Assembly: GCA_046759445.1 (NCBI GenBank)
Contig: JBHICG010000007.1
Coordinates: 1-64,000, forward strand
Length of the DNA: 64,000 nt
Direction: 5' to 3'
DNA from: Candidatus Scalinduaceae bacterium
Lineage (GTDB): Bacteria; Planctomycetota; Brocadiia; Brocadiales; Scalinduaceae
Shown here in pieces: positions 1-64,000 of this stretch. Below the pieces are notes generated by a model, which did not search any database, was not told where the DNA came from, and was given only the letters and a program-made list of their open reading frames with translations. Each line of letters begins with the position of its first letter. Position 1 is the stretch's first letter. The position numbers and the translations under genes were made by a program.

Positions 1-203
1 TTGTTGTTTCCAAAGATCCAGTGGCTGTGGAAAAGGCAACTATAGACATAATAAACAAACGTACAGGAAAAGATTATTTTAAACATATTTGGCCAAAATT
101 AGACTATACCGTACAGCTCGAGCATGCGGATGAAATTGGTTTGGGCAATCTTGAGTATGATTTAGAAAATATAACTCTCGATGAACAAGTTGCTGTAACA
201 TAA
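1..203 (+). CDS. 3' end of a DUF362-like / Fe-S cluster protein (partial, runs off the window)
   Basis: Frame open from the window edge: VVSKDPVAVEKATIDII...QLEHADEIGLG resembles the DUF362 C-terminus (SxDPVAxD...QLxxAxxxGLG). Confidence 0.6.
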   Translation, partial: VVSKDPVAVEKATIDIINKRTGKDYFKHIWPKLDYTVQLEHADEIGLGNLEYDLENITLDEQVAVT

Positions 204-271
204 ATCGATTAACTGACAATTTGAATGGATATTTTATTGTATAGGAATTTTTATTTTGTGTTGAATAAAAT

Positions 272-378
272 GTAGCGGAGGTCTTTAGACCTCCACTCAC
301 CATGGGGTGGATACTAATGTTCATGTAACCTTTTTACCAGCTATCCTATGGACGTGGAAACCTGAAGGTTTCCGCTAC
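272..378. repeat. GTAG-footed REP-like inverted pair
   Basis: gtagcGGAGGTCtttaGACCTCC ... tGGAAACCtgaaGGTTTCCgctac; the 24-nt right arm is identical to the copy at 29490-29513. Confidence 0.85.
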
Positions 379-441
379 AGCGGGTATGTGTAACTTGAGA
401 ATGCAATTAAATTATAATAATTATAGAATTTCTCCAAAAAA

Positions 442-1833
442 ATGATTTCGCTTAATCGTAAGGTTATAATATTCGGTTTAGATTCTGCACCACCTGAGTT
501 AATCTTTGATAAATGGCTTGATTATTTGCCTAATATAAGACATCTCGTTTCAAACGGGATTTTTGGTAAACTAAAAAGTACCATACCTGCGATTACGTGC
601 CCGGCATGGGCATCAATGGTCACAAGTGTTAACCCGGGCAAGCTGGGAATATATGGTTTTAGAAATAGACGCCATTATGATTATGAAGGTTTATGTTTTG
701 TTGATTCAACTTCGATTAATCATGAGCCTATTTGGAATATACTTTCAAGATATGGCAAAAAGACCATCGTTATCGGTGTGCCACAGACTTACCCCCCCAA
801 ACCAATTTATAATGGCTACATGGTAACGTGCTTCCTCACACCTGACAAAAATTGTCAGTACACCTATCCTGCTGAACTCAGACATGAAGTGGAAAGGATA
901 TCGGGCGGCTATATCCTGGATGTGGAAAATTTTAGAAGTGAAGAAAAAGAGCATATCTTAAACACAACATACGAAATGACACATAAAAGGTTTAAACTTG
1001 CAAGACACTTTATACAAAATGAGGATTGGGATTTTCTTATGATGGTAGAAATGGGAACGGATAGGTTACAGCACGCATTTTGGGGATTTTTTGATAATAG
1101 ACATCCCAGATATTTGCCAGGCAATAAATATGAAAATGTTATATTCGACTATTATAAATATATCGATGATGAAATAGGCAAGACAATTTGTCTATTGGAC
1201 GAAGATACTCTCATTTTAATAGTTTCTGACCACGGCGCCAGGATGATGGAGGGAGGAATCTGCATAAACGAATGGCTATTAAATAATGGATATCTTAAAC
1301 TCATTCATTATCCTGAAGAAGTTACTCAAATTAGCAAAAATATGATTGATTGGGATAAGACCATGGTGTGGGGTGAGGGTGGATACTACGGACGTTTATT
1401 CTTTAACGTTAAAGATCGAGAACCTAGAGGCATAATTCCAAGGCAAAATTATGAGTTTTTAAGAAACGAATTAATAATGGCGCTTGAAGACCTGAGAGAC
1501 GAGAAGGGACAGAATATAAATACAAAGGTATTTAAACCAGAAGAAATTTATTCAGAATGCAGAAACATCCCACCTGATTTGATCGTTTATTATGGGGATT
1601 TAGCATGGAGATCTGTGGGCAGTGTTGGTCATAATACTATTTGGACTAACGAAAACGACACAGGCCACGATGACGCAAATCACGCTCAATATGGAATATT
1701 TGCGATGTATGGTGATAGCCGCAATAATGCCGGGAAAAGAGAAGGATTACAAATAATGGACGTAACACCTACAATTTTAGACCGTATGGGATTCGAGATT
1801 CCCTGGTATATGGAGGGAAATATTATCACATAA
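442..1833 (+). CDS. Alkaline phosphatase superfamily protein (nucleotide pyrophosphatase/phosphodiesterase type)
   Basis: GLDSA, STIPAITCPAW, DRLQH, VSDHG and C-terminal NH motifs of the AlkP superfamily. Confidence 0.85.
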   Translation: MISLNRKVIIFGLDSAPPELIFDKWLDYLPNIRHLVSNGIFGKLKSTIPAITCPAWASMVTSVNPGKLGIYGFRNRRHYDYEGLCFVDSTSINHEPIWNILSRYGKKTIVIGVPQTYPPKPIYNGYMVTCFLTPDKNCQYTYPAELRHEVERISGGYILDVENFRSEEKEHILNTTYEMTHKRFKLARHFIQNEDWDFLMMVEMGTDRLQHAFWGFFDNRHPRYLPGNKYENVIFDYYKYIDDEIGKTICLLDEDTLILIVSDHGARMMEGGICINEWLLNNGYLKLIHYPEEVTQISKNMIDWDKTMVWGEGGYYGRLFFNVKDREPRGIIPRQNYEFLRNELIMALEDLRDEKGQNINTKVFKPEEIYSECRNIPPDLIVYYGDLAWRSVGSVGHNTIWTNENDTGHDDANHAQYGIFAMYGDSRNNAGKREGLQIMDVTPTILDRMGFEIPWYMEGNIIT

Positions 1834-1834
1834 A

Positions 1835-1940
1835 AGCCTGTTGCGCAACAGGCTCACAATCTGTGAATATTATTTACTAAATATCTTTTAAGTCATTCCC
1901 ATCCCCTGTACCATACGGTACAGGGCATAAGTGTGAATCC
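1835..1940. repeat. Perfect 20-bp palindrome followed by a GTCA-footed REP-like hairpin with an inserted module
   Basis: agcctgttgc|gcaacaggct (1835-1854); gtcattccc..ccctgtaccatacggtacaggg..gaatcc (1892-1940). Confidence 0.6.
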
Positions 1941-1993
1941 GGCAAATAATAAATACATAATATTAAATAACTTAATAAAGGAGGGAGCAAGCC

Positions 1994-2803
1994 ATGAAGG
2001 ATTTTCTTTGGTCACTGAGTTTCTTAACAATAATTCCAACAGGCAAAAGATGGGATGAAAGACAACCCGGAATTTGTAAGGTAGCGTTTTGGTTTCCTAT
2101 TATTGGTCTTTTGATAGGTGTTGCTCTTACGTTTGCCTATTTTCCGGCAATTCGATACTTTCCACACCTGGTTGCAGATGCCATAATCTTGATAATCTAT
2201 ATTTTTATAACTGGTGGTTTCCATCTTGATGGTTTTGCTGACAGTTGTGATGGTTTGTTTGGTGGGGATACCAGGGAAAAAAGACTCGAAATAATGCGAG
2301 ATAGTCGAACAGGGAATTATGGTGTACTATGCCTTATCTGTATCTTGGGTTTAAAATATCTATGCCTTGTCTTGATTGATCCAAAGGAGATAGCCAAATT
2401 ATCCCTTGTCAGTGATTACAAGACGATAGAAGGTATAGGTTCTATTCATCTTTATGCCTGTGAAAAAGGTAAAGTTCTTCTTTTTATGTGTGCCATCGGG
2501 CGTTTGTCTCAGATACTGGGCGCAGCAATTTCGACTTATGCCAGAGACGAAAAGGGTACGGGCCAAATAATTGTTGAAAACGTCAATCTTAAACATTTCT
2601 TGCTTTCTTCAATCGTACCCGCAATACTTATTTTTTTATTTTGTGGTATTAAAGGAATCATTATACTCCTTATAGCGCTGGTTGTAAGCCTCTTGTTTAC
2701 ATTTTATGTCAAAAGAAGAATCGGAGGTATGACAGGAGATACCCTTGGTGGAGTAAATGAAGTAAGTGAGATAACTGTTTTACTTTCCTTTTTGGCTATT
2801 TGA
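1994..2803 (+). CDS. cobS: Adenosylcobinamide-GDP ribazoletransferase (cobalamin synthase)
   Basis: FLTIIP, TGGFHLDGFADSCDG, MRDSRTG and GGMTGDTLG motifs; adjacent to cobU. Confidence 0.95.
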   Translation: MKDFLWSLSFLTIIPTGKRWDERQPGICKVAFWFPIIGLLIGVALTFAYFPAIRYFPHLVADAIILIIYIFITGGFHLDGFADSCDGLFGGDTREKRLEIMRDSRTGNYGVLCLICILGLKYLCLVLIDPKEIAKLSLVSDYKTIEGIGSIHLYACEKGKVLLFMCAIGRLSQILGAAISTYARDEKGTGQIIVENVNLKHFLLSSIVPAILIFLFCGIKGIIILLIALVVSLLFTFYVKRRIGGMTGDTLGGVNEVSEITVLLSFLAI

Positions 2804-2809
2804 CTTCTG

Positions 2810-2843
2810 ATTCACCACAGAAAGACACCGAAAAACACAGAAA
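2810..2843. repeat. Left arm of an inverted ~10-mer array flanking the GxxExxY gene
   Basis: accacagaaag-acaccgaaaa-acacagaaaa, mirrored by 3255-3285. Confidence 0.7.
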
Positions 2844-2853
2844 ATGATAGGTA

Positions 2854-3201
2854 ATGAGCAAACTGCTATATGAAGACTTAACTTATAAAATCATAGGAGC
2901 TGCACAAGAAGTATATAAAGAACTTGGCCCTGGTTATTTGGAATCGGTTTATGAGGATGCATTGTGTTACGAGTTGGATTTAATAAATATACCTTATCAA
3001 AGACAAATAGAATTAGATGTCCATTATAAAAATGTTGTTTTTGAAAGTAAGTTTAGAGCAGATATGCTAATAGAAAATAAAGTTCTTGTAGAAAACAAGG
3101 CAATAAAAACTATAACAAATCAGGATGAAGCACAATTAATAAATTATCTTAAAACAACTCGCATAAGGGTGGGTTTATTGTTTAATTATGGAGCAGAATA
3201 A
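2854..3201 (+). CDS. GxxExxY protein (PD-(D/E)XK-like), C-terminus clipped by nonsense codons
   Basis: ELGPGYLESVYE, RADMLIE, VENKA, AQLINYLK, GLLFNYG; the frame continues GAE*FEKVR*IF* to 3228. Confidence 0.9.
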   Translation: MSKLLYEDLTYKIIGAAQEVYKELGPGYLESVYEDALCYELDLINIPYQRQIELDVHYKNVVFESKFRADMLIENKVLVENKAIKTITNQDEAQLINYLKTTRIRVGLLFNYGAE

Positions 3202-3254
3202 TTTGAAAAGGTTAGATGAATATTCTGACCGGCCAGAACAATTTCTGCTTGGTA

Positions 3255-3285
3255 GTTCAGTGTAATTCAGTGAAAATTCCGTGGT
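3255..3285. repeat. Right arm of the inverted ~10-mer array flanking the GxxExxY gene
   Basis: ttcagtgtaa-ttcagtgaaaa-ttccgtggt; 25/29 nt match to 18307-18335. Confidence 0.7.
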
Positions 3286-3292
3286 AACTTAA

Positions 3293-3835
3293 ATGTCAAA
3301 AATAACATTCATAATCGGTGGTGCAAGGAGTGGCAAGTCCACGTTTGCAATGAAGCTTGCCAGTAAATACGAACACGTCTGTTACGTTGCCACTGCAGAT
3401 TCCTCACAAACCTCGCAGATTAATGATGATGAGATGGTCAAGAGGATACAAGATCACCAAAAGAATAGACCAGCCAACTGGGAAACGATAGAAGCTCCCC
3501 TTGATTTAGACAAGGCTATTTCAAACCTTGACGGCAAATTAGAGGTTGTACTAATTGATTGTATAACCCTTTATATAACAAATATGCTTCTTAATAGTCG
3601 TAAAACCGAAGAAGAAAAACACATAATTGATGCAATAAATAGTTTATGTTTGGTTTGTAAAAAGATTTCCCCTCATGTTATAATAGTATCCAATGAAGTT
3701 GGTTACGGCATAGTACCACATAATCCACTTTCAAGAAAATTTCGTGATATTGCCGGTTATGCCAATCAATTGATTGCAAGAGAGGCAGATAGTGTCTTTC
3801 TTGTTACGGCAGGAATCGAAACCAAAATTAAATAA
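3293..3835 (+). CDS. cobU: Bifunctional adenosylcobinamide kinase / cobinamide-phosphate guanylyltransferase
   Basis: GGARSGKS P-loop, YVATA, IDCITL, VSNEVGYGIVP and FRDIAG motifs. Confidence 0.96.
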   Translation: MSKITFIIGGARSGKSTFAMKLASKYEHVCYVATADSSQTSQINDDEMVKRIQDHQKNRPANWETIEAPLDLDKAISNLDGKLEVVLIDCITLYITNMLLNSRKTEEEKHIIDAINSLCLVCKKISPHVIIVSNEVGYGIVPHNPLSRKFRDIAGYANQLIAREADSVFLVTAGIETKIK

Positions 3836-3858
3836 ATGTAGCTGAAGTCTTCCAGTTT

Positions 3859-3941
3859 TGTCATTCCCAACTTGATTGGGAATCTATATTAGATTCCTGC
3901 TTATGGCCGTCCGAAGGACGGCACGCAGGGCGGGAATGACA
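3859..3941. repeat. GTCA-footed REP-like inverted pair with an inserted hairpin module
   Basis: tgtcattcccaacttgattgggaatct ... agattcctgc[..ccgtccgaaggacgg..]gggaatgaca. Confidence 0.75.
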
Positions 3942-4008
3942 TGGGAGAATGACACCTTAATCATGTGGCAAATATCCAACCATACTATTTTTTTCGAAAG
4001 GAGACAAA

Positions 4009-4671
4009 ATGAAATTTTTTATTGATACAGCAGACGTAAAAGAGATAAGAGAAGCAGAAAGCCTGGGAATCTTGGACGGTGTTACAACTAATCCCACATT
4101 AGTATCAAAGACCGGGCGACCTTTCAGGGAGACCATCGAAGAGATATGTTCAATCGTAAAAGGCCCCGTAAGCGCAGAAGTAGTCAGTACAGAGAAGGAA
4201 GATATGGTCAAGGAAGCAAGAGAGTTATCTAAGATAGCTGAGAACATAGTCGTCAAGATACCGCTCATAAAGGAGGGCCTCAAGGCCGTAAAGGTTCTGA
4301 CTTCAGAGGGCATACACGTAAACGTCACCTTGTGTTTTTCATCAAACCAGGCCTTACTTGCCGCTAAGGCAGGAGGTACCTATATTAGTCCCTTCGTAGG
4401 AAGATTAGACGATAGAGGACATACTGGAATGGAAGTTGTTGATGAGATTAGGACTATTTATGATAACTATGGATTTACGACAGAGATAATAGTTGCCAGT
4501 ATTCGAAATCCCTTGCACGTAAGAGATGCCGCACTTATGGGTGCCGATATTGTTACAGTTCCATTTACGGTGTTTAACAATATAGTAAAACATCCATTGA
4601 CTGATGCGGGACTTAAGCAATTCCTTGCAGACTGGGAAAAGGTTCCTAAAGAAGCTGAGGCTTTAGTATAG
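4009..4671 (+). CDS. tal: Transaldolase / fructose-6-phosphate aldolase family (TalC/Fsa)
   Basis: [41 protein letters not shown]. Confidence 0.93.
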
Positions 4672-4929
4672 AAAAGCTTAAGGGATATCTGAATTACACA
4701 GAAATACAAAAATCCTGTATATCCACATATTCTTAATCCTGTCAAAAACCGTACCTACAAGGGTTGTGATCCAAGGAAAACGTCAAGGCTGTTTTTTAGA
4801 TGACAGTATAAACAAAGGTTTTCTGCCTGATTAAGGGAACATAATATGACCAGAAACCTAATTAAAAAGGATTACGACCACATCTTGTAATATCAATAAA
4901 CCCTTGCTTGTAAAAAAAAATATTATTAC

Positions 4930-5157
4930 CTATCCGCCAAGCGCCAGTTTGTGAACACAGGTATGATATTTTCCATCTACCTCATCTATCTTTAGTAATT
5001 CATTTCCTGTTTTTTCACACCGTGGTTTTGAGTTAGTCTTTATTCCATCATCAGTTGCGATGATTTCCAGAACTTGTCTGTTATCCATTTATTTTATCTT
5101 TTGATATTAACAGAAACCTTTAAATTTAAATCTCTGTCTACTATTATTGAAAGACAT
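4930..5157 (-). pseudogene. Frameshifted TusA/SirA-family sulfur-carrier remnant
   Basis: Minus-strand pieces VDRDLNLK / MDNRQVLEIIATDDGI / CEKTGNELLKIDEVDGKYH are joined only by frameshifts; the CPxP motif is missing. Confidence 0.7.
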
Positions 5158-5390
5158 AAGATGAAGCTTACTATAATTCTACAACCCCGTACTTAACCAA
5201 ATCATAAGTATTTCTGTATGAATGTATTACAACATTTTTTGCTTAACTGCTTGATTCGGTACGAAAGTTGTTGTTATATTCTTCAAAATTTGCTAAATTT
5301 AATATTTATCATATGAAGATAGCATTTTTTTATAAATCTCTGTTTATTTCACACTGAATAACAGTTATTTTTTGATTTTGGAGAAATTTT

Positions 5391-6296
5391 TTGAATAACA
5401 TTAATATTTCTTATCTAAAACAGCTTGAGTCAGAGTCTATTCACATTATTCGTGAAGTAGCCGCTGAGTTTAAAAATCCTGTTATGCTTTATTCTATTGG
5501 GAAAGACTCCGGCGCAATGGTTCGCCTGGCACAAAAAGCCTTTTATCCCGGTAAAATCCCTTTTCCACTTATGCACATTGATACCGGATATAAATTCCCC
5601 GAGATGATAGAATTTCGAGACCAGTTCGCTAAAGAAACGGGATGCCGACTTATAGTTGAACGAAATGAGGAATGGATTGGCAATGGTGTACATCCTCTCA
5701 AGATTGGAGTGGAAAAATGCTGTGCCAAACTGAAGACTCAGGGACTCCTTAATGCCATCAAAAAACACAAGTTTGATGCAGCTTTTGGAGGAGCGAGGAG
5801 GGACGAAGAAAAGTCCAGGGCAAAGGAACGCGTCTTCTCTTTCCGGGACGAATTCGGACAATGGGACCCTAAGTATCAGAGGCCGGAACTCTGGAATCTG
5901 TATAACTGCCTCATAAATGAGGGGGAAACGATCAGGGTATTCCCCCTGAGCAACTGGACTGAACTCGACGTCTGGCAATACTTGAAAATCGAGAAGATAC
6001 CCATTGTACCGATATATTACGCTCAGGAAAGGGAAGTTATTAATAGGAATGGTGTATTAGTCCCGTATAATGACGTGGCCAACCTTAAACCGGGCGAAAA
6101 GGTAGAAAAAGTTATGTGCCGATTCAGGAGCCTGGGTTGTATGCCCTGTACTGGAGCGGTTCAGTCTACGGCAACGACAGTTGATGATATAATTGCTGAA
6201 GTTGAAGATACAAGTAAATCTGAAAGAGAAAACCGAATTATCGACCATGGTACGGATAGTTCAATGGAAGACAAGAAGAAGGAAGGATACTTTTAA
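5391..6296 (+). CDS. cysD: Sulfate adenylyltransferase subunit 2
   Basis: [53 protein letters not shown]. Confidence 0.97.
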
Positions 6297-6299
6297 ACC

Positions 6300-8255
6300 A
6301 TGAATCCCAATATGACCAATTTGCTTAGATTCACTACTGTAGGAAGTGTAGATGATGGAAAGTCTACCCTTATAGGGAAACTCCTAATGGAAACCAAAAA
6401 TGTCTACGAAGACCAGCTTGAGGCAGTTTCAAGGGTTGCGCAACGTAAGGGAAAAAACGAAATAGACCTGGCCCTGATTACTGATGGGTTGGCTGCAGAG
6501 CGAGAACAAGGTATAACTATAGATGTTGCTTATCGTTATTTCCAGACTTCCAAGCGAAAATTTATTATTGCTGACACACCCGGGCATATTCAGTATACAC
6601 GAAATATGGTTACAGGCGCCTCCACCGCCAATCTGGCCATTATCCTCATCGATGCACATAAAGGTATCTCAGAACAATCCAGGAGACACGGTTTCATCGC
6701 AAGCCTTTTGCAGGTTTCTCATCTGATAGTTGCCGTTAATAAGATAGACATGGTCAATTACTCTCAGGAAGTTTTTCAATCGATTGTCGATGAATATGAT
6801 GATTTTTCCCGTAAACTGGAAATCAAAGATATTACTTACATTCCAATCTCAGCTCTTAAAGGAGACAATGTAGTCAACAAAAGCTCCAATACCCCCTGGT
6901 ACAACGGTCCCACTGTACTTCATGTACTGGAAAATGTTCACATCAGTTCTGACTTAAATATCCGCGACTTTAGATTTCCGGTGCAATATGTTATACGACC
7001 GGATCACAACTTTCGTGGTTATGCCGGAACAATTGTTACCGGTACCATTACCACTGGAGAAGAAATTGCCATATTACCTTCAGGAATAACCTCAAGAATT
7101 AAATCCATCAAGACCATGGATGGCGATCTTGATGAAGCGGGAACTCCACAGTCTGTAGTCTTGACTCTTGAAGATGAAATAGATGTTAGTCGAGGGGATA
7201 TGATCGTGAGACGACATAATCTTCCTTTAGTCGAAAAAAATATAGATACCATCATATGCTGGATGGGCGAGGAACCTCTTCAAATTGGGAAAAACTATCT
7301 TATCAAGCATACAACCAGAACAGTTAATGCCTTTGTTAGTAAATTGGACTACATGTTTGACGTAAACACACTACATCGTACTGATACTACAGATCATAAT
7401 CTTTTCTGCCAACTCTTAAACACGCTACACCGTACCGACGTTAATACCCTGATGCTGAATGAAATTGGACGTGCGGAAGTAGTACTTACCCAGCCAATAA
7501 TGTTCGATCAGTATAATAAAAACCGAGAAACGGGTAGCTTCATAATAATCGACCTTGATAGTAATTTCACCATTGGAGCTGGAATGATTCGTGGGTCTGT
7601 GAGAAGTATCGAAGAGACCATCCACGCGGCACCTAAAGTGACCGGTACTATTGACAGGTCATCCAATGTCACTTTGGAAAAGACTGCAGTATCACTTAAA
7701 GAAAGAGAAGAAATAAATAATCACAAAAGTGCGGTTATTTGGTTCACGGGTTTATCCGGATCAGGTAAGACAACTATTGCCAAAAAACTTGAACGGATCC
7801 TTTTCAACCTTGGTTGCCACACAGTATTGTTGGACTGGGACAACCTCCGCCACGGTCTTTGTAAGGACCTCGGTTTTTCTGATAACGATAGAATAGAAAA
7901 TATCAGACGCGTCGGGGAGGTTGCCAAGGTTTTCTATGAACAGGGCTCTATTGTGATATGTACCTTCATTTCACCACTAAGATGCCAAAGAGATCAAGTA
8001 AGAGCCCTGATACCAGAAGGAAGGTTCTTTGAGGTTTTCGTTCGTTGCAGCCTTAAAACCTGTATAAATCGAGATCCTAATGAACTCTATAAAAAGGCCA
8101 TTGACGGAGAAATACCTAAATTCACTGGAATAAATGCCCCCTACGAAGAGTCTTTCAGCCCAGAGGTCATCACCGACACAGAACATAAATCCATTGAAGA
8201 TAATCTTAACATGATCCTTGATAAGATGCGGAAAGAAGGAATCATAAAGAAATAA
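6300..8255 (+). CDS. cysNC: Bifunctional sulfate adenylyltransferase subunit 1 / APS kinase fusion
   Basis: GSVDDGKST, EREQGITID, DTPGH, NKID G-domain; C-terminal WFTGLSGSGKTT APS-kinase domain. Confidence 0.95.
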   Translation: MNPNMTNLLRFTTVGSVDDGKSTLIGKLLMETKNVYEDQLEAVSRVAQRKGKNEIDLALITDGLAAEREQGITIDVAYRYFQTSKRKFIIADTPGHIQYTRNMVTGASTANLAIILIDAHKGISEQSRRHGFIASLLQVSHLIVAVNKIDMVNYSQEVFQSIVDEYDDFSRKLEIKDITYIPISALKGDNVVNKSSNTPWYNGPTVLHVLENVHISSDLNIRDFRFPVQYVIRPDHNFRGYAGTIVTGTITTGEEIAILPSGITSRIKSIKTMDGDLDEAGTPQSVVLTLEDEIDVSRGDMIVRRHNLPLVEKNIDTIICWMGEEPLQIGKNYLIKHTTRTVNAFVSKLDYMFDVNTLHRTDTTDHNLFCQLLNTLHRTDVNTLMLNEIGRAEVVLTQPIMFDQYNKNRETGSFIIIDLDSNFTIGAGMIRGSVRSIEETIHAAPKVTGTIDRSSNVTLEKTAVSLKEREEINNHKSAVIWFTGLSGSGKTTIAKKLERILFNLGCHTVLLDWDNLRHGLCKDLGFSDNDRIENIRRVGEVAKVFYEQGSIVICTFISPLRCQRDQVRALIPEGRFFEVFVRCSLKTCINRDPNELYKKAIDGEIPKFTGINAPYEESFSPEVITDTEHKSIEDNLNMILDKMRKEGIIKK

Positions 8256-8327
8256 AGCAAATAATGGAATTATCTATAGTGATAAAATCCACAAGAACTA
8301 TATAACTTTCATTGGAAAGACATACCT

Positions 8328-8957
8328 ATGGCTAATATCTCCAACATTAAGATTGAAGGAGGCTTCGAAAACCAAGATCAGATTTGTAAAACAGTTAAGG
8401 AAGTTGTACAGGAGCTAGGTATGAGCCATAAACTGGAAAACATAATAATTAAACCTCCTCCTTCAGATTTTTCCATAGACATGAATTATCTCAGCACAGA
8501 TGAGAAGTCTTTGGAACTGGAGATAGTAGATTCTCTTGATAACCTGGAGGGTCGAGTCAGGCATGAACTCATGCATGTGGCAGACCAATTGGGCGAAGAG
8601 TTTAAGTACAAAGAAAGTAATATACCAAGTGACGGCACCGGCGAATACAGGAGGTACAAGTACCTGTGGAACGTGTATATAGACGGCAGGCTTGAAAGGA
8701 GTGAAAAGCCTGCTTATGAGACCAGAGAGGGCAGGGAAAGGGAGATGGAAGAATGCTATCCCGAACTAAGCGCGGAACTGAGGAAGAAAAGCTTCGATTT
8801 TCTCTGGAATCTGGAACCACTTAACCACGAACAAATCACAAAGATGAGTCATGACCTCTTTTCGGCATCCGAAGAGCTTAAGTCCATTGCCCAATCTCGT
8901 GGGGAAAAACTGCACAACTTTAAGACACTGGAAGACCTTAAAAACTATAGTAAGTAA
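8328..8957 (+). CDS. Hypothetical protein with an HExxH motif (possible zinc-binding, zincin-like)
   Basis: 209-aa ORF, RHELMHVAD followed by WNVYIDGRL. Confidence 0.6.
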   Translation: MANISNIKIEGGFENQDQICKTVKEVVQELGMSHKLENIIIKPPPSDFSIDMNYLSTDEKSLELEIVDSLDNLEGRVRHELMHVADQLGEEFKYKESNIPSDGTGEYRRYKYLWNVYIDGRLERSEKPAYETREGREREMEECYPELSAELRKKSFDFLWNLEPLNHEQITKMSHDLFSASEELKSIAQSRGEKLHNFKTLEDLKNYSK

Positions 8958-9579
8958 GCCAGGAACAACACAAGTCCTTTTCGAAAAGAACATAATAAGA
9001 GTTACTCAATTCGCCCAAGTAAGTCCACACTGTAAGAGCTTTAAAAGACTTATCACATTTAAAATCCGCCAAACTGTCCGCACAAACTACACATGTCCAG
9101 CCAAACCTTGGAGCTCGTAATCAAGAAGGCAACCAAGTCATCCTTGCACTCCACTACTAATCCAGAATCATTATTCCCTCCCACAGGAAACAGTATATAA
9201 GCAAATTTTTTTTGAGATTTTTAACCATCATACTTTGTTTCAGTAGAAGTTAAAAATGATTAATCTTGAGCAAATTAATTCCCACTGACCATGGCTTTTT
9301 TTTGTCAACTATAATATTTCATATCACTTATATATTTCTCAACATTAAATATAATCCGCAAAGCTCTTTTGTCGAGGTTCATTTGCCTGAAAGTTATTTA
9401 TAAGTGCTGAGCTTTTATTGTTTCTTCTTTTTATAAACTATTTTCATACATCTGTATTTTCTCAATGTAAATTTTGTGTTTACTTTGTTAAAATTTGTCC
9501 GAATTGCACAATTTGACATTTTTTAAGAAAGTTACATGCTTTTCGTCAATAGCATTAAGATCTTATAAGCTTTCTTGGT

Positions 9580-9908
9580 GCATAAAAAAAGGAGCAGAAA
9601 GATTTCTTGAACATGGTATTGGTAACAAACGACAAATAAAATACATTTATAATGGCATTGACATTAAATACTTTGAATATACGAAGGATACAAGATTAAA
9701 AAAAAAGAGTGAGCTAGGTCTAGGAAAAGATGGCGCCAAATACATGAATCTAAAAAAATTTACTGAAGAAGGCGTAGAGATTATCTTTCAAGATTTTATA
9801 CATCCCGTATATGCCCAATTATACGGAGGTTTTGAACCCAACATGTCAGCCATTGATTTATTGTTTAACTGTGGAGACAAATGCCTTGAAATATTAAGAG
9901 GTGGATAA
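9580..9908 (+). pseudogene. Deletion chimera: glycosyltransferase (GT4-like) fragment fused to a WbqC-family C-terminus
   Basis: IKYIYNGIDIKYF...KKKSELGL (GT4-like) runs directly into GKDGAKYM...FQDFIHPVYAQLYGGFEPNMSAIDLLFNCG (WbqC-like); no credible start. Confidence 0.7.
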
Positions 9909-9916
9909 GATATTGA

Positions 9917-10016
9917 CTAACCCGAACGAGCCGGAAGAGTTTTTTGTTTTTAAGTCATATGCAAAATCATTATAATTTCACAGTAATAAGTTCAATTACC
10001 GGCTCGTTCGGGTTAG
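9917..10016. mobile_element. 100-bp MITE-like element with 18-bp perfect terminal inverted repeats
   Basis: ctaacccgaacgagccgg ... ccggctcgttcgggttag; related ends at 33463-33480 and 43448-43466. Confidence 0.75.
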
Positions 10017-10019
10017 CGT

Positions 10020-11276
10020 TTACTCATATCTAAGCGTTTCGATTGGGTCCAGGCGTGCCGCTTTCGATGCAGGATATATGCTAAAGAGAATGCTACAGGT
10101 AATTGAAATGCAGGTTATTATAATTATGCTCTTAATGTCCACAACAGTTGGGATTTCATTAAAATAATATACCTCTGGCGGGAATGGTCTCCAGCCTGAA
10201 TACTTGTACACAATTCTTTCTATCCAATTAATTCTACTTATAAAAGCAAGACCTAATCCGGTGCCTATCGCTGAGCCAAAAAGACCGATAAGTATGCCAT
10301 TTAGAAGGAAAATTGACATTATACCATTAGTTGTAGCACCTAAGGCTTTTAAGATGCCAATATCTTTTGATTTTTCAAATACAACCATGGTTAATATCGC
10401 AAGTATGTTGAATCCTGCTACGATTATGATAAAGAACAAAATAAATGCCATAACTCGTTTTTCTAAGTCAACAGCTTTAAGAAAAGTTTTTCGTACATCC
10501 TCCCAGGTTTGAACAAAGAAACCGAAGCCAAGTTCTCTCTGAAGACGGTCACGTACCAAGGGTGCGTTTTTATAATAATCCAATCTGACGCTTATTGCCG
10601 TAACAGAATCTTTCGTACCTACTAATTCCTGTGCAACCTTTAAGGGTATAAAAATATAGTTTTTATCAACATCATACATACCAGATTTATACTTACCCGT
10701 AATAATGAATGGTTTTACGTTAATCTTATCCCACCCTTTTATTGTTACCAACACAACCTTTTCACCATTATTTACAAAGCTTTCTGGGTTTGTTTCAGGA
10801 TCACCTGGACTAATCCGTAACAATTCAGTACCCCCAAATGCGCTTGGGATTTTTTTGTCTCCATGGACAATTAGCAAATCCTGTGGTTGGTTACCAAATC
10901 GTTTTATATAATTTTCAAAATCGCCCACTTTAGATTCCGCAATCGGATCTATACCTTTGAAATACGCAAATTCCTTTGCCCCTCTTATATTGAGCAGGGC
11001 AGGCCCTTCTATATATGGGGCGCATGATTCGACATGTTCAAAAGACTTGATTTTATCTATGACTTCCTTATAATTTTCAAAACCATAAATACCTCTCTTT
11101 AATACAATAATATGTGCTAATGTCCCCCTTATTTTAGTGCGTAATTCTTTACCAAAACCGTTCATCACCGATAGTACAACTATCAATGTCATAACACCAA
11201 CCGTCACTCCCGCAACCGCAAAAAAGGTAATTTTTTTTCTGCGTAAGTATCTTAGACTTATAAACAGTTTATACAT
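10020..11276 (-). CDS. lolE: Lipoprotein-releasing ABC transporter permease (LolC/E family)
   Basis: VLSVMNGF, EKSKDIGILKALGA, YPASKAARLDPIETLRYE. Confidence 0.9.
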   Translation of the reverse strand: MYKLFISLRYLRRKKITFFAVAGVTVGVMTLIVVLSVMNGFGKELRTKIRGTLAHIIVLKRGIYGFENYKEVIDKIKSFEHVESCAPYIEGPALLNIRGAKEFAYFKGIDPIAESKVGDFENYIKRFGNQPQDLLIVHGDKKIPSAFGGTELLRISPGDPETNPESFVNNGEKVVLVTIKGWDKINVKPFIITGKYKSGMYDVDKNYIFIPLKVAQELVGTKDSVTAISVRLDYYKNAPLVRDRLQRELGFGFFVQTWEDVRKTFLKAVDLEKRVMAFILFFIIIVAGFNILAILTMVVFEKSKDIGILKALGATTNGIMSIFLLNGILIGLFGSAIGTGLGLAFISRINWIERIVYKYSGWRPFPPEVYYFNEIPTVVDIKSIIIITCISITCSILFSIYPASKAARLDPIETLRYE

Positions 11277-11534
11277 TTTTTTATGCTTTCAAATTTACGT
11301 GCTCGAAAATACTATCATAAGTATATGGAAGTAAGCAATTAAAAATCCTCATTGAACTTGGGATATCAATATTTTATGTACAAAAAAAGCTTGTAAATGA
11401 AACTATATTTAAATATAAAATAGACGTTTGTGATATTTAATTCTGGCTGCACGTGTTCTTAATTATGTACATAAATTCTCATAACAGGCGTGAGGCCGTT
11501 CAATTTGTACTGATTTTTGAGGAATATTTTTTCT

Positions 11535-12656
11535 ATGTTAACATTTACGACTGCTGGTGAATCACACGGAAAGTGTTTGGTTGTTATTGTGAATGGATTT
11601 CCTGCTGGGATTTTATTAAGTGAATCGGATATAAATGAGAACTTAAAAAAGAGGCAGGGTGGATACGGCAGAGGTGGGAGGATGCAGATTGAAAGTGACC
11701 GTGTATGTGTTTTATCAGGCATAAGGAAAAAGACAACAATAGGGAGCCCTATTTGTCTGAAAATCGAGAATAAGGATTACAAAATAAACTCTTTGCCTAA
11801 TGTTACAAGGCCAAGACCCGGACATGCTGATTTGCCAGGAATTATTAAATATGACCAAAGAGATGCAAGAAATATCCTTGAAAGGGCCAGCGCAAGAGAA
11901 ACTGCTGCAAGAGTTGCTGCTGGGGCTTTAGCAAAGATTTTGCTTGAAAGGTTTGATATAAAAGTACTGGGTTATGTTAAAGGTATTGGAGGCATAATCT
12001 CAAGAAAAAGTTTAAAAGATCCAGATGAATTGTTAAAAAGGAGAAACAAGAGTAAGGTTTATTGCCCGGATGAACAAGCTGAGAGGAAAATGATAAAAAT
12101 AATCAACGAGGCCAAGAAAAAAGGTGATTCTTTAGGCGGAATTATAGAAATAATGGTATTTGGTGCCCCCCCAGGCCTGGGAAATCATACACAGTGGGAT
12201 TTGCGATTAGATGGAATTATAGCAAAGGCCTTAATGTCTGTCCAAGGGATCAAGGGGGTTGAATTAGGCCTGGGATTTAATTATCCTGAGAAGTTCGGAT
12301 CCCAGGTACATGATGAGATATTCTATAATAAAGGCTGTTTCAAAAGGAAAACTAACAATGCTGGCGGGATTGAGGGTGGTATTTCAAATGGTGAAGTAGT
12401 AATTGCCAGAGCAGTAATGAAACCCATTCCAACCCTTAGGAAACCATTAAAGTCTATAGACATAATCACTAAGAAACCCGTAAGCGCATCAACTGAACGT
12501 TCGGATATCTGCGCAGTACCTGCAGCTTCCATTGTTTGTGAAGCCGTTGTGGCATTTGAAATAGCCCAATGTTTCATGGAGAAATTTGGCGGAGATAGTA
12601 TTAATGAAGTAACTCGAAATTACGAAGGATACTTAAATCAGATCCGTGAACTATAA
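11535..12656 (+). CDS. aroC: Chorismate synthase
   Basis: TAGESHG, RRQGGYGRGGRM-type motif, RPGHAD, ERASARETAARV, MKPIPTL; start moved to the ATG at 11535. Confidence 0.97.
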   Translation: MLTFTTAGESHGKCLVVIVNGFPAGILLSESDINENLKKRQGGYGRGGRMQIESDRVCVLSGIRKKTTIGSPICLKIENKDYKINSLPNVTRPRPGHADLPGIIKYDQRDARNILERASARETAARVAAGALAKILLERFDIKVLGYVKGIGGIISRKSLKDPDELLKRRNKSKVYCPDEQAERKMIKIINEAKKKGDSLGGIIEIMVFGAPPGLGNHTQWDLRLDGIIAKALMSVQGIKGVELGLGFNYPEKFGSQVHDEIFYNKGCFKRKTNNAGGIEGGISNGEVVIARAVMKPIPTLRKPLKSIDIITKKPVSASTERSDICAVPAASIVCEAVVAFEIAQCFMEKFGGDSINEVTRNYEGYLNQIREL

Positions 12657-12852
12657 TCTTTAGACAGATAATTCTAACCGTTATTAGTACGGCAAGATGC
12701 TTAATTTTTTCTATACTTTACTATTGGTTAGGATTCCTGCTGATGTAAACCTTCACCGAAGCATTCCAGGAATCTAAAAAGACTTAATACGCCTTCATTA
12801 GCAACACTACAAATCAGGCATTGTCAACTTAAGATTTTCTGAATGGACTATT

Positions 12853-13695
12853 ATGCGCCAAATCAATACAGAAGAAATAGTAAACAATGTTGAAAAAATT
12901 TGTATAGATGCTAATTACAACCTGGGTGATGACCTCATAGATTCCCTAAAAAACGCCCTGGAAAAAGAGGAGTCACCATTGGGTAAGGAAGTATTAACAC
13001 AGTTGTTAGAAAATGCTGAGATTGGTAGAAAAGAACGCGTTCCAGTTTGTCAGGACACTGGATATGCCGTTGTGTTCGTTGAAGTTGGCCAGGAAGTCCA
13101 AATTGTGGGACATAATCTCTACGAAGCCATTAATGAAGGGATTAGGCTAGGCTATAAGAATGGTTATCTACGCAAGTCAATAGTAAAAGATCCATTAGAA
13201 CGCGTAAATACTGGTGACAACACTCCAGCAGCAATCCATACAGACATTGTTCCTGGTGACAATTTAAAAATAACATTTATAGCAAAGGGTGGTGGGTGCG
13301 AGAACATGAGTCGCACTGCAATGCTCACACCCGCGCAGGGCAGAGACGGTGTAATTAATTTCGTAACAGAAACCGTAAAGACGGCCGGAGCAAACCCGTG
13401 TCCACCCATAATTGTAGGTGTCGGGATTGGCGGGACTTTCGAATACGCTTCACTATTAGCCAAGAAGGTAATTTTGCGACCTGTAGGTAGTCATAATAAA
13501 AATAGCAATATTGCCAGTTTGGAGGAGGAGTTACTGGAAAAGATTAACAAACTGGGAATCGGTCCCCAGGGCTTTGGTGGAAGGATAACGGCATTAGCCG
13601 TACATGTGGAAACCTATCCCTGCCATATTGCCAGTCTTCCTGTGGCCGTAAATATAGAATGTCACTCACACAGACCCAAAAGTGTTGTAATTTAA
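12853..13695 (+). CDS. Class I fumarate hydratase / tartrate dehydratase, alpha subunit
   Basis: PVCQDTG, KGGGCEN, GANPCPP, GIGPQGFGG, CHIASLPVAVNIECH. Confidence 0.93.
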   Translation: MRQINTEEIVNNVEKICIDANYNLGDDLIDSLKNALEKEESPLGKEVLTQLLENAEIGRKERVPVCQDTGYAVVFVEVGQEVQIVGHNLYEAINEGIRLGYKNGYLRKSIVKDPLERVNTGDNTPAAIHTDIVPGDNLKITFIAKGGGCENMSRTAMLTPAQGRDGVINFVTETVKTAGANPCPPIIVGVGIGGTFEYASLLAKKVILRPVGSHNKNSNIASLEEELLEKINKLGIGPQGFGGRITALAVHVETYPCHIASLPVAVNIECHSHRPKSVVI

Positions 13696-13706
13696 TCTCT
13701 TTAGTT

Positions 13707-13775
13707 AGACAGGATTTACAGAATAAACAAGATTAAGATATTCAAATATATCCTGCCATTCTGTTAATCATGCAA
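13707..13775. repeat. Gene-less inverted ~9-mer array
   Basis: gacaggattt-acagaataa-acaagatt ... atcctgcc-attctgtta-atcatgc; a related right arm lies at ~4712-4744. Confidence 0.55.
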
Positions 13776-13916
13776 AAATAAGACTAATTCTGTTCAGCAA
13801 GTTTAAATATGAATACTATATTTTGATACTAGATGCCAGTCCCTCGCCCAAAACGAGAATTGGACATCGAGTATCTATTCCAAATGTGAGCAAATAAAGC
13901 TCAATTTTTATATCTA

Positions 13917-14492
13917 ATGACAGGACACATTAATTTAAAAACACCACTTAGCGATTCTGAAGTTGAGAAGTTAAAGGTGGGAGATAAAGTTCTGATTACG
14001 GGAATTTTATATACGGCAAGAGATGCTGCCCACAAACGACTCTTGGAACTTATTAAGGCAGGAAAAGATTTACCTTTTGACTTGAGAGGGCAATTGCTTT
14101 ATTACGTTGGGCCCTCCCCTGCCAGATCTGGCCAACCGATAGGTTCTGCAGGCCCAACAACAAGCTACAGGATGGATACTTATACGCCGACTCTCATTGA
14201 GATGGGACTCAAGGGTACGATTGGGAAGGGAGGCAGATCGGAAGAGGTATTAAAAGCAATGAAAAAGTACAAGGCCGTTTACCTTGCTGCAGTTGGTGGA
14301 GCAGCAGCCCTTATAGCAAAGACAATAAAGAAGGCCAGAGTTATTGCCTTTGAAGACCTTGGAACAGAGGCTATACGTGAACTGGAAGTAGTAAACTTTC
14401 CGGCAATCGTCGTAAACGATACAAAAGGTAACGATCTATACAAAGAAGGCATTAATAAATATCAGAAAATAGTGTTTCATAATGTTGTTTAG
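13917..14492 (+). CDS. Class I fumarate hydratase / tartrate dehydratase, beta subunit
   Basis: TARDAAHKR, GSAGPTTSYRMD, IGKG, GGAAAL, DLGTEAI. Confidence 0.93.
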   Translation: MTGHINLKTPLSDSEVEKLKVGDKVLITGILYTARDAAHKRLLELIKAGKDLPFDLRGQLLYYVGPSPARSGQPIGSAGPTTSYRMDTYTPTLIEMGLKGTIGKGGRSEEVLKAMKKYKAVYLAAVGGAAALIAKTIKKARVIAFEDLGTEAIRELEVVNFPAIVVNDTKGNDLYKEGINKYQKIVFHNVV

Positions 14493-14715
14493 TAACCAGA
14501 AGACAATGACCACTTAACAAAGGCCGATGGTCCAAAAAGGCAAAAGATATCTCATCCTCAAAAACTGAGTAGCTTTTTGTCTAGCTTTTAATAATCATAC
14601 AAAACGCACATTCATTATTATATAAATCAGATTGCGCTACGTTATCCATCTTTAAAAGCGTATATTGTAATGTTAAATCCCGTCCGCCACGTTTTGTTAA
14701 TGTTAAAAGTTAAGT

Positions 14716-15114
14716 CTATTTCCTATATGACTTTTTTTCGGATTGTTTATGTTTAATAGCCATTATTTTTTCTTTTGTACGCTTTGACCGCTTCCGCTTC
14801 TGTTGTCTAATCTTTTCAATTCGTTCTCTCTCTTCAGCAACAAATCCTTTTTGCATTCGTTCAATTTGATCTAAAAGACGTCGGCGTGCAAGAAATCTAT
14901 TGAGAGTTTGAGAACGTTCCTGCTGACACTTAACTGTTATACCTGTAGGAATGTGACGGAGAGATACACAGGAAGAAGTCTTGTTTGTCTTTTGCCCTCC
15001 AGGCCCGGAAGACCGAACGAATTTCTCTTCGATGTCATCCATAGAAACATTCAATTGTTGCATCCGTTTCAAAAGTTCCCGTTCCTTTTTTGGGGATACA
15101 TTAAATATTGACAT
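14716..15114 (-). CDS. Peptide chain release factor-like protein (ArfB/YaeJ-type ribosome rescue factor)
   Basis: [22 protein letters not shown] and a basic C-terminal tail. Confidence 0.88.
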
Positions 15115-15131
15115 AATATATTTCTTTTATG

Positions 15132-15557
15132 TTACATCCACAAACCTAAGCCTGTCTGTGGATCATTTCTCCTGACTAAATCTTTACCAAATAATTCCTC
15201 TATATAAAATTCTGCCGCAAAAATTCCCGTGCCATGCATAAGGTGACCACCAAAGGCCTTGCCATCATAATCAGTAAGAGTAATATGAGCATGGACAAAT
15301 ATTTCATTATCTTTTATTGAAATATTCCCAGAACACGAAACTATCTCCATCTTTTTATCTAATCTTAAACACCGTGCATATTTTTTGACATCCTGATTAT
15401 AATACCCGAGAGCCGCATTCTTCACAGCACCGATAATCCAGAAAACTCCCATCCGTATATTGTGCCTCTTGCAGAAGGCCTTAATTGCCGATAACAAATC
15501 TTCACCTAATTGAAACCGCCCAATAAACCTTCTTCCTCCTTTTATTTCTGCATACAT
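15132..15557 (-). CDS. PPC/DUF296 domain protein
   Basis: IGAV, EIVSCSGNIS, HAHITL, GGHL motifs. Confidence 0.9.
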   Translation of the reverse strand: MYAEIKGGRRFIGRFQLGEDLLSAIKAFCKRHNIRMGVFWIIGAVKNAALGYYNQDVKKYARCLRLDKKMEIVSCSGNISIKDNEIFVHAHITLTDYDGKAFGGHLMHGTGIFAAEFYIEELFGKDLVRRNDPQTGLGLWM

Positions 15558-15674
15558 AAAACCACCTTAACCTTATCTTAATCTCCTAAATCTATGTTGA
15601 ACATTTTCCTGGGAGCCTTATTACCATGAACGACACCCAGATATTTTAAAATATATTTTATTCTCCTATACAGC

Positions 15675-16199
15675 TTATTTTCTACCCTCTTCGATTGATA
15701 TAGCACGCTGAGCATCTTTAGGTGCAAAACCTGCATCCATTAATCTCCTGATTAATTCGTTTCGTTGTCTCCATTTTTTCAATTCAATCTCCAATTTCAT
15801 GCCCTCTATTACTTCATTAAGCATTAATCCTTCAGGCCGAATTTGTTTAGCATATTTACTTATTTCTTCAATGCTGTACACTCCGTCTGACATTATATCC
15901 TTCGCCAAAATGTATCCAAGCGCATGGGTAATTTTATCCAACTGTTGTTCAGTCACACCTATGGATCTTGCTACTATCGTTATATCATTTACACTATCTA
16001 CGTATAGCCTTAATTTTCTTTTGAGATTGTCTTCAGATTGTATTTCAAAAGTCTTCTCCATTGCAAATCTTATTGCCTGTTCCCTGCTTAAATCGGGATT
16101 TATACTCTTAATAAAATTATCCATAACATCAGCGTTACTGTTATGCGTATAGCTTAACAAAATAACTAATACAATAATTAAACCATTATACAGTTTCAT
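15675..16199 (-). CDS. Hypothetical secreted protein
   Basis: 174-aa ORF with an N-terminal signal-peptide-like segment and a G-rich RBS. Confidence 0.7.
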   Translation of the reverse strand: MKLYNGLIIVLVILLSYTHNSNADVMDNFIKSINPDLSREQAIRFAMEKTFEIQSEDNLKRKLRLYVDSVNDITIVARSIGVTEQQLDKITHALGYILAKDIMSDGVYSIEEISKYAKQIRPEGLMLNEVIEGMKLEIELKKWRQRNELIRRLMDAGFAPKDAQRAISIEEGRK

Positions 16200-16668
16200 A
16201 TTTATACCCCCACGCTTATTAAATAAATCTTATAGATTCTAATTTGAAGTTATTTCCTTATGATTGCTTCTTCAATAGTGTCTGCACTATAAATATTTAT
16301 ATTGAAAATTATTTTATACCTCAAAAGCCACCATTATATGTCATTGAAAATGACTGGACAACAAGTATTCCAGATAATAGAGCATACAACCATATTTATA
16401 TTATGTCTAATCTTTTTGTTCTGCATAGGTTCAACTTTATGATAGTATACCTCAAAGGATTTTTATGTTTGACTGAAAAATTCAAGTCATTATACTTTTA
16501 CCAATTATGTTTTTTTTCCGCCATATGATGACCGTTATGCATAATCAATTTCCTAAACTTAATAACAAAAACAAATGATGCTTTAACCGTTAAGTGATTA
16601 GAATGAGAAAAAATACTAAAACGCATTAGTACTTAACACCAAACAAATGAATAATAGGGTACTATATT

Positions 16669-16881
16669 TTGTTTAAAGTAACAAAAACAATTATAAAAAT
16701 AACTCTTGGAATCGTTTTGATTGTTTTAGGATTAGTTGCTTTACTAACCCCTTTTACGCCCGGGTCATGGCTGGCCCTTATTGGTCTTGAAATGTTAGGC
16801 TTTAGGATTTTGTTTAAGGATAAATTTTCGGCGTTATGGCACCGAGTAAAAAAATTTTTTAAGATAAAGTTAGATGTGTAG
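16669..16881 (+). CDS. Small membrane protein (PGPGW-like)
   Basis: LGLVALLTPFTPGSWLALIGLEML hairpin motif. Confidence 0.65.
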   Translation: MFKVTKTIIKITLGIVLIVLGLVALLTPFTPGSWLALIGLEMLGFRILFKDKFSALWHRVKKFFKIKLDV

Positions 16882-16978
16882 CAAATTTAGTGACTAAGAT
16901 AATTTGTCTATTAGTATTGCTCCCGGTAATCTGAAAATATCAGTGGTAAATCTATTATCATGATAAGGAAGTAAAATT

Positions 16979-18061
16979 TTGTTGATTCAATCTATATTAT
17001 TCTTAACAGGAATTCTCGGTGTTTATTTTGGTGCAGAATGGTTGGTCAGAGGTTCCTCAAATTTATCTCGTGAACTTGGAATAAAGCCTATAGTAATAGG
17101 CTTAACGGTTGTTGCCTTTGGTACTTCCAGCCCTGAATTAGCAGTCAGTTTAACCGCAGCCATAAGAGGGTCTGACGAAATTGCTATTGGGAACATAATT
17201 GGAAGTAATGTTGCCAATATTGGTCTGGTCCTTGGTCTTTCAGCAATAGTTTTTCCCGTAATGGTGGAAAGAATCATTATGAAGAGTGAATTACCATTGA
17301 TGATTGTAATTTCTGCAATCCTTTATCTTATGGCAATAGATAAGGAGATTGGGTTTGTAGACGGGTTGTTTCTTTTTACGGGGATTATAATGTATATAAG
17401 TTACCATATTTACGGGGCCATAAATTCAAAAGGGAAAGAACATAAGTTAACACGCAATACAAATAAAGATTCACCTAACCAGCTTAAACATACTTCTCCA
17501 TCAGCGCCTTTATACACACACACCTTGAGTCAATCTGTAGATTCAAATGAGGCTATGAACTCTGGTAAGGTAGGTACAAGAAAACTTACAAATAAACAAA
17601 GTTCGACAAAAAGAAAAAATCTATGGCTTAATATATTGTTTATTGCAGCTGGGCTTGCCGGTCTTTTGATAGGCGCACACCTGTTAGTTAAAGCAGCAAT
17701 CTTTATAGCTGGTAGGTTCGGGATAAGTGAAATGGTTATCGGGTTAACGGCCGTTGCCGTTGGCACCTCAATACCAGAGATGGCAACCTCAGTGGTAAGC
17801 GCTTTCAGAAAGGAAGCTGAAATTTGTATGGGGAACGTGATTGGAAGTAATATCTTCAATATGCTCATGGTTATAGGGTCTGTGGCATTGATAAGACCAT
17901 TAAATTTGATGCGAGAGACTCTCTTTTATGAGTTCCCGGCAATGCTTCTTTTCTCCATAGCCTTAATACCAATGATAAGAGGCAACTTAAAGGTTAATAG
18001 GATTGAAGGTTTTCTGCTGGTTTTAGGATATTTTATATTTATTATCTTTCTATTTCGATAA
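16979..18061 (+). CDS. Calcium/sodium antiporter (CaCA family, YrbG-like)
   Basis: Two alpha repeats, GTSSPE...GNIIGSN and GTSIPE...GNVIGSN. Confidence 0.93.
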   Translation: MLIQSILFLTGILGVYFGAEWLVRGSSNLSRELGIKPIVIGLTVVAFGTSSPELAVSLTAAIRGSDEIAIGNIIGSNVANIGLVLGLSAIVFPVMVERIIMKSELPLMIVISAILYLMAIDKEIGFVDGLFLFTGIIMYISYHIYGAINSKGKEHKLTRNTNKDSPNQLKHTSPSAPLYTHTLSQSVDSNEAMNSGKVGTRKLTNKQSSTKRKNLWLNILFIAAGLAGLLIGAHLLVKAAIFIAGRFGISEMVIGLTAVAVGTSIPEMATSVVSAFRKEAEICMGNVIGSNIFNMLMVIGSVALIRPLNLMRETLFYEFPAMLLFSIALIPMIRGNLKVNRIEGFLLVLGYFIFIIFLFR

Positions 18062-18115
18062 ATTAGCTCCTTTCAGCCTGCCTGTGCGAGGCACGCAGAC
18101 AGGTTGCTAATTTAT
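18058..18115 (+). terminator. Hairpin after the antiporter gene, carrying an inserted 27-nt palindromic module
   Basis: ataaattagc...gctaatttat stem enclosing cctgcctgtgcgaggcacgcagacagg (18077-18103). Confidence 0.55.
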
Positions 18116-18306
18116 TGCATTACGTCCGTCAGAATGTCGTTGACGGATGAGCTCCGCAAAATGATATTTATATTAAGGGGTCTGTATACTACCTCTCATA
18201 ATATAACGAATAAACTTTATAAGGTGAAATATTTCAATAGATAATAGAATTTCCGTTATATTTCCATTTGTACTCAGCACTGTACTCTGTCCTCTTATGT
18301 CTATCG

Positions 18307-18335
18307 TCCGTGTAATTCTATGAAATTTCCGTGGT
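18307..18335. repeat. Orphan copy of the GxxExxY right-flank array
   Basis: tccgtgtaattctatgaaatttccgtggt vs tcagtgtaattcagtgaaaattccgtggt (3257-3285). Confidence 0.7.
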
Positions 18336-18664
18336 GAATTACTACATGTTAATAATCTTATCCTTACTTTCACTACCGTTAACGGCTACATGTTATTTTT
18401 ATTCAAGATTATGTTTGTGCATTGTTTTCGGTTTAATATTTTTTATTTCCAACACAATGCTTGCACATGGCCTTCTTTATGAGCATCATACGGTTTTTTT
18501 TTATCTGCTTACAATACTTTGTGTTGGTTTCCCAGTCTCATGTCTGATAGCTTTTGCGCTTGATGTGAGATACGGAATATTCTGTATTGATACTTCCTTT
18601 TCCCTAGTAATAGCATGGGTATTTTCACCAATATTACTTCCGATAAACTTAATCATCTTATGCC

Positions 18665-19816
18665 TTGAAAACTAAAAGAATATTTATAAGCGCAGGTGAA
18701 ACATCTGGCGATATTCACGGTTCAAATCTCATAAGACAGCTATATAAGAAAAACCCATCAATAGAGATTTATGGCTTGGGTAGAAACAGGATGGTTGAAG
18801 CAGGGCTTCATTGTATTCATGATATGAGCTCTCGTTCTGTTATGTGGTTGCAGACTCTGAAGAAAATTCCAGAATTGTGGAATATATTGTCAGATTGTAA
18901 GCGTTTTTTTGAAAAAGAGAAACCTAATCTGGTCATACTAATTGATTATGCAGGTTTCAACTTTTATCTTGCTAAAGCAGCAAAGAAAAGGAACATCCCC
19001 GTAATGTACTACATAAGTCCTCAGCTTTGGGCGCATGGGCCATGGAGAGTGAAGAAACTAAAAAAGCTGGTAGACAAAATTGTGGTTATATATCCGTTCG
19101 AGGAAGAGTTTTTTGCTAATGAAGGAATCGCCGTAAAATACGTTGGACACCCGCTCTTCGACGAACTTAGCACAAGGTCTATAGACGAAAATCTCGTAGG
19201 AAAAATGAGAGAGGGAGAAAATAAGACAGTTGTTTCATTATTACCCGGAAGTCGTAAACAGGAGATAAGAAGACTATTACCAATGTTCCTCGAAGCAGCA
19301 TCTGTAATTCACGAAAACATCCCCTCAACAAGATTTTTTTTATCCTGTAGTAATAAAAGAAATTTAGAACTGATAAATAGTATCATAAATACGTACACAT
19401 CCAGTGACGGCAACAAACATTTACCAATAGAAATATTTACAGAAAAAACCTCTGAAGTTATAAATGCTTCCTCCCTCTGTATATCCAGTTCAGGTACTAT
19501 AGCATTAGAAATGGCGTTTTACCATATTCCAATGATAATCTGCTATCGTATCTCACCTTGCTCCTACTTCATTGCAAAACCATTTATGAACACACCCTAT
19601 ATAAACCTCGTTAATAAGATTGCAGAAAAAATCGTTGTACCAGAAAAACTTATGTACAACGATGAATATAAATGGTTAGCTTCCCATGCAACGGAGCTGC
19701 TGTTAAGCAAAGAAAAAAGGCAGAAGTGTATTGATGATCTTAAAGAAGTAAAATCCTTAATCGGGTCTCCAGGCGCATCTGAAAAGGCTGCGGATGAAGT
19801 CCTGAGTATGATATAA
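18665..19816 (+). CDS. lpxB: Lipid-A-disaccharide synthase
   Basis: AGETSGDIHG, IDYAGFN, YISPQLWA, YVGHPL, LLPGSRKQE, SGTIALE. Confidence 0.95.
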   Translation: MKTKRIFISAGETSGDIHGSNLIRQLYKKNPSIEIYGLGRNRMVEAGLHCIHDMSSRSVMWLQTLKKIPELWNILSDCKRFFEKEKPNLVILIDYAGFNFYLAKAAKKRNIPVMYYISPQLWAHGPWRVKKLKKLVDKIVVIYPFEEEFFANEGIAVKYVGHPLFDELSTRSIDENLVGKMREGENKTVVSLLPGSRKQEIRRLLPMFLEAASVIHENIPSTRFFLSCSNKRNLELINSIINTYTSSDGNKHLPIEIFTEKTSEVINASSLCISSSGTIALEMAFYHIPMIICYRISPCSYFIAKPFMNTPYINLVNKIAEKIVVPEKLMYNDEYKWLASHATELLLSKEKRQKCIDDLKEVKSLIGSPGASEKAADEVLSMI

Positions 19817-19995
19817 ATTGATGGTGGCTATTTCGATACAATTTTGCACAAAACACCTATTATCAACAGTGTCTATGCATCATCGAAACAATTTCTTCAA
19901 ATCGTAAGCCTGCCGAGCAGAAAGGCATTTAATTGTGCAGTTATCGTTGAAAATCCGCGAATTGGAATGAAGGTACACAGTATATACTTGACCAA

Positions 19996-20795
19996 TTGCC
20001 CACGGAATTTACGTTTCTATTGCTACAGGAAAAAATTGACAAGCTTAAGGATATTCATCTCTTTTCGGGAATCAACCAGAGCGAAGGTATTGAAATGATG
20101 AGATGGTTTGCCAAATTTAATTACGAAATAACATTTCGTTCTGACAGTCAGGTAACAGAAAGTGAAATAGTGGTATAGAAGACGCACGTTTTGTACGCTT
20201 TACTAACGACGATGGTGTTAAGATATTACCTCAAATGCTCGAGACAAAGGATTTTTTAACATTTAAGATGATCACGCTTAACGGCAAAGTATTACGGAAC
20301 AAAGGAATGGTACTTTTCCCGAGGCTTATTAATGGAAAATACGTTATGCTCTCCCGTCTGGACGGTGAAAACAATCACATTATGTTTTCAGACAATCTCC
20401 ATTTCTGGCAAGAGTCAAAAATTATACAGCCACCAACCCGTCCCTGGGAATTCGTACAAATTGGAAATTGTGGATCTCCTATTGAAATAGATGCGGGTTG
20501 GATTCTATTGATACATGGTGTAGGGCCTATGAAGAAATATTGCATTGGTATAGAATTGTTGGATTTGGTGGATCCAACCAAAATAATAGGTAGATTTGAA
20601 GAACCCATAATAGTCCCAAATGAAGAGGAAAGAGAAGGATATGTACCTAATGTAGTCTATTCCTGCGGAGCATTAATACATAATGACGAGTTAATTATTC
20701 CTTATGGGATGGCTGATTCAAAAACTACTATAGCAACCGTATCGGTTCCTGAGTTATTATCTCACATAATTCGGAGTTCTAACGGAAAAAGGTAG
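19996..20795 (+). pseudogene. Degraded GH130-family glycoside phosphorylase/glycosidase
   Basis: The intact C-terminal half (NKGMVLFP, QIGNCGSP, EREGYVPNVVYSCG) is preceded in frame by GIEDARFVRF; the upstream part is fragmented by frameshifts and deletions. Confidence 0.8.
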
Positions 20796-20950
20796 GGCAG
20801 ATGGCCATCATCGTGTTTCATCTACCTAATTTATCGAGGTAATTTTTTAAATCTGAAATGGTTTTGATATCTGTCTCCATTGCATGATTATGTCTCATTA
20901 TCAAGGCATAAATAGTCATTTTACACAATAATCTGAATAAACTTTTTAAT

Positions 20951-21694
20951 CTAGCTCCTTTTGAAGATTACTTCACCTATTTCTGCTGTATAGTGTATGC
21001 TCTTTTTACCCATTAACCAACTTTTAAATGAATTTAAACTCTCTTTAAACTCCTCTTCAGTATAGAGTTCAAAAGTCGAATATTTTTTATTGGTCGCCTC
21101 TGCCAAAATTTCCTCTTCTGTAGTTTGTTTTTCAAAACTCAACTCATTTATATCGTCCAAATCAAGTTCTTCAATCTTTTCTGCTACATCTATGAATTCT
21201 TCCTTATTGTACAACCTGTTTTCCTTTACAGCAAAATTTGGAAAGTTTTTCCCCCAAAAAGAACGCTTATTTTGTTCTCTAAATCTGCTAAAAACCACAT
21301 AACTTCCACCCTTTTTTAGAACACGAGCACATTCTTTAAGGCTCTTCATTAAATCGAAATGATGTATGGCATTTGTACTTATCAGAACATCAAAATATTC
21401 ATTTGGAAATGGCAAATTATGCACATCTGCCTCCAAAAATTTTACCTTGAGGTTATTATTTCTTGCCTTCTTATAAGCAATATTTAACATACCTAGAGAC
21501 ATATCAGATCCAAAAAGCTCAACATCAAACTTAACTGCAATGGGAATTAAAAATAAACCTGTCCCACAAGCTACATCTAATACTTTTGATCCTTTCCTTA
21601 CTAGGCTTTCCAGTGTTTTATAGAGAGGTTGTAATATTTCTCCACCTCTTAAATCATCATATTTAGATGAAATTGATACAAAATAATCTTTCAA
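20951..21694 (-). CDS. Class I SAM-dependent methyltransferase
   Basis: VLDVACGTG, GSDMS, ADVHNLPF, ARVLKKGG. Confidence 0.9.
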   Translation of the reverse strand: MKDYFVSISSKYDDLRGGEILQPLYKTLESLVRKGSKVLDVACGTGLFLIPIAVKFDVELFGSDMSLGMLNIAYKKARNNNLKVKFLEADVHNLPFPNEYFDVLISTNAIHHFDLMKSLKECARVLKKGGSYVVFSRFREQNKRSFWGKNFPNFAVKENRLYNKEEFIDVAEKIEELDLDDINELSFEKQTTEEEILAEATNKKYSTFELYTEEEFKESLNSFKSWLMGKKSIHYTAEIGEVIFKRS

Positions 21695-21782
21695 ACTTTT
21701 TAGATTCCTCTTCTAACATAAAATGAAATTCATTTGAAAAAAACACTTTTGGCACAAAACATGATAAGAATAATTGGGAAGA

Positions 21783-22916
21783 CTAATCAGGAGTGATTTT
21801 AACATTTTCACTATAATCAAAATCCTCAATCTTCTCGCCTCCAGTGATGAACTCTCTTACCATTTCCTTCGCAACAGTATCTGGATATTGTACTGGAGGA
21901 TGCTTCATTGTAAAGGCCGAGATGGCGATTAAGGGTCCACTAATCTTTCTATCCAGCGCTATCTTACAGCACCTGATGGCATCAATAGCCACACCGGCAC
22001 TATTGGGAGAATCTTCGACAGATAATCTAACCTCAATATTCATAGGAACGTTACCAAACATCCGACCTTCCATCCTTAAAAAGCAAACCTTGTTGTCATT
22101 TTGCCATGGAACATAATCGCTGGGACCTATGTGAATGTTTTCCGCTTCGAGCGGCATATCTAATTGTGATTGGACGGCTTCTGTTTTTGAGATTTTCTTG
22201 GAGCTAAGACGGCTTCTATTAAGCATGTTTAAAAAATCAGTGTTTCCTCCCGTATTAAGTTGATAAGTCCTATCTAGCTTTACACCACGGTCCCTAAAAA
22301 GTCTGGTTAGGGTCCTGTGAGTTATTGTGGCGCCAAGTTGTGCCTTAATATCATCACCTATAATGGGCAAACCTCTATTCCTAAACCTCTTAGCCCAGCT
22401 TTCATCTGATGCTATAAATACCGGTATATTATTTATAAAGGCAACACCAGCCTCCAGACAACATTCTGCATAAAATCTTGTTGCCTCTTCCGCGCCAACT
22501 GGTAAATAATTCAATAAAATATCTGCATTGCTAATCTTCAATTCCTTGACAACATCGCAAGGTTCTTCGCTAGAAGGTATAAAGGTTCTATCTTCAGGAT
22601 AGTCCTTCATATGATCAGATATACCATCAAGTACCTTTCCCATTTTGACGACTGTACCATTATTTTCAAGATCTTTCTTGAAAACCTTCGTATTATTAGG
22701 TTTTGCAAATATCGCTTCACTAATGCTTTTTCCAACCTTCCTTTTGTCTACATCAAATGCAGCAACTACCTCAATATCACCGGGCTTATAACCTCCAAGG
22801 TCATAATTCATCAAACCGATAGTATCGCTATTATATCGATAGTACTCAATCCCCTGAATCAACGAACTAGTACAATTGCCCACACCAACTATTGCTACCC
22901 TAATTTTATCCTGCAT
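21783..22916 (-). CDS. ino1: myo-inositol-1-phosphate synthase
   Basis: GVGNCTSSL, NYLPVG, IGDDIKAQLGAT, QLNTGGNTDF, SKKISKT, EDSPNSAG. Confidence 0.95.
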   Translation of the reverse strand: MQDKIRVAIVGVGNCTSSLIQGIEYYRYNSDTIGLMNYDLGGYKPGDIEVVAAFDVDKRKVGKSISEAIFAKPNNTKVFKKDLENNGTVVKMGKVLDGISDHMKDYPEDRTFIPSSEEPCDVVKELKISNADILLNYLPVGAEEATRFYAECCLEAGVAFINNIPVFIASDESWAKRFRNRGLPIIGDDIKAQLGATITHRTLTRLFRDRGVKLDRTYQLNTGGNTDFLNMLNRSRLSSKKISKTEAVQSQLDMPLEAENIHIGPSDYVPWQNDNKVCFLRMEGRMFGNVPMNIEVRLSVEDSPNSAGVAIDAIRCCKIALDRKISGPLIAISAFTMKHPPVQYPDTVAKEMVREFITGGEKIEDFDYSENVKITPD

Positions 22917-23458
22917 AATAATTTCGAAACCTCCTTTCTACTGTCGTAAAACACTTCTACGTCTATGACAAAAATCCAAGTGACCATGACTCCTTATCTT
23001 AGGACGAGTCATATAGTCTGGCAATAATTTTTAGTTAACCAATAGATTCGTCTAATCTTTAACCTAAGTTGAGCATTCCAGTTTAAATGGTTTTTGTTAT
23101 AGGTATTTTCATAACCCGAAGCCCTTTTTCAAACACTCGTAAAAAGTTCACGAATTTTGCGAAATGATAACATAAACATTTGTTATTCTCAAGACTTTTC
23201 CAAGAAATAAAGTGATACGGAAAGAAAATAGATTAAACATATTATGAATTTGCGAAATTATTATCATTTTCAGCATTTCAAAGTACGCAAATCCTAACTT
23301 TTTCTTTTCTCCAGCCACCTCCCAAGATAAAAAACTGCAATACCCAATCCTACACAAATAAGTTCCATGTTCATAGAATGTTTGGCAATGCCTAGATAAA
23401 GACCTTCAATTAATAAAAGCATGCCCAAAATCTGAAAAAACTTTGGAATAATCACCAA

Positions 23459-24415
23459 TCAGGCCCTTCCATGAGCTAATTCGGATAAATGTTTTACCCT
23501 TTTAACCATATTTGGGTGTGTACTCAAGATCTCCATAAATTTATCAGAGGTGCTGATCTTTACATCCTTAGAACCCAATGATTTAAGTTCGGCTGCGTCA
23601 ATGGTACCACTCATATCGAGATCAACCTGCCTTAATTCTCTAAGTTCATTTGCGGCTCTGGAAGGGTCATTTGCAAAGAAGGCCTTGTAGCCCTCAATTT
23701 GCTTCAATGATTCCTTTGATACCCTGGCATTCCCATATACTAATTTGTACAGTGCAGTAGCCATGTCGTGAGGAGTATTCCCGAGTTTTATACTTCCGCG
23801 GTCCGCATAGTATTCCCTTATCCTTGAGGCATATAACACCAACAGGTTAGTAATAAAATAAAATACAAATGCCGCAATACCTATAAGGACTGTATTACCT
23901 CTATCCCTGCCTCTCATAAACATAAAATTCCAGGCAACGTACCAGAGTATCATAGGTATTACTGAAAGCATTGTAATGGTTGCTACATCGTGATTCCTTA
24001 AGTGTGAAATTTCATGACCCAAAACCGCCTTGAGTTCTTCCCTGCTTAAAAGCTTCATAATTGGCTCAGTTACGCACACCCTGCCATCCTTACCCCATCT
24101 ACCAAAGGCAAATGCATTTGGAATATTCATTCTCGAAATGCCAACCCTTGGTTTATATATGCCTGCCTTTTGCGCAAGTTCTCCAATCATGCTATGCAAT
24201 TCAGGAGCCTCTTGCTCAGACACATATCTCACACCCATTGACCACTCCACCATCTTTGGGCCTATCATATACTGAACAAAAGTCATGCCTCCGGCAAGAA
24301 CGGCATAAAACATAAAACCCGAGATACCCATCACGTGGGCTATCATTACTATTACCGAGTAAACAATACCAAACATCACAGTAAGTAGAAGGTAAAGTCT
24401 AATTCTTAACCACAT
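23459..24415 (-). CDS. htpX: Zn-dependent membrane protease, M48 family (HtpX-like)
   Basis: PNAFAFG, HEISH, SRIREYYAD, STHP. Confidence 0.9.
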   Translation of the reverse strand: MWLRIRLYLLLTVMFGIVYSVIVMIAHVMGISGFMFYAVLAGGMTFVQYMIGPKMVEWSMGVRYVSEQEAPELHSMIGELAQKAGIYKPRVGISRMNIPNAFAFGRWGKDGRVCVTEPIMKLLSREELKAVLGHEISHLRNHDVATITMLSVIPMILWYVAWNFMFMRGRDRGNTVLIGIAAFVFYFITNLLVLYASRIREYYADRGSIKLGNTPHDMATALYKLVYGNARVSKESLKQIEGYKAFFANDPSRAANELRELRQVDLDMSGTIDAAELKSLGSKDVKISTSDKFMEILSTHPNMVKRVKHLSELAHGRA

Positions 24416-24516
24416 TTTTTTATCTCCTTAAATGTTTTGGAAATTCTATAAGCCCGATACTCATTCTGGCGGGTTTGTAATTAAACCACTCAATTGTGAG
24501 TACAGTGAACTAATTT

Positions 24517-24544
24517 ATTATATTATCATGTAGGTCCTTGTCAA
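24517..24544 (-). promoter_or_regulatory. Sigma70-type promoter for htpX
   Basis: TTGACA-16 nt-TATAAT on the minus strand. Confidence 0.6.
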
Positions 24545-24560
24545 TGTCTAGAAAATCTTT

Positions 24561-26051
24561 CTAAATCTTTTCTGCTACTTCAATGGCCTTAAGCAATCCC
24601 TTTGCCTTATTAAGGGTTTCCTGGTATTCACTCTCGGGAAGAGAGTCAGCAACTATACCGGCGCCTGCTTGAATATATACATCCTTGCTATTCTTTAAGA
24701 TAATAGTCCGTATAGTAATGCACGTATTCATATCACCAAAAAAATCTATATGTCCTGCCGCACCACCATAGGGTCCCCGTCGCGTGGGTTCCAGTTCATC
24801 TATTATTTCCATTGCCCTTATCTTTGGGGCACCAGATAAAGTGCCTGCAGGCAAGCATGCCTTTAAGCTATCAAAGGCGTTTTTATCATTCCTTAATTTT
24901 CCGCTGACACTAGAAGTAATATGCATTACATGAGAGTATTTTTCTATTACCATCTTTTCGTCTATTACCACGCTACCATATTGTGCAACCCTGCCAACAT
25001 CATTTCTGCCCAGGTCAAGTAGCATAATATGTTCAGCACGCTCTTTTGTATCAGATAACAACTCCTTTGCTAACAATTCATCTTCTTCAATGGTATGACC
25101 ACGCCGTCGCGTTCCAGCAATGGGTCTTACATTGACCTTTCCACCTTCCGCTTTTACCATTACTTCAGGAGATGAACCTATTAGTTCCAATTCCTTCATT
25201 TTTATATAAAACATATAAGGAGATGGATTAATAACCCTTAACGTACGGTAGATATTGATTGGTGTTGCAATTGTTTGAGTTTGTAGGCGTTGCGAGATAA
25301 CAGCCTGTATTATGTCCCCTGCACGAATGTACTCTTTACAGGTTTCCACTGCCTTTAAGAAATCCAACTTTTTAAAATTTGATGAAAATCTTTTCTTCGT
25401 CTCGCCCCATTCTGTTATATCATCGCTTAATTCCATTACGGGGGTTCGCAGTTTTCTTATAAGATAATTTATCTTATCAATTGCATTTTGATATACAGCC
25501 TTGATGTCTCTCCCGTCCAGATAAACGGCGGATACCACTTTTATTGTCTTATTTAAATGGTCAAATATAATCAATGCATCGTAAAACATAAAGTATATAT
25601 CTGGCAAATTCAAATCGTCAACGGTTGAATTTGGTAAATTTTCCACATAGCGGACGGAATCATAAGACATGTATCCCACTGCCCCTCCAAAGAAATTTGG
25701 CAAGCCCTCAACATGTACGGGAGAAAATTTTTTTATCTGTTTTTCAAGTTCTTTAAAAGGGTCAACGGATTCAAAGCACGATTTTTCACCAGTATTGAAA
25801 ATCTCTACATTAGCTCCCTGACATTTGAATCCCATAAACGGGTTACTTCCCAAAAAGGAATACCTTGCTATCTTTTCACCACCATCTGCACTTTCTAAAA
25901 GGAATGCGTAATCATTACTTGATATCTTTTGAAATGCAGAGACTGGAGTCAGTGTATCAGCAAAGAGTTGACGATACACGGGCACAACGTTTCCCTTCTT
26001 AGAAAGTTCTTTAAACTCTTCGTATGTTGGATAATAGTTTTTCATGCTCAT
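24561..26051 (-). CDS. trpE: Anthranilate synthase component I
   Basis: DTLTPV, FLLES, NPSPYM, SSPE, PIAGTRRRG, EHIMLLDLGRND, PAGTLSGAPK. Confidence 0.95.
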   Translation of the reverse strand: MSMKNYYPTYEEFKELSKKGNVVPVYRQLFADTLTPVSAFQKISSNDYAFLLESADGGEKIARYSFLGSNPFMGFKCQGANVEIFNTGEKSCFESVDPFKELEKQIKKFSPVHVEGLPNFFGGAVGYMSYDSVRYVENLPNSTVDDLNLPDIYFMFYDALIIFDHLNKTIKVVSAVYLDGRDIKAVYQNAIDKINYLIRKLRTPVMELSDDITEWGETKKRFSSNFKKLDFLKAVETCKEYIRAGDIIQAVISQRLQTQTIATPINIYRTLRVINPSPYMFYIKMKELELIGSSPEVMVKAEGGKVNVRPIAGTRRRGHTIEEDELLAKELLSDTKERAEHIMLLDLGRNDVGRVAQYGSVVIDEKMVIEKYSHVMHITSSVSGKLRNDKNAFDSLKACLPAGTLSGAPKIRAMEIIDELEPTRRGPYGGAAGHIDFFGDMNTCITIRTIILKNSKDVYIQAGAGIVADSLPESEYQETLNKAKGLLKAIEVAEKI

Positions 26052-26122
26052 AATTTCTGCTTGACTTTGTGAAATTTTTATAAATAATTATAAGATACTA
26101 TCTGTACTATCATTAAGACTTA

Positions 26123-26151
26123 ATGTTATCGACTCCAGTTTTTTATGTCAA
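26123..26151 (-). promoter_or_regulatory. Sigma70-type promoter for trpE
   Basis: TTGACA-17 nt-TAACAT on the minus strand. Confidence 0.55.
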
Positions 26152-26190
26152 GGTAACAATATCTAATATGACAACAGTTTCCACATAATC

Positions 26191-26610
26191 ATGACACAAC
26201 AGCAAGAAGAAGCTCAAGTAGATGAAGTAGTCGATGAGGTGCATTTAACAGAAGAAGAATCTCCTTATGGAGTTTTCATCTTCGGTAAAAAGATTGAGGG
26301 TGGCTTCGCTAAATTTATAACTGCATTATTCACAATATTTTTACTACCCCTCATCTTTTTATTCGGATTATTAATAATAACAAGTATTGTATTACTTGCT
26401 TTTCCTGCAATTGCCGCTGCTATGCTAATTGCCTTACCTATTGTACTGATTTTCCTCTGTATTCTACTCATAGCATTGCCCGTTATAGTACCTCTTGTTA
26501 CAGTTATTTCACTTATCACTGACAGGGGAAAAGTATATTTAGGTTTAAAGAATAAAAAATTTGCAATAAAGGTTCTCGGTATAACCTTTCCGCCACATGC
26601 GGATCGTTAG
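26191..26610 (+). CDS. Hypothetical membrane protein
   Basis: Acidic N-terminus followed by a ~65-residue uninterrupted hydrophobic, proline-punctuated segment. Confidence 0.7.
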   Translation: MTQQQEEAQVDEVVDEVHLTEEESPYGVFIFGKKIEGGFAKFITALFTIFLLPLIFLFGLLIITSIVLLAFPAIAAAMLIALPIVLIFLCILLIALPVIVPLVTVISLITDRGKVYLGLKNKKFAIKVLGITFPPHADR

Positions 26611-26689
26611 TGCTATTGCAGTTATAACAGAACCCGCAGCCAATCTGCTGATAATAGGATATGGTTAATACTTAAAAAAGAGTGTTAAA

Positions 26690-27877
26690 ATGGATAAATA
26701 TTTTGAGCCAAAAGGCAAGAAAAAGCGTTTTCCAAAGAAAACAATTTTCATTCTCATACCAGTAATCCTAATAATCATACTAATAGTATTAGGTGGACGA
26801 AGGTTAACGTGGGTAGAGATCCAGGCTGATCAGGTTGCCGTAATCATCAATAATCTTACTGGCAATATAAGAACCATAGACCGTGCCGGCGCTGTAATTT
26901 TCTATCCTTTCATACAAGATCTGTACATCCTTGACAAGAGTGAGCAGGCAGCTCCAATGCATTCAGCGAATATATCAGCAGATTACCCGCAGGGTAATCC
27001 TGTTATCCTTAAGACGCGGGATGGAGGTGACGTTAGTCTTGATTTAATCATTCAATACGCAATAGTTCCAAAAATGGCAGATACAATCGTTCAAAATACA
27101 GGCACAGGCGATGTATATAGAGAAGTATGGATATGGGACTATGCAAAAACAATCTGCCGATATGAATTTGGGGAATTAAGGATAGACGAGTTTCCTGATG
27201 CCAATAAGAGGATTCAAAAAACAAAGGAAGCAAAAGAAGAACTAAATAGACTATTAAATCGACACGGAATATTTATAACGGCTTTGAACTTTATTGACTA
27301 CCGCTATTACAGGGAATACGCAGAGAAGATCCAGGAAAGAAGGATTGCTGACAAAGAGGTTGAGGAACAGTTTCGCAGGGGAGAGGCGGCCAAAGAAAAT
27401 CAGAAAAGGGTGGTCACCATGGAAACAAAAAAACTGGATGTAGCGGTATCCAGATTTAGAGGACAATTATACAACATGGAGATAGACGCAAAAGCAAAAG
27501 CAGAAAAAATCAAGCAGGAAGGAATTGCATATATGCTCAAGGCAACGCGGGATGCTGATGCGGAATACGAAAGATTAAAGAAGGGGGCGGAGGCAGTACT
27601 TGCCGTCAGAGAAGCTGAGGCAGCGGGTATCTTTGCATTAAGAGATGCGCTTGAGGGTGCAGGAGGCCGTAACCTGGTCAAACTGGAATACGCAAAGAGA
27701 TTGCGTGAGGCAAAGATAATAGGAACACCAGTCATAAGGGCCGCGGAGGAAATACCACAACTTAGAATAAGGGAAAGAGAACAACAGCTTCGGGCGATGG
27801 AATTAATGCCACCACCGGCGGAAGAAGAGGGGAAACCGCCTCTTGAAAAGGAGGAGAAGCCTCCCGGAAAAAAATAG
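26690..27877 (+). CDS. SPFH/band-7 domain membrane protein
   Basis: N-terminal TM, LKTRDGGDVSLDLIIQY core, Ala/Glu-rich coiled coil. Confidence 0.85.
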   Translation: MDKYFEPKGKKKRFPKKTIFILIPVILIIILIVLGGRRLTWVEIQADQVAVIINNLTGNIRTIDRAGAVIFYPFIQDLYILDKSEQAAPMHSANISADYPQGNPVILKTRDGGDVSLDLIIQYAIVPKMADTIVQNTGTGDVYREVWIWDYAKTICRYEFGELRIDEFPDANKRIQKTKEAKEELNRLLNRHGIFITALNFIDYRYYREYAEKIQERRIADKEVEEQFRRGEAAKENQKRVVTMETKKLDVAVSRFRGQLYNMEIDAKAKAEKIKQEGIAYMLKATRDADAEYERLKKGAEAVLAVREAEAAGIFALRDALEGAGGRNLVKLEYAKRLREAKIIGTPVIRAAEEIPQLRIREREQQLRAMELMPPPAEEEGKPPLEKEEKPPGKK

Positions 27878-27904
27878 AATATAATTTACGATTTCAGAAT
27901 TATT

Positions 27905-28016
27905 GTAATAGTTCACCGCAAAGCTCGCAAAGTTGTTATTTTTTAAAAGTAAATGATGAAAATTGCGGATTCGGCAAGCTCACCACCATGAGTTTATCGA
28001 AGGGCTGAATAATTAT
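27905..28016. repeat. TIR-bounded composite element (gtaatagttca family) containing a ttcggcaagctca-type hairpin
   Basis: The first 19 nt, gtaatagttcaccgcaaag, are identical to 42660-42678; degenerate right end gctgaataattat. Confidence 0.6.
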
Positions 28017-28087
28017 GTTGTTTTGTCTTTGAAGTCTTTAATGGAGCAGTAAAAATAGATACCGGTTAGTATCAGGAGAGTGAAATA

Positions 28088-29452
28088 ATGTTAAAGTTCC
28101 TGGCAATGTTTTTAGCCAAATATTTTATACCCTTAAGTATCCTGGTAGCTATAATTGTTATTATCGTTGGTATAAGGTTTGCGATCGTAAAGGTAGGGGT
28201 TGACCAGGTAGGGGTTAGAACAGTAGTATGGGGTGTTAAAAGAGGCGTTGTGCAGAGGGATTACGGCCCTGGCTGGCACAGATATATAAGGAAAGCTGAA
28301 AAATGGGACTTGTTTGACGCTACCGTACAAACTTTTAACCTTACAAGAGAAGCACGTACAAAAGACGGAAAGATCGAATCCAGAGAGTTCCCTATAAGGA
28401 CAGCGGATGACTACAACGTTACAGTAGATATGATTATTAAATATCAAATAAAGAAGGGAAAGGCATACAGGATTAGTCAGGAAATCGGTCCGGGTGATAG
28501 ATATAAAGGCTTTTTAATAAGTGATGTTTATGAAGTGGCAAGAAATGTCCTGGGAAAGATGACAGAAAAAGACCTTTACAATCCTGATGAGAAACGTAGG
28601 AGAGCCGAAGAGGCAAAGCAACTACTTATAAGCAGGGCCGAGCTACGACATGTTGACATCATAGACTGGCTTATACTGGATATGAGGTTCGACCCGCAGT
28701 TGGAGAGAAAAATCAAAAACGTAAAACTTGCGGAATTAGATGAGCTATTAAATATATCAAAGGAAAGGGCCGTTAACCAAAGAGGTATTACCCAGACCAT
28801 AGACGCTACCACAGAAGCCCTTGCAGAAAAGATACAGTCTAATAAGGAAGGAAAGATCGTATCGCTGAATGCGGGAATGGTAACCAAAGTTACCGAAATC
28901 CTTGCAGACGCCAACAAGTTCTTAATAGAAAAGAAGGCAAAGGGAGACCTTTATAAGGAGGAAAGACGGGCGGCTGGCGAATTACTCGTTGCAAGGGCAA
29001 AAGCAGAGGGCGAAAGACTGCGAAGAAAAGCCATGGCCGGTGCGGGTGGAGACTTGATAGTAGCGCTTGAAGCTGCTAGGAACATAAACCTGGATGATGT
29101 GGTAATATCAACCCAGATCATAGACCTATTGGATATAGAAAAAATGGTGGACAAATTGGGAGTAGTAGTAAAAAAGAAAAAAGCATTGAAAGAGAAAGAG
29201 AAGGTGGAATTGAGAAAGAAATCGGAGAGAGAGGATTTTTTCAAGTTACCAAGAAAAATGCCAAAAGATTTGAAGATTCCTAAAGAACTAGAAAAGGAAT
29301 TTAAAAAAGCTAAACCAGAAATGCCTGATGAGTTAGAAAAGAAGATCGAAGAGGAGTGGGAAGCCCTTACTGAAGAAGTACCTGAAGAAATGGAAAAAAA
29401 AATGGAAGAAGAATGGAAAGGGAATATCAAAGAATATCCTGTCACTCAGTAG
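28088..29452 (+). CDS. SPFH/band-7 domain membrane protein with a charged repetitive tail
   Basis: N-terminal TM, YGPGWH, IRTADDYNVTVDMIIKY, coiled coil. Confidence 0.85.
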   Translation: MLKFLAMFLAKYFIPLSILVAIIVIIVGIRFAIVKVGVDQVGVRTVVWGVKRGVVQRDYGPGWHRYIRKAEKWDLFDATVQTFNLTREARTKDGKIESREFPIRTADDYNVTVDMIIKYQIKKGKAYRISQEIGPGDRYKGFLISDVYEVARNVLGKMTEKDLYNPDEKRRRAEEAKQLLISRAELRHVDIIDWLILDMRFDPQLERKIKNVKLAELDELLNISKERAVNQRGITQTIDATTEALAEKIQSNKEGKIVSLNAGMVTKVTEILADANKFLIEKKAKGDLYKEERRAAGELLVARAKAEGERLRRKAMAGAGGDLIVALEAARNINLDDVVISTQIIDLLDIEKMVDKLGVVVKKKKALKEKEKVELRKKSEREDFFKLPRKMPKDLKIPKELEKEFKKAKPEMPDELEKKIEEEWEALTEEVPEEMEKKMEEEWKGNIKEYPVTQ

Positions 29453-29513
29453 CGGAAGGCTTTAGCCTTCCATTATCATATAGCAATCATGGAAACCTGA
29501 AGGTTTCCGCTAC
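29449..29513. repeat. GTAG-footed REP-like inverted pair
   Basis: gtagcGGAAGGCtttaGCCTTCC ... tggaaacctgaaggtttccgctac; sister of 272-378. Confidence 0.85.
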
Positions 29514-29535
29514 TTCTTGATAAATGAGATTGCGT

Positions 29536-29945
29536 TCAGTAAAAGCTCTTAAACGCAATCTCATACCTGGCAATATCAACGGGGTGTACGCCAGTAATTA
29601 TTTCTTCAGAAGGTTTTCTACCTTCACACTTAAACAGTCTGACTCCAAAATTTACGATACTATAAACTTCCTAGACTTATTCATATTCTACCCTTTACCA
29701 AAGAAGAACCAAGAGACTTAAACACTACGTTTTTTGAAAAGAACCATTTCCTTAATATCTACAGTTTCTATAGTATCAGGAACGTTTTCTGTAGGTATTT
29801 CTGCTTTTTCAGTTGATGCTTCCTGAGAGAAAATTACCTCTTTTTTCACTCTATATTTTTTCTATTTTTCCTACTTTTGGTATTTCTTCTACTTTCTCCA
29901 ATTTGGCTTCTTGATTTTCTTCAAATTCTTTCACTTTAGTTAGAA
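29536..29945 (-). pseudogene. Decayed paralog of the 44900-46351 gene
   Basis: Minus strand reads ...KPSEEIITGVHPVDIARYEIAFKSFY* vs KPFEEIITGVRPFDIARYEIAFKESY*; upstream FKNVVFKSLGSS vs FIKNVEFKPFGSS. Confidence 0.85.
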
Positions 29946-30123
29946 CTATCATGAACGTTTCTTATAAGAAGTAAATTAAAAAATGTTTTGAAATTTTACA
30001 GATTTTTGTTTTAATACTCGTTTTAGTTTAAATAGTAAAAGCTGTAATCAATGTTTTCTTGTTCTCATTGCTGAAAAGAGGGATATGATGTTGGTTTTTT
30101 ATGCTTTTAAAGGAGGTTAGGAT

Positions 30124-30627
30124 ATGAGTTTTTTAATAACTACCATAGCAATGTTTATATTTTGGATACTTCTTTCCGGGGAGTTTACTTTTATCCTTAT
30201 AACTTCAGGGGTCATAGCAAGTCTTATTGTTGCGTACCTTTCACATGATATTTTTATAGGGAAGGCTGATTTAAAAACTGAAACCGGAAGGGTGTTCAAG
30301 TTTATTAAGTATGTACCCTGGCTGCTGTGGGAAATTATCCTGGCAAATGTTGAAATTGCATATCTTGTCCTTAACCCAAAGCCGCTGGTAGATCCGCAGC
30401 TTGTCCGTTTTAAACCCGATCTAAAAACAGACCTTGGGATTGTAACCCTTGCCCACTCGATAACACTTACACCCGGTACGGTAACAGTTGAGGCAAACAA
30501 GGAAGAATTTGTCATCCATGCAATCTGGCAGAAATCAGCCGAAGGTATCATAAGCGGAGAAATGCAACGAAAGGTAAAGGAGATAGAGGGAGAGGTAAAG
30601 GAGTTAGAGGGGGGAGAAAGTGTTTGA
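30124..30627 (+). CDS. mrpE: Mrp Na+/H+ antiporter subunit E
   Basis: LAHSITLTPGTVTV, FVIHAI. Confidence 0.93.
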   Translation: MSFLITTIAMFIFWILLSGEFTFILITSGVIASLIVAYLSHDIFIGKADLKTETGRVFKFIKYVPWLLWEIILANVEIAYLVLNPKPLVDPQLVRFKPDLKTDLGIVTLAHSITLTPGTVTVEANKEEFVIHAIWQKSAEGIISGEMQRKVKEIEGEVKELEGGESV

Positions 30628-30874
30628 TATTGCATTAGTTGCAGTAACATTGGCAATTATGTTAACGCTCTATAGGGCGATAAAAGGACCAACGGTATAT
30701 GACAGGGTCCTTGCAGCAAATGCGATAGGTACTAAGGCTGTAGTCATTTTAGCGCTTATTGGATTCGCATATGGCCGTCCTCATTTTCTTGATTTAGCTG
30801 TGGTTTATACATTAATAAACTTTATTGCAACAATAGCTTTTCTTAAATATAGAGAAATGGAGAGATTGGATTAG
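30620..30874 (+). CDS. mrpF: Mrp antiporter subunit F
   Basis: GPTVYDRVLA, LDLAVVYTLINFIAT. Confidence 0.93.
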   Translation: MFDIALVAVTLAIMLTLYRAIKGPTVYDRVLAANAIGTKAVVILALIGFAYGRPHFLDLAVVYTLINFIATIAFLKYREMERLD

Positions 30875-30975
30875 GAAATTTAGGAATTTAAGAATTGAGG
30901 GATTAAGGAATTATTCAATACCATAATCCATCGAAAAAGAATTCCTAAATTCTTAAATTCCTAAATTCCTAAATT
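30872..30975. repeat. Gene-less inverted 8-mer array
   Basis: (ttaggaat)n-like left arm, (aattccta)n-like right arm; recurs at 33406-33455, 35590-35660 and 35788-35855. Confidence 0.8.
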
Positions 30976-30993
30976 AGTCATAATTATTTAATC

Positions 30994-31305
30994 ATGGATA
31001 TTAGAACAATAATTGCCGGAGTTTTCTTAGGTATAGGATGTTTCTTTGTTATCGTGACCGCCATCGGTATTGTAAGGTTTCCTGACTTTTTCTCCAGGTT
31101 ACATCCTGCAGGAAAAACTGACACCGTCGGACAGGCGCTTATCTTTATAGGCCTGATGATATATGAGGGATTCTCTCTGATAAGTGTTAAGCTCCTAATC
31201 ATAATAGTATTTATCTTTATTGCAAGCCCAACAGCAACACATGCTGTCGCACAGGCTGCATTTTTAAAAGGGGTTATACCCTGGAAAAGAAAGGAGAAGA
31301 AGTGA
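30994..31305 (+). CDS. mrpG: Mrp antiporter subunit G
   Basis: GIVRFPDFFSRLH, SPTATHAVAQAA. Confidence 0.93.
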   Translation: MDIRTIIAGVFLGIGCFFVIVTAIGIVRFPDFFSRLHPAGKTDTVGQALIFIGLMIYEGFSLISVKLLIIIVFIFIASPTATHAVAQAAFLKGVIPWKRKEKK

Positions 31306-31319
31306 TGGTGTATTGGGGT

Positions 31320-31470
31320 GGAGCATTCCCAATTTGTTGTAAATAAGTGTATATGTGGATTCGGCCTCTGGCCTTAATCCACCCTACATCGTACCATACA
31401 TCGTTATATGTAGGGTGGATTAAGCGAAGCGAATCCACCTTTATTATCTACAACAAATTGGGAATGCTCC
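31320..31470. mobile_element. 151-bp MITE-like element with 27-bp TIRs enclosing two divergent GTAG REPs
   Basis: ggagcattcccaatttgttgtaaataa / ttatctacaacaaattgggaatgctcc (26/27); inner REPs at 31355-31387 and 31410-31439. Confidence 0.8.
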
Positions 31471-31536
31471 CGTATCGGAGTGGTCCAAAGCCAATGGCTG
31501 AAAATATTTCTATGACATATCCATGGTATTACAAAA

Positions 31537-32085
31537 ATGATTGATATTTTACTGCTTCTCATTTTATTAGTCTGCGCTTTTTTTGCAGTTTTTATGAAAG
31601 ACCTGCTGAGTGCGATTATTATACTTGGTGTGTACAGCTTTATAATGGCGACAATATTCACTTGGTTGAATGCGGTTGATGTTGCCTTTACTGAGGCATC
31701 TGTTGGAGCAGGGATTACGTCTGTATTAATGATCGCAGCATTGAGCAGGACAAAAAGGTATGAGTATCATTATACAAAATCTCAAAGAAGAAATCCTTCA
31801 GCCTTGTTTTTGAAGATAATGTCTCTCTTTCTTGTAATAGTTACAGGTGCAGTCCTGGTGTATGGGGCGATTGACATGCCCACGTTTGGAGACCCTGACT
31901 CACCTGCAAGTAAACATGTGTCGCCAAGATATATAGAGGAATCCCACCATGAGACCGGAGTCAAAAACTTTGTTACCGCTGTGCTTGCAAGTTACAGGGG
32001 ATACGATACACTCGGAGAAACTACGGTAATTTTTACCGCCGGTATATGTGTTATATTGCTACTGAGACGGAGGGGAAAAGATTAG
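31537..32085 (+). CDS. Mrp subunit B-related protein (DUF4040 plus MnhB N-terminal part)
   Basis: AVDVAFTEASVGAG, NFVTAVLASYRGYDTLGE. Confidence 0.88.
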   Translation: MIDILLLLILLVCAFFAVFMKDLLSAIIILGVYSFIMATIFTWLNAVDVAFTEASVGAGITSVLMIAALSRTKRYEYHYTKSQRRNPSALFLKIMSLFLVIVTGAVLVYGAIDMPTFGDPDSPASKHVSPRYIEESHHETGVKNFVTAVLASYRGYDTLGETTVIFTAGICVILLLRRRGKD

Positions 32086-32940
32086 ATGATTATGTCGGGT
32101 AAGAAACCCAAACTACTTGTAAAAATGGAATATTGTAGGGCGCATTTCTTATGCGCCATATATTGATTACTGAAAATTCAGAGTAATTCTCTGACTGCCG
32201 GCAGACCAGCCTATCGGTTGGACAGGTAGGCAAAGGATGTCTTTGTAGGGGTTCAAGATTTTGAATCCGTACAACAAAATTTTGGATAGGCGCTGCAATT
32301 GAAGTGCATCGGCGCCTTGGGCCAGGGTTGTTAGGAATTTCAATCATAGTTTCCCCCCACTTCTTGCTTTCGCATCGTGCCGATACGGTGCAAGAAAGCA
32401 GTGGGGGGATTAAGACCTGCCCTGGTGCGATCCGCCCTTCGGTTTGGGCCAGGGGGTGTGTAGATATTCCGTCCCTTCCTTAAGAAGGGCATACACACCC
32501 CTGGCCCCTCTTTTTAGAGGGGAGTTTGAAAGTCGCTCGCCGAAGCGAGCCTAACTTGAGAATTAGTTTTTGGTAATCTGCTATTTCACAAAGGTAAAAG
32601 GTGCGATATCTTAAGGAATATTACTTAACAGGACAGGCGTAGGGTGGATTAAGGCTGTCAGGCCGAATCCACCAAAAACGTCTGTGTGGTATTATTGTCT
32701 ATGAGTTAATATAGGAGGGTTTATCAACGAGGAGGCTGTTATTTCTTTACGGTTGTGACATTTAAGAGATTTAAGGATAAGGGCGGATTCGCTTTGTCAC
32801 CCTGAACTTGTTTCAGGGTCTCTTAACATATTGATACATATAGATTCTGACCCCCATAGCTTCCTTGCGTAAGCTAGGAATGGGGGCAGAATGACACTTT
32901 TGGATATTTGGGTTTTCCGCAACAGATACTAAGTAGAAGC
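32086..32940. repeat. 855-bp intra-operon spacer built from at least 8 nested palindromic elements
   Basis: GTAG REPs at 32135, 32245 and 32639; cccc/gggg pair at 32352-32524; GTCA pair at 32795-32896; several inserted modules. Confidence 0.8.
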
Positions 32941-33366
32941 ATGAAAGAACATATTATAATACGAACTGTTTCAAAATTTTTTACCCCTTTTATCAAATTG
33001 TATGCATTTTACGTTATTGCTCATGGTGACCTCGGTCCTGGCGGTGGTTTTCAAGGGGGTGTAATTTTGGGCGCAAGCATGATCTTATATGTAATTACAT
33101 TTGGCATGGATGAAGGCCGAAAGAGGGTATCGCAGAAAATTGGCGATATCTTTATGTCAACAGGTGTTTTGTTATATGCGGGGATTGGGTTGTTTTGTAT
33201 ATTAGCAGGAGGGGCATATCTGGAATATGCAGAACTTCCTCTAGGTTCGCATCATCTTGCAAGCCATTTAGGTATCTACGGCATTGAAATAGGCGTAGGG
33301 ATTACAGTTGCTTTTGTGATGATAACAATATTCTTTGAAACGGCAAGGAAAGAAAGGGAGCAGTAG
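32941..33366 (+). CDS. mrpB: Mrp antiporter subunit B
   Basis: HGDLGPGGGFQGG, IEIGVGITV; start moved to the ATG at 32941. Confidence 0.92.
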   Translation: MKEHIIIRTVSKFFTPFIKLYAFYVIAHGDLGPGGGFQGGVILGASMILYVITFGMDEGRKRVSQKIGDIFMSTGVLLYAGIGLFCILAGGAYLEYAELPLGSHHLASHLGIYGIEIGVGITVAFVMITIFFETARKEREQ

Positions 33367-33486
33367 TGCCCCTGTAATATTTTTTTCATTTTTTGGCAAA
33401 AAAAATTAAGAATTCAGGAATTGGGGAATTCAGGAATTCCTTAATTCCTCAATATTATAATTCTGACTCGTTCGGGTTAGACAATC

Positions 33487-33876
33487 ATGACTGATGTAAT
33501 TTATTTTATTCAGACAAAATATTACTATTTAGTAGTTATATTCCTCATGATGATTGGACTTTATACAACGATATCTTCGAGGAATCTTATAAAAAAGGTT
33601 ATAGGTATAAATATCTTTCAGATCTCAGTCTTTCTATTTTATATTGCAATGGCTAAGGTTAAACACGGAACGGCTCCTATATTGTGGGAGAAGGCCCATG
33701 TTTACGATAATCCTCTCCCTCATGTGCTTATCCTTACCGCTATAGTTGTTTCTGTAAGCACAACTGCGGTTGCTCTTGCCCTTATAATAAATATTCATAA
33801 AGAATATGGAACGATTGAAGAAGACAGGATCATAGCAAAGCAAAAACTAGATATCGATAGGGGCAACATAACATAG
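33487..33876 (+). CDS. mrpC: Mrp antiporter subunit C
   Basis: NLIKKVIG, NPLPHVLILTAIVV. Confidence 0.93.
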   Translation: MTDVIYFIQTKYYYLVVIFLMMIGLYTTISSRNLIKKVIGINIFQISVFLFYIAMAKVKHGTAPILWEKAHVYDNPLPHVLILTAIVVSVSTTAVALALIINIHKEYGTIEEDRIIAKQKLDIDRGNIT

Positions 33877-33877
33877 C

Positions 33878-35401
33878 ATGAAATTCATTCAAGAGTTACC
33901 AGTCCTCATAATTGTCATTCCTCTTATCTTTGCGCTTATAATCCCTCTGGTAGGTAGATTAAACAGACTTCTCCCATGGGTTATTGCGTCAACCATAACA
34001 TTCTTTTGCTTTCTAACCTCCATTTCCCTTCTTATTACTGTCCTGGATACAGGGAAGATAAGTTACTGGTTAGGCGGTTGGGAACCACCCTGGGGGATAG
34101 AGTATGCGATTGATTACCTGAATGCATTTGTGCTGGCAGTTGTTTCATTTATTGCCTTTATTGTTTCTCTTTATTCAAGGAGGAGCGTAGAGTTAGAGAT
34201 TAATGAAGACAAACAATCAGCGTTTTACTGCATATATATGCTTTTTATTACAGGGCTCATGGGGATAGTCATAACAGGTGATATCTTCAATATATATGTA
34301 TTTTTAGAGATTTCCTCTCTTGCAGGATATGCCCTGATTGCCATTGGAAAGAAAAGGGAGGCCCTTGTAGCAAGCTATAATTATCTTATATTAGGTACCA
34401 TTGCCGCCACATTTATACTAATCGGTATCGGTTACATTTATATGGCAACAGGTACTCTAAATATTGGCGATCTACAAGAAAGATTACCGGCATTATTTCA
34501 TTCAAAGATGGTATTAGTTGCCCTCGCATTTTTCACGGTAGGCCTTAGTCTGAAACTTGCCTTATTCCCATTACATACCTGGCTTCCTGGCGCCTATACA
34601 CATGCCCCCTCAGTTGTGAGTTGCATAATGGCCGCAACAGCGACAAAGGTTGGCGTCTATGCAATGTTAAGGATCATATTTGGTGTTTTTAAAATAGAGT
34701 TTGATATACATTTTATCCCTATTGCAAATATATTAATCGTTATTTCTTCGATGGCCATAATTGCGGGTTCTGCGCTTGCCATTGCACAGACAAATCTTAA
34801 AAGGATGCTTGCGTATTCAAGCGTTGGACAGATAGGGTATATCGTCCTAGGCGCAGTCCTTGCCAACCAGTTAGCAATGACCGGAAGTATTATCCATATA
34901 CTGAATCATGCGTTGATGAAAGGGGCATTGTTTATGGTTGTAGGCTGTATTGTTTACAAGACAGGTATAGAAGATATTTCAGGGTTGAATGGAATGGGTA
35001 AAAAGATGCCGTTCACAATGGCTGTATTTACTATTGCAGGGCTGTCTATGATGGGAGTTCCCCTTACAGTCGGCTTTGTCAGTAAATGGTATATTGCTAT
35101 CGGCGCGCTGAATGCCGGCATGTGGTACCTTATTCCCGTAATAATTACAGGTTCTCTGCTTTCGGCAGTATATGTCTGGAGAATTATCGTAAATATATAC
35201 TTTCCTGAAGAATTACCGGAACACGAATTACAATATACAGACGGTGGGGCCGAAATTGACTACAAGTCACAGTATTCAGAAGCGCCCTGGAGTATGCTGG
35301 CACCTACAATAGCACTTGCCGTGCTTTGTATATATTTTGGAATTACCGCCACAACCCCTCTGTCTATAGCTGAGAAGGCGGCTGTTATGTTGTTGCAATA
35401 A
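33878..35401 (+). CDS. mrpD: Mrp antiporter subunit D family
   Basis: GDIFNIYVFLE, KLALFPLHTWLP, KRMLAYSS, NHALMK. Confidence 0.93.
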   Translation: MKFIQELPVLIIVIPLIFALIIPLVGRLNRLLPWVIASTITFFCFLTSISLLITVLDTGKISYWLGGWEPPWGIEYAIDYLNAFVLAVVSFIAFIVSLYSRRSVELEINEDKQSAFYCIYMLFITGLMGIVITGDIFNIYVFLEISSLAGYALIAIGKKREALVASYNYLILGTIAATFILIGIGYIYMATGTLNIGDLQERLPALFHSKMVLVALAFFTVGLSLKLALFPLHTWLPGAYTHAPSVVSCIMAATATKVGVYAMLRIIFGVFKIEFDIHFIPIANILIVISSMAIIAGSALAIAQTNLKRMLAYSSVGQIGYIVLGAVLANQLAMTGSIIHILNHALMKGALFMVVGCIVYKTGIEDISGLNGMGKKMPFTMAVFTIAGLSMMGVPLTVGFVSKWYIAIGALNAGMWYLIPVIITGSLLSAVYVWRIIVNIYFPEELPEHELQYTDGGAEIDYKSQYSEAPWSMLAPTIALAVLCIYFGITATTPLSIAEKAAVMLLQ

Positions 35402-35880
35402 TACATATTTAGGAATTGAGGGATTCCTGATTCGAACGGGTCGGAACAAGAATATTTTAGATTCCCGTCCGAACGGCATGGCCGGGCGGGTACGAATTAC
35501 GATTTGGAATTCTCAATCCCCCTTAGTCCCCCTTTTCTAAAGGGGGAGATAGGTGGATTTAAATCATAATTTTTTGCTAAAATTGGTCAGGATTAAAGGA
35601 TTGGGGAATTGGGAAATTGATTGACGATTAAATATTGAAGATTTAGAGATTCAGGAGGGACATTACAGCCTTGTCATCCTGAACTCGTTTCAGGATCTTC
35701 GATTTCGGAATCTCTTGGGTTCTAAAGCCAGAGATCCTGAAATAAGCACACTGTGGTTGTACACCAGGATTCAGGATGACAGAGGGGAGATTGGGGAATT
35801 TAGGGTATTAAATATCAAAATTCCTAAATTCTTAAATCCCTTAATTCCTCAATTATTATAATATTTTAAAAGGAAATTTA
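35402..35880. repeat. Intra-operon spacer of nested palindromic elements
   Basis: 8-mer arrays, 27-nt module at 35464-35490, ccccctt..aaggggg hairpin, GTCA pair at 35672-35781 with a 23-nt insert. Confidence 0.8.
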
Positions 35881-35883
35881 ATA

Positions 35884-37368
35884 TTGGAAACAGTTTATTC
35901 ATCTATACCTTTTTACGCATTAATTGTACCGCTCTGTGCCGTTGTTCTTATAGGTATATTCTACAATAAACCAAACCTGCGGGAAACGTGGACGATTTTG
36001 GCCTCTTTTGCTAAATTTGGTTTGATCGTCTCTATGCTTCCAACGATAATTGATGGGAAGGTCATAGAATGTTCTATAGTAACAGTCCTTCCGGGGCTTG
36101 ATATTAGTTTCAGGATCGATGCCCTGGGAATATTCTTTGCCCTCACTGCATCCTTTCTCTGGATTCTTACGTCATTCTATTCTATCGGTTATGTGCGAAC
36201 CCTGAATGAACATGCGCAAACAAGATATTTTATCTGTTTTGCAGTCGCAATATCCGCAACTATAGGTGTTGCGTTTTCTGCAAACATGTTCACAACCTAT
36301 CTTTTTTACGAAATGATCACCTTAAGCACATACCCCCTCGTCGCACATAAGGAGACACCGGAGGCGCGTTCAGGCGCAAAAGTTTATTTTGTTTTTCTCT
36401 TCGGCACCTCTGTAGCATTTCTCCTGAGCGCCATCTTTCTGACATATTATGCAACAGGTACACTTGATTTTTCGAATAGGGGTATATTCAGTGATGCAAG
36501 GGGGAAGGGGTTAAGTGATATATTTCTGATCGTTACCTTTGGCCTCTTTATAGCAGGGACTTCAAAAGCGGCAATGATGCCTTTTCATGCATGGCTTCCT
36601 CGTGCCATGGTCGCTCCTACACCTGTGAGCGCTTTTTTACATGCAGTGGCAGTTGTTAAGTCGGGCATCTTTGTCGTTGTAAAGATAGTTCTTCATTTAT
36701 TCGGGATTAACCTCTTGGCTGAATTGAGACTTGGTATAGTCCTTGCATACTGTGCATCCATTACCATGATAGTTTCATCTATAATCGCCCTCAGGCAGGA
36801 TAACCTGAAGGCAAGGCTTGCATATTCAACGGTTGCCCAGCTTTCATATGTAATATTCGGCGCTGCCCTACTTACGCCTTCAGGTATAACCGGAAGCATT
36901 ATGCATATTGTAATTCATGCATTTGGAAAGATAACGCTCTTTTTCTGTGCCGGGGCTATATATGCCGCGTCTCATAAGACCAAAGTAAGCGAACTTGATG
37001 GGATTGGAAGGAAGATGCCTTTCACCATGACTGCCTTTGCCCTGGCCTCACTCTCAATTATTGGAGTTCCTCCTCTGGGTGGTTTTATAAGCAAGTGGTA
37101 TCTGGCCAAGGGTGTAATAGAAGCAGGGGAAATTCCGATAATTGCCGTCCTCGTAATAAGCACAATACTTAATGCCTGTTACTTTCTCCCTATTGTGTAT
37201 AAGGCATTTTTTAAAGAATTGCCATCGGGCGAAACGGCGGAAAGAAACGAGGCCCCCGCCATTATGGTGGTGCCATTGGTGCTTACGACCGTTGGAACAG
37301 TGCTTTTATTCTTTGTACCATCAATATTTCTTGATCTTGCCAAGATGGTTGTGGCAGGTTTAAATTAA
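35884..37368 (+). CDS. Mrp subunit D/A-like antiporter subunit
   Basis: KAAMMPFHAWLPRAMVAPTPVSAFLHAVAVVK, KARLAYST, HAFGKITLFF. Confidence 0.9.
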   Translation: METVYSSIPFYALIVPLCAVVLIGIFYNKPNLRETWTILASFAKFGLIVSMLPTIIDGKVIECSIVTVLPGLDISFRIDALGIFFALTASFLWILTSFYSIGYVRTLNEHAQTRYFICFAVAISATIGVAFSANMFTTYLFYEMITLSTYPLVAHKETPEARSGAKVYFVFLFGTSVAFLLSAIFLTYYATGTLDFSNRGIFSDARGKGLSDIFLIVTFGLFIAGTSKAAMMPFHAWLPRAMVAPTPVSAFLHAVAVVKSGIFVVVKIVLHLFGINLLAELRLGIVLAYCASITMIVSSIIALRQDNLKARLAYSTVAQLSYVIFGAALLTPSGITGSIMHIVIHAFGKITLFFCAGAIYAASHKTKVSELDGIGRKMPFTMTAFALASLSIIGVPPLGGFISKWYLAKGVIEAGEIPIIAVLVISTILNACYFLPIVYKAFFKELPSGETAERNEAPAIMVVPLVLTTVGTVLLFFVPSIFLDLAKMVVAGLN

Positions 37369-37464
37369 ATATTCAGGCTCAATCAACGGAGCTAAGCTCA
37401 GCTTTGAATGATTGAACAAGCAAGCATTTTACTTTTTGTTTAGCAATTGGAGGAAGATTTTGAT

Positions 37465-37710
37465 ATGAAAAAAGAATTCAATTTTTTCGATAAACCCGGG
37501 AACATAAAGAAATTGAATATTTTTTTCTACGTAACCCTCGGTATTCTTGTTGTGTTAGATTTCTTTATTGAGAAACATCCACATGTTGGATGGGAAAAGA
37601 TACCATCTTCTTATGCCCTTTACGGCTTTCTTTCCTGTGCCGTGATTATTGCCATATCGAAAACACTTGGTAAACTCTGGCTTCAAAAAGGAGAAGATTA
37701 CTATGACTAG
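37465..37710 (+). CDS. Small membrane protein of the Mrp operon
   Basis: Two TMs, YALYGFLSC, ends EDYYD; overlaps the start of the next gene. Confidence 0.8.
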   Translation: MKKEFNFFDKPGNIKKLNIFFYVTLGILVVLDFFIEKHPHVGWEKIPSSYALYGFLSCAVIIAISKTLGKLWLQKGEDYYD

Positions 37711-39514
37711 CTTTATACCCCCAGTGTCATTTTTTATTTTTGGGGCGGTTCTATTCTTATTTATAAGGGGAAATGTACTCAGGGTGTTCCTGCTCTTGAT
37801 TCCAGCCATTACATTTATGAACCTTGTTAATATGCCGGAGGGAACACATTACACCATTAACTTCCTTGATTTTGAGATAATTTTCTGCAAGGTTGATAAA
37901 ATGAGCAAGGTTTTTGGATATATTTTTGTGATCATGACTTTTGCGGGAAACCTTTTTTCAATCCATTTAAAAACAAGGGACGAACACATTGCTGCCTTAT
38001 TATATGCCGGAGGGTCTTTAGGTGTTGTTTTTGCGGGAGATTATTTCTCTCTATTTGTCTTTTGGGAGCTTATGGCAGTTGCCTCAACTTATCTCATATG
38101 GGCGCGTAAAACTAAGGCAGCCAAAGATGCGGGATTCAGGTATGTTATAATACATTTTCTTGGCGGTCAATTTCTTTTTGCCGGAATAATTATATATGTA
38201 GTATCCACCGGATCTATAAGTTTTGGCTACCTTGGTCTAAATGGACCTGCTTCATGGTTGATCCTTCTTGGATTCATCTTGAATGCGGCTGTACCGCCAT
38301 TCTCTGCATGGCTCTCTGATGCATATCCGGAATCAACTGTTACAGGTACTGTTTTTTTGAGTGCATTTACAACCAAAACGGCTGTTTATGTGCTTGCAAG
38401 AGCCTTTCCTGGCGAACAAATACTAATGTGGGCAGGGATTGTAATGGTTGTATACGGGATTGTTTATGCACTCATCGAAAACGATATGAGAAGAGTTTTA
38501 TCCTATAGCATAATGAACCAGGTGGGTTTTATGATTACGGGAATAGGAATTGGGACTACGCTGGCGATAAATGGTGCTGTATCACACGCCTTTGCACATA
38601 TATTGTACAAGGCACTTTTAATGATGTCAGCAGGTGCGGTACTCTTTATGACTAATAAGAGCAAGTGTACTGAATTGGGCGGTTTATACAAGACTATGCC
38701 AATTACTCTTATATTGTGTTGTGTTGGAGCAGCTTCTATTTCCGGATTTCCTCTAACAGGTGGATTTACAACCAAATCAATGATAATTGCTGCCGCAGGA
38801 AGTGAACACCTCAGTGTTATATGGCATCTCTTGATGCTTGCCTCGGCAGGTGTTTTCCTGCATGCAGGTATCAAGTTCCCTTATTTTGTCTTTTTTGCAA
38901 AAGATTCAGGTTTGAGGCCAAAAGAACCTCCAATTAATATGCTTCTTGCCATGGGGCTTCTATCCATTTTATGCATACTTGTAGGTGTTTGGCCTGAAGC
39001 ACTTTACCGGATATTACCTTATCCTGTTGACTTTGTTCCTTATACGGGCGCTCATGTGGTTGGCCAGCTTCAGATTCTTATGTTTTCGGCCCTTGCTTTC
39101 TTTGTGCTCTTAAAATTTCTTAAGCGGACAGAGACAATAAGCCTGGATACCGATTGGTTCTATAGAAAAGCTACTATGGGATTCCTCTGGCTTCTGGAAA
39201 ATCCATTGGCCTGGTTTGGTAATCAGGTTAGGACCACAATTTTTGCAACCATTCCCCAATCTTGTATATGGTTCAGCAGGAACCCTCTGTTGGCTTTAAA
39301 GGTGGCTGGTAACTATATAGTGATTGCGATATTTGAGGAACAATTTACTAAAGAAAAGGTAGAAAGGATAAGGAGTCGAATAGTAGAGAAAATGACTGTC
39401 TATCCCGGGAATGTAATCAGATACTCGCATGTTGGTACAACTGTAATCTGGGTAATGGGATTTTTGTTGGCATATTTGATAATATATATTGTTTCAGGCA
39501 GAATAGTTGTATAA
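37703..39514 (+). CDS. Mrp subunit D/A-like antiporter subunit (long form)
   Basis: FWELMA, NAAVPPFSAWLSDAYPE, FTTKTAVY, HAFAHILYKALL; start moved to the ATG at 37703. Confidence 0.9.
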   Translation: MTSFIPPVSFFIFGAVLFLFIRGNVLRVFLLLIPAITFMNLVNMPEGTHYTINFLDFEIIFCKVDKMSKVFGYIFVIMTFAGNLFSIHLKTRDEHIAALLYAGGSLGVVFAGDYFSLFVFWELMAVASTYLIWARKTKAAKDAGFRYVIIHFLGGQFLFAGIIIYVVSTGSISFGYLGLNGPASWLILLGFILNAAVPPFSAWLSDAYPESTVTGTVFLSAFTTKTAVYVLARAFPGEQILMWAGIVMVVYGIVYALIENDMRRVLSYSIMNQVGFMITGIGIGTTLAINGAVSHAFAHILYKALLMMSAGAVLFMTNKSKCTELGGLYKTMPITLILCCVGAASISGFPLTGGFTTKSMIIAAAGSEHLSVIWHLLMLASAGVFLHAGIKFPYFVFFAKDSGLRPKEPPINMLLAMGLLSILCILVGVWPEALYRILPYPVDFVPYTGAHVVGQLQILMFSALAFFVLLKFLKRTETISLDTDWFYRKATMGFLWLLENPLAWFGNQVRTTIFATIPQSCIWFSRNPLLALKVAGNYIVIAIFEEQFTKEKVERIRSRIVEKMTVYPGNVIRYSHVGTTVIWVMGFLLAYLIIYIVSGRIVV

Positions 39515-39529
39515 AAAAGGTAAAAGTTT

Positions 39530-39995
39530 AGCCCACCGCAAAGCCGCACCCGTCCGAACGGCATGGCCGGGCGGGAAGAGCGCAAAGGAAACCAAAAGTG
39601 ATAAAGGAAGTAGGGGTTCAAAATTTTGAACCCGTACAACAAAATTTTGAATAGGTTAGGTGCTGCAATTGAAGTGCATCGCCATCTTGGGCTAGGGTTG
39701 TTAGAATCAGAAACATAGGGTGGATTAAGCCCCTACAGCTTGCTAGCGCAAGCTAGCAGTGGGGGCGAATCCACCTTTTTATTCGCCAAATCAATCTATT
39801 TTTGGTGGTTTCGGCCTACTCCATTAATCAATTTAAGAAACACTCATACTCTCAGAGATGACGGATAAGTGGAAAGAACATAGTGCATCACATGTTGGTC
39901 ATTGGCAATTCCGCTGTTCCGGAATTGCTTAGGTGATTATGCCTGTCCTTCGGACAGATAAGAAGAATCACACCCCGACTCCGATCGGGAATCTA
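39530..39995. repeat. Cluster of nested palindromic elements after the Mrp operon
   Basis: 27-nt module at 39549-39575, ~90-bp repeat at 39610-39704, GTAG REP at 39715-39775, GTCA REP at 39933-39994. Confidence 0.8.
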
Positions 39996-40098
39996 TTTTC
40001 GGGTCTAAATAAAGCTAAGAAAGTAAAGTTTAATAGCTTTAGTAACAAAATATGTTTTGAAACTAAGTTTTAAACTTTTATAATATAAACAAAATCAA

Positions 40099-41097
40099 AT
40101 GAGTACAAAAAAGGTTTTTATTACAATTGGAATTGCTTTTTCTATCTTTCTGATGACCCTTCCACTTGTAAGTTACAGATTCCTTAAAGACGCAGTAGAA
40201 GCTGAAGTTTTCAATCATTTAGTTACGGTCAGAGAGTTGTTGAAAAGTCAGATAGAAGGTTATTTCCAGGACAGGTTTGGAGACGTAGACGTCCTTGCAA
40301 GCAATCCCGTAACCGGACAGGGTTTTTCCAGATTGTCAAGGGCTTTTAGCGACTCCGGTCTGGGCGGTTCACAATATATTAAGTTAGCAGGTCTTTATCA
40401 GCCGCTGATGGAACATTATTTAACTGATTACGGTTACGTGAACATATATTTTGTTGACAAAGATGGTGATGTAATGTTTTCTGCAATAAGAGAGGAGTTT
40501 ACGGGATCTAATTTACTTACTGGAAGATATAAACAATTCAGTATTGGCCAGGTTTTCGCTCGCGGTTTAGATGAAGTGGCGTTTGAGGACTATACATGGA
40601 ATGAAGAGATGCAGGAATTTACTTCTTACTTTGCCGCACCAGTATACGATGGACAAATGTTATTGGGTGTATTGGTAATAGAAATCCCTTTCTCTCATTT
40701 AGATGCTATTATGACTAACAGAGCAGGCCTGGGAGAAACGGGAGAAATGTACCTGGTAGGTTTCGATGGCTATATGAGATCGAATTCCAGGTTTGTTGAA
40801 GAACCAACCATACTTCAGAAAGAAGTAGATACAAAAGCAACAAGGGAGGCATTAAACGGAATCGTTGGAAAGAAGATAATAAAGAATTATCGAGGTGTTT
40901 CGGTATTAAGTGCGTATACAGCGTTAGATCTTAAATTTGTTAATTGGGCACTCCTGGTCGAGATTGACGAAAAAGAGGCGTTTGCCGCCGTTAATACGGT
41001 AGAAAGAAGAGTTATAATACTTGGATCCTTAATTGCGAGTATAACTTTTCTGTTCATCTATTTAGTAAATAGAAGAAGGAATCAACAAATACTCTAA
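40099..41097 (+). CDS. Cache-domain membrane protein without a cytoplasmic output domain
   Basis: TM, YGYVNIYFVDKDGDVMFS, GLGETGEMYLVGFDGYMRSNSRF, WALLVEIDEKEAF, TM, stop. Confidence 0.85.
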   Translation: MSTKKVFITIGIAFSIFLMTLPLVSYRFLKDAVEAEVFNHLVTVRELLKSQIEGYFQDRFGDVDVLASNPVTGQGFSRLSRAFSDSGLGGSQYIKLAGLYQPLMEHYLTDYGYVNIYFVDKDGDVMFSAIREEFTGSNLLTGRYKQFSIGQVFARGLDEVAFEDYTWNEEMQEFTSYFAAPVYDGQMLLGVLVIEIPFSHLDAIMTNRAGLGETGEMYLVGFDGYMRSNSRFVEEPTILQKEVDTKATREALNGIVGKKIIKNYRGVSVLSAYTALDLKFVNWALLVEIDEKEAFAAVNTVERRVIILGSLIASITFLFIYLVNRRRNQQIL

Positions 41098-41156
41098 GAA
41101 TCTTTAGAAGAATCCAAACCCTGATTCATAATTGTGGTGTATTCAGATGTTCCTCA

Positions 41157-42539
41157 TCACATGCCCATTGTCACTAACCGCCAGGTAAAGATACTTGCAA
41201 CGTAACCCAGGGCAATAACAGGTGACCATTTTAGATGAGACAAAAATGTGTAATTTTCACGGCTAATACCCATCACAGCCACGCCTGCCGCCGAACCTAT
41301 CGATAGCAAACTGCCCCCCACACCAGCGGTTAAGGTTACGAGGAGCCACTGATCTACTCCCATTGTCAGGTCCATATTTAAGACTGCATACATAATGGGG
41401 ATATTGTCAACAACAGCAGAAAGTATCCCTACTGCCGTGTTTGCAGAAGTATATCCCATGAATTCATAAAAGCCTCCTCCCACGAGGCTGAGATAGCCGA
41501 CGTACGACAATGCCCCCACAGCAGTCAGAACGCCAAAGAAGAAAAGTAAGGTATCAAATTCCACCTGCTCCACTGATTTGAAAAACTCATAGCGGGAAAC
41601 CTTACGTCTTTCCTCTTCAAGGCATAATTTTTTTAAAAATCTCTTCTCTCCCCACTTTATCATGTAGTACTGCGCAAACATAAGATATCCTAAACCGGTC
41701 ATCATACCTAAAAAAGGAGGAAGGTCTAGAAACTGGTGAAAAGAGACCGCTGTAGCAATCGTTAGTGCGAAGAAAAGCATACACCTTTTGGCTCCCGGTT
41801 TCATTGCAATGATTTCCTTTGCGCCAGAGGGTTTCCCCTTTGGAAGAAAAAGGCTCATGATAAATGCCGGGATGAACCAGTTAACAATAGACGGAATCAT
41901 CAGAAAAGCAAATTTAACAGTCTCCACCTTTCCGGACGTCCATACCATCAGTGTAGTAATATCTCCAAAAGGGCTCCAGGCGCCGCCGGCGTTGGCAGCA
42001 ACTATGATATTGACAAATGCCGGTACGATAAACTTCCTGTTACCGTCACTTACCGCAAGTGCTACTGTTGACATAAGCAGGGCACTGGTCAAATTGTCTG
42101 CAAGGGGGGACAGGAAAAAGGTTATTATTCCAGTAGCCCAAAAGAGTGATCTAAAGCCCAACCCTTTAGACAGCAACCAGGCGCGCAGGGCCTGAAACAC
42201 ATTTAAAGAACTGAGTGTATTAATATATGTCATAGCAACCAGGAGGAAGAAAAAGAGTGCTCCAATCTCTGAAATAAGATGCTCAACAAATTCGAGAGCT
42301 CCTCCTTCATGCCTCACCTCAAAATGGACCGTACTGCCTTCTTTATAAGAATATATACTGGCGTGCTTTGCCTCATGTTTTATCTCATAAATACCAATAA
42401 GCAGCCACATGAGGCAACCTATCAATACAACTGGCTTGGATTTCTTTAAATGAATCTTTTCCTCAAAAACGACAAGAAGATAGGCAATTATGAATAAAAT
42501 AAGTGTTAAGTATCCTACCCACGTATTAATTAAGTTCAT
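41157..42539 (-). CDS. nhaD: Na+/H+ antiporter NhaD
   Basis: SPLADNLTSAL, AANAGGAWSPFGDITTLMVW, DNIP, GGSLLSIGSAAGV. Confidence 0.94.
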   Translation of the reverse strand: MNLINTWVGYLTLILFIIAYLLVVFEEKIHLKKSKPVVLIGCLMWLLIGIYEIKHEAKHASIYSYKEGSTVHFEVRHEGGALEFVEHLISEIGALFFFLLVAMTYINTLSSLNVFQALRAWLLSKGLGFRSLFWATGIITFFLSPLADNLTSALLMSTVALAVSDGNRKFIVPAFVNIIVAANAGGAWSPFGDITTLMVWTSGKVETVKFAFLMIPSIVNWFIPAFIMSLFLPKGKPSGAKEIIAMKPGAKRCMLFFALTIATAVSFHQFLDLPPFLGMMTGLGYLMFAQYYMIKWGEKRFLKKLCLEEERRKVSRYEFFKSVEQVEFDTLLFFFGVLTAVGALSYVGYLSLVGGGFYEFMGYTSANTAVGILSAVVDNIPIMYAVLNMDLTMGVDQWLLVTLTAGVGGSLLSIGSAAGVAVMGISRENYTFLSHLKWSPVIALGYVASIFTWRLVTMGM

Positions 42540-42659
42540 TGATTATCATCCTTTTTTCAATCGCAAGTGATTCTATAATATATACTGAATTTCCTATTTT
42601 GTTTATTGATAGGATAAAATTATCAAAATATTATTAAATAATTGTCAAATATCAACCAG

Positions 42660-42790
42660 GTAATAGTTCACCGCAAAGGCACAAAGAAAAAACAAATTTT
42701 TGTTATAGGGGTTCAAAATTTTGAATCCCTACTTTCTAAAAAATAATAACTTTGCGTCATCTGCGTCTTTGCGGTGGTCTGAACTGTTAC
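42660..42790. mobile_element. 131-bp composite: TIRs enclosing an inverted cgcaaag array enclosing a GTAG REP
   Basis: gtaatagttca/tgaactgttac (10/11); caccgcaaag...ctttgcggtg; ataggggttcaaaattttgaatccctac. Confidence 0.75.
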
Positions 42791-42868
42791 ACAATCCGCT
42801 CATATGGTGATTAGTACAAATATTTTATGCTTTGGGTTTAATTAATTAGTCAGTAAACATATAACGGG

Positions 42869-43291
42869 TTAAGTAGATTCAGGGCGTATGACTAACATGG
42901 GATGGGTGGCGTTACGTAAAACACGGTCGGTGACGCTGCCATAGAACAGGCGGTCGAGGCCGGACCAGCCGTGTGTCGCCATTGCTATCAAGTCTACTTT
43001 TTCGTCCTCGGCCACGCTCAGAATAGTCTTGACGGGGTCGCCCTCTTTGATCAGTGTACGTACCTTTACGCCATCCTCTGTGAGGGCGGACGCTTTTTCC
43101 GTTAGGTAGCGATGTGCCTTTTCACAGCTTTCACCTTTGTCGAAATCCCCGAGGGTGGCGTCTCTCCCGGCGACAACCTGCAACAAAATCACCTCTGCGC
43201 TGAACTGACGACCCATCGCCTGGGCATGAGGCAGTATGCTTTCGGACAGGGACGAACCGTCTAGTGTCACAAGAATTTTCTTATATGTCAT
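42869..43291 (-). CDS. Universal stress protein (UspA family)
   Basis: KILVTLDGS, DLIAMATHGWSG, YGSVTDRVLR, LVIRP. Confidence 0.93.
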   Translation of the reverse strand: MTYKKILVTLDGSSLSESILPHAQAMGRQFSAEVILLQVVAGRDATLGDFDKGESCEKAHRYLTEKASALTEDGVKVRTLIKEGDPVKTILSVAEDEKVDLIAMATHGWSGLDRLFYGSVTDRVLRNATHPMLVIRPEST

Positions 43292-43578
43292 TAGGCTCTC
43301 TCAAGATGCTAAGGAATTGCTTTTTTATATGTGTGCACATTAAAGCAAAATATCACAGGATTGCAACTATTTTTCTCAAATTTTACACAAAATTGTTTTT
43401 CTCAGTTCATAAAAAGAATGGTAAAAAGGTAATATCATAGCATTATCCTAACCTGGACAAGCCAGAACCAAACAGGAGATTAATAAATTACAATATACAA
43501 TTACAAAATCATAACTAATGTTCAAATCATTTGTTTCATTTTTTTGTTTTGATCATTCGGTGTACTGCACCCCTTTTA

Positions 43579-44360
43579 TCAAGCAGCAAATTTTGTAGTA
43601 CATGATAATTGTTCTTTTTCAAATTGTTCTGGTGTTTTATAGTTTAACGAAGAATGTGGAAAATCTGTGTTGTATTTAACTATCCAAGCATTAAGATCAT
43701 CTTCAAGTTGAAACGGTGATTTCCATTCTTTAATCCAGATAAGATCTTCTTTTATGGTACGCATGACTCGTTCAGTGTCAGCATTGCCTTTTGGGTTATT
43801 GTAACAGGTAAATATTTGCTTAATCTCTAACGCTGAACACTCTTTCATAAACTTTTGTGAAGTTGGTTGAGATCCGTTGTCTGATATAAGAGACAGATCT
43901 TTGTTCTTTGATAATATCCCATTGGGAAACTGGTTGTTCACTGCATGATTAAGAGCTTCGAGCCAATCATCTGCTCTGGAATGCGTCTTTAGTGAGTATC
44001 CGACAATCTTTTTAGAATGCCAGTCCAGGACAACAACCAGGTACAACCTCCAAAGGAACTAACCATGACTTTGGTCATATCAATGCCCCAGTATTGGTTA
44101 GGTCTTGTAGCACGCGGTTTGCTCCTATGAGGAGCGTTTGCGCGTATGGCCTTAAGCCGGGTATTGGGTTTAACAAGAAGATTATGTTTCTTCACAAGCA
44201 GGTATACACGCTTGTGATTAAGTACAATATTTTGCCTGTATTTAAGATATGCCCACACTCGTCTATAGCCCCAAAAGGGATGTTCCGCTTTAATATTTAA
44301 TATCACGAATACGGGAGAGTATTTCTTCATTTCGCTTTTGCACTTTCATAGATTCTCTCC
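43579..44360 (-). pseudogene. IS3-family transposase orfB (DDE integrase core), frameshifted
   Basis: WGYRRV, PNQYWGIDMT, SDNGSQ, NADTERVMRTIKE, PHSSLNYKTP, split across frames. Confidence 0.9.
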
Positions 44361-44399
44361 TTCCCCCTAAAGGGGCCTACTTCTGGTAATTCGTATTCG

Positions 44400-44658
44400 C
44401 TTTTTTTTAATTCAACGGTTAAATCAGCTATTATGCGTTTAAGTCTTTGTTTTCTTCGACCAAACGACGTTCTTTTTTAGATTTCTTCGTGGTATCAAAG
44501 ATTTCATGAGATTTAGTTTGAAATTCATTGAGCCAATAATAGTATTGACTTTGTGTTATTTGATGCCGATTGCAGAGCTCGGCAAGCGGGATTTTGTTCT
44601 GGAGGGACTCCAGAACAATCTTAGCTTTAGTCTTTGAGTCCCATTTACGATATTTCAT
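44400..44658 (-). pseudogene. IS3-family orfA (HTH), frameshifted near its end
   Basis: RKWDSKTKAKIVLE...ELCNRHQITQSQYYYW; continues LKRIIADLTVELKK in another frame, ending at an A8G run. Confidence 0.85.
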
Positions 44659-44825
44659 AATGCCCCCTTTCTTAAGTATGATGTTATTATAGAGTAAAAT
44701 ACTCTAAAATTACACCTGCTTACTTAATGGGGTGCAGTATATCGGACATTGTAATTTGAAATTTGTTTGCTATTTGGAATTTGTTATTTGGTGCTTATCA
44801 GATATCATACAAAGCTTAATAAATA

Positions 44826-44880
44826 AATATTTTGCCCCCTCTGCTATCTTGTGATAACAAGATGAGGGGGTCAAAATATT
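44826..44880. terminator. Strong hairpin, likely terminator of the 44900-46351 gene
   Basis: aatattttg-ccccctc..atcttgt/acaagat..gaggggg-caaaatatt followed by a T run. Confidence 0.6.
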
Positions 44881-44899
44881 TTTACTAAGAGACTATCGA

Positions 44900-46351
44900 T
44901 CAGTAGGATTCTTTAAATGCTATCTCATATCTAGCAATATCAAAAGGGCGTACACCAGTAATTATTTCTTCGAAAGGCTTTATGTCACCACTCTTAAGCC
45001 GCCTGACTGAGAAATCAAGATTCGTGATCATACCGTAATCCTTGCTATATACTTTCATGACGAACGAAGCAATACGAGAGTCGTTTTCTGAATTATTTTT
45101 GATCTCTCCTGTCACAGTAGACGAAGAACCAAAGCTGGTAAAAAAAACCCTCCTTACATAAAAACCACCACCGACATTTTCGAAACCTTCCAATTCCCTT
45201 GAGGTTTTTTTCTCAACGGATTTTTCTTCTTCAATTTGAGGTTGTTTCACTGTAGTTTCTGCCATTGCAACCTCAAACTTTCTTTCAATTATTTTTATTC
45301 CCTCTTCACCCATAGCTGGTGTTAATGGCATTTCAGCAAAAAAGACAGTATATTTAGCAATTTTTTTTGGTTCTACCCCTACTATTATCTCTTCAAATGT
45401 CTCCGTACTATCCTTTCTAAAACTACGAATGGTGAACCCATGACCTCCCAAAATGACATTTTCTTCATTATAGGCCTGAACCTTAAAATCTATCATACCG
45501 TAGCTTCTGTCAGATTTATTCATTATTTCGCCACTTATGAGTGAAGAAGAACCAAACGGTTTAAACTCAACGTTTTTGATAAAAAACCCTTTTCCTATAT
45601 CTGTAAAGCCCTTCGTTTCAGAAATTTCTTCTTTAGGGGCTTCCGAAACTGCAACCTTTTCTTTTATTTCAGCTTTGGGCTCTTTATCAATTATTTCCTC
45701 TTTCCTTTGGACTATCGTTCCTGATTCCAAATTGGCTATTCTAGTGTTTAATCCTTCAATATCCTTTGCTAAAGATTCGAGGGGAGTTGCCGCCTGCTTC
45801 TTAAAACCCTCTTCTATTGCCAGAAGCATTTTTTCCTGCTCATCCAATCTATTCGCTAGATTATTGATAACCTCTCTCTGTTCATCCATAGCTACTATCA
45901 TGGTTTCTAATGGTTTCTGAGCCGTTGCATATATCTTCTCAAGTACAGCAGTTTTAACCTCCTGATCCTCTAATCTCTTTGCCATCTTAGAAAATCTCTT
46001 CTTAAATACATTCAAAGTTCCTTCATATGTTTTTAGGATATCGCTCACTCCTGACACTGAACCCATTTTCTCAACTTTTTCAACCTTAGCATTGAGGTTG
46101 GTTAGTAATATTTCTATGTTAGAAAGACTTTCATTAACATTTGTCAGTTGTTTGTCTGTAGCCTCATGATTTTTCTCAAGGGCTGAAAATCTTTGCTCCA
46201 GCTTATTAAAATTTGCCACCCACTCAGTTAATGATTTTTCAAAGTTTCTTAAATCCTCTAACATACTAGCATCTGAAGAACTATTAGCACCAAACAGAAC
46301 GAGAATCAAAATACCAATAGTAATAAGTTTCATCATATTACCATGCTCCAA
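44900..46351 (-). CDS. Secreted coiled-coil protein with two tandem FxLYD-like C-terminal domains
   Basis: Signal peptide, long heptad region, two ~95-aa repeats (GFxxVGxGFxxxxVxFxxFGSSSxxxGEIxNxS...FEEIIxGVxPxxIAxY). Confidence 0.8.
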   Translation of the reverse strand: MEHGNMMKLITIGILILVLFGANSSSDASMLEDLRNFEKSLTEWVANFNKLEQRFSALEKNHEATDKQLTNVNESLSNIEILLTNLNAKVEKVEKMGSVSGVSDILKTYEGTLNVFKKRFSKMAKRLEDQEVKTAVLEKIYATAQKPLETMIVAMDEQREVINNLANRLDEQEKMLLAIEEGFKKQAATPLESLAKDIEGLNTRIANLESGTIVQRKEEIIDKEPKAEIKEKVAVSEAPKEEISETKGFTDIGKGFFIKNVEFKPFGSSSLISGEIMNKSDRSYGMIDFKVQAYNEENVILGGHGFTIRSFRKDSTETFEEIIVGVEPKKIAKYTVFFAEMPLTPAMGEEGIKIIERKFEVAMAETTVKQPQIEEEKSVEKKTSRELEGFENVGGGFYVRRVFFTSFGSSSTVTGEIKNNSENDSRIASFVMKVYSKDYGMITNLDFSVRRLKSGDIKPFEEIITGVRPFDIARYEIAFKESY

Positions 46352-46385
46352 AAGTATTTAATTTAAAAAAACAATATTATATAAT

Positions 46386-47966
46386 CTAAAATTTTAACAT
46401 ATATGCTGCCGTAATACACTCAATGTTTTCTATTGATAAGATAGTTTCCTGAGGAACTACAGCATTAACATTTAGGACTATTATTGCCCCACCTCCACTC
46501 TCTTTCGTACCAAACGACATATGCTCGATGTTAATATTCTGATCGCCTAATATTTTACCAATTATTCCTATCAAACCTGGCTTATCCTGCCCAAATAAGA
46601 TTAGGACATGGCCTGTCGGATTCATGTCAACACGATAACCATTTATTGTTTCTATTCTAGATTCTTCATTTTTAAAAATAGTACCTGCAACAGATCTTTC
46701 GCCATCACCAGTATTAATCTTAGCGAAAACAAGATTCGTGTAATCCTCTGTAGCGCTACTAATAATTTCATTAATTTCTATTCCTCTTTCATTAGCCTTC
46801 AGTCGAGCATTTACAATATTTACGTCCTCTTCTAAAACATGCTTCAACAACCCTGCCAACAAACTATCTGTTAGGGGGTGTATGTTACTCTTGGAAACTT
46901 CACCGCTATATTGAATGTCAAGCGATTTTAACCTGCCTCTTACTAACTGAATTAAAAGAGAACCCATTTTTTCTGTCAGTAACATATAAGGTTTAAGCTG
47001 CTGAAATTCTTCCGGACCTTGAACGGGCATATTAACCACATTTCTTATGTTTTTACCAATCAATGCATCAGCCATTTGTTCTGCCGCATCTTTAGCTACT
47101 GCATGCTGAGCCTCTTCTGTTAGCGCTCCAAGATGTGGTGTTGGAAGGACATTGTCAAGCTTTAACAGTTTATTATTTACTGGTGGTTCCTTCTCAAAAA
47201 CATCAATAGCTGCCCCGGCAACCTTACCATTCATAATTGCATCATAAAGCGCATCTTCTGACATTATGCCACCTCGCGCACAATTTATTATTCTTACTCC
47301 ACTTTTCATTAGAGCAAATTCACGAGTCGCAATTAGGTTTCTTGTCTCGTTTCTCAGAGGAACATGCAAAGATATATAATCAGACTGTCCCAATAGCTCA
47401 TCAAGATTTTTAACCTGATGAATATTCCATTTGGAAATTGTTTCAGACGAAATAAAGGGATCGTAACCTATTACCCTCATTTCTAGCGCTAATCCTCGTT
47501 TTGCCACCTCTTTCCCAATCCTGCCTAATCCAACTACACCGAGGACTTTTCCAGAAATTTGAAAACCGATAAATTTTTTACGTTCCCATTTTCCTTCACG
47601 AACAGAATTACAAGCTTGAGGTATGTTTCTTGACAAAGCTAATAGAAGCGTAATTGTATGCTCAGCGGTAGATGTTGCATTTCCCCCAGGGGTATTCATA
47701 ACCATGATCCCCTTTTTTGTTGCAGCAGATACATCTACATTATCAACTCCAACTCCTGCTCGACATATTGCGCGAAGTTTTGTCGCATTTTCAATTACTT
47801 CTGATGTGCTTTTTGTATTGCTCCGAATAATCAGACCATCATACTCACCTATTTCCTTTTTTAACTCTTCCGGTGAGATATCAGGTCTCATAGTTGTCTG
47901 AATGCCAACATTTTCTAAAATAGTTTTACATATATCTGGAAGATTGTCTGTTATTAATACCTTCAT
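46386..47966 (-). CDS. serA: D-3-phosphoglycerate dehydrogenase
   Basis: RAGVGVDNVD, GLGRIG, NCARGG, DVFEKEP, PHLGA, C-terminal ACT domain (DKPGLIG). Confidence 0.96.
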   Translation of the reverse strand: MKVLITDNLPDICKTILENVGIQTTMRPDISPEELKKEIGEYDGLIIRSNTKSTSEVIENATKLRAICRAGVGVDNVDVSAATKKGIMVMNTPGGNATSTAEHTITLLLALSRNIPQACNSVREGKWERKKFIGFQISGKVLGVVGLGRIGKEVAKRGLALEMRVIGYDPFISSETISKWNIHQVKNLDELLGQSDYISLHVPLRNETRNLIATREFALMKSGVRIINCARGGIMSEDALYDAIMNGKVAGAAIDVFEKEPPVNNKLLKLDNVLPTPHLGALTEEAQHAVAKDAAEQMADALIGKNIRNVVNMPVQGPEEFQQLKPYMLLTEKMGSLLIQLVRGRLKSLDIQYSGEVSKSNIHPLTDSLLAGLLKHVLEEDVNIVNARLKANERGIEINEIISSATEDYTNLVFAKINTGDGERSVAGTIFKNEESRIETINGYRVDMNPTGHVLILFGQDKPGLIGIIGKILGDQNINIEHMSFGTKESGGGAIIVLNVNAVVPQETILSIENIECITAAYMLKF

Positions 47967-48236
47967 AATTACTTATACATCCTCATGCTTAATTCTCTTA
48001 GTTTGTAATTTAATTAAGAATATTAACATGCACTTAGGCAGAAATCAAATTCAATCTATTTCCCAAATTCAAACATAGAAATTGAGTAAATCCTTTTAAG
48101 AAAAATTTAGATGCATTTTTTAACTATTGTAAAGGTTTGACATAGATTGGAAAGTTTAAGCGAGGATGACCATCTAAGACACACGGGGAAAAAATAAGAA
48201 CTAGGCTTTTAGTCGTTACTCCCTTGCCTGGAATAG

Positions 48237-48310
<74 letters not shown>

Positions 48311-48454
48311 TACCTATACAGTTTTACATAAACTGAGCGATTTACCATCTGTGCAAAAACCGGGTGAGCGCTCTTGTAGATAGGTTGATTGGAATTTCCC
48401 TTTAACTAAACGCAACCTGAAGTTTTTAACAGTATAGATTGTTAGATTTATGTT

Positions 48455-48483
48455 ATACTATATCAGTAAACATAGTATGTCAA
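48455..48483 (-). promoter_or_regulatory. Sigma70-type promoter for the tRNA-fMet transcript
   Basis: TTGACA-17 nt-TAGTAT on the minus strand. Confidence 0.6.
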
Positions 48484-48559
48484 TTAGAAAATCTACATCG
48501 TCTTCCTTAATGAGGAGCAGTATAAGAGCACATATTAATCACTCTTTTATATTATTCCT

Positions 48560-48679
48560 TTAGTCCATTAGTGTCATTGGCTGCCCACAACACTCTAAGG
48601 TGCCAGCGCCTCCTTCCTTTACGTCAACCACTGCGCCACATATTTCACATTCATATGCTTCACCAGATTCTGTTGGCAT
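48560..48679 (-). CDS. Stand-alone desulforedoxin-type Fe(Cys)4 protein, 39 aa (absent from the ORF track)
   Basis: MPTESGEAYECEICGAVVDVKEGGAGTLECCGQPMTLMD with CxxC...CC; upstream RBS AAGGAG. Confidence 0.9.
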   Translation of the reverse strand: MPTESGEAYECEICGAVVDVKEGGAGTLECCGQPMTLMD

Positions 48680-48732
48680 TGACTATTCTCCTTTCTGTGT
48701 ATAAAATAATATCCAAATGTATCTGGAAGAAA

Positions 48733-49440
48733 TTAGATCAATAATTTTCCCGCAGTTATGAGAAAATATTCTCCTGTAGCTATCATTAAGTAGCCAAAAC
48801 CCTTTTTGATAACCACGCTCCATTTTCCAGTCTTTGGCATACTTGACATCAAGCCTGCAAATGTACCTACGATAATTAAGAGAGTTCCTAATCCTATTGA
48901 AAATACGAAAAGTAAAGTTACACCGTAGAGGACATTTTGTTTAGCTGCCACAAAGGTTAAGACAACACCCAATACAGGTGCAGTACAGGGTGCGGCGACT
49001 GTTCCAGCAAGGAGGCCCACTATAAATGCTCCCAGGTATCCACCAACCTTCTTACTTGATTGCCTGCTTGTAAGGAACGAAGGTATAGGCAACGCGAAAG
49101 CATCTAACATTGATAAGCCTAAAAAGATAAAGATATTTGCAACGACCAGGTAGAGCACCGGGTTTGTACTGGCAGCTCCAAAGAGCTTGCCTGTGATAGC
49201 GGCAAATGCTCCAAGAGTAGAATATGTTACTGCCATTCCTATAACATAAAATATTGAAAGGGAAAAACCCTTTATTCTGGATTCGCCACTGTGTCCTCCG
49301 ATATAAGCTATTGTTATCGGAATCATTGGATACACGCAGGGTGTAAAGCTTGTGAGTACACCACCTAAAAAAACTGCTATGTAGGCAAAAAGGGGCGCTG
49401 TATTTAAATAGCCTTCTAGCCCTTGCAAAAAACTTTCCAT
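48733..49440 (-). CDS. ccdA: CcdA/DsbD transmembrane electron transfer protein
   Basis: SFTPCVYPMIP and AAPCTAPVL redox cysteines. Confidence 0.9.
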   Translation of the reverse strand: MESFLQGLEGYLNTAPLFAYIAVFLGGVLTSFTPCVYPMIPITIAYIGGHSGESRIKGFSLSIFYVIGMAVTYSTLGAFAAITGKLFGAASTNPVLYLVVANIFIFLGLSMLDAFALPIPSFLTSRQSSKKVGGYLGAFIVGLLAGTVAAPCTAPVLGVVLTFVAAKQNVLYGVTLLFVFSIGLGTLLIIVGTFAGLMSSMPKTGKWSVVIKKGFGYLMIATGEYFLITAGKLLI

Positions 49441-49452
49441 ATAATGTTATCC

Positions 49453-49782
49453 TTACAAAACTTGCTCAAATTTTTGTGCGAGCTTACTCTTACTTGTGAC
49501 ACCAACCATAGTTTCCTTTATTTCTCCATCGCTAAAAAGAATTAAAGTCGGTACGGATAACACGCCATATTTAGTCGCCAGTTCTTTGTTTCCATCTACA
49601 TCAATATCTACTTTCACAATCTTGACTTTACCATCGTATTCTCCGGATAGTTCACCTAAAATGGGTGTTTGTGTCTTACAAGGTCCACACCAATCTGCAA
49701 AAAAGTCAACTAATACAGGCACTTCTGATTTAATAACAATCTGCTCAAAATCCTCGTTTGTAATTGCTGCTATGTTTGCCAT
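49453..49782 (-). CDS. trxA: Thioredoxin
   Basis: DFFADWCGPCK, VPTL. Confidence 0.96.
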   Translation of the reverse strand: MANIAAITNEDFEQIVIKSEVPVLVDFFADWCGPCKTQTPILGELSGEYDGKVKIVKVDIDVDGNKELATKYGVLSVPTLILFSDGEIKETMVGVTSKSKLAQKFEQVL

Positions 49783-49973
49783 TATTGATTTTTCCCCCTT
49801 TCGTGATTAACTTTCCAACTTTATTGGAACATTACCAAATCATAAACTCTTAAACGACTAATGTACAAAAAATTAGAAGCCTGAATCCCAACAAATATTA
49901 TAATAAAATGATATTAAAAGTAAAAGCATATTGGATTAAGCATTCATTCTAAGTTAAACAATTTTTTCCCGAC

Positions 49974-51347
49974 CTAGAGCTTATCAGAAACTAAGCAAAT
50001 ATCGTGCTTCTTAATCTTATTGTATAGACTCGCCCTTGATATCTTTAGTAATTCTGCCGCTTTCTCCTTGTCCCAATTGACCTTGTTTAAGGTATCAGAA
50101 ATTATCTGTCTTTCTGCGATATCAATCATGTTATGGAAAGTCTTATCATTTTTTTCTGTTTTAAATGGATATTCTTCATATGATAATTGTAAATCTTCCG
50201 TTTCAATGGTATCTGCTTTAGAAAGCACCACTGATCTCTCAATCATATTCTCTAATTCTCTTACATTACCCGGCCAGTCATAACACATAAGCTTACGTAA
50301 TGCTGTTCTTGATACTCCCTTAACATTTCTATTATTTTTTTTACAATATTTTTTTAAGAAATGTGCTGCAAGGAGAGAAACATCATCTAGTCTTTCACGA
50401 AGAGGAGGTAAATTAATTGTAATTACCTTCAGACGATAGAAAAGATCTTTCCTAAAGGTACCTTTTTGTACGCAAGATTCCAGGTCAGTGTTTGTTGCCG
50501 TTATAATTCGTACATCTACCTTCAGTGTCTTATCACTTCCTACAGCTTCAAACTCACAGTCCTGCAATACCCCGAGCAATTTTGCCTGTATATGGAAAGG
50601 TATATTACCTATTTCATCGAGAAAGATTGTACCTTTGTCCGCCATACGAAACCTACCGATTCTGTCTTTTGTCGCACCAGTAAAAGAGCCTTTTACGTGT
50701 CCAAAAAGTTCACTTTCAAGCAATGTTTCAGTAAGAGAGGCACAATCAACCTTGATGAATGGTTTATCTTTTCGCATACTATTATAATGAATAGCTCTAG
50801 CTACTAACTCCTTACCTGTACCGGTTTCGCCCTGGATTAGTACATTTGCCTCTGTGTCGCTAACGCTATTTATCAGCGCATAAACTTTTTTCATCTTGTG
50901 GCTTTCACCTATGATATTTTCAAACTTAAATTTTAATTCTAATTCAGAACGTAATCTGTCTACCTCCCTTTCCAGGCTTCGCATTTGCAAAATCTTATCT
51001 ACGATCAAAACCAGTTCATCTCGTTTGAAAGGTTTAGTAACGTAATCTGCCGCTCCCAATTTCATTGCTTCCACCGCATTGCTAACCGTGGCATAACTCG
51101 TCATTACTATTACGTCAATATTATTATCCAACATTTTAATTTTTTTTAATAAACCTATACCATCCATATCAGGCATAACCAGGTCTGCTATTACTATTGA
51201 GTAATTATCATTCTTTACTTTAGTAAAGGCATCTTCCCCGCTGTATGATGCCTCTGCATCATAACCACGACTATTTAAGAGTTCTATACACATTTCTGCA
51301 AGTGAGTTATCATCATCAACAACAAGAATTTTCTTTTTTAACTTCAT
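49974..51347 (-). CDS. Sigma54-dependent response regulator (NtrC/AtoC family)
   Basis: REC domain, GETGTGKE, ESELFGH, GSFTGA, WPGNVRELEN, Fis-type HTH. Confidence 0.95.
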   Translation of the reverse strand: MKLKKKILVVDDDNSLAEMCIELLNSRGYDAEASYSGEDAFTKVKNDNYSIVIADLVMPDMDGIGLLKKIKMLDNNIDVIVMTSYATVSNAVEAMKLGAADYVTKPFKRDELVLIVDKILQMRSLEREVDRLRSELELKFKFENIIGESHKMKKVYALINSVSDTEANVLIQGETGTGKELVARAIHYNSMRKDKPFIKVDCASLTETLLESELFGHVKGSFTGATKDRIGRFRMADKGTIFLDEIGNIPFHIQAKLLGVLQDCEFEAVGSDKTLKVDVRIITATNTDLESCVQKGTFRKDLFYRLKVITINLPPLRERLDDVSLLAAHFLKKYCKKNNRNVKGVSRTALRKLMCYDWPGNVRELENMIERSVVLSKADTIETEDLQLSYEEYPFKTEKNDKTFHNMIDIAERQIISDTLNKVNWDKEKAAELLKISRASLYNKIKKHDICLVSDKL

Positions 51348-52603
51348 GTCATTTTCTCTTCATTAACGGGCAAAGTTATTGTGAAACTTGTACCTCCGCC
51401 TTCCTCACTTTTTACAATAATGTCTCCACCATGGTTTTTAACTATATCGGAGCAAATATTGAGCCCTAGCCCAGTTCCCTTGCCTGGTTCTTTAGTAGTA
51501 AAAAATGGCTCAAAAACACAGTTCAAATTTGTCCTTGATATTCCATGCCCAGTGTCATCAAATGATAGTTCCAAAGAATTTATGTTATCTTTAAAAACAC
51601 TTGATATCCTAATCTCTCCTCCATGTGGCATTGCATCAATGGAATTTTTTAACAGATTGAAGAAAACTTGTTGAATTTGGTTTTCGTCCACGCTTATTTG
51701 TGGTATTTCATTATCCAGATTCAAGCTGATTCGGATCTTATGTACCTTTATAACATGTTCCATAAGAGAAATTGTACTTTTTATTAATGCGTTTATATCC
51801 TGCAAAGTTCTTGTATCTCTAGATTTCTTGGAAAAATCTAAAATTTCATGAATAATTTTTTGACATCGTAAAACCTGGTTTGAGATTATTTTTAATCTAG
51901 ATAATGCCTTTTCGCCTTTTAAATCCTCCTCAAGCAATTCGCAGTATCCTGATATTGTTGTTAATGGACTATCAATTTCATGTGCAAGACATGACGTAAT
52001 CTGTCCAATAGATGCTAATTTCTCTGCCTGAAAGAGCTTACCCTGAGTAGACTGTAGTTCTTTATATGCAAGCTTAAGTTCTCTTACTCTTTTGCTAAGT
52101 TCTTTTCTCTGTTCTTCCCTTTCTTGTTCTAACTTCTTCCTTTCCGTAACGTCTCTTTCAAACTCAATAACATAAACGGTTTTTCCAAGATCATTTTTTA
52201 TTGGAAAACTGATAAGTTCTAAATAATGTTTATTTCCATTTAATTCGTAGGTAGTCGATGATAGTTGAGGTTTATTTTGTTCAAAACACTTCCAGGTATC
52301 ACAATGAGAACAGGGTTCGTTATTATTCCAAAACTCTTCATAGCATTTTCTTCCTATCAAATTTTCCTTTGAATCACCTATTTTCCTTGCAGCCGTCTTG
52401 TTTAACAAAATTACTTTGAAATTCCTGTCAACTATCTTAATAGAGTCTTCAATCCCATCTAATACAGATTGTAAAAATTTCTTACTCTGTATATTGTCCT
52501 TTATGGCGCATATACTCCCAATCTTTTTACAAACATTTTTAAATGCTTCTTCAAATTGGTAAATTAAGCCTATATTAGTGGTTATTCTTTCTTTGGATGT
52601 CAT
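51344..52603 (-). CDS. Cytoplasmic PAS histidine kinase
   Basis: PAS with CYE..PCSHC, AHEIDSP H-box, QVFFNLLKN, DTGHG, FFTTK, GTGLGL. Confidence 0.93.
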   Translation of the reverse strand: MTSKERITTNIGLIYQFEEAFKNVCKKIGSICAIKDNIQSKKFLQSVLDGIEDSIKIVDRNFKVILLNKTAARKIGDSKENLIGRKCYEEFWNNNEPCSHCDTWKCFEQNKPQLSSTTYELNGNKHYLELISFPIKNDLGKTVYVIEFERDVTERKKLEQEREEQRKELSKRVRELKLAYKELQSTQGKLFQAEKLASIGQITSCLAHEIDSPLTTISGYCELLEEDLKGEKALSRLKIISNQVLRCQKIIHEILDFSKKSRDTRTLQDINALIKSTISLMEHVIKVHKIRISLNLDNEIPQISVDENQIQQVFFNLLKNSIDAMPHGGEIRISSVFKDNINSLELSFDDTGHGISRTNLNCVFEPFFTTKEPGKGTGLGLNICSDIVKNHGGDIIVKSEEGGGTSFTITLPVNEEKMT

Positions 52604-52756
52604 GATAGAAATTAATCAGGATCGGCTTTTGATGAAATAAAAAAAATTGTTATATTTTTTATCATGTGGGAAATAGAAAATCGTAATATTAACTATTGTA
52701 TGTACTTACAATAATCCTACTCTTGTAATATGAAAAAAGCAAGTAAAAGTTAAGCC

Positions 52757-52952
52757 AACCCTAACAGGCTGTTATCCGAGAATTGAGGGAAACATCATTT
52801 TGTCATCTTTGAATTTATTTCAGAATCTTTAAATTTAAGAGGTTTTCAAGAGTGCAAGACTCCGAATCAAGTTCAGGTATGATTCTATCCGTCCTTCGGA
52901 CAGTTTAGCAGAATCACCAAGGACAATTCTCGGATAACAGCCTGTTAGGGTT
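52757..52952. mobile_element. 196-bp MITE-like element with 29-bp perfect TIRs and nested REP modules
   Basis: aaccctaacaggctgttatccgagaattg / caattctcggataacagcctgttagggtt. Confidence 0.85.
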
Positions 52953-52980
52953 TGACATGGTAAAAAAAGGTTTATATAAT
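52952..52980 (+). promoter_or_regulatory. Perfect-consensus sigma70 promoter
   Basis: TTGACA-17 nt-TATAAT. Confidence 0.75.
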
Positions 52981-53130
52981 TGTGTCTATTTAAACACTTC
53001 AGGAGCTTTCCGTGCCCTCCTGAAAAATTGCTGAGGTAGGTAGTTACAATTTCTTGTAAAGACTTACCTTTATTATATAAAATATGTTATAAATATTTAC
53101 AATAAATCAAATTCTGGAGGATAAGTCTTG

Positions 53131-53373
53131 ATGAACGATAAAACTCAAGAAGCACAAACAATAGTGCAAATATTGGAAGAAGCAGTAAAAAAAGAACAAG
53201 ATTCTAGTGAATATTACTCAAGTGCAGCAAAGCAATCTGGTAAACCTACTATCAAAAAAATGTTCCTAAAACTTGCAGAAATGGAAAAAGGCCACATGAC
53301 AGAACTAAATAAACAGTTGGCTGATGTTAAGGCACAAATAATGGTTGATAGTGCTATCACTGGCGGTAGTTAA
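53131..53373 (+). CDS. Small ferritin-like / half-rubrerythrin protein
   Basis: ILEEAVKKEQDSSEYY...MFLKLAEMEKGH (one E...ExxH half-site); RBS GGAGG. Confidence 0.85.
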   Translation: MNDKTQEAQTIVQILEEAVKKEQDSSEYYSSAAKQSGKPTIKKMFLKLAEMEKGHMTELNKQLADVKAQIMVDSAITGGS

Positions 53374-53551
53374 ATTCCGAGATTAAAAGGTTCTTGAACA
53401 CACATTATCTACCTTTTAACTCCCAAATAAAGAACAACAGGCAAGAGACAGAGTGATAAGCTGTCACCAGATGCAATATTTTTTGCGTCTTGTAGAAACA
53501 ACCATCAGTTATGCTTACTATTATGTTTAAAACCATTTCTGGAATATCTTA

Positions 53552-54331
53552 ATGACAGGCGGACTAACACTAGGCGACACACCAAGAAAAAAAGCTATTG
53601 TCATAAGTCATGAACGCTCTGGCACTCATTTCCTCATGAACACCTTAGCACTCAATTTTGGTTACATTTCTAAACCCTGGATAAATTTTGATTTTGAAAT
53701 AGGTATCAATTTTCATTCTTCAAGAGAATTGTTAGCTTTCTTCAAAAAGATGCACGATTTACCAATTTTAAATATTATTAAATCTCACCATCATATTTCA
53801 TTTTTTTCGGATTTTATTGATTATTTGGCAGAACAATTTCATATCTTCTATATCTACCGTGATCCACGAGATGTGATGGTAAGTTTTTGGAGGCTAATAC
53901 AAAATCTTTCCTGGGACGAAGGGCCGAAGACAGATAGTGTTTGTCAATTTATGCGTACCGCCCCACGAGGCGCCATCCTTCGCTATCAAAAAGAACAATC
54001 ACCGACCATTTTACATAGGTGGCAAGATCATGTGATTGGTTGGATTAATTTTGCAGAAGAAAGCCGTAATCAAAAGGCCATAGTAATTCGTTATGAAGAC
54101 TTGAATTTGAAATTTGACGAAATAGTTAAAGAAATTGGGATAAGAATAGATTTTTCAGCAGAAAAACCTAAACGCCCAGATAGAGAAGATAATGTGATTC
54201 TACCCGGAACAGGACAAGTTTCTGATTACCGAAAATTTTTTACTCAAGAAGACCGAGATTTCATTCTCAATACTGTGGGTGAAACAATGAATCGTCTGTG
54301 CATAAACCTTTTACAGGACAGACAAGCATAA
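53552..54331 (+). CDS. Sulfotransferase domain protein
   Basis: SHERSGTHFL (5'-PSB loop), IKSH, YRDPRDVMVS (3'-PB), RYEDL. Confidence 0.88.
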   Translation: MTGGLTLGDTPRKKAIVISHERSGTHFLMNTLALNFGYISKPWINFDFEIGINFHSSRELLAFFKKMHDLPILNIIKSHHHISFFSDFIDYLAEQFHIFYIYRDPRDVMVSFWRLIQNLSWDEGPKTDSVCQFMRTAPRGAILRYQKEQSPTILHRWQDHVIGWINFAEESRNQKAIVIRYEDLNLKFDEIVKEIGIRIDFSAEKPKRPDREDNVILPGTGQVSDYRKFFTQEDRDFILNTVGETMNRLCINLLQDRQA

Positions 54332-54343
54332 AGGTAAAAGAAA

Positions 54344-55330
54344 ATGGGTATAGACCGCGATATACTTCATCAATTATATTATTATCTTAAATTGACCAGA
54401 CATCTGGAAGAAAGGGTTACATCTCTGTATCGTCAGGGAAAGATTGTAGGAGGTGCATGGACAAGTAACGGTACGGAAGCAATATCAGTTGGGTATTCTT
54501 ATGCTTTAGAAAAGGATGATGTAGCGGCACCTTACTTCAGAGATATGGGTGTCTTTCTGGTAAGGGGTATTACTCCAAGAAGGATTATGGCACAATATCT
54601 TGGTAAGAAAACGGGTGTAACAAAAGGCAAAGATGGTAATGTTCATATAGGCGATATAAATTTCGGTTCTTTTGCTTTTCCAAGTCATCTGGCAGATAAT
54701 TATCCTGTAGCCACTGGCGCTGCACTGGCATTTAAGATAAGAGGTGAGAAGCACATTGCAGCCGCTAGCACTGGAGATGGAGGAACCAGCAGGGGTGATT
54801 TCCATGAGGCCCTTAATCTTGCATCAGTACTTAAGCTACCCGTTGTCTTCTTCTGCAACAACAATCAATACGCATATTCAACACCACATACAAAACAGAT
54901 GGCCATAAAAAACGTTGCAGAGCGCTCTCTTGCTTATGGGATTCCAAGCGAAATTGTAGATGGCAATGACATAATTGCTGTATATTTAACGGCAAAAAAG
55001 GCTTATGAAAAGGCAAGGGCAGGAGAAGGCCCTACATTTATAGAGTGTAAAACCATGAGAATGCATGGCCATTCAGAACATGACGCCGCTAAATATGTCC
55101 CTAGAGAACTCCTTGAAGAATGGAAGAAGAAAGACCCTATAGTTAAAATGGAAAAGTATCTACTTGAAAATGACGTTGCTTCTGAAAATGAAATAAAAGA
55201 TATAGACAAACGTGTTAGAGATGTAATAGAAGAGGCAGAAGAGTTTGCCGATAACAGCCCTTATCCTGAAGGTAAAGATGCTTTAGAGGGGCTTTATGCA
55301 ACTCCTATAGAAAAGGTAAAAACACTATGA
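54344..55330 (+). CDS. TPP-dependent 2-oxoacid dehydrogenase E1 alpha subunit
   Basis: GDGGTSRGDFHE...NNQYAYST, RMHGHSEHD. Confidence 0.93.
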   Translation: MGIDRDILHQLYYYLKLTRHLEERVTSLYRQGKIVGGAWTSNGTEAISVGYSYALEKDDVAAPYFRDMGVFLVRGITPRRIMAQYLGKKTGVTKGKDGNVHIGDINFGSFAFPSHLADNYPVATGAALAFKIRGEKHIAAASTGDGGTSRGDFHEALNLASVLKLPVVFFCNNNQYAYSTPHTKQMAIKNVAERSLAYGIPSEIVDGNDIIAVYLTAKKAYEKARAGEGPTFIECKTMRMHGHSEHDAAKYVPRELLEEWKKKDPIVKMEKYLLENDVASENEIKDIDKRVRDVIEEAEEFADNSPYPEGKDALEGLYATPIEKVKTL

Positions 55331-56301
55331 AAGAAATAACATACGTAGAGGCAATACATCAGGCATTGTGGGAAGAAATGGAAAGAGATAATAGTGTCTT
55401 TATCCTTGGTGAAGATATTGGGGTATATGGCGGTGCATTCAGAGTTACAGAGGGTATGCTAGAGAAATTTGGCGAGCTACGCGTAATTGACACACCACTT
55501 TCAGAATCAGGATTTACGGGGGCTGCAATAGGCGCTGCGCTTGTTGGGATGAGACCTGTTGTTGAAATGCAGTTTGCAGACTTTATCTCATGCGCTTTTG
55601 ACCAAATCGTAAACGTAGCTGCAAAGAACCACTATCGATGGGGGGCTAATACTCCAATGGTAATCAGGGCTCCTTATGGTGGAAATATTCATGGAGGTGC
55701 GTTCCATTCTCAATGTCCGGAAGGATGGTTCTTTCACACTCCTGGACTTAAATTGGTTGCACCGGCTTTCCCATCCGATGCTAAAGGCTTACTCAAGGCT
55801 TCAATTAGGGATAATGATCCTGTTATCTTTTTTGAGCATAAATTTTTATATCGAAGAATAAAAGAAGAAGTACCTGAAGATGATTACACAGTGCCTATTG
55901 GCGAGGCGCGAATAGTACAGGAAGGAAACGATATATCCCTAATAACCTATGGGGCAATGGTTCATACAGCGCTTGAAGCTTCCAAAAAATTAGAGGAAAT
56001 CGGAATTAGTTTGGAAATAGTCGACCTTAGAACCCTTTTACCATTAGATAAGGAAACAGTTTACGATTCAGTTAAGAAAACTAATAAAGTAATTGTCCTT
56101 TATGAAGCAACAAGAAGTGGAGGAGTAGGAGCTGAAGTTTCTGCCCTAATCTCAGAAGAGGTTTTCAACTATCTAGATGGCCCAATCGTCCGTGTTTCAG
56201 CACCTGACACACCTGTCCCTTATAGCCCTCCAATGGAAGAATATTTCCTCCCCCAGCTAGAAGACGTTATTACGGCAGCAGAAAAGCTTGCCGCATACTA
56301 G
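55327..56301 (+). CDS. 2-oxoacid dehydrogenase E1 beta subunit
   Basis: GEDIGVYGGAF, DTPLSE, EMQFADF, FHSQ, DLRTLLPLD. Confidence 0.93.
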   Translation: MKEITYVEAIHQALWEEMERDNSVFILGEDIGVYGGAFRVTEGMLEKFGELRVIDTPLSESGFTGAAIGAALVGMRPVVEMQFADFISCAFDQIVNVAAKNHYRWGANTPMVIRAPYGGNIHGGAFHSQCPEGWFFHTPGLKLVAPAFPSDAKGLLKASIRDNDPVIFFEHKFLYRRIKEEVPEDDYTVPIGEARIVQEGNDISLITYGAMVHTALEASKKLEEIGISLEIVDLRTLLPLDKETVYDSVKKTNKVIVLYEATRSGGVGAEVSALISEEVFNYLDGPIVRVSAPDTPVPYSPPMEEYFLPQLEDVITAAEKLAAY

Positions 56302-56440
56302 AGAAAATTCCCCAACTTTTGCAGGAAAAAGGTTTTAGACAATAAACACATACCCAAATTTAGATTGAAAAAATATGTTATATCTGCTAATTTCGTATCT
56401 CAGATTGCAAATTTACTTGCTATGATAGAGGAAAACAATA

Positions 56441-56513
56441 GCCCCCATCGTCTAGAGGCCCAGGATACATGGTTCTCAGCCATGAGACAGGGGTTCAAAT
56501 CCCCTTGGGGGTA
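56441..56513 (+). tRNA. tRNA-Glu (CTC); CCA not encoded
   Basis: GCCCCCATCGTCTAGAGGCCCAGGA; anticodon arm CATGG-TT CTC AG-CCATG; GGTTCAAATCC. Confidence 0.95.
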
Positions 56514-56766
56514 CACTTGTTTTCTAAATACCTCTTAAGTGTTTCATCTCTTACTTTACTAAAAAAAGAAACGATATTGCTCACACGTTTAAAAACCGCA
56601 CATAAAAAATATTTAAAAATGTTATCAAATAAAAACATACCATTCTAGTAATCGGATATACTATCATTTAAACTTTGTTTTTAAGGCTCAAGATTTCATG
56701 TCAATGACAAATTGATTTAATAATAGATAACTAAATAGTGATGTAGAAAGGATATATTATCTAGAA

Positions 56767-58005
56767 ATGCCTTTATTAAAGTCTGTTTTAGAGCAGTACA
56801 GTCTTGTGGCTAAAAAACTTAAGTTAGACAGCAGGATACGTGAGAGATTAAGACATCCTAAACGAGCCTTAATAGTTTCCATACCAGTCGAAATGGACAA
56901 TGGAAACATGAAAGTTTTTAAAGGATATAGAGTTCAACATGATATTACATTGGGACCATCAAAAGGAGGAATCCGCTATCATCCAAATGTGAGCTTGGAA
57001 GAAGTAACCGCATTATCTATGTTGATGAGTTGGAAATGCGCATTGATACAACTCCCATATGGCGGCGCAAAGGGGGGAGTATGTTGTAATACCAAAGAAA
57101 TGTCACAGAAAGAGATAGAACGACTTACAAGACGTTTTACAACAGAAATTATATGGGCAATCGGCCCTGAAGAAGATATACCTGCTCCAGATATGAATAC
57201 TAATATGCAAACTATGGCATGGATGATGGATACGTACAGCATGCAGAAAGGACATACCATCTTGGGAGTAGTTACAGGTAAACCATTGGTATTAGGAGGT
57301 TCTGTAGGAAGAGAGGAGGGGACTGGACGGGGCGTTTTTAATATGGTACAAGAGGCCTCGATTGTTGCCGGGAAAGACCTAAAAGGACTTAGAATTGCAA
57401 TACAGGGGTTTGGAAATGTAGGTTCGGTAGTTGCTAGGTTACTTTTTGAGGAAGGATGTAAAGTTATTGCAATAAGCGGCAGTAAGGGAGGAATTCACAA
57501 TGAAGGAGGTATTAATATTAGTAACTTAATTAAACACGTTAAGGAAAACAAACCCATTACTGATTTTCCTGATACAGATTATATAACAAACAAAGACCTT
57601 CTTACCATAGATTGTGATGTTTTGATTCCTGCAGCAATTGAAGGACAAATAACTATAAACAATGCGCATGATATTAAGGCTAAAATAATAGTGGAAGGTG
57701 CGAATGGACCAACCACGCCCGAGGCAGATAAGATTTTATACGATAGAAGTGTGCTTTTGATTCCCGACATATTAGCAAATTCAGGAGGAGTAATTATCTC
57801 GTATTTTGAATGGGTACAAAACATTCAATTCTATTTTTGGAAGGAAAATGAAGTAAAAAAACGTTTAAAAGAAATAATGAGAAACACATTTAAAAGAGTT
57901 TTGTTGTTATCAAGAGAAAAGAAGATAGATATGCGAACTGCCGCATGGATGCTTGGTATTAATCGTATATCAGAAGCACAAAAAACTAGAGGACTATATC
58001 CCTGA
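56767..58005 (+). CDS. gdhA: Glutamate dehydrogenase (Glu/Leu/Phe/Val family)
   Basis: KGGIRYHP, GGAKGG, DIPAPD, QGFGNVG, EGANGP, PDILANSGGV. Confidence 0.93.
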   Translation: MPLLKSVLEQYSLVAKKLKLDSRIRERLRHPKRALIVSIPVEMDNGNMKVFKGYRVQHDITLGPSKGGIRYHPNVSLEEVTALSMLMSWKCALIQLPYGGAKGGVCCNTKEMSQKEIERLTRRFTTEIIWAIGPEEDIPAPDMNTNMQTMAWMMDTYSMQKGHTILGVVTGKPLVLGGSVGREEGTGRGVFNMVQEASIVAGKDLKGLRIAIQGFGNVGSVVARLLFEEGCKVIAISGSKGGIHNEGGINISNLIKHVKENKPITDFPDTDYITNKDLLTIDCDVLIPAAIEGQITINNAHDIKAKIIVEGANGPTTPEADKILYDRSVLLIPDILANSGGVIISYFEWVQNIQFYFWKENEVKKRLKEIMRNTFKRVLLLSREKKIDMRTAAWMLGINRISEAQKTRGLYP

Positions 58006-58173
58006 AGAATTTACGTTTTGAAATTTATAAAAATTGGTTAAAATACATTATGGATACAAGAAAAGACATTGCAAATTCTTGTTCGAGTATTAAAAAGCCA
58101 AACTTAGTGACATGATTATATTAAACATCTCGGGGGGGATATTGTAAATCCTTAAAGAAAGGAGGTGAGAATT

Positions 58174-58614
58174 ATGTCAAGCGATCTGACCAAATGGCCT
58201 CAGTGGCCAACATTTACATCACTTCAAAAAGAGATGAACAGATTGTTCGAAGACTTCTTTGGTAGAGAAGATGCCCTCCATGCCAGACATTATCCATTAC
58301 TGGATGTTAGTGAAACAAATGATAACATCATTGTGAAAGCAGAATTGCCAGGTGTGGATCCAAAAGCCGTTGATATCTCAATTGCAGGTGACAATTTGAC
58401 AATTAGAGGTGAGAAAAAAGAGGAAAAGGAAGAAAAGGGGAAACATTTTCATCGGATAGAGAGAAGTTCAGGAAGTTTTTCAAGAACAATTAATCTGCCT
58501 GCCTCCGTAGATAGTAATAAAGTGCAGGCAGAATATAAAGACGGTATCCTGAAAATCAATCTTCCCAAAAAAGAAGAAACAAAAGCAAAAAAAATCGAAG
58601 TGAAAGTTAAATGA
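58174..58614 (+). CDS. Small heat shock protein (Hsp20)
   Basis: AELPGVD, IERSSGSFSR, YKDGILKI; ATG at 58174 follows AGGAGG. Confidence 0.94.
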   Translation: MSSDLTKWPQWPTFTSLQKEMNRLFEDFFGREDALHARHYPLLDVSETNDNIIVKAELPGVDPKAVDISIAGDNLTIRGEKKEEKEEKGKHFHRIERSSGSFSRTINLPASVDSNKVQAEYKDGILKINLPKKEETKAKKIEVKVK

Positions 58615-58659
58615 TTAATGCCCCCCTCGGGATATTTGCTTAAAAAAAGGAGAGTACTT

Positions 58660-59064
58660 ATGCCTATAGAGAAGTGGGATCCATGGCAAGAATTGACAAC
58701 TTTACAACAAAATGTAAATGAATTATTTAATAATTTTTTTACTCGTTTTTCCTCAACAAAGGAAATAGCTTTTACACCTCAGATAAATATGTACGAGACA
58801 GAAAAGGAAATTATTCTTAATGTTGCACTCCCAGGCACCCTGCAAGAAGATATTGATATATCTTTAGAAAAAGACGACGTATTATATATTAGAGGCGAAA
58901 GAACTAATCCACATGAGGCAATTGTTGGCCTGAGGCATATAGAAGAATTGTGTTACGGGTATTTTGAAAGGAGAGTACATTTGCCAGCTAAGTGCTCTAA
59001 TGAAGAGATAAAAGCTGATTTTTCCGAGGGGATCCTTAATATACGGTTGATTAAAAAGGTGTAA
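58660..59064 (+). CDS. Small heat shock protein (Hsp20), second copy
   Basis: WDPWQEL, LPG, YGYFER, FSEGILNI; ATG at 58660 follows AAGGAG. Confidence 0.9.
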   Translation: MPIEKWDPWQELTTLQQNVNELFNNFFTRFSSTKEIAFTPQINMYETEKEIILNVALPGTLQEDIDISLEKDDVLYIRGERTNPHEAIVGLRHIEELCYGYFERRVHLPAKCSNEEIKADFSEGILNIRLIKKV

Positions 59065-59067
59065 TAG

Positions 59068-60135
59068 ATGTATTCTAGCGGAGTTAAAGAAAGAGACTAT
59101 TATGAGGTTTTAGGAGTAAGTAAAAATGCAACAAATGATGAAATAAAAAAAGCGTATAGAAGACTTGCTCTCAGATATCACCCTGATAAAAATCGGGGAG
59201 ATAAGGAAGCTGAGCAAAAGTTCAAGGAAGCTGCAAATGCTTACGAAGTGCTCAGTAATCCTGAAAAAAGGAAAATGTACGACTCACGGGGTCATGCAGG
59301 ACTTGAAGATATGGGTTTCCGTGGTTTTGAAAGTTATGATGACATTTTCAGTAGCTTTGGAGATGTATTTGGGGATATATTTGGAAAGCGATTTTACAAA
59401 GAAAGAGCAGGTCCTCAAAAAGGTTCAGACCTTAAATACAACATGTCCATTTCGTTCCTGGATGCAGCATTGGGATGCAAAAAACAGCTCCGATTTGATA
59501 AAAAAGAAATTTGTGAAACATGCAGAGGCTCAGGCGCTAAGAATGGGGCTTCAACGGTATGTTCTCAATGTAATGGCACTGGCCATGTAAGCAAGCAACA
59601 AAAACCTTTTGGAGGTTTTTTTACTATTAGTAATCCCTGCCCTAATTGTAATGGTTCAGGAAGGGAAATTAATAATCCATGTTCTGTTTGCAATAGTGAA
59701 GGGAGAGTTTTGAAAACCGGATTATTATCTGTTAAGGTTCCCGCCGGGATTAAATATGGCTCTACGTTAAGACTTTCTAATCAAGGTGAAGCAGGCGTTC
59801 GAGGTGGCAGCGCTGGCAATTTATATATATGTGTTAATATAACGCCACATACCTATTTTGAGAGAAGAGGCTTGGATATACAATACGATGCAAAAGTCCC
59901 TTTTACTAAAGCTACTTTGGGAGGAGAAATAGAAGTGCCAACCTTACGTGGAAAGGCAATGTTAAGAATACCAAGGTACATACAGCCAAATCAGATATTA
60001 AGAATGAAAGGGCAAGGAATTAAGACTGAGGATGGTAGAAACGGCGACCAATTAGTAAGAATAATTATAGATGTACCAAAAAAAATATCTCCACGTCAGG
60101 AAGAACTCCTAAAGGAGTTGTCTAAACTTGAATAA
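59068..60135 (+). CDS. dnaJ: Chaperone DnaJ
   Basis: J domain HPD, four CxxCxGxG-type repeats, C-terminal domain. Confidence 0.95.
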
Positions 60136-60281
60136 TCAATACAGCTCGCTAATACTGCCTGAAATACTTAGTTTCAGGATTACGCCTTTAGTTTTTCTCA
60201 TACCTTCAGAAGGTCTTAAGTACATTTTATTATTTAGACAATTTGAAAATTGTATTTGCATCTATTTATGAATGGAATGAA

Positions 60282-61238
60282 TCACGGTGTGTATTTCGCA
60301 CCTTGGTAGGAGTTGCGACGTTCTAATTCTTTAGTAATGGCCGCAAACACCTCACCCTTGCCCATATGCCATATGGGCGAGATTAAGTAGTTGCCATGTG
60401 TATCACCTACTAATCTTTGTATGACTATATCAGGTGAGAGTCTTTCTAGAAAGTCACAAACAATCGATACATACTCTTCCATTCCCAACGTTTTTATCTT
60501 TCCCCTAAAATATTCATTTGCCATTGCCGTGTTCTTTGCAATATAAAGATGATGGAGTTTTATACCATTAAGGCCGATATTAGAGACTGCTCGTGCAGTT
60601 TCCATCATATCATCCCAATCTTCTCCAGGAAGACCAAGGATTACGTGCGCGCAAATTTTTATATTTGGTTTATCCTTGGTACGTACGATTGCGCTTTCGA
60701 ATGCCTTATAACCATGTCCACGATTTATTAACTTTAATGTGCGGTCGTGCATCGATTGTAAGCCATATTCAATCCATACGTGATATTTTTCGGTATAACT
60801 ATTGATGAGATCTAGTATTTCGTCTGTTATGCAATCAGGCCTTGTACCTATAGAAAGACCAATTATGTCTTTGTTTAATAAAGCTTCGTCATATCGTGAT
60901 CTTAATGTGTCAATATCGGCATATGTATTAGTAAATGCCTGAAAGTATGCAATAAACTTTTCAGCACCATACCTTGTTTTCATGAATTTTATACCTCTTT
61001 CAAGCTGCTCTCTTATGGGGGTAACTGTTTCACGGACATTTGGACTGAAACTTTCATTTGCGCAGTAAGTACATCCCCCGACTCCTACTAGCCCGTCCCT
61101 ATTAGGACATGTAAAACCAGCATGAATCGAAATCTTGTGAACTTTGAATGGAAAATTTTCCCTTAAAAAGAGGCTAAATGGATAGTACCTGTGTGTCTTT
61201 AGCCACGTTCTTTGTCTTTGAATAGTAAGTGTAGTCAT
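60282..61238 (-). CDS. Radical SAM protein, YhcC/TIGR01212-like
   Basis: GFTCPNRDG...GGCTYC, AYFQAFTNTY, GTRPDC, HVILGLPGE. Confidence 0.92.
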   Translation of the reverse strand: MTTLTIQRQRTWLKTHRYYPFSLFLRENFPFKVHKISIHAGFTCPNRDGLVGVGGCTYCANESFSPNVRETVTPIREQLERGIKFMKTRYGAEKFIAYFQAFTNTYADIDTLRSRYDEALLNKDIIGLSIGTRPDCITDEILDLINSYTEKYHVWIEYGLQSMHDRTLKLINRGHGYKAFESAIVRTKDKPNIKICAHVILGLPGEDWDDMMETARAVSNIGLNGIKLHHLYIAKNTAMANEYFRGKIKTLGMEEYVSIVCDFLERLSPDIVIQRLVGDTHGNYLISPIWHMGKGEVFAAITKELERRNSYQGAKYTP

Positions 61239-61490
61239 TCCTTTTTAATTAAAAGACTGGTTTTTGTATTTTGCTTGGAAAAACATATTACAATTATCTC
61301 ACGAAAGCTATGTAAGTTGATTAGAAATGTGATATTGGCAGTTATGATTCTGGGAAGGTTTTAACAAAGTTTCTATATTTCTAGATGGCAAACGTTCATA
61401 TAAAAATTTAGTTTACCATTGATATGATTTTATCTAAATCATTAAATAACAATACTTAGAAGTTTAAAGATTCATGTAAAGTTGCAAATT

Positions 61491-61700
61491 TTATGAACCA
61501 ACAAAATTGGTATCAGGGTTTTGGGCCTTTTTAATGTTCTTAACTCTCCTGTTTTCTTCCCGACGACGCTTATCAGAAGGTTTTTCAAAATAAGCACAAC
61601 GCTTTGATTGATTTATTATGCCTTCCTTATCACACATCCTCTTAAACCTTCTAAGAGCTTCACGCAAGCTTTCATTCTCTGAAACTTGAACCTTAGCCAT
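61491..61700 (-). CDS. rpsU: 30S ribosomal protein S21
   Basis: ENESLREALRRFKR...FEKPSDKRR; ATG at 61700 follows AAGGAG. Confidence 0.95.
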   Translation of the reverse strand: MAKVQVSENESLREALRRFKRMCDKEGIINQSKRCAYFEKPSDKRRREENRRVKNIKKAQNPDTNFVGS

Positions 61701-61754
61701 AGGCAAAAGACTCCTTTGTGAAAAAACATTTTTAAAATCTAAATTAAGTCAGTT

Positions 61755-61783
61755 ATTTTATTATTTAATATATTAATCGTCAA
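61755..61783 (-). promoter_or_regulatory. Sigma70-type promoter for rpsU
   Basis: TTGACG-17 nt-TAAAAT on the minus strand. Confidence 0.55.
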
Positions 61784-62219
61784 GGGAAAAGTTAGTGCAA
61801 GAATTAATGATTATAAATCTAAAATGAGGCAAAAGACTACTTAGTTTACTCCGAACAACTTTTTACATAACATCTTATTAGAATAAGTGTTATGTCAAAC
61901 TAGACAAAGCTGGTATCTAAATCTTCAAGTATTTGACAAACAAGAAAGTTACAACTTAGCTTTGTAAAAAAGCCCGGCAGAATTAAGCGTAAGTATAACA
62001 ACATTCGGCAGTTACCTCCAGACATTTACTATAATATTTTATTATTTTAGTTATTACTATTTCAGTAACATTAGAATTAATAAGTCATCAGAATCTAGTT
62101 GGAAATCAGAACGCTTTAACAAAAGTTTAGACTTTAAGAAATATGACTTAAGTGTGCAGATTTATGGAGGTGATAACTAATTAGTATTTCTTGTAAAAAG
62201 AAAGCTCCACTTTACATAT

Positions 62220-63977
62220 TTAATTTAGCATCTCTTTTATGTATTTTACTCTATCCTTAGTCTGCTCTATTCTGATTGAAGTCAACTCGCGTATAAAACC
62301 AAACAACTTGATTGATTTCTGTTCATCTATAATACTTGTATAAGCATCTATTGCCTTATCATAATAATTTGCCTGCTCTCCCTCAAATAGCAAGGCCATT
62401 TCTTCATAAAGATTGCCAATACGATATTGTGCATTAACGGGTGTTATCCCCACAAATTTGTCTATTATCTCACTAAATTTCGCTATAGCTTCTTTATAAT
62501 TTATCTTTGTACCCTCATCATCACCTACATCATAAAGGGCCAAACCCACATAATGATATGCTTCTGCCAATGCGTAGGAATGTTCTTGTGCCTCCTCTAT
62601 ATAACCCTCTTTAAGCTCTTCAAGTACATTTTTGTATCTTCTTTCCATCGCTTCAACAAGACTGATGCTCAATGGAATCCCAGAATCTTCCAATTCATTC
62701 TGACATTCTACTTTTACGAATGGAAGGAGTAATTTTAATAGACTCTCCAAACCCAAACCCTTAACAAGATAGAGTTCACCTACAGAATGGAATCTCTTAT
62801 TCACCTTCCTATAACTTAGAATAATATCTATCTCATCTTTATTCATTTTAAATTCTTTATTCAAGAATATAGACAGCTCACTATCATTGTCTCTATTCAG
62901 TTTCTTATATAATTTTAACAATTTGATTAAAATAGCCAATTTGCATGAAGGCGTTTCTCCATGTAATACAGTTCTTCTATAAAATATAAGCCATGGATCT
63001 CTACAGGAAAAACTTTTAAATCTTGTGTCGTCATAAAAGACTTCCAAGGCAATTTTAAGTTTATACTTATCCCAATCTTTTGTTTCTTTGTAATTTAGTT
63101 CCCGATATGTTCTGTCAATTCGATCAAAATATTCTTTTATTATACCTTTCATTTGAATAGTATTAACTTTTCGATGTAACTTTAATTCATGAGGACTATA
63201 CTTTAAGGCATCTCTATAATGAACAATAGCCTGTTCATATTTTTGAGCATGGTAATCACTATCTCCAAGATATTCATAAAACCTTTTAACCATTCTCCTT
63301 GGTCTAAGTCCTTCCTTTTCTTCCTTATCTGAAAGTTGAGACTTTTCAAAATGTTCTATTATTTCTTTTGGAGTCTGCAACGATTTTTTTGTAAGGAAAT
63401 CTAATCCTGAAACGTATTCATACACTGAATTACATCTCTGTAACAAATCCTGGCTAAGGTCGTTAAGCATCTTTGCCTTTTGTATACAATCTCTTGCTTG
63501 TTGAAACAGGCCAAACTCTGCATACGCCTTCCCTAGTTTGATAAGTATATTTGCAGTTATTTTTCCATCTGTTTGTTGATTGCCTTCATATTCTTTCCTG
63601 TATTTGTCAATCGCTGTCTTATAAATAACAGTAACGATTTCAACTTTATTGCTTACAATACGCACTACATGTACTTTTATATCTCCCGTGTCAGCGTCTA
63701 TCTTAACACCAGAGACTTCTCTACCATCAGGAAATTTTATCCATGGTGTTTTTTTAATGATACTAGCCGTAAAAACCGTATCCTTACCCTTAACTAAGTC
63801 TTTTGAAGTTAGAACCTTATCCCATGATATTTCATCTTCTTTTTCTGTACATGGTCTGACAATCTTAAAATTCCTTAATATATCTACTTCATTTTTTCTA
63901 AATGAATTCCAATTATTTGGTTTTTCCATTAACCGTTCATCCTGAGCCACTTCATTAGGCAAAATCCTCATTGTCAT
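62220..63977 (-). CDS. TPR-repeat protein with an embedded ComEA-like helix-hairpin-helix motif
   Basis: TPR-like LGKAYAEFG, LGDSDY..YEQAIVHY, AQYRIGNLYE; IILSYRKVNKRFHSVGELYLVKGLG. Confidence 0.75.
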   Translation of the reverse strand: MTMRILPNEVAQDERLMEKPNNWNSFRKNEVDILRNFKIVRPCTEKEDEISWDKVLTSKDLVKGKDTVFTASIIKKTPWIKFPDGREVSGVKIDADTGDIKVHVVRIVSNKVEIVTVIYKTAIDKYRKEYEGNQQTDGKITANILIKLGKAYAEFGLFQQARDCIQKAKMLNDLSQDLLQRCNSVYEYVSGLDFLTKKSLQTPKEIIEHFEKSQLSDKEEKEGLRPRRMVKRFYEYLGDSDYHAQKYEQAIVHYRDALKYSPHELKLHRKVNTIQMKGIIKEYFDRIDRTYRELNYKETKDWDKYKLKIALEVFYDDTRFKSFSCRDPWLIFYRRTVLHGETPSCKLAILIKLLKLYKKLNRDNDSELSIFLNKEFKMNKDEIDIILSYRKVNKRFHSVGELYLVKGLGLESLLKLLLPFVKVECQNELEDSGIPLSISLVEAMERRYKNVLEELKEGYIEEAQEHSYALAEAYHYVGLALYDVGDDEGTKINYKEAIAKFSEIIDKFVGITPVNAQYRIGNLYEEMALLFEGEQANYYDKAIDAYTSIIDEQKSIKLFGFIRELTSIRIEQTKDRVKYIKEMLN

Positions 63978-64000
63978 TTCACCTCCTAGTCGCTCTACTA

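What the first reader, a model, noticed from the sequence alone, without database searches (positions are those of the whole stretch)
32353..39765. CCCCCA...TGGGGG module with two covarying, interleaved pairings in three different hosts
Seen: three copies. 32851-32886 is cccccat-AGCT-TCCT-tgcgta-AGCT-AGGA-atggggg. 39730-39765 is cccctac-AGCT-TGCT-agcgca-AGCT-AGCA-gtggggg. 32353-32408 is ccccccac-TTCT-TGCT-ttcgc[insert]a-AGAA-AGCA-gtgggggg. Both inner pairings change compensatorily (AGCT/AGCT to TTCT/AGAA; TGCT/AGCA to TCCT/AGGA), and their a-b-a'-b' order implies a pseudoknot-like or switchable fold. Each copy replaces the loop of a different host palindrome. Inference: a structured ssDNA/RNA micro-element that parasitises other repeats. 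I do not recognise it as a described family.
Basis: partly seen in the sequence, partly recalled or inferred. Interest (0 to 1): 0.75.

Follow-up and report, generated by a model that had tools for sequence, protein, structure and literature searches.

The report
Tiny two-register hairpin module inside repeats
A roughly 36-base G/C-clamped hairpin is a real dispersed repeat that sits at the tip of other palindromic repeats in this anammox-type genome and in scattered genomes whose public records carry names from several phyla, and its core can fold in two equally good ways, which makes it an unusual variant of the small mobile palindromes known from bacteria.

Summary
The three copies lie exactly where stated, and a fourth is at 44835-44870. 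The genome holds at least 69 copies. The exact pattern is in 4 of 41 relatives, in 0 of 400 other genomes sampled from the phylum, and in a truncated public scan whose record titles name about eight phylum-level groups. It also occurs in 5 viral contigs.

The 22-nt core is a register-shifted palindrome. Two mutually exclusive 7-bp helices are offset by 4 nt. Both are kept by compensatory change (0 of 500 shuffles reach either) and are predicted nearly isoenergetic on both strands, so "switchable" holds. A true pseudoknot is sterically implausible.

Modules occupy the apex of GTAG-type and CGTC-type REP hairpins, other palindromes and each other. They look like loop replacements without target duplications. 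57 of 62 classifiable copies are intergenic. Rfam has no match.

I read it as a DNA-level, non-autonomous hairpin cassette of the REP or small-dispersed-repeat kind. The mobilising activity is unknown: no Y1 HUH transposase gene is linked to it, and 2 of 5 other carrier genomes gave no Y1 hit. This scan had noted a small hairpin repeat element on other DNA of this genome, but I did not establish that it is this one. Verdict: new variant of a known kind.

The parts
32353..32408 (+). Module copy 1, subfamily A in + orientation. Clamp 32353-32360 and 32401-32408, core arms 32361-32371 and 32390-32400.
32372..32389 (+). 18-nt secondary hairpin insert at the exact centre of the core. The same insert occurs in other subfamily-A copies of the genome and carries its own compensatory variant.
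   Evidence: the fold predicts that it lengthens the H2 helix
32851..32886 (+). Module copy 2, subfamily C. Core 32858-32879, with one mismatch in each of the two helices.
32842..32897 (-). Host of copy 2: a CGTC/TGTC-type REP hairpin with arms AGATTCTGA and CAGAATGAC. Its tag reads GTC on the minus strand. It forms an inverted doublet with the module-free REP at 32796-32822.
   Evidence: REP family definition from passages of PMC3733652
32796..32822 (+). Module-free partner REP of the same CGTC/TGTC type, with a short loop.
39730..39765 (+). Module copy 3, subfamily B. Core 39737-39758. The clamp has one T.G mismatch.
39715..39775 (+). Host of copy 3: a GTAG-type REP with arms GGTGGATTAAG and CGAATCCACC. 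The tag reads ATAG here and GTAG in most copies. A T-run follows.
32639..32673 (+). The same GTAG-type REP without a module; its loop is GCTGTCAGGC. This is the empty-socket comparison.
44835..44870 (+). Fourth module, a divergent subfamily. Core 44842-44863 with 6 of 7 pairs in H1 and 7 of 7 in H2. It sits at the apex of the palindrome 44826-44880.

Best explanation
The module is a very small, non-coding, DNA-level dispersed repeat: a hairpin cassette. It has a C4-6NN / NNG4-6 clamp around a 22-nt core. The core has the form P-T-Q-T-P | Q'-A-P'-A-Q', where P and Q are triplets and Q is mostly TGC. Because the two 11-nt arms are out of register by 4 nt, the core can form either of two 7-bp/tetraloop hairpins, leaving a 4-nt bulge on the 3' or the 5' side. 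The reverse complement has the same architecture. So whichever DNA strand is single-stranded can show the same object: a clamp, an unpaired tetranucleotide NNCT, and then a 7-bp hairpin that usually has a G..A tetraloop. That is the geometry (tetranucleotide 5' of a hairpin foot) that Y1 HUH enzymes read on REPs and on IS200/IS605 ends. The module therefore works like two overlapped REP units, one per strand, packed into 22 nt. Shown: it is repeated, it sits at the apex of other hairpins, it occurs in several unrelated hosts and inside other modules, and both helices covary. Inferred: it is copied into hairpin tips by apical cassette exchange on single-stranded DNA, either through a structure-specific ssDNA enzyme supplied in trans or through template switching at stalled hairpins, and it then hitch-hikes when its host REP multiplies. 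Which activity moves it is not known.
For: Copy number and family structure: 69 modules in the genome, split A+21, A-17, B+10, B-6, C+6, C-6, D-1 and 2 unassigned. Covariation on 75 distinct 34-mers, with about 17 to 21 chance pattern matches left in: H1 89.6% paired with score 0.255 against 0.090 shuffled, 0 of 500 shuffles reaching it; H2 90.2% paired with score 0.274 against 0.091, 0 of 500; slid controls 46-60% paired. H1 and H2 lie within about 1.6 kcal/mol (RNA parameters) or 0.8 (DNA parameters) for subfamilies A and B on both strands. Hosts: 2 of the 19 listed GTAG-type REP copies carry the module, and two more lie at contig ends. 16 of 68 CGTC/TGTC-type REP copies carry it, in both orientations and with three subfamilies. 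Other hosts are nested C-run palindromes, unique sites and other modules. Orthologous sites: in one gene a relative has only a C-run hairpin with a 9-nt loop, where this genome has that loop replaced by a core plus insert. At a second site four genomes hold four different hairpin fillers. Context: 57 of 62 classifiable copies are intergenic, against about 78% crude coding density. Spread: the exact pattern is in 4 of 41 relatives and in 0 of 400 other genomes sampled from the phylum. 97 of 118 public loci have at least 6 of 7 pairs in both helices (my count of the list), from records whose titles name about eight phylum-level groups. 5 of 9 viral-contig hits are also true modules. In the public loci, 35 of 101 have a flank stem of at least 5 bp, against 10% in permuted controls. 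The HUH geometry (guide tetranucleotide 5' of the hairpin foot) comes from passages of PMC6006769.
Against: No enzyme is linked to the module. None of the 21 Y1_Tnp loci I examined, out of 22 hits, has a module or host-REP arm within 800 nt, apart from two lone CGTC-type tags. The IS200 copy's end hairpins look different. 2 of 5 other module-bearing genomes gave no PF01797 hit, and neither did any of the 5 viral fragments. The multi-copy 225-aa Y1 class is in 23 of 41 relatives, most of which lack modules. No clean empty/filled pair with simple insertion junctions was found, because intergenic regions are too rearranged. Composite REP-plus-module units are themselves repeated; a 62-nt unit matches at 98% in another genome. 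So many copies need not be independent module insertions. H1, H2 and the P...P direct repeat are not independent: any two imply the third. G.T against A.C mismatch counts are small and mixed: 24 against 8 in the inner helices, 6 against 12 in the clamp.
Confidence: 0.55

Rival explanations
1. The module has no mobility of its own. It is only the enlarged, self-complementary apical loop of ordinary tagged REPs, and it is copied solely when a RAYT-type transposase multiplies the whole REP or REP doublet.
For: Many copies sit in GTAG- or CGTC/TGTC-tagged REPs. In other phyla the flanks often look like the same CGTC-type REP. REP-plus-module composites recur as units. REP doublets with one module in each arm exist on contigs C13 and C30. 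Complex self-complementary loops with GC-rich ends are reported for GTAG-3 and GTAG-14 REPs (passages of PMC3733652). The genome has 22 Y1_Tnp hits.
Against: The same subfamilies occur in at least three unrelated REP families, at unique and intragenic sites, and inside each other. Only a minority of each host family carries the module. About two thirds of the public loci lack a perfect flank stem of at least 5 bp. Two carrier genomes gave no Y1 hit.
Confidence: 0.2
2. It is a structured RNA element, such as a bistable switch, a transcript-stabilising hairpin or a terminator, selected at the RNA level.
For: There are two isoenergetic folds, and the conformer with the bulge on the 5' side mostly closes on a G..A tetraloop. 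Copies are intergenic. G.T outnumbers A.C in the inner helices, 24 against 8. A contig from an RNA library covers 32851-33030. The host REP of copy 3 is followed by a T-run.
Against: Orientation is about even and is not fixed relative to the host tag. Neighbouring-gene arrangement is near background: tandem 47, convergent 5, divergent 5. The terminator scan flags no module, only a partial stem at 39759-39774. 5 copies lie inside ORFs. There is no Rfam match. The RNA-library evidence is contigs only and may be DNA carry-over.
Confidence: 0.12
3. The covariation reflects no selected structure. Templated (quasi-palindrome) correction during replication keeps both registers complementary as a mutational by-product in a repeat that is otherwise neutral.
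For: Template-switch correction of imperfect palindromes is an established mutational process (my own knowledge, not checked in a paper here). Loop replacement without target duplication and the exchange of one 22-nt insert among subfamilies A, C and D at one position look like copy-choice events.
Against: The geometry is fixed: 11-nt arms, a 4-nt offset and no longer 8-mer arrays. The sequence is nearly identical in distant lineages. Both argue for constraint rather than drift plus correction.
Confidence: 0.1
4. It is an H-type pseudoknot in which a/a' and b/b' pair at the same time.
For: The a-b-a'-b' order and the covariation of both pairings.
Against: There are no linker nucleotides at either junction and the ends are locked in the clamp helix. 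Each 4-bp pairing extends to a 7-bp helix that excludes the other. This argument is geometric, not computed.
Confidence: 0.02

Closest known systems
REPs (repetitive extragenic palindromes), GTAG- and CGTC-tagged families, including those with complex self-complementary loops (Di Nocera et al. 2013, PMC3733652; passages read)
   Same: A short, GC-clamped, mostly extragenic stem-loop in tens of copies. It is occasionally intragenic. It is found in Planctomycetes among others. Some REP families have long loops with GC-rich ends and paired interiors.
   Different: The module itself has no conserved unpaired terminal tag. It lies inside tagged REPs of two different super-families. Its interior is a register-shifted double palindrome. 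Nearly the same sequence occurs in records named from several phyla.
REPINs and RAYT / TnpA-REP systems (Bertels and Rainey 2011, PMC3116915; Quentin et al. 2018, PMC6006769; passages read)
   Same: A non-autonomous palindromic unit thought to move as single-stranded DNA. The geometry is a tetranucleotide plus a hairpin. Both strands offer a substrate: REPINs do this with two inverted REPs, here it is done by overlap within 22 nt.
   Different: No flanking RAYT gene (REPtron) was found. Two carrier genomes gave no Y1 hit. Most copies are single hairpins, not doublets.
Small dispersed repeats (SDR) of Nostocaceae (Elhai et al. 2008; the paper was not held, and is known here only from passages in PMC4390886 and PMC5861425 plus recall)
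   Same: Elements of a few tens of bases, without coding capacity, inserted precisely inside other palindromic repeats. SDR5 is inserted between bases 3 and 4 of HIP1. The transposase is unknown.
   Different: The taxa differ: SDRs were reported only in Nostocaceae. I could not compare sequences or folds because the paper could not be read.
Subterminal hairpins of IS200/IS605 elements and their miniature derivatives
   Same: A small hairpin with an adjacent tetranucleotide, read on one DNA strand by a Y1 HUH transposase (passages of PMC6006769).
   Different: The IS200 copy in this genome has different end hairpins. The module is a single unit without separate left and right ends. No fixed target tetranucleotide was established.

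Membership tests
REP (tagged repetitive extragenic palindromes) | A short palindromic stem-loop, many copies, mostly extragenic | tested here: met
   69 copies. 57 of 62 classifiable copies are intergenic.
REP (tagged repetitive extragenic palindromes) | A conserved unpaired GTAG or CGTC/TGTC tag at one end of the stem-loop | tested here: not met
   The flanks of the module vary. The tags belong to the host hairpins.
REPtron / REPIN-RAYT system | A RAYT (Y1 HUH) gene flanked by its own REPs, or co-occurring with them | tested here: not met
   No module lies within 800 nt of the 21 Y1 loci examined. 2 of 5 other carrier genomes and 0 of 5 viral fragments gave a PF01797 hit pattern that fits: the two genomes and all five fragments had none. 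MAGs and fragments may be incomplete.
REPtron / REPIN-RAYT system | The replicative unit is an inverted doublet of REPs | tested here: inconclusive
   Two doublets about 58 nt apart lie on C13 and C30, and one is around copy 2 in the window. All are formed by the host REPs, and most modules are single.
Small dispersed repeats (SDR, Elhai 2008) | About 21-27 nt, dispersed, inserted precisely inside other conserved repeats or palindromes | tested here: met
   The core is 22 nt (26 with the flanking dinucleotides) and lies at the apex of other repeats. The feature list comes from citing passages and recall.
Small dispersed repeats (SDR, Elhai 2008) | Sequence or fold identity with SDR1-8; restriction to Nostocaceae | not testable with these tools
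   The paper is not held. The taxon clearly differs.
IS200/IS605-derived miniature element | Left and right subterminal hairpins like those of a resident IS, and insertion 3' of a fixed tetranucleotide | tested here: not met
   The hairpins of the resident IS200 copy differ. The inner inserts do always follow CTTGC on one strand, but no rule was found for the module itself.
Any Rfam RNA family | A match at the family's gathering score | tested here: not met
   The whole window gives only 2 tRNAs. The permissive scan of 32250-33000 gives only chance-level hits, with E of 0.32 or more and scores far below gathering.
Intrinsic terminator | A GC-rich hairpin directly followed by a T-run | tested here: not met
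   The scan flags no module. Only a partial stem at 39759-39774 in the host of copy 3 is flagged.
H-type pseudoknot | Two helices formed together, joined by loops long enough to cross the grooves | not testable with these tools
   The linker lengths are 0 and 0, as the sequence shows directly. Judged impossible by geometry; no pseudoknot folding tool was run.

The most novel reading that the evidence does not exclude
The module is the minimal unit of a so far undescribed class of mobile DNA. It would be a 22-nt 'two-strand REP' in a G/C clamp that is written into the tips of existing hairpins by cassette exchange, with no target duplication and no linked transposase gene. It would travel between phyla on viruses or other foreign DNA. 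Its 4-nt register shift would exist so that either strand presents the same tetranucleotide-plus-hairpin substrate.
Probability: 0.25. Interest if true: 0.8.

Novelty: new variant of a known kind. Interest (0 to 1): 0.58.

Why it matters
Small palindromic repeats are common in bacterial genomes, but how the smallest ones move is still open. CGTC-type REPs and the cyanobacterial SDRs have no known transposase. This family gives that question a compact and easily recognised test object. It is 36 nt long, has two testable folds, enters the loops of two different REP super-families, and occurs almost unchanged in records named from distant phyla and in viral contigs. If the both-strand symmetry is what a mobilising enzyme reads, it would define the minimal substrate of such an enzyme. 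If no enzyme is needed, it would be a case of structure-templated spread. In practice these modules also break short-read assemblies: the run contigs laid end at module edges. They also remodel intergenic regions and some coding sequences.

Tried and rejected
1. Y1 HUH linkage. I looked for modules or host-REP arms next to 21 of the 22 Y1_Tnp hits, compared the IS200 end hairpins, tested co-occurrence in 5 other genomes and 5 viral records, and mapped one Y1 class across 41 relatives. None gave a link.

2. A class-3 TnpA lead, that is, hairpins with a CnGA foot in Planctomycetes (PMC6006769 passages). A crude motif regex found no such protein in six-frame translations. A CnGA foot precedes 19 of 69 modules here, all through the CGTC-type host, but only 10 of 102 public loci. 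I did not pursue it further.

3. Clean empty/filled orthologous sites for the window copies. The intergenic regions are too rearranged. Two sites on other contigs, taken from the ORF-overlapping set, were informative.

4. Sequencing runs. Only assembled contigs were available. They end at module edges, the joints are ambiguous, and an RNA-library contig covers 32851-33030. Nothing can be said about transcription or excision.

5. Tandem-array origin. No arrays of the 8-mer were found.

6. My short centre and arm probes found none outside catalogued or degenerate copies. I did not search for the array itself.

7. Plasmid and cultured-phage collections: no match.

8. Terminator reading.

9. Literature. 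Six full-text searches found no description of this element. Elhai 2008 could not be read.

10. A resemblance to IS608 end hairpins that I recalled from memory was not tested.


Full report
OBSERVATION

- Copy 1, 32353-32408: an 8-nt clamp, an 11-nt arm, an 18-nt insert at 32372-32389, a second 11-nt arm, and an 8-nt clamp.
- Copy 2, 32851-32886, and copy 3, 39730-39765: uninterrupted 36-mers.
- A fourth, more divergent copy lies at 44835-44870.

Number the 22-nt core x1 to x22.
- H1 pairs x1-7 with x12-18. Its loop is x8-11 and x19-22 form a 3' bulge.
- H2 pairs x5-11 with x16-22. Its loop is x12-15 and x1-4 form a 5' bulge.
- The two helices share nucleotides, so they exclude each other.

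Written as triplets, the core is P-T-Q-T-P | Q'-A-P'-A-Q'. It is an inverted repeat whose 11-nt arms are out of register by 4 nt.

IS IT MORE THAN CHANCE?

The window's genome (3.62 Mb, 37% G+C, 145 contigs) holds 63 non-low-complexity 22-mers with at least 6 of 7 pairs in both helices. Ten block shuffles give a mean of 16.4. By my own count of the list, about 41 of the 63 carry the C-run/G-run clamp. Allowing central inserts gives 69 distinct modules: A+21, A-17, B+10, B-6, C+6, C-6, D-1 and 2 unassigned. Degenerate copies exist beyond these. No longer arrays of the underlying 8-mer occur, so the 11-nt arms and the 4-nt offset are a fixed geometry.

COVARIATION

I aligned 75 distinct 34-mers. 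They comprise:
- all 72 distinct sequences matching a pattern that fixes only the clamp and the Q triplets, taken from a public genome scan and a viral scan. I left the chance matches in; by the criterion of at least 6 of 7 pairs in both helices there are 21 such loci in the genome scan and 4 in the viral scan (my count of the lists);
- three window copies.

Results:
- H1: 89.6% of cells paired, covariation score 0.255 against 0.090 in shuffles, with 0 of 500 shuffles as high.
- H2: 90.2% paired, score 0.274 against 0.091, 0 of 500.
- Sliding the partners by 1-3 columns drops pairing to 46-60%.
- The unconstrained P positions change in concert, as U-A, G-C, C-G and A-U pairs.

Caveats: the sequences are related. 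H1, H2 and the P...P direct repeat are logically linked, because any two imply the third.

ENERGETICS

With RNA parameters, H1 and H2 lie within about 1.6 kcal/mol of each other for subfamilies A, B, D and the divergent fourth type. With DNA parameters, A and B lie within 0.8 kcal/mol. This holds on both strands. Values for subfamily C are unreliable because each of its helices has a mismatch. The reverse complement has the same architecture. On either strand the 5'-bulged conformer reads: clamp, an unpaired NNCT, a 7-bp stem, and a loop that usually starts with G and ends with A. So "switchable" is supported. A pseudoknot with both 4-bp pairings at once is not, because the junctions have no linker nucleotides and the ends are locked in the clamp. 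That is a geometric inference.

WHERE THE MODULES SIT

Copy 3 replaces the apical mini-hairpin of a GTAG-type REP with arms GGTGGATTAAG and CGAATCCACC. Of 19 listed copies of that REP, 2 carry the module and the others have 5-10-nt loops, except one doubtful row with a 27-nt filler. Two further module-bearing copies lie at contig ends.

Copy 2 sits in a REP whose tag, AT-starting stem and short tail fit the CGTC/TGTC family of Di Nocera et al. 2013 (passages read). Of 68 copies with exact 6-nt stems, 16 carry a module. These are of subfamilies A, B or C, and in both orientations relative to the tag.

Other hosts are nested C-run palindromes, a larger composite repeat (copy 1) and other modules. 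Folding predicts that each window copy extends its host hairpin, with z-scores from -5.7 to -9.7.

When a module lies inside another module, the host keeps a 3-bp stub and its 4-nt bulge and loses about 12-14 nt. This looks like replacement, not simple insertion. I saw no target duplication (this is my reading of the sequences).

The modules in turn receive smaller hairpin inserts of 18 nt or 22 nt, and also of 1, 8-9, 21 and 42 nt. These always lie at the exact centre, after CTTGC on one strand. The same 22-nt insert is found in subfamilies A, C and D.

ORTHOLOGOUS SITES

The window's own intergenic regions are too rearranged for clean comparison. Two sites on other contigs were informative.
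- Inside a membrane-protein gene, one relative has only a nested C-run hairpin with a 9-nt loop. This genome has that loop replaced by a core plus the 18-nt insert. Two other relatives hold yet other fillers.
- At a second site, four genomes hold four different hairpin elements.

The sockets persist while the apical cassettes turn over.

GENOMIC CONTEXT

Of 62 classifiable modules, 57 are intergenic, although a crude ORF set covers 78% of the genome. Five lie in ORFs. The neighbouring-gene arrangement is tandem 47, convergent 5, divergent 5, close to the share of intergenic bases. The terminator scan flags no module.

DISTRIBUTION

- The exact pattern occurs in 4 of 41 relatives: all 3 genomes of the genus and one other genus.
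- It occurs in none of 400 other genomes drawn across the phylum.
By my count of the list, 97 have at least 6 of 7 pairs in both helices.
- The record titles name Pirellulales, Phycisphaerae, Sedimentisphaerales, Candidatus Scalindua, Omnitrophota, Elusimicrobia, Desantisbacteria, Thermodesulfovibrionia, Aegiribacteria, Auribacterota and a Roseivirgaceae MAG. Mis-binned contigs in MAGs cannot be excluded.
- The commonest form is nearly identical everywhere. Variants change P and P' together.
- Copy number outside the Scalindua-like genomes is low: 2-4 in the four non-Scalindua genomes checked.
- 5 of 9 viral-contig hits are true modules.
- Plasmid and cultured-phage collections gave nothing.
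- In the public loci, 35 of 101 have a perfect flank stem of at least 5 bp, against 10% in permuted controls. Apex placement is therefore enriched but not universal.

WHAT MOVES IT?

I could not tell.
- The genome has 22 Y1_Tnp hits. None of the 21 I examined has a module nearby.
- The end hairpins of the IS200 copy differ from the module.
- 2 of 5 other carrier genomes and all 5 viral fragments gave no PF01797 hit.
- One multi-copy Y1 class is in 23 of 41 relatives, most without modules.
- A CnGA foot, reported for the hairpins beside class-3 Y1 genes in Planctomycetes (passages of PMC6006769), precedes 19 of 69 modules here but only 10 of 102 public loci. A crude motif search found no class-3-like protein.
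- The sequencing runs available were assembled contigs only and say nothing on excision or transcription.

INTERPRETATION

The best-supported reading is a DNA-level, non-autonomous hairpin cassette of the REP/SDR kind that lodges in, and is exchanged at, the tips of other hairpins, and then multiplies with its hosts. The register shift makes both strands present a tetranucleotide next to a small hairpin. That is the substrate geometry of Y1 HUH enzymes as described in PMC6006769 (passages). The module therefore works like two overlapped REP units. It fails the membership tests for a tagged REP and for a REPtron. Template switching at stalled hairpins is an alternative route that would explain replacement without duplication. 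It does not by itself explain entry into hosts that share no homology with the module.

KNOWN OR NEW?

Rfam has no match. Six full-text searches found no description. The closest published concept is Elhai's small dispersed repeats. That paper could not be read. Citing passages say SDR5 inserts between bases 3 and 4 of HIP1 and that no SDR was found outside Nostocaceae.

Earlier notes of this scan call the genome an anammox, Scalindua-family bacterium, and mention CRISPR spacers taken from the centre of a small hairpin repeat element on another piece of it. My short probes did not find such spacers. Another note reports a MITE carrying a REP doublet in a different genome that shares short words with the stretch around copy 2.

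I class the finding as a new variant of a known kind.

Noticed in passing
window 33424-33450 (also contig C117 near 1929): A second, unrelated 22-mer has the same register-shifted double-palindrome architecture (ATTCAGGAATTCCTTAATTCCT). A third such family (GCCTGTCTGCCGACAGGCAGGC) lies on other contigs, partly next to subfamily-A modules.
   Followed up: partly
window 32246-32345 and 39612-39712: The same repeat of about 100 nt precedes copies 1 and 3. It begins with a GTAG-tagged hairpin (GGGTTCAA...TTGAACCC), so it is probably a further REP family.
   Followed up: no
window 35518-35546: A nested C-run palindrome with a simple loop (CCCCCTTAGTCCCCCTTTTCTAAAGGGGG). It is the module-free form of one host type. 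C-run clamps genome-wide hold either 9-10-nt loops or fillers of 26-27 nt, which is the core size.
   Followed up: partly
contig C1:107454-108950 of the same genome (locus L177): A 498-aa membrane-protein ORF stays open across an insertion of roughly 90 nt of nested hairpins, including a module. Three relatives carry different fillers at the same codon region.
   Followed up: partly
whole genome: There are 22 Y1_Tnp (PF01797) hits of several size classes. They include a multi-copy 225-aa class that often lies at contig ends, and 320-330-aa proteins with a long C-terminal extension.
   Followed up: partly
window 39530-39570 compared with locus L155: A GC-rich hairpin of about 37 nt is present in the window and absent at the matching place in a related genome. 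Nearby, a REP that has no loop in the window carries a 21-nt apical filler in the relative.
   Followed up: no
cores on many contigs: The 18-nt and 22-nt central inserts look like still smaller hairpin elements in their own right. The 18-nt one shows its own compensatory variant, and the 22-nt one occurs in three module subfamilies at the same position.
   Followed up: partly
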